The position numbers and the translations under genes are program-made. A model generated the notes under the pieces. That model made no database searches. It saw only the letters and a program-made list of their open reading frames with translations, and was not told where the DNA came from. Source: the human T2T-CHM13v2.0 reference genome, Homo sapiens. From it: DNA of 64,000 bases. How positions within the stretch are numbered: the stretch's first letter is position 1; each line of letters opens with the position of its first letter. Below, piece after piece: positions 1 to 64,000 of this stretch. The stretch is taken from the NCBI RefSeq assembly GCF_009914755.1, contig NC_060925.1. The stretch is one strand, 5' to 3'.

Positions 1-1194
1 CCAACTAGCATGGAAGTGGCTTAATATTTCAACAACTGGTTTGCTGCATTCACATATCCTGCCTTCCCACGTACCCTGTCACCCCACTAAGAGCAGGTGT
101 TCTAGAAAGCATCTGCCCCTTTCAAAAGAGAAAGCAAGTCTGCAAAGAGTCCCAAGATAGCAAAAAATGACAATGCTGTTTTGCCAGCCCATCAGGTCTC
201 AAAAATGATCCCCACATTCTCTGTCCCCCAACACATCTTTGGACAAGTGGGGAATCCAGTCTCCATTCTCTGCTCCCCCAGTATACATCTCCCTATGAAG
301 CACCAACCTATTAATAGATTCTGATTTAGGAATATATTATAATATAATATAGTATAATAATCCCATGGTTCTCTTCCTGGAAGTGTCAGAGGTAATCAGA
401 GGGGCCAACAGACAGGGGCAGCCTCAGTTCCTATATAAATTTCTACCTGCTCAGGAGATTTATAGAGATGGATGGCTGCATGGGGGTGGGAGGGGTGAGA
501 GCCAGTAGCAGAAGGGATGACTTACGATTGCTGTCGACACAGGCAGGCCCTTGTTGCTGGAAATGGCTTTCTTGTTGCCTCTGTTGGTTGAAGCCTCAAC
601 AAATGTAGAAAGATGAACTGAGGGTCTCATCAGGGGCTGAGGTTTTCTAAGGCGGAGATCATTAGCAAGAATAATTCTTCCCCATGCATAGCATTTATCA
701 TCCCTGCCCTTGGCAGGGGCTGGTGGATCTAGTAGTTCCAGAAAAGAACGGTGGCAGAGGTCGGTCAGGATGTGAATGACAATTGCCAAATCCAAAGTTA
801 TTATTACCTGCTCCCCTGCCATCACCGCCTTCCTGAGAAAAGTTGGCCTGTTCAATTAGCTTAATGACATGGTGGGAGATGGTATTTTCAAACAGTGAAA
901 ACAGCTGGGCTGCGATCGCTGTGGTTTCTGGCATGAAGCACGTCTGGCAGCCTTGACTGTGGCACAGGGACCTTATCAGCATGACACACATTTTGGGAAA
1001 TGTTGTAATTCAGCATTGACACCTCGATCAATAGTGTCATTTTGGAGCTGTCTTCCCAGGGAAACAGACAAGGTATTAGCCTCAAACGGTTCAGCAGTCT
1101 CTGCAGTGGCAGTAGGTACTTGTCCCTATCCCCCATTCTGGTTCTGCTGGTTCCTATGTGTGGCCATGCCATCTGCTGCACACACTGTCTGAGT

Positions 1195-1395
1195 GCGAGC
1201 TCTGAAGTCAGGCATGGGCTCAAGTCCTGCTCTACCACTCAATCCCAGTGTAATCCTGGGCAAGATACTTAATTACTCACCTTCCCCCGCTTAAGAAATG
1301 ATACTGACAATCAAGTGTTATGGGCGTAAAACCATAAAGAGAATGTATATAACGAGATCTGGTCCCCGCCTGGCACACTGGAAGTTTCCCCTAAG
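1195..1395 (+). mobile_element. MIR SINE relic
   Basis: MIR core-like text 'gggctcaagtcctgctctaccact...tgggcaagatacttaa'; boundaries approximate. Confidence 0.65.
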
Positions 1396-2469
1396 CATTA
1401 ACTGTTGGGGCTGTCCTCTCTTCTCTCTCCTTTTCTTTTATTCTGCTCTCTTTTGGTCTGTGCCTCTGTCTCTGTGTACCCATCACTAAACCTTTCTTAG
1501 TATCTCTCTCTGCTTTGGTCTTTGTCAGTTTGTCTCTGTTTTTAGTTCCTCTCTCTCTCCTCTGTGCTCTCTGGGTCTCTTTGTCTCAGCCTTCATTTCT
1601 TCCTCTATCTCTCTCCTTGGCTATTTAATATTTCCTGGAAGCTTAGACTTGGGGCATTATGGTATCAGAGGGTTTTCAAATCTTGTGCAGGGAAAATGAA
1701 CTCTCCTGAATGGTGATCCCCATAGGCTCAGTGAAGCTCGAACTGTGAAATCTAGAGTTTACTACTTAATTATCTTGCCTGAAGCTGTGCCAACTTGGCT
1801 GGACTGGCAAAGAAACATGCCAGTCAGGAGCCATTCTCCACCTTCCCATTGAACATGGAGATGCAGCTGGGTGCTAAAAATAGGCATCAGGAGGCTGGGG
1901 CAGCTCAGAGCAGGAGGCAAGCTAAAAATACACTTCTGACAATGCAGCCTTCCTGTGCCCCACAGACTGCAGGCTGGCAGGGGCAGGGGCTTCAGGAACC
2001 CTGGGGTCTGAAGCTGTGTGGCCCCAGCTGGGCAGGGGGAGGATGGGGCAGAAGGAACACAGGCAGACGCTCAAGGCTGGCAGGTCCATCAGTAACTTGG
2101 GAGGCACACAGCAGGCTACAGAGTCACAGAAATTGTGAGGCTGCAGAGCACACTTAGGCAGTGAGATGGTTTATGGCTGCCACCCCCAGAGCCAGTGAGA
2201 AGGGAGGTCAGCAGTGGGCACCTGGGTACATCCGAGGTTCCTTTGGCTTTGCCTCTTCACTCTGGCCTCCGTGATTCCCCCCAAAGACTACAACTGCATT
2301 CACTTTTTGCTTATGAACTCTTCTATTCCACCCACAGTTGCCTCCTAGTCCCCAGAAGGGAGAGGTTTCCTGCCCTTCAACCTAACCCCCAATCATGCAG
2401 TCATCCAGAGCTGCCATCCTCTCCAACAGAGAAGACAGACATTTATCTTTGCTGATCACTGACTGGAAA

Positions 2470-2630
2470 TCCCAGCAATCCTGTAAGTTGGTATTATTAT
2501 TTTCTTCAAATTACAGATGAGGAAACTGAGGCTTAGGGAGGTGCAGTAAATTGCCTGAAGTTTTGCAGCGAGTCAGTGAGAGACCAGATTTGAATCTCTT
2601 TTTGTCTGACTGTAAATTCTCTGCTCTCTC
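2470..2630 (-). mobile_element. MIR SINE relic
   Basis: 'ttacagatgaggaaactgaggcttagggagg' is the antisense MIR core. Confidence 0.8.
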
Positions 2631-2638
2631 CTCTACAT

Positions 2639-2862
2639 CAGTGGCTCTCAACTGAGGGTGGTTTTGCCCCACAAGGGACCCTTGACAATGTCTGGAAATA
2701 GTTTTGGCTATTATAACTATGGGAGGGATTGCTATACTGGCTTCTAGTGGATAGGAGCCAGAAACACTGCTAAACATTCTACATTAACAGCCCCCCAACC
2801 CCCGCCACAAGAAAAGTTGCTAGCCCCAAATGTCGAGAGTGCTGAGATTGGGAAGTCTCTGG
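2639..2862. mobile_element. MER20 (hAT-Charlie) DNA transposon
   Basis: 'cagtggctctcaactgagggtggttttgcccc...gacaatgtctgga...gctgagattgggaagtctctg' resembles MER20. Confidence 0.8.
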
Positions 2863-2879
2863 TCTTCATCATGCTGCAT

Positions 2880-2995
2880 CAGTGCTTTCAACAAAGTGGT
2901 TGTCAAACTTGGATCGCATCAGAATTACCTAGGGAGCTTGTTAAATCAGAGACTTGTACCCCACTCCCAGACACTCACATTCACTGAGTCTGTGG
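2880..2995. mobile_element. MER5A fragment
   Basis: 'caaactt...gcatcagaattacctagggagcttgttaaa' MER5A motif. Confidence 0.65.
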
Positions 2996-3871
2996 AAGCC
3001 CTGCTCCACCCTCCACCCTCATTCCAGGAAGTGCACACTTAGATATTCCATGTTTCCACTGAGAAACACTTTCCAAGAAAAGGGTGCAAAGGGGCAGATG
3101 CCAGGTCCCTGTCAGCTGTGAATAGACCCCTGACACAAGGTGAGCACTTGGAAAACATTCCCTTAGAGGGACCAAGGAACCAGGTAGCCTCAAAAGGTAA
3201 AACTCCTGTGGGCCCAGAGCACCAATTTTGTGGCCTCCCTTACCAGCATATCAAATGCCTGACAAATTGCTTACCTTGGCCCATGGTCAATGGAAGTGTG
3301 AATCAGTATGTCCTGCTCCCAACTCTTCTTCTGATATAAGCAAGGTGATACAGAGCACAGATGGGACTGTTTGGATTAGCAGCTAAAATAAGAATGAGTG
3401 AAACCACAGGTGCATTGTCAAGATTAATATGCAGGCAGCTTCAGAATTGGAATGGTACCAGGTAACATCATGCCTCAATAGGAAGAGTAATATGAATTGA
3501 CTTGAGACAAAGGGAAGACAAATGGAAAGTGACAAGCACAAAGGGGAGCAGCAAGAACCAAGGGGCTGTGTAACTAAGAATTCCATGTGGCCCATCACAC
3601 AGCCTGCCCCCCTTGGCTATTTCTTCCCCATCATCCAGGAAAATTGCCCAGGACTAGGCTTCTAAGCATCTGGATACACAAAGCACCCTGCCCCATGTCA
3701 ATAACACCTCCCCTATTGTTGTCAATTTGGTTCAACAGATGTTTACCTCAGACAGGGAAGATAAATGAGACACTATTGTAGGAAAGAAAAGCCAGGTGCT
3801 CTGAGCATCTTCACTTCATAGGAATCACAATTAGGAGTGTGAGCAGAGGTCTGAGCCAGGAATAAAGAAGG

Positions 3872-4160
3872 CTTCCTTCTTTCCCTCCTTCCTTCCTTCC
3901 TTCCCTCCCACCCTCCTTTCTTCCTTCTTTCCCTCCTTCCTTCCCTCCCTCCCTCCTTTCTTCCTTCTTTCCCCCTTCCTTCCTTCCCTCACTCCCTCCC
4001 TCCCTCCTTCCTTCCCTCCTTCCTTCTTTCCTTCTTTCCCTCCCTCCTTTCCTCCCTCCTTCCTTCCTTCTTTCCTTCCTTCCTTCCCTCCTTCCTTCCT
4101 TCCTTCCTTCTCACTCCCTCCCTCCCTCCCTCTCTTTCTCCTTCCTTCCCTGCCTGCCTT
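3872..4160. repeat. (CCTT)n/(CCCT)n polypyrimidine microsatellite
   Basis: ~290 bp almost entirely C/T; source of spurious ORFs 3831..4199 and 3989..4174. Confidence 0.97.
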
Positions 4161-4879
4161 CTGAGAACATGCAAGTGTAGGGGCCCTGGTGGAAAGCACC
4201 CTCCATCCAGACTGCTAGAGCATCCCTAAGCAAGGCTTATGGGGGATGGGTTTTTAGTTTGTGATTTGGGTTAGTGGCAGCTTTGCTTTTGTCTCTACTG
4301 CTCAGATGGCAGGAACTTAGAGGTCCAGCAGGGCTCTATTAATTGGAGATTGTTACTGGATAAAGATAGGTGATCCTCAGAATCAAGAAGAAAATGAGTT
4401 TATACCCACAGGAAGAAGAATATTTTTAACTGTCAGGCTGACAAATTGGGAAATCTTGAGAGACCCAGAATTGGTGTGGAAGCAGGATTATACCAAATAG
4501 CTCTGATGTAGATCCTGCTTGCCGTAGATTTCTACTATCTGCCAGGCTAGAGTAGGTGTTCAATAAATATCTGTTGAATGAGTAACTAAGCCCTCATTAT
4601 ACCAATGGAGATAAAGAATGGTGAGCCCTTTTCTTATAGCACACTTTCCATTGTGTTCTTTTTATTCTCATATTGACTGTTTTATACATCACTGAAATCT
4701 AGAGAGATACCCAGACTTTTACAAATGTGAGACTCCTAACATGCATGGTGTCCAATTTATACAGTAGCTTCCCAGTCTTGTATCTGTTGCTCATGGTAGA
4801 TGTGTAGATTTGGTCTCAGGTTCCAATCCCTGTGGCTTCAGGTGATGGGGCTAGGCATGGATCCAACTCAAGCTGGGCC

Positions 4880-7800
4880 ATTAATGCATGTAACAGATTT
4901 TTATTGAACTCCTAGGAATGCAAGCCCTAGTGCCAGACAGGGAAAATAAAAAAATGAACAAAAAGAGTATCCATTTTTGTCTAAACCACATCCTACATTC
5001 GGAGAATGGTATCAATCAAATGATAATAAAACTATAAAATTTAGCTGTGATTGAGTATCCTAGATGACAGTTACAGGACAGGATGTGATTGCTTGATAAA
5101 GTTGACCTAATGTAAGTTGAGGCAGCAAGAAAGTTTTCCCTTGAAGAAGTGACGTTTTAGCTCAGAGCAGATGGATAATAGGATTTAAAGATGGTGGAGT
5201 GAGTGGGTGCAGTTTTCTGGGGAGAGGCCTAAAATGGTTCATCTCTGTGTCCCCGCTCAAATCTCATCTTGAATTGTAATCCCCATGTTACAGGGGAGGG
5301 ACCTGGTGGGCGGTGATTGAATCATGGTGGTGCTTTCCTCCAAGCTGTTCTTGTGATAGTGAGCAACTTCTCACGAGATCTGATGGTTTAAAAGTGTGTG
5401 GCAGTTCCCCCTTCAAGCTCTCTCTCTCTTCTCCTGCCACCATGTAAGATGTTCCTTGCCTCCTCTTCCCCTTCCACCATGATTGTAAGTTTCCTGAGGC
5501 CTCCTCAGCAATATGGAACTGTGAGTCAATTAAACCTCTTTACTTTATAAATTACCCAGTCTCAGGTAGTTCTTTATAGCAGTGTGAAAATGGACTAATA
5601 CAGAAAATTGATGCTAGAAGAGTAGGGTACTGCTATAAAGATACCTGAAAATGTGGAAGCAACTCTGGAACTGAGTAACAGGCAGAGGTTGGAACAGTAT
5701 GGAGGGCTTGGGAGAAAACAGGAAGATGTGGGAAAGTTTTGAAATTCCTACTGACTGTTGAATGGTTTTGACCACAATTCTGATAGTGATATGGACAATG
5801 AACTCAGGCTGAGGTGGTATCAGAAGGAGATTAGGAACTTATTGGGAGCTGGAATAAAGGTCACTCTTGCTATGCTTTAGCAAAGAGATTGGCAGCATTT
5901 TCCCCTGCCCTAGAGATATGTGGAACTTGGAACTTGAGAGAGATAATTTAGGGTATCTGGAGGAAGAAATAACTAAGCAGCAAAGCATTCAAGATGTTAC
6001 CTGGCTGTTTCTAACAGCATATACTCATATGCATTCACAAAGAGATGATCTGAAATTGAAACTTATGTTCAAAAGGGAAGCAGAACATAAAAATTTGGAA
6101 AATTTGCAGCCTGACCATGCTGTAGAAAAGAAAAACCAATTTTCTGGGGGAAAAATTCAAGCTGGCTGAAGAAATTTGCATAAGCAACAAGGCACCAAAT
6201 GTTAATAGCCAAGATAATGGGGAAAATGTCTCCAGGGCATTTCAGAGATCTTCACAGCAGCCTTTCCCATCACAGGCCCAGAAAGCTAGGAGGGAAAAAT
6301 GGTTTCATGGGCTGGGCCCAGGACCCCACTACTCTGTGTAGCCTCAGAACATGGCACCCTGTGTTCCAGCCACTCCAGCTCCAGCCATGGCTAAAAGAGG
6401 CCAAGGTACAGCTTGGGTCATTGCTTCGGAGGGTGCAAGTCCCAAACATTGACAGCTTCCATATGTGTTGGGCCTGTGAGCACACAGAAGACAAGAGTGG
6501 AGGTTTGGGAACCTCCATCTAGATTTCAGATGATGTGTGGAAACACCTGGATATCCAGGCAGAAGTCTGCTGCAGGGGTGAAGCCCTCACAGAGGACCTC
6601 TACTAGGTCAAGCAGAGGGGAAATGTGGGGTTGGAGCCCCCACACAGAGTCCCCACTAGGGAACTGCCTAGTGGAGCTGTAAGAAGAGGGCCACCATCCT
6701 CCAGACCCCAGAATGGTAGATCTACCAACACTTGCACCATGCACCTGGAAAAGCCATGGGCACTCAATGCCAGCTGTGAAAGCAGCCATGGGGGCTGCAC
6801 CCTGCAGAGCCAAGGGGCAGAGCTTCCCAAGGTCTTGGGAGCCCACCCCTTGCCTCAGCATGCCCTTGACATGAGACATGGAGTCAAAGGTGATTATTTC
6901 AGAGCTTTAAGATTTAATAGTTGCCCTCTGGATTTTAGACTTGCATTGGGTCTGTAGCCCCTTGGTTTTGGCCAACTTCTCCCTTTTTGAATGGGAACAT
7001 TTACCCAATGCCTGTACTCCCATTGTATCTTAGAAGTAACTAACTTGTTTTTGGTTTTACAGGCTCATAGGCAGAAGGGACTTGTCTCAGGTGAGACTTT
7101 GGACTTGGACATTTGAGTTAATGCTGGAATAAGCTAGCACTTTCAGAGACTGTTGGGAAGGCATGATTGGTGTTAAAATGTGAGAAGAACATGAGATTTG
7201 GGAGACTGCAGGGTCAGAATGATATGGTTTGGTTCTGTGTCCCTGCCCAAATCTCATCTCAAATTGCAATCCCCTCATGTCAGGGGAGGGACCTGGTGGG
7301 AGGTGATTGGGTCATGGGGGTGGTTTTCTCCATGTTGTTCTCGTGATAGTGAGTGACTTCTCATAAGATTTGGTGGTTTAAAAGTGTGTGGCAATTCCCC
7401 CTTCATGCACTCTCTCTCTTTCTCCTGTTGCAATGTAAGATGTGCCTTGCTTCCCCTTCCCCTTCCACCATGATTGTAAGTTTCCTGAGGCCTCCCCAGC
7501 CATGTGGAACTGTGAGTCAATTAAGCCTCTTTTCTTTACAAATTACCCAATCTCAAGTAGTTCTTTATAGCAGTGTGAAAAAGGACTAACACAAGGCCCA
7601 ATATTGGAGGGAGCTTTCTAATTTTAAAGAATTGAAAATGAAGGCCAGCAAGAGATGAGGAGAGAGAGAGAAAGCCAGTATGAGTTACCAGCACAGGTGA
7701 TTTAACAGTACACCTTCATGAGTGGTTGCCCAGAAACGTTTTTCCACTGAGTTTGTCCTCAGTAGCCTTGACTAAGCAAAAGCCAGTGTGGCAGAAATGG

Positions 7801-8625
7801 GAGAAGAAAGAGTGCACCAAAATATGAGATTGGAGAGACAGGTGGGCCAGAAAACGTAGGATGTCAAGGATTTAGGATTTTATTCTAATCCCAGGAGGAA
7901 TCTTAAATCGGAATCTTAAGTCTATTTTCATTTACACAATGAAGTGCTTTGATTAGGTTTGTATTTTAAAAAAAATTCTTCTGGCCCAATATAGAGAATG
8001 GTCAGCATATTAGAGAGAGTGTAAAAATGGTGTGGAGATACTCATTAAGAAGCTATCATATTAATCTAGGCAGTCTAATAGCTTGAACTAAGGAAGTGTC
8101 AAGGAAGATAGAGAGAAAAGATATTTAGGAAATAAAATATATAAATTTGATGATGGACTAGGTGTAAGGAATAAAGAAAGGGAAAATGTCAAGGACAATG
8201 ACAATAAGGATATCCACCCATGGAAAGGAAAATGTCAAGGACAATGACAAAGAGCTCACTCTTGAATGGATAAGAATGTGTGAACACTAGAAAACTACCT
8301 AACTGGGTGGGGTGGGAGTGGGGAGGAAGGTGGGTGGAGAGAGTGTGAGCTTTGTTTTGCATATATAAAATTAGAATTGTCTTTGAAATTTTTTAAAAAA
8401 TGGAGCAATCAAGTAGGCCAGTGGATGTATGGGTCTTGAGTTCAGAAGGAATGTCTAGGATGGTTTATACATTTGGGAATCATCAGTGTAGTCACTGAAG
8501 CCATGGGAATGGATGAGGTCACCAAGAGAGCTAGCATAGAACAAGAACAAAAGAGGCAAAGGTGGATACATCTGCAAAGGACTGAAGGGGTGCCAAGATA
8601 GGGGGAAAACCAGGCATGCAGTACC
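4880..8625 (-). mobile_element. L2 LINE relic interrupted by THE1D
   Basis: Antisense L2-like text on both sides of the provirus (4880-5229 and ~7599-8625); boundaries approximate. Confidence 0.6.
5230..7593 (+). mobile_element. Complete THE1D (ERVL-MaLR) provirus: LTR 5230-5602, internal 5603-7219, LTR 7220-7593
   Basis: Two ~373-bp direct LTRs ending 'ggactaa(t/c)aca'; THE1-int-like body; 5-bp TSD AGGCC at 5225-5229 and 7594-7598. Confidence 0.92.
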
Positions 8626-9073
8626 AATTGAATTCTCTCCCTGACAGGTGTGAGTTAGGACCCAGAGATTAAGGTTAATTGGTTTTGAGCACCAGCACTA
8701 AAGGAGCATGGGTAGTAGGGCAGGGAGGGGGCATTTCTGCCACATGCACACAGTGCCTAGAATGCCGGTCTGCAGGGAGTAATGAGGGGCAGAGCAGAAG
8801 CAGAGAGAAGAGGCCACACACCACACAGCCCAGACAGATGGGGTCTGGGCCTCCAGCTCCCCACCTTCCTTAAGTTCCATGGCCAAGGAGATACCTATGT
8901 GTGCTTCCTGTGAGCCCACTTTTCACCGTGAGCTGGTTTGAGTGTTGTTTTTCTTGCTGGTGAAGCATGAAGCCAGGAGAGAGCAAGCCTGTGTTGGAGG
9001 TAGGAAGCTGATGGTCCTGAGCAGGGCAGGCACAGGTAGACAGAGCCCAGAGAGTGAGAGAAAGCCAGATCTA

Positions 9074-9305
<232 letters not shown>

Positions 9306-10809
9306 TCAATTTAGGTGAGAACACAGAGGCTTAGGGACTTTCTCAGGGTCACAACACTAGTGCTCAAAAGATGAGACTAATAACTAATCCTTCCGATGTC
9401 TGGTGCAAAACAGTAGTTATATAGGGGAGAGAAAAGAGTGACTGTTTTGTAAGGGTCTGTAAGGAGAAATAATTAGGAACCAGTATAGGTATATTAGTTA
9501 GTGATTAATGGAATAAAAATGGCACCTGGGAAGGATGACTTGAATTGCTATGATAAGGATAGATTAAAGAGGAAAGCTGGAAAAGGGGAAGTTTATTCCA
9601 ATATCTAGTCCTAGTAGGAAGTGGCAGCATCTCCTGACCCTACCACAGTGGGCAGGGGTGGAGAAAGCAGAAAAGGATCAAGCCCCTTCATAGGCTCAGA
9701 GTGAAATAAAGCTTTCAAAGACAAGTAAAGAACCTCTACAAGTAATGGATGAGCTGATTTGCTTGGACCTGTTTTAGGTCTCAGTGACCTTATAGCTCCT
9801 CACACCCTAGGTGTGTTGCTCTTTGGTTCCCACTCACCTGTGGATGGAGGATGATGAGAAAAGGAAGAGGCTGGTTTGGGAGAGGGAGACTAAGGTGATC
9901 AGGAAAGCTACCAACGTCCCCACAAACCAGGGGTGGGCTCCAGATACAGAGGGGACAGGGAGAGTGATCTGGGACACCTATGCTAATGCTCCTTGAATTG
10001 GGTACTAGATTCTGAGAATGAGGGGCTGCCCTGAAAATGGGAGTCTGAGTTAAGAGTGGGAGAAATGAGCTTGGAATGCGGGATGATCTGGAAAGGCAGG
10101 GTGATGCAAGGAAGGGGTCACTGTTGATTCTGGAGTGTTCTCGAATAGGGGGACTTGCTCGGAAGGGGAGAATAAGATCCGGGCATGTAGAGCTGCTCTA
10201 GGAAGGTGGAGACTATGGGAAATAGGAACCAGAAAGAGATGTTCTGGGAACAGGGCCGTACTGGAATGGAGCTTAGTGCAAGGAGTTGGAAAGCTAGTGA
10301 ATGTAGGAGGCCTCAAGCCTATCCATGACACAAATTGCTTTCCTGAACTGATTTGGCAGGGATATCCCTTTTCAGAAAAGAGTGTCTCCGTGGCAAGTGT
10401 GAGGAAGGGACTTGCAGAGGGGGTCTGCACCCGCCTCAGTGGTGATGAATGGGCTGCAATCAGGCCAAGGGCTTGAAAATATTTTCCGTCAGATAGAAAA
10501 ACCCTGTCATCTCTTTCCCCATTTTATTTCATTCTGTTTCACCTCATATTTCACTTAATGGAAGCTGCCAAGGAGACTCTGATTTTTTTTCCCCTCCTTC
10601 TCCAGCAGCTTATGCAGTCTGTCAGCCTGAGACATGGGTCTTTGGAAGACTCACAGTGAAATAAATTATAAAAGCCTCTAGTTTTAGGGTGTGTGTCCAT
10701 GTGCATTTCTGTGTGTGCAGGCTTGCCTGTGCTCACCTGTGCACCTGAGCATGCATGCGTGTGTCAGCATAGGTGTGAGTGACAAAACTCAATCCATGTG
10801 GAACAAGGA

Positions 10810-10975
10810 GATGAATGTATGGGTTTGAGTTCTGCCTCTGATATTTAGCATCCCTGTGCACCCTGAGCCTCAATGGCCTCACTTGTAAAATGAATATAAT
10901 AATACAGTCCCTTCATACTTCAGAAGCTTGTGTCACAGGGACATAAATACAGTCTGTGATCAATACATGCTACTG
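10810..10975 (+). mobile_element. MIR relic
   Basis: 'gggtttgagttctgcctctg...gagcctcaatggcctcacttgtaaaatg'. Confidence 0.6.
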
Positions 10976-11568
10976 ATAAGTACAACCACTATCTGTGTCC
11001 TTGAGTGGCTCCTCCTGATCCAGCCTGAGTTCATTGTGGTCTGGTTTGATGCTGCCTCCTCTGACATGCTGGACCCCCAATGCCTTGATCCTCTCAGAGC
11101 CATCACGCCAGTCCCTGATCTTAGCCCTGCTCCATTGACTGCCTCCTCCATGACTGCCCACAGGCCAGAGAAAGTCAGCAAACACATTTTAATGGAGAAC
11201 CCCTAGACTTATTCACCTATTTGCTTAACAAATACCTATTGAGCATTTATTATTGAAGAGATTCTTTCCTGAGTCTGGGCAAACAGTGTTGGATAAAACA
11301 AAGGCCCTATGCACAAGGACCTTTCAAACAAGTTCAATACTTAGAGTTTAAGATAAGGAGTATTATGGTAGATCCAAGCCGGTGGATGATAGCAGTGCAG
11401 AGGAGGGCCCCTGGCCTCAAACTGACCCCTGAAGGAGGGGAGGGAGTTGGCCATGTGAAGGGAACATGTGCGAGGACCCTCAGGCTTTCCACTGCTCAGC
11501 AAATCTTTAAGCCCTCTTTTGAGATCCCCCAAGTCTGTCCGCTAATTTCTCTTCCACATTTTTTTTTT

Positions 11569-11725
11569 GATGAGGTATCCATCACCTCAAGCATTTATTC
11601 TTTCTTTGTGTTACAAACAATCCAATCATACTTTTTTAGTTATTTTTAAATGTACAATAAATTGTTGTTGACTGAAGTCACCTATTGTGTTATCAAGTAC
11701 TAGATCTTATTCATTCTAAATACAC
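11569..11725 (-). other. 157-bp 3' transduction carried by L1 #1 (old L1MA-like 3' UTR sequence)
   Basis: Lies between the L1 tail (T8, 11726-11733) and a second tail (T10, 11559-11568), inside the TSD; AATAAA on minus strand at 11594-11599. Confidence 0.88.
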
Positions 11726-11830
11726 TTTTTTTTATATACTTTAAGTTTTAGGGTACATGTGCACATTGTGCAGGTTAGTTACATATGTATACATGTGCCA
11801 TGCTGGTGCGCTGCACCCACTAACTCGTCA

Positions 11831-15766
<3,936 letters not shown>

Positions 15767-15830
15767 TATGATGTTAGCTGGTTATTTTGCTTGTTAGTTG
15801 ATGCAGTTTCTTCCTAGTCTCAATGGTCTT

Positions 15831-16847
15831 TTACATTTTGGCATGATTTTGCAGCAGCTTGTACTGGTTGTTCCTTTCCATGTTTAGCGCTTCCTTCAGG
15901 AGCTCTTTTAGGGCAGGTCTGGTGGTGACAAAATCTCTCAGCATTTGCTTGTCTGTAAAGGATTTTATTTCTCCTTCACTTATGAAGCTTAGTTTGGCTG
16001 GATATGAAATTCTGGGTTGAAAATTCTTTTCTTTAAGAATGTTGAATATTGGCCCCCACTCTCTTCTGGCTTGTAGAGTTTCTGCCGAGAGATCTGCTGT
16101 TAGTCTGATGGGCTTCCCTTTGAGGGTAACCCGACCTTTCTCTCTGGCTGCCCTTAACATTTTTTGCTTCATTTCAACTTTGGTGAATCTGACAATTATG
16201 TGTCTTGGAGTTGCTCTTCTCGAGGAGTATCTTTGTGGCATTCTCTGTATTTCCTGAATCTGAACGTTGGCCTGCCTTGCTAGATTGGGGAAGTTCTCCT
16301 GGATAATATCCTGCAGAGTGTTTTCCAACTTGGTTCCATTCTCCCCATCACTTTCAGGTACACCAATCAGATGTAGATTTGGTCTTTTCACATAGTCCCA
16401 TATTTCTTGGAGGCTTTGCTCATTTCTTTTTATTCTTTTTTCTCTAAACTTCCCTTCTCGCTTCATTTCATTCATTTCATCTTCCATTGCTGATACCCTT
16501 TCTTCCAGTTGATCTCATCAGCTCCTGAGGCTTCTGCATTCTTCACGTAGTTCTTGAGCCTTGGTTTTCAGCTCCATCAGCTCCTTTAAGCACTTCTCTG
16601 TATTGGTTATTCTAGTTATACATTCGTCTAAATTTTTTTCAAAGTTTTCAACTTCTTTGCCTTTGGTTTGAATGTCCTCCCATAGCTCAGAGTAATTTGA
16701 TCGTCTGAAGCCTTCTTCTCTCAGCTCATCAAAGTCATTCTCCATCCAGCTTTGTTCCGTTGCTGGTGAGGAACTGCGTTCATTTGGAGGAGTAGAGGCG
16801 CTCTGCTTTTTAGAGTTTCCAGTTTTTCTGTTCTGTTTTTTCCCCAT
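15831..16847 (-). pseudogene. L1 #1 ORF1, disrupted
   Basis: MGKKQNRKTG...HAKM, 1017 nt in one frame, with tandem TGA TGA at ~16515-16520. Confidence 0.95.
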
Positions 16848-17734
16848 CTTTGTGGTTTTATCTACTTTTGGTCTTTGATGATGGTGATGTACAGATGGGT
16901 TTTTGGTGTGGATGTTCTTTCTGTTTGTTAGTTTTCCTTCTAACAGACAGGACCCTCAGCTGCAGGTCTGTTGGAATAGCCTGCCGTGTGAAGTGTCAGT
17001 GTGCCCCTGCTGGGGGGTGCCTCCCAGTTAGGCTGCTCGGGGGTCAGGGGTCAGGGACCCACTTGAGGAGGCAGTCTGCCCGTTCTCAGATCTCCAGCTG
17101 CGTGCTGGGAGAACCACTGCTCTCTTCAAAGCTGTCAGACAGGGACATTTAAGTCTGCAGAGGTTACTTCTGTCTTTTTGTTTGTCTGTGCCCTGCCCCT
17201 AGAGGTGGAGCCTACAGAGGCAGGCAGGCCTGCTTGAGCTGTGGTGGGCTCCACCCAGTTGGAGCTTCCTGGCCGCTTTGTTTACCTAAGCAAGCCTGGG
17301 CAATGGTGGGCGCCCCTCCCCCAGCCTCGCTGCCGCCTTGCAGTTTGATCTCAGACTGCTGTGCTAGCAATCAGCCAGACTCCGTTGGCGTAGGACCCTC
17401 CAAGCCAGGTGCGGGATATAATCCCGTGGTGTGCCGTTTTTTAAGCCTGTCGGAAAAGTGCAGTATTCGGGTGGGAGTGACCCGATTTTCCATGTGGGTC
17501 TGTCACCCCTTTCTTTGACTCGGAAAGGGAACTCCCTGACCCCTTGCGCTTCCCAAGTGAGGCAATGCCTCACCCTGCTTCGGCTCGCGCATGGTGGGTG
17601 CCCACTGTCTAGCGCTCCCTAGTGAGATGAACCCGGTACCTCAGATGGAAATGCAGAAATCACCCGTCTTCTGCATTGCTCACGCTGGGAGCTGTAGAAC
17701 GGAGCTGTTCCTATTCGGCCATCTTGGTTCCTCC
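16848..17734. promoter_or_regulatory. L1 #1 5'UTR with sense (minus) and antisense (plus) promoters
   Basis: YY1 site 'gccatctt' at ~17718-17725; residual CpG richness. Confidence 0.7.
17303..17518 (+). CDS. ORF0: Intact 71-aa LINE-1 ORF0 (antisense ORF of the L1 5'UTR)
   Basis: MVGAPPPASLPPCSLISDCC...HPFL, 72 codons incl. stop; gcaATGG context; donor AG|GTGCGG at 17408/9. Expression unknown. Confidence 0.75.
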   Translation: MVGAPPPASLPPCSLISDCCASNQPDSVGVGPSKPGAGYNPVVCRFLSLSEKCSIRVGVTRFSMWVCHPFL

Positions 17735-18639
17735 TCTCTTCCACATTTTTATCAATTACTCAAGTTGTTTTCACAGCCTCCAGATCTTCCTCCTCCATCA
17801 GCCCAATCCGTGACCACTGGGTTAATCCTCCCAAAGTATTGATACAATTAGGTCACTCACTGCTCAAACATTCCCATTTTATACAAAATGAAGTTCCAAC
17901 CCCTTAACCTGGCTTCAAGACCTTCCACAAACAATGTTTCCAACTTCCTATCCCACAGTACCCAAATATTGGGTCAATGATAGCTCATTTCCAGTCTTTG
18001 CAAATACTGTGTTCTTTCCCCTTCTCTATCATTTCTCCCTGCTCTTCCATATGCTGGGAAAGTCCTACCTGCCTCCACATCCTGTTTTCCCCTTTGGGGA
18101 TCACAGGCACACTTTGAGTCCTTGCCAAGATTCCACTGTCTCAGGATGCCTTCTAGAATCCCCTACCCCACATGCGAAGGAGATTTTCCCTTATCTATTG
18201 GATCAGGTGACCAAGAAAGCTCAATGTTGGACCCCTCCACACATAGACAAAAGGGATTCGTTTCATACCAGGGACAAGAGGAAACAATCATGGAACTTTG
18301 GGTATCAAGATCAATGGCAGGGTGGGCATAGGAGACTGAGGTGCTCATAAACATCATTTCACCTAGGTTGCTGTGAACATTGACTCATGACAGAATAAAT
18401 GCACATGGTTATATCTATTTCTTCTCAAAATGCCAAATTTCTAAAATGACTACAAATTATTTTTAAAATATAAATTCACAAAGACAAAGATCATGGAAGT
18501 AGAGACTATAGTAAATGAGAAATATCACATAATCTTTGAACCTGGAAAGCAGATGGGAAACAACTGATTTCCCAGGACAGTGAAACTTAAGTTCCATGGT
18601 GAAGAAACAATGAGAGGCATCCCACCTGCATCAAATGCC

Positions 18640-19225
18640 TCCTACGCATCACTTCACAACCTCCTGGTCTTGCCTTTTGCCACTTACTCCTCACCATGTA
18701 TTATGCCATAGCCAGCTGTTCATAGGATCTAAACAGATTCATGCAGGCACCAGCCACCAGTGCCTCACCTCATGTTTGCGCTGCCCTGCAGCTTTCCTGT
18801 TGACACTATGGGACTTGCTCAGTGCCCATCCTGCACAACCCAGAACTGCAGAGAAGTTAACTCCCTTTAGGTGAACTTTTGACCAGTGTGATCAAGGGAT
18901 TAGTAAGTAAATTCATCCCTCTTCCTTCCCTCACATAGATTATACCAAGGTGCAGTCATATTTAAAAGCCATCGACTCCACTGCAGGAGTCAGTGGCTCT
19001 TGAACCATGTTAGATTTTCTGTTTCCTGGACTTGATATATTTTTCTTTTTTGATTTATTTGTGGCTTTTGATTTATTTGATGGCCAGCACAGGAACACAT
19101 TTTGTGTTTGCTCTCCTTTACCCCTGCCTCACTCCCATTTTCCCTTACTCCTTTGTTCCTGGGATTGAGCTGCCTACTATAACACAGTACATAAAGGCTA
19201 TGTTTTCTTAATCATGCTGAGATAC
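18640..19225. mobile_element. LTR16-family (ERVL) solo LTR, interrupted by a templated insertion
   Basis: 'cagaactgcagagaagttaactcc...gaccagtg...gtaaatt' LTR16-like motif. Confidence 0.55.
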
Positions 19226-19436
19226 CACCAGAAAGCCAGAAAAATAATCAAGGACAGATAGCCCCCAGAGATCTTTGAAGGCAAGTGTGAGGGATGGGGC
19301 TAAAAACAGGAGGGTCTTTTAAAATCTATATAAGAAGTTTATGCTCTCAGATCCCCTTCCAGTCCCAGATGCCAGGCAACTGCACCTCTACCACCCTGCA
19401 TAAGTCTTGAGTAAAGTTTATGCATTGGAGAAGCTT

Positions 19437-19744
19437 ATTTATCTATTTTCTTTTTGAGAGACAGGGCCTCACTCTGTCGCCCAGGCCGGAGTGCAGTGGC
19501 ATGATCATAGCTCACTGTAACCTCAAACTTCTGGGCACAAACAATCCTCCTGCCTCAGCCTCCCAAGTAGCTAGGACTACACGTGCGTACCATGACACCC
19601 AGCTAATTTTTAAATTTTTTTGTAGAGATAGCGTCTTGCAATGTTGTCCAAGCTGGTCTCAAACTCCTGGTTTCAAGCGATAATCCCACCTCAGCCTCCC
19701 AAGTTGGTATCCTCAAGTTCAAACTCTTATTGAAACTCCTGGCC
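19437..19744 (-). mobile_element. AluJ with rearranged 5' end
   Basis: 'atgatcatagctcactgtaacctcaaact' J-type text; degenerate TSD TGGAGAAGCTT (19426-19436) / TGGAAAAGTTT (19745-19755). Confidence 0.9.
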
Positions 19745-19783
19745 TGGAAAAGTTTCAATAAGACTTTGAACTTGAGGATACCA
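19705..19783. repeat. Near-perfect hairpin: 33-bp arms (32/33), 13-nt loop
   Basis: 19705-19737 is the reverse complement of 19751-19783 apart from one C/C mismatch (19724/19764). Confidence 0.98.
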
Positions 19784-20511
19784 GACACCACTGAGGGCAG
19801 GGCTGAGTAATCTTACTGAAAACGTGGAGATTGAGCATCTAAATATTAGAAAACAAAGTCCAAAGAAACAAATAAAGACAATAAACTTGAAGGGAACAGA
19901 GACAATGTATACAACAGAAAAGAACCATTTTAAAACAATTTCCCAAAAAAATAAGATATTGCATCCATGAAACAAGAGCAGAGTACTATAAAAAATTGAA
20001 AGCACAGAAGAACTTTTGGAAATTAAAAATATAATAGCATAAATAAAAGTTTTAATAGATTGGGGGGGAAGTGAGGAATTGTTTTGATACTGAAACAAGA
20101 AGACAAACAGATGGAAAGCTATCTTTTTTTAAAGCGGGGAATCAATCTAGAGGCCCAATATCCAGCTAATAGAACTTCCAGAGAAAGAATAAGAGGATAC
20201 CGAATGTGCCTAATATAATAAGTTTTAAAAGAACCACACAAGACACATGCTCATGAAATTTTAGAACAAGGATAAAGAGAAAAACTTCAGAGGGAAAAAT
20301 ACATTTAAAAAATCAGATAACAAAATGGCATTTGATACATCTACAAAAATATTAGAAGCTAGGAGATAACAAACCAATATCTTTAACATTCCAAGAGAAA
20401 AAATAAATTTTATCTAACCTGGAATTCAATAGCCAGCCAAACTTTCTCTTACTCTGTCTTACATGTTCAGCAAGGTCTAAAAAAAGACTGATCTACCATA
20501 AATCTTTCTCA

Positions 20512-20902
<391 letters not shown>

Positions 20903-22854
20903 TCAAAGGCATGATTTCTTGGGATTAGAGTGAAGGGAAATCCCAAGGTCATGGCAGTGTAGTGAACCTTGGAGAGTGAGCAGCCCAGGGACAAGGCTGG
21001 TTGAAGCCTCCTGGCGGGTATTCATCCTAGGAAGAACTCATTAGGACACACAGACTACCTCATGTGTTCAACTTTACTGAGGGGAGTTTGATAATTTTGT
21101 TAAGGAGTCTGAAGATGAATTATGTATTTATTACATATTAAACAAACAACCAAAATGAGCAAAGATTGATCCCAGGGAAAACAAAAAGTTATTCAAGAAC
21201 AGAAATGTAATCATTACAGCTTGACTGTTAACATTTGCATGGCAACAATAACAGATACGCTATCTAATCAAAAGTATTAAATAACTATATTAGATTGGGG
21301 GAAGGAAATATTTATGGTACGGTGGGTGGAGGGAGAGAGGGTGGTGAAAGATCCAATTCTCCCCTTCTGTGTTGGGAAAGCAATAAATAATAAGTACAAA
21401 TTTTTAAATCCAGAAGTGGTTATACATTTACATTATTTAGAAACAAAAATGTAATTATCAAGAGAAATAGAAAAAGTTGGATGTTTGCCTTTGGGAAATG
21501 GGACACAGCATTAGGATGAATAGGAGAGGCAACTGCTTTCTTCTGTTATTAATCTTGTGAATTCCATTTGACTTTTAAAACTATGTACATTGTTACTCTG
21601 ATTAGAAGTGGGGGTGGGCAGGCTGGTTGTGAGAACTATAACAGTATGTTACATGAAATTTTTTTTTATTGTCTTGGAATTTGGGCTGAGGCTCCAAAAC
21701 TGAGAAAAATGATGGTGAAATGCCCACACATTCTGAGAGAGTGCTTAGACACATCTCATCTTCAGGGTTTGCACAGGAAAATTCCATCTGTGACCCTCAC
21801 CCCATCACCTGCTTCAGTCCCATAAATAAAAGCAGGTAAATCAAGGATGGTTCAGAGAGCGGATTTCCTGGGACTTGTTACCTTACTTAGTAAGGAGTCC
21901 TGTCCCCTCACCTCAGTCTTGCAGAGAAACACATTTAGAAAGCATAGGCCATCTGCAATGAGCAGAAGGAAACCTTCACTCCATAAGGCTGAAGCAAAGC
22001 AGGGAAAGAGCTTCTGGAGGACCTAAACTACATCTGGGGAGTTTGAGGGGCACAGAGACTAGGGACTGGCACCTGATCCTCACCTGGCAGCAGAAGGTTG
22101 GGGCCGGCTGGAGCTGCCTGTCAGAGCTACCTGGGAGCCCCGAGTCTAGTGGGGCTTTCCCTGGGATAAGCAGATGTCACAATAAGAGCCAGATTAGAGT
22201 TATCTTAAGAGGAACCTGCCCTAAAGGACTGCTTGCTGGGATAAAGTGACCCCAGCAGAGAAGCTGGGTAGGGGGCATGATCCTGGAGAAGGAGCTTAGG
22301 AGAAGTCATTGGAGGTCATCCAGAAGTCCTCATGTTAGAGAACACTGAGGGAAACATTTAAAGGACCCACGAAAGCACCCCATGAGGGAAAGAGCCAGCA
22401 TCTGGACATCCAAAGAGCTCGCACAGGTCCCTGCTACCAAACTGCAGCAGCACCAATCTAGTTAGATGTGTCCTTCTCTCTGCTTTCCCCTCCCACCTGG
22501 CCCTGCAAGAGCCACAGGCAGTGGCCAGTAGGGGGGATGGGATGGAACAGGGAGCTTAAGAAATAAACAGCCACCTTCCACCCCACCTCAGGCGGCTAAG
22601 CATGAGTAGGGCCTGAGTTGGGAGGAAAGAGAAAAGCTTAAATTGGATGTGAAATGAAAGTATTGATTTAGATCCACCTGGCCTTTTTAATACCTGTAAA
22701 TAAAACTTCTAATATCTGAAAGTGACTGGAAAAGCTATAGAATCTGTCCAGGGGCAGAGAAGGGTTATCCAACAGGGCAGGTTTGAAGGACAAGTTGTTA
22801 TTTGCTGGTTCATTTTTTGAAAGTTACCCTATTTTTTTTTAAAAGGAACCAACA

Positions 22855-23373
<519 letters not shown>

Positions 23374-24627
23374 TCAACACCCAGCGATTGATGTCAAACA
23401 GGACTTTAAACTCCTACGAGGCCAGTAACTGACACCATCTCTCCAGGGACAAGTTATTTCCTCTTCCTCAGCCTCACTTTCCTCATCTCTAATGTAGGAA
23501 AATAATGCTACCTATTTCACAGGCTTGTTATGGGGATTAAGGGAGATCATTCACACTGAGTTCAGCCTATTGCCTGGCACATAGCAAGACGTGATGAACA
23601 GTATCTACTGTTACTAAACTATACTGCACCCTGAATAAAAGATGATGAAAGGAAGCAATAATTCAGGAGTGCCTGGAATACCACAAATACTCAATAATTG
23701 GTTGAATGAAAACTGAGTTTCTTCTCTCCTGTAAAGATACATATTCTTGTATGGAATGGATTGCATTCTGCATTGTATTGTAGATATTTCATAAAAACAG
23801 AATCATAAAATCGGGAGGCATCTGGAACTCATTGAATTAGATATTTTTTTCCCTGATAGACTGTGAACTACTTAGAGGTAGAGGCCATATCTTGTACTTT
23901 ATTCATTAACTTATTTATTTACGCATTCAAGAAATATATATGTGAGATCTGTGGGTAAAGTATTGCATAAGGTATTTAGAGAAAGAGAGAGATTGTTAGA
24001 ACTTAGATCCTGCCCTCGGGAGCGTAAAACCTAAGCAAAGATGAGAATAGTGGCAGGAACAGAGGTGCAGATGGTGTCCTGGGACAGCGCAGCACATTTC
24101 ACCCTGTGCAGCACTCCTCACAGTGCCCGACACAGAGAGAGCATGCACCAAATGGTGTGAACCAATAGTGAACAAACGTGCCTGTGACCAGGAGAGTATG
24201 CATGCCTAGGACAGGAAAATGAGTGACCTGAGCAGACATTGTGGGCATTCAAATTTGATGGTGCCATGGGAAGTGAATGAATGGTGTGCCAAGCTCTCTG
24301 TCCCAGGTTATCTATTCAGTCCTTTCTTCCAGCCTGCTCTGTGCCCATGTTGCCCTCTGCACTATAGAAGTTTATTGGACTCATTTGGGAGCTCAGTGTT
24401 GATCTGATTAGATCATTTCCCAAATTCAAGACAGATACAATATCTGGCCAGGGCCTTCATTATGTCAGAAGGAAGAGAGGACTGAGGAGAGGGAGGCACG
24501 AGGAAGGTGACTGGCTCCAACTGCATCAGGTGTCTTCCCTCTGGGGCCCTTCCTTTAATGGTGTTGCTTCTGGAGGAGAAGTAGACCATGTGCGGTTCAT
24601 CTTCACACTTTTTTTCTCTCACTCTAG

Positions 24628-24710
24628 GAGCTCAAGTATTCACGAGAGCATCCACAGTTACATGTGCATTCACAGCATGCTCCAACAGATGCACCCCCAA
24701 GCTCTCACAA
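24628..24710 (+). other. Candidate 83-nt internal exon of unknown (probably non-coding) transcript
   Basis: Acceptor 'cttcacactttttttctctcactctag|G' and donor 'CAA|GTAAGA'; no protein similarity recognised. Confidence 0.3.
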
Positions 24711-25434
24711 GTAAGAGATGCCACTCTTCACCCAGACACTTTGCATTGCAATGGTACATCAGGGAATCATCAGCCTTCCTTCTCCAACGCCCCCTACAAC
24801 CACCACCACCAAAAACTGGGGCTTCCAATGCTGGAAATTCTACATTGGCAAACACCCCAAGAAGGGACCCAGCATTCAACCTTCTCAGTCACTCATGCCT
24901 CAGGACAAGTGGGAGCAATGGATCCTTTCTGAGTGGGCAGTAGGAGACATGAAAATTGAGCAGACAGAGAGGGTCTAACTCCGTGCAGTAACAAAGAATT
25001 TGGACAAGGGCAGTTGGAGTTACCTTCTACTGTTTAGCTTAATTTCATCCAATTTCCATTGTACTGTCCACCAACCACATCCTAGGCATTGTTCTGAGCA
25101 CCAGGGAGAAACAGGGAATATGACCCAGATCCAGAGCAACTCACAGCTTAGCTGCTATCAAGTAAATAAACAAGTGGTACGTAAACAAAAGCAATAAGTT
25201 CTACAATTGAGGTAAAGATTAGGGTGATAGCACAGTGGAGGGACAACTAAACCCAGGCCAAGAGGCAAGGGTTAGGAAGGAGAACTTCTTAGAGATGGTA
25301 CACACAAGAGCTGAACCTTTAAGCTTAGAATTAAGGGTGCACCCTGCCAATATTTTAAAATGAAATCACCATAGGCCATTGAAATTGGACAGGAATGCTC
25401 CCTAAGTCTGGACAATTTCCACTCTCTAGAGATG

Positions 25435-25650
25435 TAGGGTGATATAGCAGAAAGCACAGAGATCCAGGCTGGGGCGCTCTGAGTTCATATGCCAGCCTCA
25501 ACGTCCTCCAGCCAAATGGTTTGGGAAAGGCACTTAGCCTCTCTGAGCCTCATTTTCCTCAAGGTTCTATCCACCCTGTCTGCCTCCTCTGGTTGTTGTG
25601 AAGACCCGATGAGATAACCTGGGTGTAAACACTCTATCAACTATTACCGT
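25435..25650 (+). mobile_element. MIR relic
   Basis: 'cacttagcctctctgagcctcattttcctc'. Confidence 0.65.
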
Positions 25651-27665
25651 ATGAGTCATTGCCTTTCTCTGTTTTGGCAAATCCCTCCTCCCTGCCTCCC
25701 TGAGTGCCAGGGTGTGCTTAACAAAGGGCTTTCTTTCTTGACACACCAACTCCAAGCTTTCTGAAATATCCCTTGGGGCTGTCATGAGGGCCCCAAGCAT
25801 CTGTTCCCGGCTCCAGGCTTCAGTCTCAGGAAGCAAAATCTCCATGGGGAGAAGCGTAAAGTGGAGACCCAACAGGAAATGAGTTGCTTGGGGTTTGGGA
25901 GTAATGAGCATATGAGCCAGCCGTATTAATAACTGCACAATAAGGACTCTAGCAATGGTTTGGATCAGAGTCCTCTCCCTACAAGTGCCAGTGACCTGTC
26001 TAAGCAATAATTGTAATATTAAATATTCAGTGTTTTTATTAAATTAATAATACCTTTTTTGCTCTCTGTAATCACTCATATCCTTTCTTTGTACTCCGTT
26101 TATTCTGAAAATCCACCGACAAGTAGAAAATAAATAGAAGTTCAAAGATGGAAGGAAGGCCAAGAGCTAGGGCTGTCTGAGCCTCCTTGATTTTGTCTCT
26201 CAGAGATGTATCAATGTCCATGGCTTTGAGGGTTACAGTCTCAGTTACATGATAGCATTTAATGGAAGAACCAAAGGTTTAACTCCTGGACGGGCTGACC
26301 TTTGGCAAGAGTATGAAATATGTGAGCATGGCAAAATGGTGAAAAGTGCAATTACATTCCAGAGACTTGGGCTCAAATCCAAATACTGTCAGCTCACCTT
26401 TAGATAGGAAAGCTGACCTCTGTGATATTCAGTGTCTTATTCGTAAAATAATCACTGTCTCATCTCCCTCCTAAAGCTCTTGTGAGAACAAAATGAAATA
26501 TTGGAGGTAAAACTGATCTGTTGATTGTAAATTAGTTAACAACATAGGTAAATATTATCCCACAGCTACCTCCTGTGTTGCAGGCATTTTCTTGTTCCTA
26601 GTCTGTTGCCCCAAGTACCATACTAGAGAGCCCTGTTAAAGCCTGCCCTCTGTGGACAGTTCCTCTTTTTATAAATGTAGCCCAGTTGCCTAATTTTCAT
26701 GAGTTATTAGAAAACAAAGTGGCCATTTTACTAGTTTAAGTTAATGTGTGAATAAAGATTTATATTCAGGAGCTGTCAACCCTACAGGACCTGTTACTCC
26801 CAATGCACTAATCTCTAATGGAAACTCAAATTAAACTCTAATGAGCTCAAGGAAGACATGTTACAGGTGAATGGGACTTTTCCCATGTTCTTCAAATTGA
26901 ATATACTCAACCTGGTCATATCACTGTCTATCTGTAAAGTCCATAGATCTCAGGATGATATTCAGGGTCCTTCATAATTTGGCTCTAACATTTCTTTCCA
27001 ACTTTATTTTCCATTACCTCCATGAATTCTTCCCTTTGGTCACATGGAACCTCTGGTTATTCCACATTATATACCTCATGCTTTCTGGTCTCCATGCCTC
27101 TATTTATGCTATTGCACTTGCCTGGAATGTCCATGCCCTCACCTCTGCAGGTTCACATTCTACTCATTTTGTAAGACTGAGCTCAAAGTCCCATTTCAAG
27201 CACAAAATATTCCCTGATTCCTCACTACAGGGATGATCTCCTCTTCCTACATCAGGAAGGATGCCTCTCCTATAGCTTCCATTTTCTATCCTGTGTGATG
27301 GTTATTTGTACACACACTTTAGCTCAAGAAGGACCCCATTCCCAAAATATACAACTCATTGATATCTGAACTTTTGTCTGTAGACTCTCAGTTAATCAGC
27401 ATATTAATTTGCTTCTATTTGATTCAAAACAAAGTAGGAACCACGGGGAATATTCAGAAGTTTCTCTGAGGGAACCTGTGATTTCACTGAGGTGACTAGT
27501 AGTTGATACAAACAAGAAATGCTTTAGTAAAGACCAAGAAGAGCTCACCAACATTGAAATAGACCTTTCTTTGGGTTAAATATTGCCTTTCCAGAAATCC
27601 TCTTTTAATGCACATGTATTCCTGATAGCGAGTATCTCAACATGCTTCCAACATGATGGCATGAT

Positions 27666-27739
27666 GGGTGACAGAGTGAGACTATGTCTGAAAGAAGGAA
27701 AGAGAGAAGGAAAGCAAGAAAGCAAGAAAGCAAGCAAGC

Positions 27740-27807
<68 letters not shown>

Positions 27808-27900
27808 AAAGAAACACAGAGAGAGAGGGAGGGAGGGAGGAAGGAAGGAAGGAAGGAAGGAAGGAAGGAAGGAAGGAAGGAAGGAAGGAAGGAAAGAAAA
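27666..27900 (+). repeat. 25-bp Alu 3' stub followed by compound (GCAA)n(GAAA)n(GGGA)n(GGAA)n microsatellite
   Basis: 'gggtgacagagtgagactatgtc' then ~210 bp of purine-rich tetranucleotide repeats. Confidence 0.92.
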
Positions 27901-28721
27901 CCCAGAGAAGCGACTGGGAGATGAAACTGTGGCTGGTCTTAAATATTAAACTTTCAACAGAGTCCACAGCTCCTAAGAACTCTAATATATTAGAAATGCT
28001 GCTAAGACCCTTCATTCGATGTGCATCTTTCAGATTATTCTAGAATCAGATCAGGCTTCTAACTACATCATAACTAGTATAAAAAGAAAAAAGTTATAAT
28101 AGCGCTTTACATTTATATAATTCTGTATAGTTTACAAACCAGTTACACATATCTTTTTTCTCTTTAGCCTGTCACACTGGAGATCCAACCACATGCTGCA
28201 AGAAGTGTAGTTCACATTTCTTGAATAACAAAAACCAGAGGTGATATGTTGAGAGCTCCCCATCCTCATTCCACAAGATGTCTTAGAAAAGTTTCTGCGT
28301 TCTTTTGGTTTCATGACTTCTGCTCCACATGGCTGTGTCTTTCATTCCATTTAGAATCAGGGAATCCAGGGGGATAGAAGGGGAAAATCAAAGATGAATC
28401 AAAATCTGGTGACCTCATCAGAGAGCTGTAATATGATGATGTCAATCCAAACGATGCAGCGAATTAGTGTTTATAATCTCTGATGGCAAAACCCCACTTA
28501 TTTATGTCAATTCTACACAAATATCCTCAGTACACTCCTACTTCATATCAGTGTGATGTCCTTGTGCAGCTATGATGGGTCTAGTCAGTCTCCAAGAAAC
28601 CCCAGAAAGCCTTCAGGGCCCAGAGGGCCAAGGCTGGCCACCAGAAGTCACAGCGGTGGGAGTTGTGACCCCTTGTTGATTCGGTAGATGCTTCTATGTG
28701 TTTTCAATAAAAATTTAAGGC

Positions 28722-29105
28722 AGTGATTCAACCTAGCTGCACACTAGAATCACTTATGAAACTTTTAAAACACACCAAAGCCTGAACAATATTCTTACAT
28801 ATTCAGATTCTATTTTTGAGGCAAGCTGCTGGTACCTGGCCTCAATATTTTTACAAGGCTCTAGGTGATTCTAAAGTGCAGCCAGTGTTGAGAACCATCA
28901 CTCTAGATGCAGAGGTTCTCATATTTTAGTAAGCACCAAAATTACCTTGAGAGTTTGTGAAAACACAGATTTTAGGGCCTGCTTCCAGAGTTTCTGATTC
29001 AGCTGAGCTGCAGTGGGAGCTGAGAATTTGCACTCACGACTGATTCCCAGGTGATGCTTATGATGCTAACCCAGGGACTATACTTTAAAAATCACAGCTC
29101 TAAAG
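28722..29105. mobile_element. Two adjacent MER5-family elements
   Basis: 'cagtgattc...aggtgattctaaagtgcagccagtgttgagaacca' then 'gcagaggttctc...cccaggtgatgct'. Confidence 0.75.
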
Positions 29106-30114
29106 TGTCACAAAGCCTTTTACTTACATATCAAAACCAATTCACCTAAACCTTTCTACTTATGAGAAACATCCCTCACTGGCTACCAGACAGTTCTACT
29201 TATTTAGGCTTAATTATTTGCCTGACTCAGTGTGAAACAATGAAGTACAGTGAAACTCTCAGTTTCAAGCCGTCACTCTCCCATTCCCTCTCTCTTTCCC
29301 TCCCCTCTATGCTTTGATGGAACCTGGAGAGCAGTTTGTTTTTTTGAAAATCCCAAGAAGGTCATTTCTGTAAATTTGCCTGGGAGCCCTAAATGTCTAC
29401 TCAATAGTTAGGGTTGCGTCATGCTGGGTCAGTTCTTGGCAGAGACTGATGGGCTCTAACTTCAGCACCTTGGAGAGTGGCCTCTGTGCTACACTCAGAG
29501 ATGGAACAAGGACAATGGAACTGTGGTAATCATTCCCAGTGAAAAGGAGGAAGAATAAATGGCACACAGAATTCCCTGATCTGTGACAAATTTATAAATC
29601 CCATTAGGCAAGCATTGTAAAGTTCCTTGATATTACAAGTCCCTTAAAATTTAATGGGCTTCTGATCTATTTACTTCTAGTTACTTGCATGTGCCAATAA
29701 CCATATAAAATTTTTCAGCTTTGCTTTACTTGCTTACTTTCCTGCCCATATGCCTTTTTCCTTCTATTTCCCCTTCCCTCCCCACCTGCTCTCTCTTCTC
29801 TATTAACGACAGCTATTTTAAGTCTATCAGGCTGTGAAAGGCTGTCTCTATCATTAAGAATAGTGCCTTGCACCTGGTAAGTGATCAATAAATAAATAAT
29901 CATTGAATAAAGTATTTAGGAGGAAGTATACCATTATCTTCAATTTATCTTGAAATGCACCAAGATATTTAAGTGTGTCTGTAGTTTGAACACTCACCTG
30001 GAAGACTCACCTGGAGGGTTTGTTAAACCACAGATCATTGTCCCACTGTAGAGCTTCTGATTCAGTTGTTCTGTGGTCTGGAGTGGGACTGAGGTGGTTT
30101 GATAGATGGTTAGA

Positions 30115-30341
30115 AGGAGTTCGAGACCAGTCAGGCCAACATGGTGAAACTCTGTCTCTACTTAAAAAAAATGCAAAAAATTAGCCAGGTGTGGTGGTGG
30201 GCATCTGTAATCCCAGCTACTCAGGAGGCTGAGGCAGGAGAATCACTTGAACCTGGGAGGTGGAGGTTGAAGTAAGCCAAGATTGAGACGTTGCACTCCA
30301 GCCTGGGTGACAAGAGCAAAACTGTCAATAAAAAAAAAAAA
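30115..30341 (+). mobile_element. 5'-truncated AluS
   Basis: Starts 'aggagttcgagacc'; A tail; short TSD AGAAGGA. Confidence 0.9.
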
Positions 30342-30574
30342 GAAGGATGAAGAGATTATTATGTAATAATATAAATATACTAAATTGCTAATGGCAGAAG
30401 CTGGGTAGTGGGTATATAGATCTTCATTGTAAAATTCTTCATTGTGAAATTCTTTCAACGTTATGTATGCTTTTAAATTTCTATAATAAAATGTTGAAAA
30501 ATGACAATGTAGTGCCTAGTGTTTGTGTACCTGGCTTTAAAGAGCACAGAAATTTACAGTTCAGATCTGTGCGT

Positions 30575-30607
<33 letters not shown>

Positions 30608-30617
30608 CTCTCTCTCT
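30575..30617. repeat. (CT)n microsatellite
   Basis: Direct reading. Confidence 0.95.
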
Positions 30618-32964
30618 TCCCTCACCCCCTTTCCCACTCTGCTTCAGCAGCTTGGCTAGCAGAATCCTGGAGTGGGTGTGTGGCTCATTCAGGGGTGGAG
30701 GGGCACTCCAATAACTGCCTTCTCCCAGGGACCAAAAGCTACATAGGAAGTGCTCTAAGGGCAGGCGGTTGGGAAAGATTGGAAGCCAGTGAGCAGTTGG
30801 AGGAGCCCCAGGATGGAGAGAAAGTAAACACGGCTGTCCTCAGCCACCAAGAGGCAACCTTAAGCCTACCACCTCCCTCCCTCCAGCTGTGCCACAGCAG
30901 GGGTTGCACCTCTTTCCACTGTCCACCCTGCAGGTCCAGGAAAGGAGTCTCCATTTGGATGAGGTTGCATTATAAACTGTGAACCACTGCAGGACAAAGC
31001 CTATGCCACATCCAGAATGGAGCAAATCGTCAGGCTGGAAAAGCCCTCCTGAGCTGTTTCCAAGCAAGAACAATGATCACGATGCCAAATCTGTTCCATT
31101 CTTTCCCTCCAAGAAACATGTGATTTTGGGCAACAACAAAAAGATTTGGATTAAATATAAGAAAGGCCTGTCCCAACATGTGGGTGCTCCACATATTGGC
31201 TGAGGAATCTGTGACATCTTATTTTATAAAGGTTCTCAAGCAACAGCTCTACATGGGCATGCTCCTTCCAAAGCCCATCAGCAATTTTCAGACTGTACTT
31301 CTTGCAGTGTGTTAGAAAATTGTACAAGTGGGAGAAGAAGGGGTATGGAGACTTCCTTGGGGCCTGGAAGCCTGGGCTTTGGCTCAGCTGCTTGAGAAAT
31401 GTCTCTGTCTTCTCTCACTTCATCCTTTTGCTGCTGCTTCTGTCTTTACCCCCACCCCACAGCCACAGGACCAGAAGAAGCCCAAACTGGAGAAAAGGAA
31501 AGCAGAGCCAATGCTCCCACCTATGCCACACAAGAAAGCCCAAGTTGTTTTCTGTCATGCTTTCTCCCTGGTGCCTTTTTAATTAGCTTAATGAAGCTCT
31601 CCCACTTGTGGGTGCAGAAAAAAAAAGGAGATGGGAAAAAATGTGAGACTAAACAGCCCTGATGACTCAGTGCTGGAGGTTGTGTTGTACCCTGGAAATG
31701 GAGGAGGCTGGCTTTGAAGAAACAAACTATCCCTTTTGCCATCCCATAAAGCATCGCTGCAGCAGCTGGTGAAGGAGACAGCTCCACATCCCTGCCCTAC
31801 TGGGGCCCCTGACATCTTGATCTCCCTAGGAGCCTGTCCCGGGGCAAAACAAACCAGAGTTTGTCCCATATGAGCAGTCATGGTGCCTCATTAGTCCTGT
31901 GATTCCAGTGTCCATCATGCAGCTTGGCATACCACAGGAGCTCAGTTGATGCTGGATCCTTTTGTGTGTAAATGTATGACAGCTTCCCACGCATTCACTC
32001 CCCTTCTCATTGCTCGTTCCATCTGGATGGTAAGGTAGAGCTCCAGCCAGGGAGATGGCGGGGTCCTCAGTGCGTGAGTGCTTAACACTCTCCTCACAGA
32101 GCTGTCACTCTGGCACGAAAGTGCTCTCCCTACAGAGTAGGCCCCACATAGATTTTTCTTCTCTGACTTATCCAGGAAGATATATTGATCCAGTCCAAGT
32201 GACATCAATAGACCCAGGTAACTGAATAAAACTTCCAGAGTTTGCCTTTAAATATGCATGATATAGCCTCAAGACAGCACCCGGTAGCTTTGCTGCCCTC
32301 CCTTCCCCTGTTCTTAATCTACTGTGACTATTAAACATCATCCTCATCTCAGCTCTAGCCTCCCCTTCCCAACCCAGATACTTCTGGTCCAGTCCCAGGA
32401 TAACGTGAGGAGGCCATGGGTAAAAATTAAAGGTGATAGTGACAGAAAATGGAGGAAACCATACTCCATCCCATGTTCCAAAGCAGACCTCATCAACTAC
32501 CTGATTCAAGGATTCTCAGGGCTCTGGCCACTTCTGCTCCATCTCTCACAATAAAATTACTTGAGGCCTATTTCCTCCTTAGGCTGGAGAGTGAACTCTG
32601 CCCTTCACCCTTCAAGAAGTCCCATGCCTCTGTGCCTAGTCAGTTTCCTCCTGGAGCTGGGACTGGCACTGACATGAGCTCAAAAGGAGGTGGTTTGATT
32701 CTCCTTGGACCCTACCCAGCCCCTACTGTGACTCCTTGGGACTGCTATATCATTTTCTCTCCTTAGGGATCCACAGGATATATGTTCACATAGACCACTT
32801 TGCCACCTACAAGTCCTGTGACCTAAAGCAATGTTCTATGCCACAAATCCCTTCTGTAACATGGAAATAATAATACCTACCTCATAGGGATTAACTGACA
32901 TTAAATACATGAGGTGTTTAACCTACTGCCTGGTATACAGCATTAGTGGTAAAAACAACAGCTT

Positions 32965-33190
32965 CCCCCTCCTGAGTACTTATTGTACATTAGGCAGTGC
33001 TTACATTAATCACTCCAATCCTCATGACAACCCTGTGAGATAATTGTCTGAGCCATTTCACAGATGTGGAAACTAAGATATAGAGAGCAAAGTAACTTTC
33101 CCCAAACCCACAACTAGTAAGTGAGAGAGCTGGGATTTGAACCCAGTTCTTTTTTATTCCAGGGCTTGTGTTCCTAACTACTGGACCTAT
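32965..33190 (-). mobile_element. MIR relic
   Basis: 'catttcacagatgtggaaactaag...gggatttgaacccag'. Confidence 0.75.
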
Positions 33191-33294
33191 TCAAAACACA
33201 TAAATAAATGTTACTTCCCTTCTCCCTTTCTACTCATCTCTCCTCACAACTACCACCTGACTGTGGAATTTTTTGTCAAGATGCAAGGTTTGAT

Positions 33295-33855
33295 AGTAAG
33301 GGTCAACAAATTTTCTATAAAAGGCAAAATAGTAAGTATTTTTAGCTGTGTGGGCCATATAGTCTCTGTTACAATTACAGTCGTGTGCTAATGACACACT
33401 TCAGTCAACATCAGGCCATGTATATGATGGTGGTCCTATAAGATTATAATACTTTCTTATGTCTTATATTTATATTATATACTTTTTATGTGCCTTTTCT
33501 ATGTTTAGATACACAAATACTTACCTTTGTGTTATGATTGCCTAGAGTATTCAGTACAGTAACATGCTGTATAGGAGCAATAGGCTATACCATATAGCCT
33601 AGGTGTACAGTAGGCTATATATCTAGGTTTGTGTAAGTACACTCTGTGATGTTCACACAATTAGGAAATTGCCCAACATTTCTCAAACTTTATCCCATTG
33701 TGATTCATGACTCTACTTACCTCTGCCAGTGTAGTATGAAGGCAGGCACAGACAATAGGTAAATGAATGGGCATGGCTACATTCTAATAAAACTTTATTG
33801 ACTGAAGCAGGTGGCTAGATTTGGCCCAAGAGCCATAGTTTGCTGGTCCCTGCTC
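33295..33855. mobile_element. MER58A split by Tigger3a (MER7A; ~33378-33714)
   Basis: MER58 halves flank a 'cagtc...gactc' Tigger3-type element with TA at both ends. Confidence 0.75.
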
Positions 33856-36631
33856 TAGAGTAACAGCACAGCTCTAGAGGAAACAGACTTAGGATAGAGA
33901 GTACCTGACAAACTGTGGGTGGTCAGTAAGTACTTGTGGGTTGATTTTGAGGTCACTTTGTCCATCTTCTTGAATCCAGGTGGTAGCACCAATAGCCAGT
34001 TCTTCTTTGATTACAGTTTCACAATAAAGCTGATTTCACTTTTACCCACATTGTCTTTGTGTCTCATTTATGTTGGGAAGATGCCCTTCTATCTTGGCTC
34101 ATCTGTGAATTAAGATTTTCACTATTGAGAACTAATAGTGAAAATATATGCATCAAAACTAAACCTGCCTCCTCCCCATGACTTGAACAACTACATTCAC
34201 CAAGAGACAATGCCACTCTCCTTGCAAAGCCACTGCATCCACAACAGAGGTTCTGTTTTACTGAAGATGGAAAAAGTCAGAAACTTCCTCCCTGGTATTT
34301 AGGCCATGTACTGTTGGAAGGGAAGCTCTTCACAACACCTCTGAGAGGAACTCGAGTTCCTGATACCACAGCAATGACTACAGCTTTTTGGCCTCCTAGA
34401 GGTGAGAAACGACTGTGGGTGGAATAGGTCCCTTCAAAACAAGGCCTGTGTGATGAAAGGATTGCCAGTGCAAGAGGAGCTAGGGAGACAGACTATCAGA
34501 TGGCAGCGCCGGGGATCCTCACCTCCTCTCTAGTTGTTGCCACTGGGGGACGAGCCTGCAAGATACAGAGAGAACGTATTTTGAGCTCATTTGTTTTCAT
34601 TTGTATTTATTGGTTTGTGGGCATGGGATGTCTGAAATGCCCATATGGTCTTCAACACAAGCTACAGCAAGAAAAATAATCTTGGGAATTAAAATGAAGC
34701 CAGAATTAAACAGCCAGTCCCAAGAACCACGCCATCTACAGTCCTGAGCACTCTAGAGAGGAGCAGAAGGCAGGAGAGAACTTAAGTCTGATGGCCACCA
34801 AGGATCCAACCAACTGAGCCAATGCCTAATTATTGGGGTTGCTTCATTGGCTCCCTTGATTATTCTCATTCTCCCCTCTACTTCTTTCTGGATTCATCCT
34901 CTGCCACCCCATGCCCCATAAGGGCTCTCCCCAAGGCTAATGTCTCCAGAGAGCATCAAAACCATGACGACAACGAGACCCCTCCACTCTTGGAGCAGGC
35001 TTAGCAAAAGAAAAAAATGAAGCTACCAGTTGCAGGGCAACATCTGTGGTTTCCACTGCTTGGAGCATCTCTGGCTCTCCCACAGTCACTGTTTGGTGTA
35101 TCTCCCATGACAAAGAGAATACACCTAATCCTTTCCAGACTAACCTCCCCCTGCCCCCACCTTTCACAGCATATTCGAATTCTCGCCAGTTGGCACTTTG
35201 CTACCCATCATCTTATATTCCTCTCTAAATATTCCAGATGTTACCTCCCCAAGTATAAAGGAAGCTCCTTAAGGGTAGGGTATATTCTATTAGGATAATA
35301 ATGATATGTGAAAATATTGAGGACAAAAACAATAATAAATCAGTCTTGGACTAGCAGTTCATACTATTCTGCCCATGGGCTTTGGTAGACAGGGTTGTAC
35401 TCATTCCTACTTTACAGCTTTTGCAAGATTGTTCCCTTCATCTGGTATACCTCTCCTGTACCCCCACCCTTTACATGTTGATGCCTTCACATCAATCAGA
35501 TCTCAGCTCAAATGCCATGTCCAAAGAGGCTTTCTCTTGTGACTCAAGCTACAGTAATCCCAGTGGTAATCAATAAACATCTGTTGAATGAATGAATGAT
35601 CTCCACTTTGTAGATGAGGAGAATGAGACTCACTGTGATTAGAAAGTACTTAGCCACGGCCAAAGAACTACTAAAGGCATAAACTGAGGTCTTCTGACAC
35701 CAAAATGCTTATTATTATTTCTCCTCCACTGTAAGTGCACCTTGGCAATTATAATTTCTTATCCAATATCTATCCAGCTCTGCATGCATCATGAGGACAG
35801 GGCCTGTATCTTTCATGTTCCTCCTTGTGTAGCTCCGCTATCTAGTACAGGATGTGGTACATCCACATTGACTGTGGTAATGACATACACTAGTATAAAT
35901 GAGTCAACTAATTGCCATCTAGTTGGGTCTCAATAAATATTTACCCATATACTGAGATTGGTGAACTCAGGACATAGATACAGGAGACACCCTTCACTTA
36001 TTCTAGTCCTCTTTCTTCAAGTAGTAAAACAGCCTATTCCTGGAATGTCCCCTGGAATGCAGAAGTGACAAGGATGCTAGGGGAATTTCTTTGAAAACCT
36101 GGAACAAGAACAGGGAAATTGAATATCTAACATAAGCAGTTTTTGTGCCAAGTTACAAATCTCAGCTAATTACAGCTCAGTACTGCTCCTTTGGGGTCCT
36201 TCATCTGGCATGAATTGCCTTCACTTGGGAATCAAGGTTCATACTGCAATCCTCCCCAGCCCCTTCATTCCCAGGGTGATCCTTGGTCTGGGTCAGAGAA
36301 GTAAGGTGCTGTTGGCTTATCTCAAGACAGACAGTTTCATGGCTGGGAGCAGAAACATCAATAAAGACAGAAGTTATGAGTCTACAGCCAGCAGGGAAAT
36401 AGAATGGGAAGCTGCTAACACAACATATTCATCTCTAGAAATTTCATAAGATTTGATTCACTCTCATGTCATATACTAATTTACTTTTTTTTCCTTCAGG
36501 TTAGATTCCCCTTCATTTTAGTCAACTACTTTTTTTTTGCAATATCAGTTACACTTGTCCTCTTAGGCTTTCTCTCCCTCTCTTTACATGCCACCTCTGT
36601 CTTTCATTGAGTCTTCCCAGTTTTAAGAAGG

Positions 36632-36880
36632 TAGTGTAGTATAATTGATTGAACAGGCTTTGCAGTCATGCTAATCTGGAGCTAAATCCTTGTTCTACCA
36701 GTTACTAGCCGTTTTTCTACAAGCAAGTCACTGAAATCTTCTGAGGCTCAGTTTTCTTATCTGTGAAATGGAGATAATCCTCATAGGTGATTTGTGAGGA
36801 CTACACCGCATGTGTTGTCTGAAGGGTTTAGCATAATGCATGACAAATTCAATAAATGGTGGCCACATTATTCCTGTTAC
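36632..36880 (+). mobile_element. MIR relic
   Basis: 'gtagtgtagtataa...gctcagttttcttatctgtgaaatggagataat'. Confidence 0.75.
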
Positions 36881-37454
36881 TTGTCTCATTTCCCCACGCC
36901 CAGCTCCCTCTCTTTTTCCCTTTGACTGTGTGTGTCTACACGCATTCATAGCCTGACTTAATAAAACACTGATTACTTTATCCATTTTAGTATCTCAAAT
37001 TGGTCAAGATACTTGATCAGGCAGTCCCTGGTATTTCAGAAATTGTCTCTCTCTCTCTCTCCCTCCATTTCCCCATATCCTTTTCTCCTTGATACATTTT
37101 AATTTCTCCATCTTTCCTGAAAATACCTGGGGAGACAGTGGCCATCAGCATTACTTTGCAGTCATAAGTCCCACCTGGATTCTATTCAGAACATTTGGCT
37201 AAAAGAGCCAGAATATCTGCCACTTAGAGCCTCTCTCACTTAGCCCACCATGTTTAATTCATGTGTGTTGCAGGCCATTTAAAGGGGCTCAATGAGCTGT
37301 GAAGATCAAGATATGAGCCATACAGATTGTACATTATTGAATTAAGATGTTAAATATGGAGACTAAGTGATGCCAAGGAGAGAATAGTGAAAGCCTTAAT
37401 GGTTTATAACGATGGAAAGCAGGGTGGATCAAGTCAGTAGAAAATTGAAAAGAT

Positions 37455-38212
37455 GCATGACTTCAAAGAAAGGGCCATTTATCATACTAGAGTCATCCTC
37501 AATTTCTCCCTCTCCCTCACCCTCTACACTCAATCCGTCACTAAGTCCTGTCAGTTCTGCCTCCAAATAAATCTCAGACGTCCACTTCTCTTCATTCCCA
37601 CTGTCACAACCTAAGGTCAAGCCCTTATTCCTCTTCTTTGACTACTACCATCAGACTCAGTTGTCTCTTTGGTTCTATTTTAGCTTTTTGTAAACCACTC
37701 TCTACTCGGCAACATTTCTAAAATATAGACCAAATCGTGTCACTCTTCTGTTTAAAATCTTTCATTGCTCTTACAAAATCCAAATTCATTAGCACAGTTT
37801 TAGAGCTCTTCATGACCACTCATCTCGGCCCACACTTCTTCCCTCTTGCTTACTCTCCTCTGGCCAGTCTCGTCTCCTTTCTGTCTTTCCAACATGCTAA
37901 GCTCATCCCCACCTTAAGGCTCTTACATTGTTGTTCCCTCTGTCTATGTTTTATACAACCAGTGGCTTCTCATCCTCCAGGTCTTAGTATAAGGCAGCCT
38001 TCTGTGGTCCCCTATCAACATAGTCTGCCCTACTTACACCCCATCTCATCATCCTGCTGATTTTCTCAACAACTTTGCTTAATTCCTTTTTTTCTCTCTA
38101 CTCTGTGAAGACAGAGACTATATCTTGTTCATGATGTATCCCTTGTACTTTACAGTGCAAGTAATATAGTACTTGATCAATAAATATTTGTTGAAAAACT
38201 AAATGAGTGAAT
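37455..38212 (+). mobile_element. L2 3' fragment
   Basis: Ends 'caataaatatttgttgaa...atgagtgaa'. Confidence 0.7.
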
Positions 38213-39838
38213 TTATCACAGGAATTTCCATTCCAGGATTTGATTTTTCATTAGCCAATTACAGACTAAAATCACTTCTCACATTCCTTCTTGTTTTTGG
38301 CTCTAGGCTGCAAATCCATAGCTATAGAAATTATAGAATGTAACAGGAAGATACAGACGGTTGATCTTCAACAAAACAAGAGAAAACAACAAAACTTCCA
38401 CATTAGTGGAAATAAACCACTCCTTCATTCAGTAAATACTGAGCACCTATGTTGTGCCAGATAGTGTCAAGCACCCATAATACCCTGACATTTAGCATAG
38501 CACTTGAGTGAAGCTTACAGTCTGGGACAGGCAAACATCAAACATATAAATATGTAGTTATACCTTGAATTAACTGCTCTGAAGAAAAGGGAAAATAACT
38601 TGTTGAGACTAACAATGGGGCAACAAGATGGTCAGGAAATGGCTCTCTGAAGAGAAGACAAAACATTTAAGCTGCAACCTGAAGGCTGATGAGTGAAAAG
38701 TGAAAGGGAGATGGCCCAAGGGAAAGAGTCTGGCCCCCTGGATGGTCTGTATCCATGGATGAGGGAAAGTGAGGTCCCTCACTCCATGGATCATGCAGGG
38801 AGCTCTTTGCCACTTTCTCACACACCCCTTTAGCCATAAGGGAAAACAAATTTTTAAAAATGAATTCTTTGTCTACAGATGTAACTTTTGCACTCCAAGT
38901 CTGGGTATTTGGACCTCAGAAGGAATACCAGACAGGTTTCTTCTTTGTTCCAACAGCTTTGCTCTGTATCTTCATTGTGTGTCTTTGACTTCTTGAAGGA
39001 TTTGAACTGATCTGAAGAACCTCAGCATATTGATCTCTCCCTAGGTGGCATGGATTTGTCTCTCCCATCTCCAGAAAGGAAACCATTTACCTCTTCTGAT
39101 TCCTCTGAGTGTCTGACAGCAGCCCATTAGGGTGACACTTAGGCATTTATGGCATAATTTTCTGGGCATATTTATTTAGGAAAAATACCTTAATTATTTA
39201 ATAGTCCACAACTCCTGCCAACTCATTATAAAGTCTGGGCATGTGAACCAGATGGGGAAGGAAAAATAAATAAAAGATCAGTGCCCTGCTGGAGCCCCGG
39301 GGCACTGAATCTGCTCTGCACAAGACCTTCAGTAAGCAACCACTCTTTGGTATGCCAGGAGGGTTCCCCATTCACTATGCTCCCGGTGAGCGCTCCCGGT
39401 GAGCACATCTGGGGCTTCCCCCCTTGGACCTGGAGGGACCTAAGAAGAACAATGGACAAAACACTGGACTAGGAATCCACACACAAGATCGTAGATCTAC
39501 TCATTGGCTACTAGAATTTGTCCCTACCTGCTGTGTGACTGTAGGCAACTCTCCTTTCCTTTCTAAATCTCAATATCCTATCTTTTTCTCATAAAATCAA
39601 GTCATCAAACCAGATCAGGGGTTTTCTAATATGTTTTTATCTGTAAAACCCTGTCTTCTATGGAAATTTATATGGAGGTCTAATACAGTAAACAGGTAAA
39701 GTAGAGCCCACTTTTACTTTGTCCCCAGAAAGTGCTCCTTGGGATGCCCAATGCTCCTAGAAACACTGCTTGGAAGCTACTGAGTTAGAAGCTCTCACAG
39801 TCTTTGATTATAAAGGATTCAGAGATTGGTTTGCCCCA

Positions 39839-40232
39839 TGCTATGGATTGAATTGTGTCTCTCCCACCAGCCCCCTGGGATTCATATGTTGAAGCCTTAA
39901 TTCCTGATGCTACCGTAATTGGGGATATGGTTTTTAGGAGGTAATGGTTAAATGACATCATGGTGGGGAGGCGCCTAATCCAATAGGATTGGTGGCCTTA
40001 CAAGAAGAGGAAGAAAGAGCAATATCTCTTTCTCCACAGCGTGTACCAAGAAAAGGTCATTGGAGGACACAGCAAGAAAAAAGCCATCTGCAAGCCAGAA
40101 AGAGAGCCCCCACTGGGAATCAAAGGAGCTAGCACCTTGATGTGGGACTTCTCAGCCTCCAGAACTGTGAGAATACATTTCTGTTGTTTAAGCCACTCTT
40201 TGGTATTTTGTTAGAGCAGTCTGAACCAATAA
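39839..40232 (+). mobile_element. MLT1A/B-type solo LTR
   Basis: 'tgctatggattgaattgtgtc...cagcctccagaactgtgagaatacatttctgttgtttaagcca'. Confidence 0.8.
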
Positions 40233-40649
40233 GTCCCAGCTGTGGAGCCAGTGGCCTCTTGGTCCAAAGATGAGAGTGGCCGTCATAACTTTGAATTTGA
40301 CTCCTTTAATGTCCATAAGTCAGTGTTCCAGTTTGAAGGCAAAGGAATGTCCAGTTCCTCCACAGGACTTCCTCATCTGCTCCAGCTCATAGAGACATCT
40401 TTCCTCCCTGGACTCTTCCTGTCCTCGTGTTTTGTTTGATTATCTCTTAATTGAATAAGGATAATCTATGTAACTTAAAATCATATAGGCAGGCAGTTAT
40501 ATCTTTTCAGTGCTCCCGCTTAACTCTTATTTTATTCCTCTGTCCAACAATATTTGTTGACTCCCCAGCAAAATCAAATAAAGATCAAAATTTCACATGC
40601 TCCATCCTTGCCTTTACAGCTCCCCTACACATAACCTAGGTAATGGACC

Positions 40650-42300
40650 AATCATTCTTCTACATGCTCTGTGTTTTTCTGCTTCTACACATTGTTTACT
40701 CTGCTTTTTCATCTGGGACACTACCTACCATCTATGGCTGTCTAAATTCCTCCCACCCATCAAGGCCAAACTCAGATGCCATCTTCTCCATAAAAGCTTC
40801 CCTGAAACCTCTAGTTGGAAATATTATTATTACCTCTTCTGCACTTTCATTGCCACTGACTCTGCTGATGGTTGCACATAGCACCCGTTTTCCTGCTATA
40901 GCTATCTGACAGTGTCTTAAATCTCCTTCTAGACTGCAAATGTCTTGAGAACAAGAACCATGTCTTATTCATCTTTTAATCTTATATGGTGCCTGGCATA
41001 GTGCCTTGTAATTAGAAGGTACACAATAAATAATGGTTAAATGAATGGATGGATAAATGAATTTGAGTATAACTGTACCTGATTAGGTGAGGAACAACTT
41101 AAATATAGACAGAGATTTTAATATGCCTGTGCATAAAAGAGGAAGTACGAACCTGGAATATGTGATGAGCTTGGGGGCAGATGTCAGAGATGAAAGGTGC
41201 AGTAACTCATAACGCATTCAACAGCTACATGTGTGTTAAGCACTAACCATATCCCAGGAACTGTTATGCTACTGGTGAGCAAAACAGACAAAGCTCTTGC
41301 CTTCTTGGGACTTGCAGTGTAGTGAGAGAAACAGATATTAGGTATACACTTGAATATTATGTTAAATAATAATTATAACAAGTAGCTTGTTATATAAAGA
41401 AAAAGAAGACATTACTCTGAAGGAGAATGAGAAGCACACATAATTTAGATTGAAGGGTCAGCAAAGGGCTCCTCAAAGACATGGCATTTTAAACAAAGGT
41501 TAACTAGGTTGAGACCTGAAGGGCCAGTAAGAGTCAGGCAGCCTTAGAGACATACAAGGCCCCAATATAGGAAACTGGTGCCTGCAAGAAACTGCAAAGC
41601 CAAGACGGCCCAAGTGTAGAGGCAGAGGGATTGTTAGGAGAAGAAGATGGAGGGTAGGTGAGGACTTGATAGTGTGGGGCCCTCCAGGTTTCTTAGAAGT
41701 CTAGGTTTCTTCTAAGCACAGTAGGAAGTCACTGAAGGATTTCAGCAGAGAAGGAACATAATCCACCCTTCACTTTGAGTGCTGCATTGAGAAAGATTGG
41801 ACCCGCTACAGAGTTAAGTTAGGAGACTGTGGCAGGGAAGATTTTAGACTAAAGGAGTGGCAATGGATGTGCAGAGAAGTGACAATATTGGAGAAATATT
41901 TTGGGAGATATAATATTTGAGATACAGTTATTGCCACCAAATTTCTTGAATGTATTTTCTTATTTATTGTCAATGTTTCACAATTAGAACATAAGCTCCA
42001 TGAGGACAAGGACTTGTCTTATACACTGCTGAGCCCCACTGCCTACAACAGTGCTTGGCATATAGTGGGTATTGGGTAATATTTGTCAAATGAAATTATG
42101 ATGGAATGACTTATAAATTTGAGGTAAAAATGAAAAGGAAGAAGGTGTAGAGAGAGAATTCCAGGATTGAAGGTGATATTTATTGAAATGAGAAAAATGA
42201 GGAGAAGCTATTTTGGAGGATAAGATCAAAAACTTATTTTTTGACCTCTTAAGTTTTCTAGATGCCTGTGAGGTATCCAAATGGTTACTGGTCTGAAAAT
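40650..42300. mobile_element. Cluster of L2 fragments in both orientations
   Basis: Sense L2 3' ends at ~41060 and ~42090; antisense L2 from ~41212. Confidence 0.6.
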
Positions 42301-42384
42301 TCTAATTTAGGTAATAGCTACACAGGTACAGCATCTCAAATCATGGTAACATCTAATACAGAATTTCTTGACTTGGAGAATATA

Positions 42385-42880
42385 GTGGCCAAGGATCTGT
42401 GCATAAAGGATTTCATAAACCTGAATGGAAAAAATATTGTATCTTCATTTTTACTAACTTCTACCTGAAATTTAGCATTTTTTTCAGTTATGACTGACTG
42501 TAGGCAGCAACTTACAGCAGTATATGCAGTACCTGTGACTTTTGTGAACAATAGAATTTACAGATATTTCCATACATGTTACAACCATCACAGATACCTT
42601 GCAAGATCATTTGTGCTCATCACTACCTCAACATGATAGAAGTCATTAGACTCACCATTATATCTTCTTATTTAACACACTGATTTTAAAGTATATCTAT
42701 TGTTATAGTACAAATTTGGTTTTTTATGTTTTTGTAACTGTTTTTCAAAATAACATGTTTCCTTTTTTGTCCTATAGAGTTTACTTAATGTATTTAAAAT
42801 CATTACTGTGACAAAGGGTGCACAGGCTTTGCCAGGCAGCTGGAGGGTCTGTGTCTCAGGATAGGTTAAGAGCTTCTAAG
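42385..42880. mobile_element. hAT-Charlie DNA transposon relic
   Basis: 'atcttcatttttactaacttctacctgaaatttagcatt' recalled Charlie-type motif. Confidence 0.45.
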
Positions 42881-45800
42881 AGGAGCTGGAGGCTGCATCT
42901 GGGGAGGAGGGAGCTACTGGGAAAGCAGGAGCTGTTGGAGGAGAAACAGCCAAGGGGAGAGAGAAGCTGACTAGAAAAACTAGATCAGACCAAGGATGAA
43001 CTAGTTAGGGCTGAGAGAAGCAGGAAGCTATCAAGAACAAATTGGAAAAATGAGGAAATGAATGAACAGCTCCAGGAGCTGACCAGGGGGCTTCACACCC
43101 AGTGGAGACCAGAGAGAGAATTCTGGAAATGGAAGAACAGGGAGCACAAGTTAGGTTGCGGCCTGTGAATGGCCGAGCTTGGGCTGGAGACCCTGTACTA
43201 CATCTTCCAGAGAGGCAGCTCTTCCAGAGCTGGGGGCTCCCAACCTGGGTATAAGGATGCCTGGGGCAGGCACGTTAGAGAAGGGATCACTGGGCTGGGA
43301 AAACAGGGATCCAGGCCCTGCCCTTGACCAGCTCTGAGACTTTAGTCCAATCTATGTTCTTCCCTTGGGAGGGTGAAGGGTGGTCTGTTTTCTTATCCTA
43401 TAGCTGAAGAAGTTGAACTAGAAGATTCCTCACGGTCCCCTAATACAAACAGTGTAGGATTTGGTTAGTCCTCTGTTCTGGGCCTGCTGTGATACCAGCT
43501 GGCTGGAAGTGGAGTCTCCTGTATTCACCTGGCTGCTCAGAGCCTCCCTTCTTTGTATTCTCCTTGTACATTCTTCAGGCTTCTCTTACAACACCTTGTG
43601 GCACTTACCCATTTATAAACCTGTCATTCCCATTCCCAACCCTACCCATAGACTATGAGCTTTTAAGACTAAGGATTTTGCCTTGCAGATTCACTTTTTC
43701 TCTCTGCTACCCAGCTCAGCAAACATTTGCTGAGTGAAAGAATGAATTGATATAACAATTCCATGAATAAATGATACAACAATTTATATACTTTGAGAAT
43801 AATTATTTGATTGGGACAAGAGTAATTGAAGTGCAAATAGATGGTTAAATATATCAGCGTCTATACTAAAAATGGTCTATAGTCAACAGGTGGTATCAAA
43901 TTTTGTTCCTTCACTTTACCTACATATTTATCTCTACACCCTAGAGAAAAATAATTTTCATAATAAATTCCCTCTGGTCTCTCTCTGGCAAGTGAGGTCT
44001 CCACCACCATCCCTATCCCTCCCTCTCCTAGGCCCCATGGAGAATGAGTCAAATTCTGATCTCACTGGTCTGATTTCAGGCTATTGATTGACCCTCTCTT
44101 CTGCCTCCTGTCTCAGGAACAATAACTGAGCCCACCCACTCAAGCTTGAAGACCAACTGCAGAGAGGTCCTCCTTGGGCTTAAGCTCAAGATGCATACTC
44201 TAACTGACTTTACTCAAAGCAGCTGAAGTATCAAGCCCTAGCTCGACCAATAACAGAGTGCTTCATGGTTTCCCATTTGCCATGTATGTATATAGCCATC
44301 TCAGGCACATTAAGGGACAATTTGTGGCTAAGTTAAGGCAAGATTTGACTATTTCTAGATCCACCTGGCCTTTAACAGAGAAATCCCCATTCCTTTAGAT
44401 GCTTGAGGGAAAAACACTCTGAGTCGGAGTATGCTAGTCTTGTGTAGGGTTGGAGAGGTGAACCGAGGAAATAAGAATGTCTCAAAAGCTGTTTAGTTGC
44501 AAGGAACAGAAAATCACTCCAACTAACTTAAGAAAAGAGGCATTTATTTAAAGATACAAGAAAATTCAGAGAAAAAAAATTGTATCATGAGGAAAGCAGA
44601 AGATAGATGGCACAGAGATAAGAAGTTAGTGAAAGAAAGTTTATGAAGTAGAGATAACAACTGAGGATGGCTCTTTAAGAAATTCAGCAATAAAACAGAG
44701 ATGTGCGTCAGTAACCCAAGAGAGTATTGCAGAAGACAATGTTCTCAGAATGTAAATTGAGGGATAGGAGTTAGAGAAGGGGCAATAGGGAAAAGAAAGA
44801 TGACATAATTGATACACAGTAGATGCTCAATAAATACTTGCAAATCAATTGAAACCACCTGGGCTGAGGAGAAATGAAGTTAAATGTCTCAAGGGACACT
44901 GAGCATATCTTTATCTCTGTCCTACAAGGTAGGCAACTACTTTCTGATTTCTCAAGCGCTGCAGTATGAGACTCAGCCATCACCCTCTGAGGAAATTGAC
45001 AGCTTTCTCAGGCCACAGCCAGGGGAACAGGCATATTGTTGAAGTCTCAAAGCCACCATGAGTTTCTCATGCCAGCTGCCTGTGATTCCTACATATTGTG
45101 AGACCAAACAGATTTGAAGAGAGCAAAAAGTAGTCAGGAATAGCCAAGATCACATTTATAAATTGGCATTATGAATTATTACTTGCCAAATACAGTCCCA
45201 ACAGAGGCTGGCCTTTCTCTTAAACAGGATTCTTGCTTTTGGGTCAGGACTACAGGAGGTCTGGAGAAGGGGCTAGTAGTTCAATCTAATTATACTAGCC
45301 ATTGTATAAGAATTAAAGAGGTAAACTGAGTAAATGAGATGTCTTAGAGATATTTTGGTTGCAAGGAACAGATGTTCACTCAAGCTAATTTGAATAAAAT
45401 AGAATTTATTTAAAAAAAATCAGAGAGATCTCCTAAAGCAAAATTGTCAGAAAAAATTATAATGAGCCTTAGAAGAAATGGGGAGTTGACATGCTGCTCT
45501 TCCCTCTCTTCCTCCTTCTATCTTCTTTCCTCCTCAAACCGCATGTCTTTCACATCTTCCATGTTATCTTCATGATAATATTTCTCTGTCCCTAGACCAG
45601 TTTCTGTACTCATGATGCCACTTTTACACAGTCTGTCATGAATGCCCTGAAATGGTGATCTCAGCCCCTAGTTAATGGAATCTTGCAGGAATGCTCCCAC
45701 AAATTAATGACTCAATCTCTGCACTCTCATTCTAAATTCCCTACAAGAGCCATCTATTGGCTCAGCTAGGACCAGCTGTCTACACTATGTAATCAGATAT

Positions 45801-47063
45801 TACTGATGTAAAGACACATGGTAATTAAAGCCATCCATTTCAGGCTGTGAATGGGAAGGTTTTCTAAGAATGAGGTGGCATGAGGAAGAAATGACTGACA
45901 CACTTAGTTCAGAGGATCTGGCTGAATACCACACTGGGCTGAACCTGATTTGCCAAGCACTGTGGGAAAAGCTGACTCTGTTGTCTTACCTTCCTTTAGG
46001 GAAACTCTGTTCAGATTGGGAGCAAAGGGAGGGAAATGCCTAAGGATCTGCCTAGTAGATTACAACACCTCCCTATTGCTTTATGCCATGCTTCCATTTC
46101 CATACCTTATCCTGCCCAAGACGTGAACTAGCCAACACACTGTGACTGGATGGGAACCATTAAGAACTTGTCACTGTATTTGAAGAAGCATAACTCCCTT
46201 GGGAAAAGCTGGTGGCCTCAGCTTTTCTTTCTCTGTGTTGGACCAAGGCAAACTCATTCTCTCCCTTTCAGATATAGCTCTAATGCCATCTCCTTTGCAC
46301 TGCTTTCTGCACTCCCCCAGGGAGAGCTGTCACAACTCTGTGCTTCCATTGATCTCTTTTCACATCTTCATTAACCTATTAATACATGATCAACATCTGT
46401 CATAAATCTGCCTTTTCCAGACTGTGAATCCCAGGGGAAGCATCTGGATACTTATTCCAGTACCATCAGCCCACAGCATGACACATGTTGAGTGTTTGAT
46501 TAGTTTAGTGAGTAAATAAACTAGCAGTGGCCACTCCGGATCCATCTAACAGTCTGGCTTGATGCTCCCAGAGACTTGTTGAGGTGTGGTTTGGGGTGGT
46601 CCCCAATGACTAAGGACATGCCCAAATATCCTGAAGTTGGGAAGATGAGAAGGGGGAGATGTTTGGGTAGAACAAGAATAGGCTAACTGTCTTTATGTGT
46701 CTGAAGGCCTTTCATGTGGAATTAAAATAAAACTTCCAATGAATGACAAGGGAAAAAAAAAGGATCAAAGGCAAAAACTCTAGGGAAATAGATTCCAGTT
46801 CAACATGAGGGTATTCTAAGAGGCAGTAATATCTAAAGATGGATTAGGCTAGCTACAGAGGTGGTAAGCAACTTGTCACAGGGATGCTGAATAACAACAC
46901 AATTCTGAAATGGCTCATTGGACAAGATATTTGATTTAGCTTTATTTAAAATTACACAATTAATCTATGTTTATTGTTTAAAAATTTTTAACGGTGAGTG
47001 AAAACAAATGCTCTTAATTTCACAACTCAGAGATAATCAGTGCTAAAATGTTGATGTAGGGTA

Positions 47064-47406
47064 CAGTCATCCCTCAATATCCATGGGAAGTTGGTTGCAG
47101 AACACCCGAGGATGTTCTGCAAAATTCACGGATGCTCAAGTCCCTTATATCAAATGGTGTAGTATTTGCATATAACCTGTGCACATCCTCCTATAAAATT
47201 TAAATCATTTCTGGATTACCTATAATACTTCATATAATATAACTGCTATGTAAATAGTTGTTATACTGTATTGTTTAAGAACAATTATGACAAAAAAATC
47301 TGTACCTGTTCAATACAGATATAGCCATCCTTTTTTCTGAATATTTTCAATCTACTATTGGTTGAATTCACAGATGCAGAACCCACAGATATGGAGAGCT
47401 AACTGT
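47064..47406. mobile_element. MER2 (TcMar-Tigger)
   Basis: TA-cagtcatccctc...gagagctaactg-TA ends; 'ggatgctcaagtcccttatat'. Confidence 0.85.
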
Positions 47407-47511
47407 ATATCTTTATAGTCCTTTTCCTTTGTATTTAAACACTTAAAATCTATATTTGTTTACAAATATAAAATATATTACTTGTAATTTATTGTATTAG
47501 TAAAACTTTGA

Positions 47512-47885
<374 letters not shown>

Positions 47886-48392
47886 TTCTTGGAGCTATTT
47901 ATTCACCAGAGGTAGAGTAGTAAATACTCATTTGTATTTATGTATTAATTACTGATGACCCCTTGTGATATAGCCAGGCACAGTGAAAGCAGTACTTATT
48001 GAGTTACAGGTTAAGAGATCTGGATTCTAGTCTCAAGTAAGGTACTTATTGGCTGTACGACTTGTCTCAGTCTTAGTTTACCCAGCTGTAAAATGTAGAG
48101 TCTGGATGAGGTAATCCAAAAGCTTCTTTTGGGGGTTAATTACTTCACTAGTAAATGAGCACAATACTCTGAAAGTCACTTAGGGGGCTACAGATTGGTA
48201 AAATGTTTTCTAGAAGTTTACAGTTTCATTGAGAACTTACATACATGAAATTGTTGAGTAAAAATTTAAGATCATCGTTGATGGAAGTGCCAAAAATCAT
48301 AGTAGGAGTAAGCTATACTGTAGTGAGCCTATTTCACCACTAGCACTGATGATTTCAAGTTCATATTACTAGAAACCACTTCTATAGAGGGT

Positions 48393-48812
48393 ACTGTGTG
48401 TACTGCCTACATTTCACCTTTGGGAGTGCAAAACTTAATACCCCAACTGCCAGGATTGTGGACTGTAGATAATTTACAGCTAAATCCCTCTCCAGAATTT
48501 TCTTTTGGCCAAAGACAGCTTCCTCGCTTATGGTTATGCCACCTTCGTAAGGGCAGCCCACACTCAATGATCAGTCAGTGTGGGGCTTAGCCCTCTTGTC
48601 TGAATTTTAGACAACTCTGAAAGGCCACTTCAGCTTCAGAGGTCCCCATAGGATCGGCTAGTAGCTCTCTTCTCAGTGCACTGCAGTTCAGATTTTTCAC
48701 TCTGCCCAATGCTGCTCCTGTCAGTTGTTGTTCTTGAGTGTGTACCCCAATAAACCTCCTGCATGAAAATCTACATCCAAAGATGTGTTTCCAGGGAACC
48801 TGACCTATGAAA
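48393..48812 (+). mobile_element. ERVL solo LTR (LTR33-like)
   Basis: Ends 'cccaataaacctcctgcatg...tttccagggaacctgacctatgaaa'. Confidence 0.6.
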
Positions 48813-48834
48813 ACCACCTCTTATTTATCCTAAA

Positions 48835-51800
48835 ATTTAAAAAATCAAACTACAGATCCACAGATCCAAGAAGCTCTATAAGTCCTGAGCAAAAGAAACA
48901 TAAAGAAAACCACACCAAAGAATATCAAAAATCATCACATTGTTGGAAACCAGTAATAGAGATAAAATCTTAAAATAAACCAAAGGAGGGTGGGGGTGGG
49001 AGGAGATATGTTACATACAGAGGAACAAAACTTAGAATTACAACAGATTTCCCATCTGAAACAGTGTAAGTCAGAAGATAGTGGAGTCACATCTTTAAAC
49101 AACTGAAAGGAAAAATCCTGTCAGTATAGAGTTCTGTACAGAGTTAAAATGTCTTTTAACAAAAGAAGGCAAAATAAAGCGTTTTTAAGGTATACAAAAA
49201 CTGAGATATTTTATCACCAGAGGAGTAGCACTGTAAGAAATGTTCAGATTTCTTACAGGAAGGAAAACAATGCAAGATGCAAATTAGGATCTACACAATG
49301 GAATGGAGTGCACCAAAAACGGCAAATATGAGAGTGAATATAAAAGATGTGTTTTCTTATTTCTAAATCTCTTTAAAAAATAATTGACTGTTTAAAGTAA
49401 AAATATTAACACACATTTGGGGTCTTTTTAAACATATGTAAAAGTAAAATGTGTAACAACAAAGACATAAAGGCCAGGAGGGAAAAATAAAAATGGAACC
49501 ATTTACTATTATACGGTTCTTATATAATATGTGTAATGGTTAATATTATTTGAAGGTAGACTGTGTTAAATTAAAAGTATGTACTACAAACCCTAGAACA
49601 ACCACTGAAAAACAAAAGCAAAAGCAAAGCAAATAAGTCAATAAAGAAGATAAAATGATCATAAAAGATATAAAATTAATTTTTTAAAGTCAATAAAAGT
49701 AAAACCAAAGGAGGGGGAACAAGAACACATGAGTCAAATAAAAAAGAAATATTATGGTGGCAAACTTAAACCCAACTATATTTGATCATCATATTAAATG
49801 TAAATAGTGTAAACACGTGGATTAAAAGGCAGGATTATAAGAACGTATTAAAATACATAAGGTTAAGAGAACAAAACTAACAAACCTAGAATTCTGTGTC
49901 CAGCAAATAAAAACTGAGAAAATTTTCCACCAGTAGACATGGTCTGCAAGAAAAAGTAAAAGTTCTTCAGAGAAAGGAAAAGCATATATGTCAGAAACTT
50001 GAATCTACATGAAGAAAGAGCACTAGAGAAAGAATAAATGAAGCCATAATAAAATCTTTAGTTTTCTTATTCTTATCTGATCTAATAAATAACTGGTAGC
50101 TCAAAATAAAGATGTCAACAATTCTTTAGGTTATTATACCTTATGGATAAGTAAAATGAATAACAGCAATGATATAAGGAATAGAAGGGAGAGATTAGAA
50201 ATACCTTCCAATGCCAACACTATTTGTGAAGCAGTATAGTGTTACTTGAAAGTGGACTCAGAGTAGTTGTAAATGTGTATTGCAAACACTAGGACAATTA
50301 CTAAACTAATTTTTGGAAAAGAAGTATAACTGATAAGAGAGGAGAGAAAATGAAATCATATAAAATGTTCAATTAAGATAGGAGATGGCAGCAAAAGAAA
50401 GGAAGATTAAAAAAGAGTCCAATAATAGAAAACAGTTACAAATTTGGTAGATATTTGTCCAACTATATCAATAATCACTTCAAGTGGAAATGGTTTAAGT
50501 ACAGCAACTAAAAGACAGAAACATCAGAGTAGATTTAAAAAAAAAAACACCCATCTATAAGTTGTCTATAAGAAATCTTTTGAATATAAAGATGCATATA
50601 GATTAAAAGGAAAGGAATGGAAGCAGGGCAGGGGGAGGAAAGAATTAGTGTTTAACGGGTATAGAGTTTCAAGTTTGCAAGATGAAAAAATTCTAGAGAT
50701 TAATCGCACAACAATGTAAATATGCTTAACTCTACTGAACTGTACACTTAAAACCGGTTACAATGGTAAATTTAATGTTATGTGTTTTTTGCTACAATAA
50801 AAAGGTAAAAGAATGGAGAAATCTATAACATGCTAACACTAATTAAAAGAAAGCAGGAGTAGCCATATTAATTTCAGACAAAGCAGACTTCAGAACTAGA
50901 AAAATTAGCCCTGATAAAGAAGTCAATTCATCAAGAAGACATAACAATAATAAATATTTATGTGCCTAATAACAGAGCTCTAAAATGCATGAAGCAGAAA
51001 TAAAAGTGCAGAAAGAAATTGACAAATCCACAATTATTGTCAGCGATTTCATACTGCTATCTAAATAATTGATAAACCCCATAAACAGAAAATAAAGATA
51101 TAGAAGACATGAACAACACTACCAACCAACTTGACCTGACATTTATAGAATATCCTACCCAACAGAAGAAAATACATTCCTTTCAAGTGTATACACTAAA
51201 TATTTTCCAATATTTACCGTATTCTACATCATGAAACAAGTCTCAAAAAATTTAAAAGGATTAAAATAATCCGGAGCATATTCTCTAACCACAATGGAAT
51301 TTAAGTAGATGTCAATAAAAAAATACATGAAAAAGATCCAAAAATTTGAAACTAAGAAACCTCCTTTTAAGTAACCCAACTTACTTAAGAGCCAAACAAT
51401 AAATTGCAAGGAAAATCAGAAAATATTTTGACTGAAAAAAAAGAAAACATAACATATTAAAATTTCTCCTTGAAAAAAAAGCTAAAGCAGGGCTTACAGG
51501 ATAATTTGTAGCATTAAATCTTATATCAGAAAAACAGAAAAATTTAAAATCGATGACTAAGCTTCCTCTTTAAGAAACTAGAAAAATAAAACCAAACCCA
51601 AAGTGAAAGGAAGTAAATAGTAAAGAGTGGAAATCAATGAAATAGAAAACAGAAAAATAATGGAGAAAACCAATGAAATCAAACCTCTTTCTTTAAAAAT
51701 AACAATAAAAATGATAACCTTATAGACAGGCTGATCAGGAGAGAGACAGAACAAATTACCAATATCATCCTGAATGACAGAAGGGCCATAACTATAGATC

Positions 51801-52935
51801 TTACCAACATTAAAAGGAGACCAAACAAATATAAAAATTTTATGTCAATAAATATAACTTTAGATAAGATAGAAATGGGAAAATGAAATAATATAAAATT
51901 AAAATTGGAGAAGGCAGAAGATTAATGGAAGATTTAAAAAGAGTGCAAGAATAGAAAACAGTTACAAATTTGGTGGATATTTATCCAACTATACCAATAA
52001 TCACTTTAAATGTGAATGGTTTAAACTCCTTTAAAGACACAAACTGTCAAAACCACTAAAAAAGAAATAGCTTGAATAGCCCTGTATCTATTAAAGAAAT
52101 TTGGGTTTGTAGTTTTAAATTTTCCCATAAAGGAAACTCTAGGTCTAAACAACTTTACTGAAGAAGTCTACCAAAATTAAGAAATATGTAATATTTATTC
52201 TACATAAACTCTTCCAAAAATAAAATTTGAGGGAGCACCCTGAATTCATTCTATTACTTAAGCATTATCTTGATCCCAAAACCAGGTGGTTATTCTAAGA
52301 AAACTCACCTACAAACTAATTTCCACCATGAACATAGAAGCAAAAATCCTTAACAAAATTTAAGCAAATTGAATCCAGCAATATATAAAAAAGCTAATAC
52401 ATCATGACCAAGTGGAGTTTATCTCCAGAATGCAAGATCAGTTTAACATTTAAAAAAATGTATCAAGGCGTGGTGATTAGGTTTTCACACTCATGTGTGA
52501 GATGTGCCTCCCTTGAACTTTGTTACATTGGCACTTTACCCATTTGACATGGGGGAGAAAAAGAAAATTAAAAAAAAAATCAGTGTAGTGGCCATATTAA
52601 CATTCTAAAAGGAAAATCATATGATCATCTCAATAGTTACACAAAAATCATTTGCCAAAATTCAAAACACACATTTATGATAAAAACTCTCAGTGAACTT
52701 AGAAGGGAACTTTCTCAACCTGGTAAAGGTCATGCATGGGAAACCTACAGCTAGCATAATAATAAATGATGAAAAGCTAAGTTTTTTATCCTAAGATCAG
52801 AAGCAAAGAAAAGATGTTTTCTCTCCCTACTCCTAGTCAACAGAGTACTGGACATACTAGCCACGTGCAATTCGGCTAAAGAAATAAATAGCACCCAGAC
52901 TGGAAAAGAAGAAATAGAACTATTCTAAAATTAAC
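48835..52935 (+). mobile_element. Nested old L1M fragments (ORF1 end to ORF2/RT), with an L1MB-type 3' end inserted at ~50622-50803
   Basis: Degenerate ORF2 motifs such as 'atacatcatgaccaagtggagtttatc'; no long ORF. Confidence 0.8.
52468..52580 (+). pseudogene. U13 snoRNA (SNORD13) retropseudogene, 5'-truncated, A-tailed
   Basis: 'gcgtggtgattaggttttcacactcatgtgtgagatgtgcctcccttgaactttgttac...ggcactttacccatttgac' matches U13; box C is TGGTGA and box D is TTGA (both mutated). Confidence 0.88.
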
Positions 52936-53252
52936 TTTCTCCAATTTCATTAGCCATGATACTTGGGTACAGACTTAGGTAGGATGAGGCTCAGAGACTC
53001 AACTTCTCTCTGTTCTTGGTTCTGAGCTGCCTTCCACCAGGCAAAAGGAGTCATCCATATGGCATACAAGAAGAGCCTGTGAGATGTAGTGCCACAGCCT
53101 CACAGTGATAACACTGGAGCATTTGCCTGACCTTGCCCTCTGCACACACTGCTTTCAGGAACACTTCAGAGTTGTCAATGTCTGGCACAGACAGCCAGGG
53201 ACTCAAAAACCTAGGTATCTGTCACGTCTTGCTCAATCTTTCCATTACCAGC

Positions 53253-53887
53253 ACTGTCATATGCCACATAACAACGTTTTGGTCAATGACAGACCATGTG
53301 ACATGGTCCCAATGACAGACCATGTGACATGGTCCCATAAGATTAAAATGGAGCTGAAAAAGTTCTATCTTCTAGTGACGTCATTACCATGATAATGTTG
53401 TAGCATGATTACTTTATTTTTTTTCATAAATTTGGTGTAGCCTAAGTGGATAGTGTTTATAATGTCTACAGTAGTGTAGACTGTAGTGTACAGTAGTGTA
53501 GTACTGCCCTAGGCCTTTATGTTCACACACCACTCACTCACTGACTCACCCAGAGCAACTTCCAGTCCTCAAGCTCCATTCATGGTAAGAGTCCTATACA
53601 AGTATATCATTTTTTGTCTTTTATGTCATATTTTACTGCACCTTTTCTATGTTTAGATGCACATACACTTACCACTGTGTTACAATTGCCTACAGTATTC
53701 AGTACAATGACATGCGGTAGAGGTTTGTAGTGTAGGAGCAAAAGGCTCTGCCATATAGCCTAGGTGTCTAGTAGGCTCTACCATCTAGGTTGTGCAAGTG
53801 CACTCTGTAACGTTCGCACAGTGATGAAGTTGCCTAACAATGCATTTCCCAGAAAGGATCTCCATCATTACGTGGTGCATGACTGTA
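53253..53887. mobile_element. Tigger3b/c (MER7B/C)
   Basis: 'gtcatatgccacataacaacgtttt...gtgcatgactgta'; shares its 3' half with the element at 33378. Confidence 0.82.
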
Positions 53888-54809
53888 TTGTGATTACCCC
53901 ACAGAGGCAGAATGAGCCATCCCTCCTCACCCAGAATTTGCTTCCAGATGTCAAGATTGATGATGCCATACACCCACATGCCAAGAGGGTAAAAATGTTT
54001 ATTCTTCATATAATGAGATTCTCTGGGAAAAGCAGGATAGACTTCCAAGTAGGGTCAAAAATGGTTTTTAGAGAGAGTAGCAAGGGACAACTGAGTTGGA
54101 GTTTTATGGTGATTATGGAGTGGGGCTGGGGTGAGGGCCTGGGCTTGCATGGTTTGAGCTTCCCACTGATACGAAAGCAAAAAGCACCCTGGCTCTCATA
54201 AGCCTCCCCAGATGAGAGGGTAGAAAGAGAAAAGGGATTGGTGGGGCTAGGAAGCTGTCAGCAGTCAAACACCACAAATGGAGTCAGATTCTTTATTACA
54301 CCAAAACTATCAGTAATTCCTTTAAAGAGCTGCCTCCCAACTCTTCTACCCTCAGTGTGACGAGCATCCCCCCAAGCTCTCACCCCAGAAACACCTGTCT
54401 TGGGAACAGCAGGCTATGGGGGTGGGAGTGTCACTCCCACACAAGGAACAGCCATAAGGTGACAGAACCTAATGAGCTTGCAGGGAATATTTAAATTGCT
54501 AAACAACATAGTATATTTACTACCGCATTTATCCCTAAGCATTTGCAGTAAAAATCAAACTGATGCCATTAGGTGGTCCTCCAGTGGCATGTACTTGGAA
54601 GCTCTCCTTTTTTAGCCAAAATTGATTTGAGGTTGTGTATACTTCTGTCTTTCAAACAGCAATTGAAAATCTGAATGGTGGGGAATTAAGCAGAGAAAAA
54701 GGGAGGAGCTTAAGGCAAGGGCAGGAAAGAATCTGTTCAGCTACCCCTGGGAGATGGTTATGACAGCCTCATCTGTCTCTGCTGTCCTATTACAGGGACA
54801 ATCAGCAGC

Positions 54810-55050
54810 ATAGTGTGAAAGAAAGCACCTCAGCTTTGAAGCCAACTGACAAATTTCAACTCTGGCTCAGTCACTTAATATGTGACCTTAAGAAATTTAT
54901 TTTCTCATAACCTTGTTTATATCATCTATAAATTAGGGATAGCAATACCTACAACAATAAGATTGTTATAAGGAATAGATTATAAAGTTTGTGTAAGTTT
55001 CCAATATAATGTGTGCCACATATATAATAGGTACTCAGCAAATGTTAGTG
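54810..55050 (+). mobile_element. MIR relic
   Basis: 'gcagcatagtg...tgtgacctt...aggtactcagcaaatgttag'. Confidence 0.6.
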
Positions 55051-55696
55051 TGTTTCTACCACCGTACTCATCCTTAGGACAACCACCAATAACAAAGAAT
55101 TGTGGGTTTTCAGAAACATCCACGTTTCTTATCTCTCCATTATTCTATCCATCGTGCATACATTGCTCTCCAAAATTACCAAAAAAAGATCATCTTGTCT
55201 GCACTCTAAAACCTCCAGGAACTCACCACCTCCTCAGCACATTCCATCTTCCAGACATGCTAACAGAAAGCTCTCTCTTAAACCAAACTGAAATCTGGCT
55301 TGCCATGGCACAGAATCTTCCAAAGAGCTGTTAATAGAAAAGTATTCTGGAAGATGCTAGCAGTTGAGTAGAAAATAAAGGAAGCCCTTGATTTCAATTC
55401 CTGACCATATTTCAGACCAGAAATCTTGAAAAACCACCAAAGTACAAAGAACTCAAGAAGGTAGTGTGAAATATTTTCAGGTATGTTTTTTGTTTGTTTG
55501 CTTTGTTTTGCTTTTGTTTTGTTTTGTTTTGTTTTCTTGGAGACGAGCTCTCACTCTGTTGCCTAGGCTGCCATCATAGCTCACTGTAACCAAACTCCTG
55601 GGCTCATGCTATCCTCCCACCTCAGCCTCCTGAGTAGCTGGGACTAGATGAATGCCACCATGCTCAGCTTAATTTAATGTCTTTTTTTTTTTTTTT

Positions 55697-56084
55697 GGAG
55701 CTTTTATGTATTTACTTGTATATATTCCTGGGGTACAAGTGCAATTTTGCTACATGGATATATTGCATTGTGGTGACGTCGGGGCCTTCAGGGCATCACT
55801 GGAACAACACACACTATACCCACCAAGTAACCCCCCATCCTCCACCCTGCCTCCCATCCCCTCAGCCCCCACCCTCTGAGTCTCCACTGTCCATCATTCC
55901 ACATGCTACATCCATGTATACACATTTTTTTAGCTCCCACTTATTAGTGAAAACGTGTGGTATTTGTCTTTCTTTCTTTCTTTTTTTTTTTTACTTAAAA
56001 TTGATATTTTTTTTTCATAGAGAAACTAAAATCCAACCCACTCTTTATAGGGTGATTTCCATTTTGCAGTGTCTCCAAAATTGC
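55697..56084 (-). other. Extra sequence 3' of L1 #2 (92-bp unique piece plus L1PB-like 3' end): probable 3' transduction
   Basis: Sits between the L1 tail (56085) and T15 (55682-55696), inside the split Alu; internal T12 at 55981-55992. Confidence 0.72.
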
Positions 56085-56303
56085 TTTTTATTATTATTAT
56101 TATACTTTAAGTTTCAGGGTACATGTGCACAATGTTCAGGTTAGTTACATATGTATACATGTGCCATGCTGGTGTGATACACCCATTAACTCGTCATTTA
56201 GCATTAGGTATATCTCCTAATGCTATCCCTCCCCCCTCCCCCCACCCCACAACAGTCCCCAGGGTGTGATGTTCCCCTTCCTGTGTCCATGTGTTCTCGT
56301 TGT

Positions 56304-60130
<3,827 letters not shown>

Positions 60131-60193
60131 TATGATGTTAGCTGGTTATTTTGCTAGTTAGTTGATGCAATTTCTTCCTAGCCTTGATGGTCT

Positions 60194-61210
60194 TTACAAT
60201 TTGGCATGTTTTTGCAGTGGCTGGTACCGGTTGTTCCTTTCCATGTTTAGTGCTTCCTTCAGGCGCTCTTTTAGGGCAGGCCTAGTGGTGACAAAATCTC
60301 TTGGCATTTGGTTGTCTGTAAAGTATTTTATTTCTCCTTCACTTATGAAGCTTAGTTTGGCTGGATATGAAATTCTGGGTTGAAAATTCTTTTCTTTAAG
60401 AATGTTGAATATTGGCCCCCACTCTCTTCTGGCTTGTAGAGTTTCTGCCGAGATATCCACTCTTTGTCTGATGCGCTTCCCTTTGTGGGTAACCCGACCT
60501 TTCTCTCTGGCTGCCCTTAACATTTTTTCCTTCATTTCAACTTTGGTGAATCTGACAATTATGTCTCTTGGAGTTGCTCTTCTCGAGGAGTATCTTTGTG
60601 GCATTCTCTGTATTTCCTGAATTTGAATGTTGGCCTGCCTTGCTAGATTGGGGAAGTTCTCCTGGATAATATCCTGCAGAGTGTTTTCCAACTTGGTTCC
60701 ATTCTTCCTGTCACTTTCAGGTACACCAATCAGATGTAGATTTGGTCTTTTCACATAGTCCCATATTTCTTGGAGGCTTTGTTCATTTCTTTTTATTCTT
60801 TTTTCTCTAAACTTCCCTTCTCACTTCATTTCATTCATTTCATCTTCCATCGCTGATACCCTTTCTTCCAGTTGATTGCATCGGCTCCTGAGGCTTCTGC
60901 ATTCTTCACGTAGTTCTCGAGCCTTGGCTTTCAGCTCCATCAGCTCCTTTAAGCACTTCTCTGTATTGGTTATTCTAGTTATACATTCGTCTAAATTTTT
61001 TTCAAAGTTTTCAACTTCTTTGCCTTTGGTTTGAATTTCCTCCTGTAGCTCGGAGTAGTTTGATCATCTGAAGCCTTCTTCTCTCAACTCATCAAAGTCA
61101 TTCTCCGTCCAGCTTTGTTCCATTGCTCGTGAGGAACTGCATTCCTTTGGAGGAAGAGAGGCACTCTGCTTTTTAGAGTTTCCAGTCTTTCCGCTCTGTT
61201 TTTTCCCCAT
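60194..61210 (-). pseudogene. L1 #2 ORF1, disrupted
   Basis: 1017 nt in one frame with at least two CGA>TGA stops (~61065, ~60823). Confidence 0.93.
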
Positions 61211-62243
61211 CTTTGTGGTTTTATCTACTTTTGGTCTTTGATGATGGTGATATACAGATGGCTTTTTGGTGTGGATGTCCTTTCTGTTTGTTAGTTTTCC
61301 TTCTAACAGACAGGACCCTCAGCTGCAGGTCTGTTGGAGTTTGCTAGAGGTCCACTCCAGACCCTGTTTGCCTGGGTACCAGCAGCGGTGGCTGCAGAAC
61401 AGTGGATTTTCGTGAACCGCAAATGCTGTTGTCTGATCATTCCTCTGGAAGTTTTGTCTCAGAGGAGTACCTGGCCGTGTGAGGTATCAGTCTGCCCCTA
61501 CTGGGGGGTGCCTCCCAGTTAGGCTGCTCAGGGGTCAGGGGTCAGGGACCCACTTGAGGAGGCAGTCTGCCCATTCTCAGATCTCCAGCTGCGTGCTGGG
61601 AGAACCACTGCTCTCTTCAAAGCTGTCAGACAGGGACATTTAAGTCTGCAGAGGTTACTGCTGTCTTTTTGTTTGTCTGTGCCCTGCCCCCAGAGGTGGA
61701 GCCTATAGAGGCAGGCAGGCCTCCTTGAGCTGTGGTGGGCTCCACCCAGTTCGAGCTTCCCGGCTGCTTTGTTTACCTAAGCAAGCCTGGGCAATGGTGG
61801 GCGCCCCTCCCCCAGCCTTGTTGCGCCTTGCAGTTTGATCTCAGACTGCCGTGCTAGCAATCAGCGAGACTCCATGGGCATAGGACCCTCCGAGCCAGGT
61901 GCAGGATATAATCTCCTGGTGTGCCATTTTTTAAGCCCATCCAAAAAGCACAGTTTTAGGGTGGGAGTGATCCGATTTTCCAGGTGCCGTCTGTCACCCC
62001 TTTCTTTGACTAGGAGAGGGAACTCCCTGACCCCTTGCACTTCCCGAGTGAGGCAATGCCTCACCCTGCTTCGGCTGGTGCATGGTGGGCTGCACCCACT
62101 GTCCTGCACCCACTGTCTGGCACTCCCTAGTGAGATGAACTCGGTACCTCAGATGGAAATGCAGAAGTCACCCATCTTCTGCATCGCTCATGCTGGGAGC
62201 TGTAGACAGGAGCTGTTCCTATTCGGCCATCTTGGCTCCATCC

Positions 62244-62277
<34 letters not shown>

Positions 62278-62394
62278 CAGAAATGAGGTCTCACTGTCTC
62301 CAACTCCTGAACTCAAGAAATCCTCCCCACTTGGCCTCTCAAAATGCTGACATTACAGGTGTAAGCCACCATGCCCAGCCTCAAATATGTTTTT

Positions 62395-64000
<1,606 letters not shown>

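What the first reader, a model, noticed from the sequence alone, without database searches (positions are those of the whole stretch)
19705..19791. Template-switch hairpin that overwrote an Alu 5' end; candidate de novo pri-miRNA
Seen: in the minus-strand AluJ, the ~28 nt expected between 'cctcccaagt' and the terminal 'cctggcc' are replaced by a 33-nt inverted copy of the downstream flank. The result is a 32/33-bp stem with a 13-nt loop made of the Alu terminus plus the start of its TSD. Established: replication template switching creates such perfect palindromes and has been proposed as a source of new miRNAs; Drosha prefers ~35-bp stems with a basal UG and a downstream CNNC. Inference: on the + strand, UG at 19705-6 places the 5' cut near 19719 (5p UCAAACUCUUAUUGAAACUCCU) and the 3' cut near 19771, and CCAC starts 17 nt later at 19788. 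The hairpin lies ~2.3 kb downstream of the L1 #1 antisense promoter in its direction of transcription. Caveats: these motifs are short, the 53-nt precursor is small, and I do not recognise it as a known miRNA.
Basis: partly seen in the sequence, partly recalled or inferred. Interest (0 to 1): 0.8.

Follow-up and report, generated by a model that had tools for sequence, protein, structure and literature searches.

The report
Young inverted copy overwriting an Alu head
A 33-base inverted copy of the neighbouring DNA has replaced part of an old Alu repeat and made a near-perfect hairpin, a known and common kind of mutation scar, with nothing here showing that it makes a microRNA.

Summary
Arms 19705-19737 and 19751-19783 are 32/33 complementary around a 13-nt loop. 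It is the only near-perfect local inverted repeat in the 64-kb window and is single copy in the genome. Four full-length Alus in the window carry 28 nt of Alu sequence where this Alu has the left arm, and the Alu's last 7 nt and a 9/11 target-site duplication are still in place. So the left arm is a later overwrite, a "1-4-3-2" template-switch event in the published four-point model (PMC5453318). The Alu is 17.4% diverged at non-CpG sites but the arms differ at 1 of 33 positions, so the event is much younger than the Alu.

The microRNA reading is not supported. The quoted geometry and motifs (33-bp stem, basal UG, CNNC at +17) are there. But no Rfam miRNA family reaches its threshold, nothing is annotated, and the locus is intergenic. 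The published base rate for such hairpins being annotated miRNAs is 0.9% (PMC10710096). Primate orthologues and small-RNA data could not be consulted. Verdict: an ordinary, probably neutral member of a known mutation class.

The parts
19426..19436 (.). Upstream copy of the target-site duplication of Alu-1
   Evidence: An unbiased scan of 23 upstream ends by 65 downstream starts gave its best match here: 19426-19436 versus 19745-19755, 9 of 11. On its own the match is weak, since 392 of 2000 shuffles reach 9/11 somewhere in the scan. Its weight comes from abutting both the tail and the Alu terminus exactly.
19437..19455 (-). Degenerate A-tail of Alu-1 (T-rich on the + strand)
   Evidence: Read. 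It aligns with the T-runs of the other in-window Alus.
19456..19704 (-). Retained body of the old minus-strand Alu (Alu-1)
   Evidence: Metazoa_SRP match at 19456-19603 on the minus strand, 55 bits, E 4.7e-13. blastn matches to 7 other Alu copies in the window. Alignment. Non-CpG divergence from the majority of 20 Alus is 38/219 = 17.4%.
19705..19737 (.). Left arm: the derived 33-nt inverted copy that replaced 28 nt of Alu sequence
   Evidence: One search gives the arm. Searches show that 4 of 4 full-length in-window Alus carry Alu sequence here.
19738..19744 (-). Surviving last 7 nt of the Alu 5' end, which forms the first half of the loop
   Evidence: Identical to the terminal 7 nt of the in-window Alu whose junction is at 63085.
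19745..19755 (.). Downstream copy of the target-site duplication. Its first 6 nt are loop and its last 5 nt begin the right arm
   Evidence: The best match for a duplication starting at 19745 is 9/11, against 5/11 for one starting at 19705.
19751..19783 (.). Right arm: the presumed source of the copy, in unique flank just outside the Alu
   Evidence: It is unique in the genome apart from the left arm.
19786..19791 (+). Two overlapping CNNC matches on the + strand
   Evidence: These are motif matches only.
11696..17737 (-). Context: full-length primate L1 whose 5' UTR faces the hairpin
   Evidence: The 5' end was read. For the 900-nt 5' UTR the first look gave 6,182 genome candidates, and the 40 scored (one of them the query's own place) match at 92-100% over nearly the full length. 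The lower bound 11696 is from the hub's repeat mask.
20537..20836 (+). Context: younger plus-strand Alu (Alu-2), head-to-head with Alu-1 across a 792-nt spacer
   Evidence: Non-CpG divergence is 4.9%.

Best explanation
This is a mutational scar, not a gene. An old Alu inserted full-length on the minus strand, with its 5' end at 19744 and an 11-nt target-site duplication. Much later, one templated event copied the 33 nt of flank at 19751-19783 in reverse complement over 28 nt of the Alu's 5' region. Switch point 1 follows 19704, copying ran from 19783 (point 2) to 19751 (point 3), and synthesis returned at 19738 (point 4). That order is type '1-4-3-2' in the four-point template-switch model. 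The result is a 33-bp near-perfect palindrome with a 13-nt spacer that would fold as a hairpin on either strand if transcribed. It most likely does nothing and is drifting. The single C/C mismatch is either the first decay step or an error made during the copying.

Shown: the structure, the overwritten Alu segment, the retained terminus and duplication, and the youth of the arms relative to the Alu. Inferred: the direction of copying, that it was a single event, and neutrality. Whether the polymerase switched at a replication fork or during break repair cannot be read from the sequence.
For: 1. The arms are 32/33 complementary and 13 nt apart. This is the only near-perfect local inverted repeat among the 2 pairs found in the window.
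2. In 4 of 4 full-length in-window Alus, 28 nt of Alu sequence occupy the place of the left arm. The target keeps the Alu body up to 19704 and the last 7 nt at 19738-19744.
3. The best target-site duplication in an unbiased scan starts exactly after that terminus (9/11). A duplication starting at 19705, as a 5'-truncated Alu would need, reaches only 5/11.
4. The Alu's non-CpG divergence is 38/219 = 17.4%. Arms of that age should show about 10 mismatches of 33, with P(<=1) = 8.4e-5, and still P = 0.009 at 10% divergence. One mismatch gives a per-arm divergence of about 1.5% (95% interval 0.04-8.4%), that is 0.002-0.49 of the Alu's divergence.
5. The hairpin stretch matches only itself in the genome, so it is not a palindromic transposon family or a duplicated segment.
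6. The event type is documented. [quoted passage not shown] 53,666 putative events were found in human genic regions alone (PMC10710096, Results).
7. For neutrality: no annotated gene lies within 100 kb upstream, and none in the window except a snoU13 pseudogene (hub table).
Against: The ancestral state was inferred from other Alu copies, not seen in an orthologue, because no primate genome is available here. Paralogues could not show that the right arm is the older copy. The old repeat to its right has detectable relatives only from about window 19818 onwards, and the arm region and left flank are unique.

Microhomology at the switch points is slight. There is TGG at the left junction, with 2 Alu bases missing beside it, and none at the right junction (read). 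The target-site duplication match is not significant on its own (392 of 2000 shuffles). Near-perfect arms could in principle reflect selection or repeated homogenisation rather than youth. Neutrality is an inference from context, since no expression data were available.
Confidence: 0.82

Rival explanations
1. The hairpin is a working, or at least processed, young microRNA (or endogenous siRNA) precursor, transcribed on the + strand from the antisense promoter of the L1 about 2 kb upstream.
For: A stem of 33 bp lies within the 33-39 range and a loop of 13 nt within the 8-16 range that are enriched in miRNA hairpins. CNNC 5 nt beyond the stem base fits the 'CNNC 5-6' class (PMC5340965, passages). 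UG lies 14 nt before and CNNC 17 nt after the proposed cuts, which matches the published positions (PMC6004053, passages). The L1 is full-length with a 5' UTR shared with thousands of primate L1s. In L1HS and L1PA2-8 the antisense promoter lies in the first 600 bp of the 5' UTR (PMC4908685, passages), and here it points at the hairpin from 1,968-2,567 nt away. Template switching has produced annotated miRNAs (PMC10710096).
Against: No Rfam miRNA family reaches its gathering score. The best hairpin hits are 38.4 bits against a threshold of 101.7, and 33.0 against 104. The only gathering-level hit in the window is snoU13. No miRNA or transcript is annotated here (hub table). The base rate is 57 of 6,054 (0.9%) even for intragenic hairpins. 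99 of 111 template-switch miRNAs are intragenic, and that paper counted transposon promoters within 1 kb, not 2 kb.

The two motifs have a joint chance frequency of about 0.01 per position and were picked after the fact. There is no UGU or GUG in the loop (read). [quoted passage not shown] The predicted fold pairs the flanks below the stem and closes the loop to 6 nt, which blurs both junctions. An AATAAA lies at 18394 between the L1 and the hairpin. A full-text search for a 20-mer of the 5p arm found 0 papers. That search covered DNA letters only and no supplements.
Confidence: 0.03
2. The structure is the same, but it was made during double-strand-break repair rather than at a replication fork. 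After a break in the Alu head, the 3' end on the right-hand side snapped back on itself, was extended for 33 nt, and was then joined to the left end through the TGG microhomology (polymerase-theta-type end joining with a templated insertion). This rival concerns only the sub-mechanism.
For: A net deletion (28 nt) combined with a templated inverted insertion from the immediate flank, and 3 nt of possible microhomology at the far junction (read), is the pattern described for snap-back synthesis. The papers PMC4912351, PMC5728401 and PMC9303309 were seen in the search listing and abstracts only. The authors of the four-point model say they make no assumption about the cause of switching (PMC5453318).
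Against: From recall, not checked here: templated insertions in end joining are usually shorter than 33 nt. Nothing in the sequence separates the two routes.
Confidence: 0.2
3. The hairpin dates from the Alu insertion itself, through a reverse-transcriptase template jump onto the target DNA. Alternatively, a palindrome was already there and a 5'-truncated Alu landed beside it.
For: Reverse transcriptases do switch templates, and Alu or L1 5' junctions are sometimes irregular (general knowledge, recalled).
Against: Arms as old as the Alu should carry about 10 mismatches, and only 1 is seen (P = 8.4e-5, or 0.009 at a conservative 10% divergence). The Alu's last 7 nt follow the left arm. The duplication fits a full-length end at 19744 (9/11) and not a truncated end at 19704 (5/11).
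Confidence: 0.03
4. It is an assembly or sequencing artefact (a fold-back chimera) in this one assembly.
For: None was found. Only one assembly could be examined.
Against: The change is a clean 33-for-28-nt replacement inside otherwise collinear sequence. It carries a mismatch between the arms, which a fold-back read artefact would not be expected to create.
Confidence: 0.02

Closest known systems
Short-range template-switch mutations, four-point model type '1-4-3-2' (Loytynoja and Goldman 2017, PMC5453318; Monttinen et al. 2023, PMC10710096)
   Same: A reverse-complement copy of adjacent sequence replaces the local sequence in one step and creates a perfect or near-perfect inverted repeat with a spacer. 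[quoted passage not shown] At 33 nt the copy is well above the 14-bp confidence cut-off used in that work.
   Different: The overwritten sequence is the head of an Alu, so the ancestral state can be inferred from the repeat family rather than from an outgroup. Published catalogues removed events in repeat-masked sequence (PMC10710096; bioRxiv 10.1101/2021.11.26.470150). The genome-wide scan covered genic regions only, so an intergenic event inside an Alu like this one would probably not be listed. I could not see their supplementary datasets.
Template-switch-born primate miRNAs such as hsa-mir-4713 and hsa-mir-576 (PMC10710096)
   Same: The same birth mechanism and a hairpin in the miRNA size range. 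A transposon promoter lies nearby.
   Different: Those loci have read stacks in miRCarta and are annotated, and 99 of 111 are intragenic. This locus has no annotation, no known expression and no family match.
MADE1-type palindromic transposons that gave rise to the miR-548 family (recalled, not checked in a paper here)
   Same: A palindrome of about 80 nt able to fold into a miRNA-like hairpin.
   Different: Those are multi-copy mobile elements. This palindrome matches only itself in the genome.

Membership tests
Template-switch mutation (four-point model) | A fragment (points 2 to 3) copied in reverse complement from nearby sequence, long enough not to be chance (at least 14 bp in PMC5453318) | tested here: met
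   33 nt, 32/33 complementary, source 13 nt away. It is the only such repeat in 64 kb.
Template-switch mutation (four-point model) | The copy replaces the ancestral sequence, with collinear flanks on both sides | tested here: met
   By proxy. 4 of 4 full-length in-window Alus have 28 nt of Alu sequence there, and the Alu body, last 7 nt and target-site duplication are retained. The true orthologous ancestor was not seen.
Template-switch mutation (four-point model) | The order of switch points is one of the observed types (point 4 not before point 1) | tested here: met
   Points 1, 4, 3 and 2 lie at 19704, 19738, 19751 and 19783, which is type 1-4-3-2 (coordinates; types).
Template-switch mutation (four-point model) | Polarity and single-step origin shown on a phylogeny (parent versus child node) | not testable with these tools
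   No primate genomes are held. Paralogues do not reach the arm.
Canonical animal microRNA gene | Hairpin with a stem of about 35 bp and an apical loop of about 10 nt or more | tested here: met
   33-bp stem and 13-nt spacer. However, the minimum-energy fold closes the loop to 6 nt and extends pairing below the stem.
Canonical animal microRNA gene | Processing motifs: basal UG, CNNC about 17 nt downstream, apical UGU/GUG, mismatched GHG | tested here: inconclusive
   UG and CNNC are present at the right distances on the + strand, but each is common by chance. There is no UGU or GUG in the loop. There is no basal mismatch, and the only mismatch is 20 nt from the base.
Canonical animal microRNA gene | Small RNAs with fixed 5' ends from both arms with a 2-nt offset, dependent on Drosha and Dicer | not testable with these tools
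   No small-RNA or CLIP data are held. A paper search for a 20-mer of the arm found 0 papers.
Canonical animal microRNA gene | Membership of a described miRNA family, or an annotation | tested here: not met
   The best Rfam hairpin hits are 38.4 against 101.7 bits and 33.0 against 104 bits. Nothing reaches gathering level there. The hub's RefSeq table has no miRNA.
Palindromic miniature transposon (MITE, e.g. MADE1) | Many dispersed copies | tested here: not met
   The genome search returned only the locus itself, on both strands. The tool warns that its repeat counts are lower bounds.
Full-length Alu insertion | Dimeric SRP-derived body, A-tail, intact 5' terminus and flanking target-site duplication | tested here: met
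   SRP match, alignment to other Alus, terminus and a 9/11 duplication. The subfamily (AluJ) was not formally tested. The high divergence fits an old Alu.

The most novel reading that the evidence does not exclude
A great-ape-age template switch turned the head of an Alu into a Microprocessor-sized hairpin. That hairpin is transcribed only when the neighbouring L1's antisense promoter is unmasked (germ line, early embryo, tumours), and then yields small RNAs. It would be an intergenic, transposon-driven microRNA or siRNA caught at birth, with its ancestral state readable from the Alu family itself.
Probability: 0.03. Interest if true: 0.5.

Novelty: new member of a known kind. Interest (0 to 1): 0.2.

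Why it matters
It matters little on its own. Template-switch hairpins number in the tens of thousands in the human lineage, and their link to new miRNAs is already published.

There are two small points of value. First, an event inside a repeat can be polarised and roughly dated without an outgroup, because the repeat family supplies the ancestral sequence and a divergence clock. Published catalogues discard repeat-masked loci, so this class is under-counted. Second, the locus shows two independent inverted-copy events next to a head-to-head Alu pair, which could be used to ask whether inverted Alus promote template switching.

Tried and rejected
1. Paralogue test of polarity. I searched the genome with the right flank and re-aligned the hits: 24 paralogue loci, then 22 of them, leaving out L012 and L018, which match a different part of the flank. 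The old repeat (it matches the ORF1 region of the window's L1 at 72.9% over 70 nt) has detectable relatives only from about 19818 rightwards. Separate searches with 19745-19870 and 19250-19436 found only the locus itself. The test was inconclusive.

2. MITE or segmental-duplication origin. Rejected, because the stretch is single copy.

3. Known miRNA family. Rejected.

4. The bacterial promoter and terminator scan is not meaningful for human DNA and is ignored.

6. A direct 10-nt repeat (19661-19670 and 19733-19742) spans the return junction. I considered whether it guided the return switch and found no consistent model, so I treat it as chance.

7. I asked whether the 73-nt long-range inverted repeat continues beyond Alu-2. 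Only an 8-nt block plus a T-run aligns, so this is undecided.

Full report
WHAT IS THERE

Window 19705-19783 is a palindrome. The arms 19705-19737 and 19751-19783 are 33 nt each and 32/33 complementary, with 13 nt between them. The one mismatch is C against C at 19724/19764. A scan of all 64 kb for inverted repeats of at least 18 nt lying within 120 nt of each other returned 2 pairs, and the other pair is only 73% complementary.

As RNA, 19690-19805 folds at -62.1 kcal/mol on the + strand and -64.2 on the - strand. The z-scores are -9.4 and -9.3, and 0 of 200 shuffles fold as well on either strand. The same 116-nt frame placed on the 5' junctions of four other full-length Alus in the window gives -16.4 to -35.1 kcal/mol. 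The stretch 19700-19790 matches only itself in the whole assembly, on both strands. It is therefore neither a palindromic transposon family nor part of a duplicated segment.

THE ALU AROUND IT

A minus-strand Alu occupies 19437-19744.
- Its right monomer matches the metazoan SRP RNA model (19456-19603, 55 bits).
- Its body matches seven other Alu copies in the window.
- In the alignment with those copies, the four full-length ones carry 28 nt of Alu sequence between the conserved block ending at the equivalent of 19704 and the terminal 7 nt. The target has the 33-nt left arm there, and then the terminal 7 nt at 19738-19744. Those 7 nt are identical to the terminus of the in-window Alu whose junction is at 63085.

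I scanned 23 possible upstream ends against 65 possible downstream starts for a target-site duplication. The best match was 19426-19436 against 19745-19755, at 9 of 11. It starts exactly after the Alu terminus and ends exactly before the tail. A duplication starting at 19705, which a 5'-truncated Alu would need, reaches only 5 of 11. The 9/11 match is not significant on its own, since 392 of 2000 shuffles reach it somewhere in the scan. Its placement is what counts.

The Alu was therefore full-length when it inserted, and the left arm was written over its positions 8-35 afterwards.

AGE

The retained Alu body differs from the majority of 20 other Alu copies at 38 of 219 non-CpG positions, or 17.4%. 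That figure is somewhat inflated, because the comparison copies are mostly younger subfamilies. The arms contain no CpG.

If the arms were as old as the Alu, about 10 of the 33 pairs should be broken, and P(1 or fewer) is 8.4e-5. Even at a conservative 10% divergence, P is 0.009. One mismatch corresponds to about 1.5% divergence per arm, with a 95% interval of 0.04-8.4%. That is 0.002-0.49 of the Alu's divergence.

The event is thus much younger than the Alu. This excludes an origin at the time of retrotransposition. By recalled primate divergence figures, the point estimate falls among the great apes, but the interval is wide.

MECHANISM

The pattern is the '1-4-3-2' case of the four-point template-switch model. 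Synthesis leaves the original template after 19704, copies 19783 down to 19751 in reverse complement, and returns at 19738. In the human-chimp comparison this type, with its mirror case, made up 31% of high-confidence events. Fragments of 14 bp or more were treated as reliable (PMC5453318, passages).

Microhomology is slight. There is a TGG shared by the Alu and the start of the copy at the left junction, with two Alu bases missing beside it. There is none at the right junction (read).

The sequence cannot tell a replication-fork switch from snap-back synthesis during end joining. The model's authors also leave the cause open. The polymerase-theta literature was seen only as a search listing and abstracts.

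I could not show from paralogues that the right arm is the older copy. The flank is an ancient L1-like fragment: 20374-20443 matches the ORF1 region of the window's L1 at 72.9%. Its relatives are detectable only from about 19818 rightwards. The arm region and the left flank are unique in the genome. Polarity therefore rests on the Alu argument above.

IS IT A MICRORNA PRECURSOR?

- UG lies at 19705-19706, 14 nt before a 5' cut at 19719.
- The paired 3' cut falls after 19771.
- CNNC starts 17 nt later at 19788, and also at 19786.
- These are the published positions (PMC6004053, passages).
- A 33-nt stem, a 13-nt loop and CNNC 5 nt from the stem base all fall in the ranges enriched among miRNA hairpins (PMC5340965, passages).

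Those features are what a template switch of this size produces by construction, plus two short motifs with chance frequencies of 0.077 and 0.137 in this window.

Several things count against the miRNA reading.
- No UGU or GUG lies in the loop.
- The only mismatch sits 20 nt from the base, in a region reported to tolerate unpaired bases poorly.
- The predicted fold pairs the flanks below the stem and shrinks the loop to 6 nt.
- No Rfam miRNA family comes near its threshold: 38.4 against 101.7 bits and 33.0 against 104 bits.
- The only gathering-level RNA hit in the window is the annotated snoU13 pseudogene.
- The hub's RefSeq table shows no miRNA or transcript, and no gene within 100 kb upstream.
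- A full-text search for a 20-mer of the arm found 0 papers. That search used DNA letters only and does not cover supplements.

The best available base rate comes from genic regions. There, 53,666 putative template switches gave 6,054 miRNA-sized hairpins, of which 57 (0.9%) are annotated miRNAs. Of the 111 template-switch miRNAs, 99 are intragenic (PMC10710096, Results read in full).

THE L1 PROMOTER ARGUMENT

The L1 at about 11696-17737 lies on the minus strand with its 5' end at about 17737. For its 900-nt 5' UTR the first look gave 6,182 genome candidates. The 40 that were scored (one of them the query's own place) match at 92-100% over nearly the full length. It is therefore a primate L1 with the common 5' UTR type.

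In L1HS and L1PA2-8, antisense transcripts start within the first 600 bp of the 5' UTR (PMC4908685, passages). That places the promoter 1,968-2,567 nt from the hairpin and pointing at it.

It remains only a possibility. One AATAAA lies in between at 18394. No expression data were available. The miRNA paper counted transposon promoters within 1 kb.

VERDICT

The template-switch origin is well supported by internal evidence and is of a known, common type. The miRNA idea is not excluded but has nothing specific in its favour, and I put it at about 3%. The locus is a new, probably uncatalogued instance of a known kind, since published catalogues drop repeat-masked or non-genic loci. I could not see those papers' supplementary lists.

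Noticed in passing
window 19000-19069 and 20834-20906: There is a second, longer-range inverted repeat. About 73 nt at 93% identity with one 3-nt indel lie in opposite orientation 1.76 kb apart. Together they bracket Alu-1, the hairpin and the old L1-like stretch. Both copies are unique to this locus in the genome, so it is not a transposon's terminal repeat family. The right copy ends exactly at the A-tail of Alu-2. Only an 8-nt block plus a T-run suggests that it continues beyond that Alu. The origin is unexplained: it could be an inverted duplication, an inversion breakpoint or a long-range template switch.
   Followed up: partly
window 19437-19744 (minus) and 20537-20836 (plus): The two Alus lie head-to-head, 78% identical over 257 nt, across a 792-nt spacer. 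The 33-nt overwrite sits at the inner edge of this inverted pair. Close inverted Alus are said to stall replication (recalled, not checked). That might have favoured the switch, but I did not test it.
   Followed up: no
window 52437-52549 (+): snoU13 match, 70.1 bits against a gathering score of 46. It coincides with the annotated pseudogene LOC124904845.
   Followed up: no
window 19478-19537 (+), 19554-19605 (-), 19628-19688 (+): Parts of the Alu body give sub-threshold hits to the Alu-derived miRNA families mir-3135 (40.6 against 80 bits), mir-1268 (39 against 83) and mir-1285 (17 against 56). These reflect Alu sequence, not genes.
   Followed up: no
window 19661-19670 and 19733-19742: An exact 10-nt direct repeat links the Alu body to the junction between the left arm and the Alu terminus. 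It is probably chance.
   Followed up: partly
window 19050-19095: A short tandem duplication of about 18-20 nt lies at the inner end of the left copy of the 73-nt inverted repeat (read).
   Followed up: no
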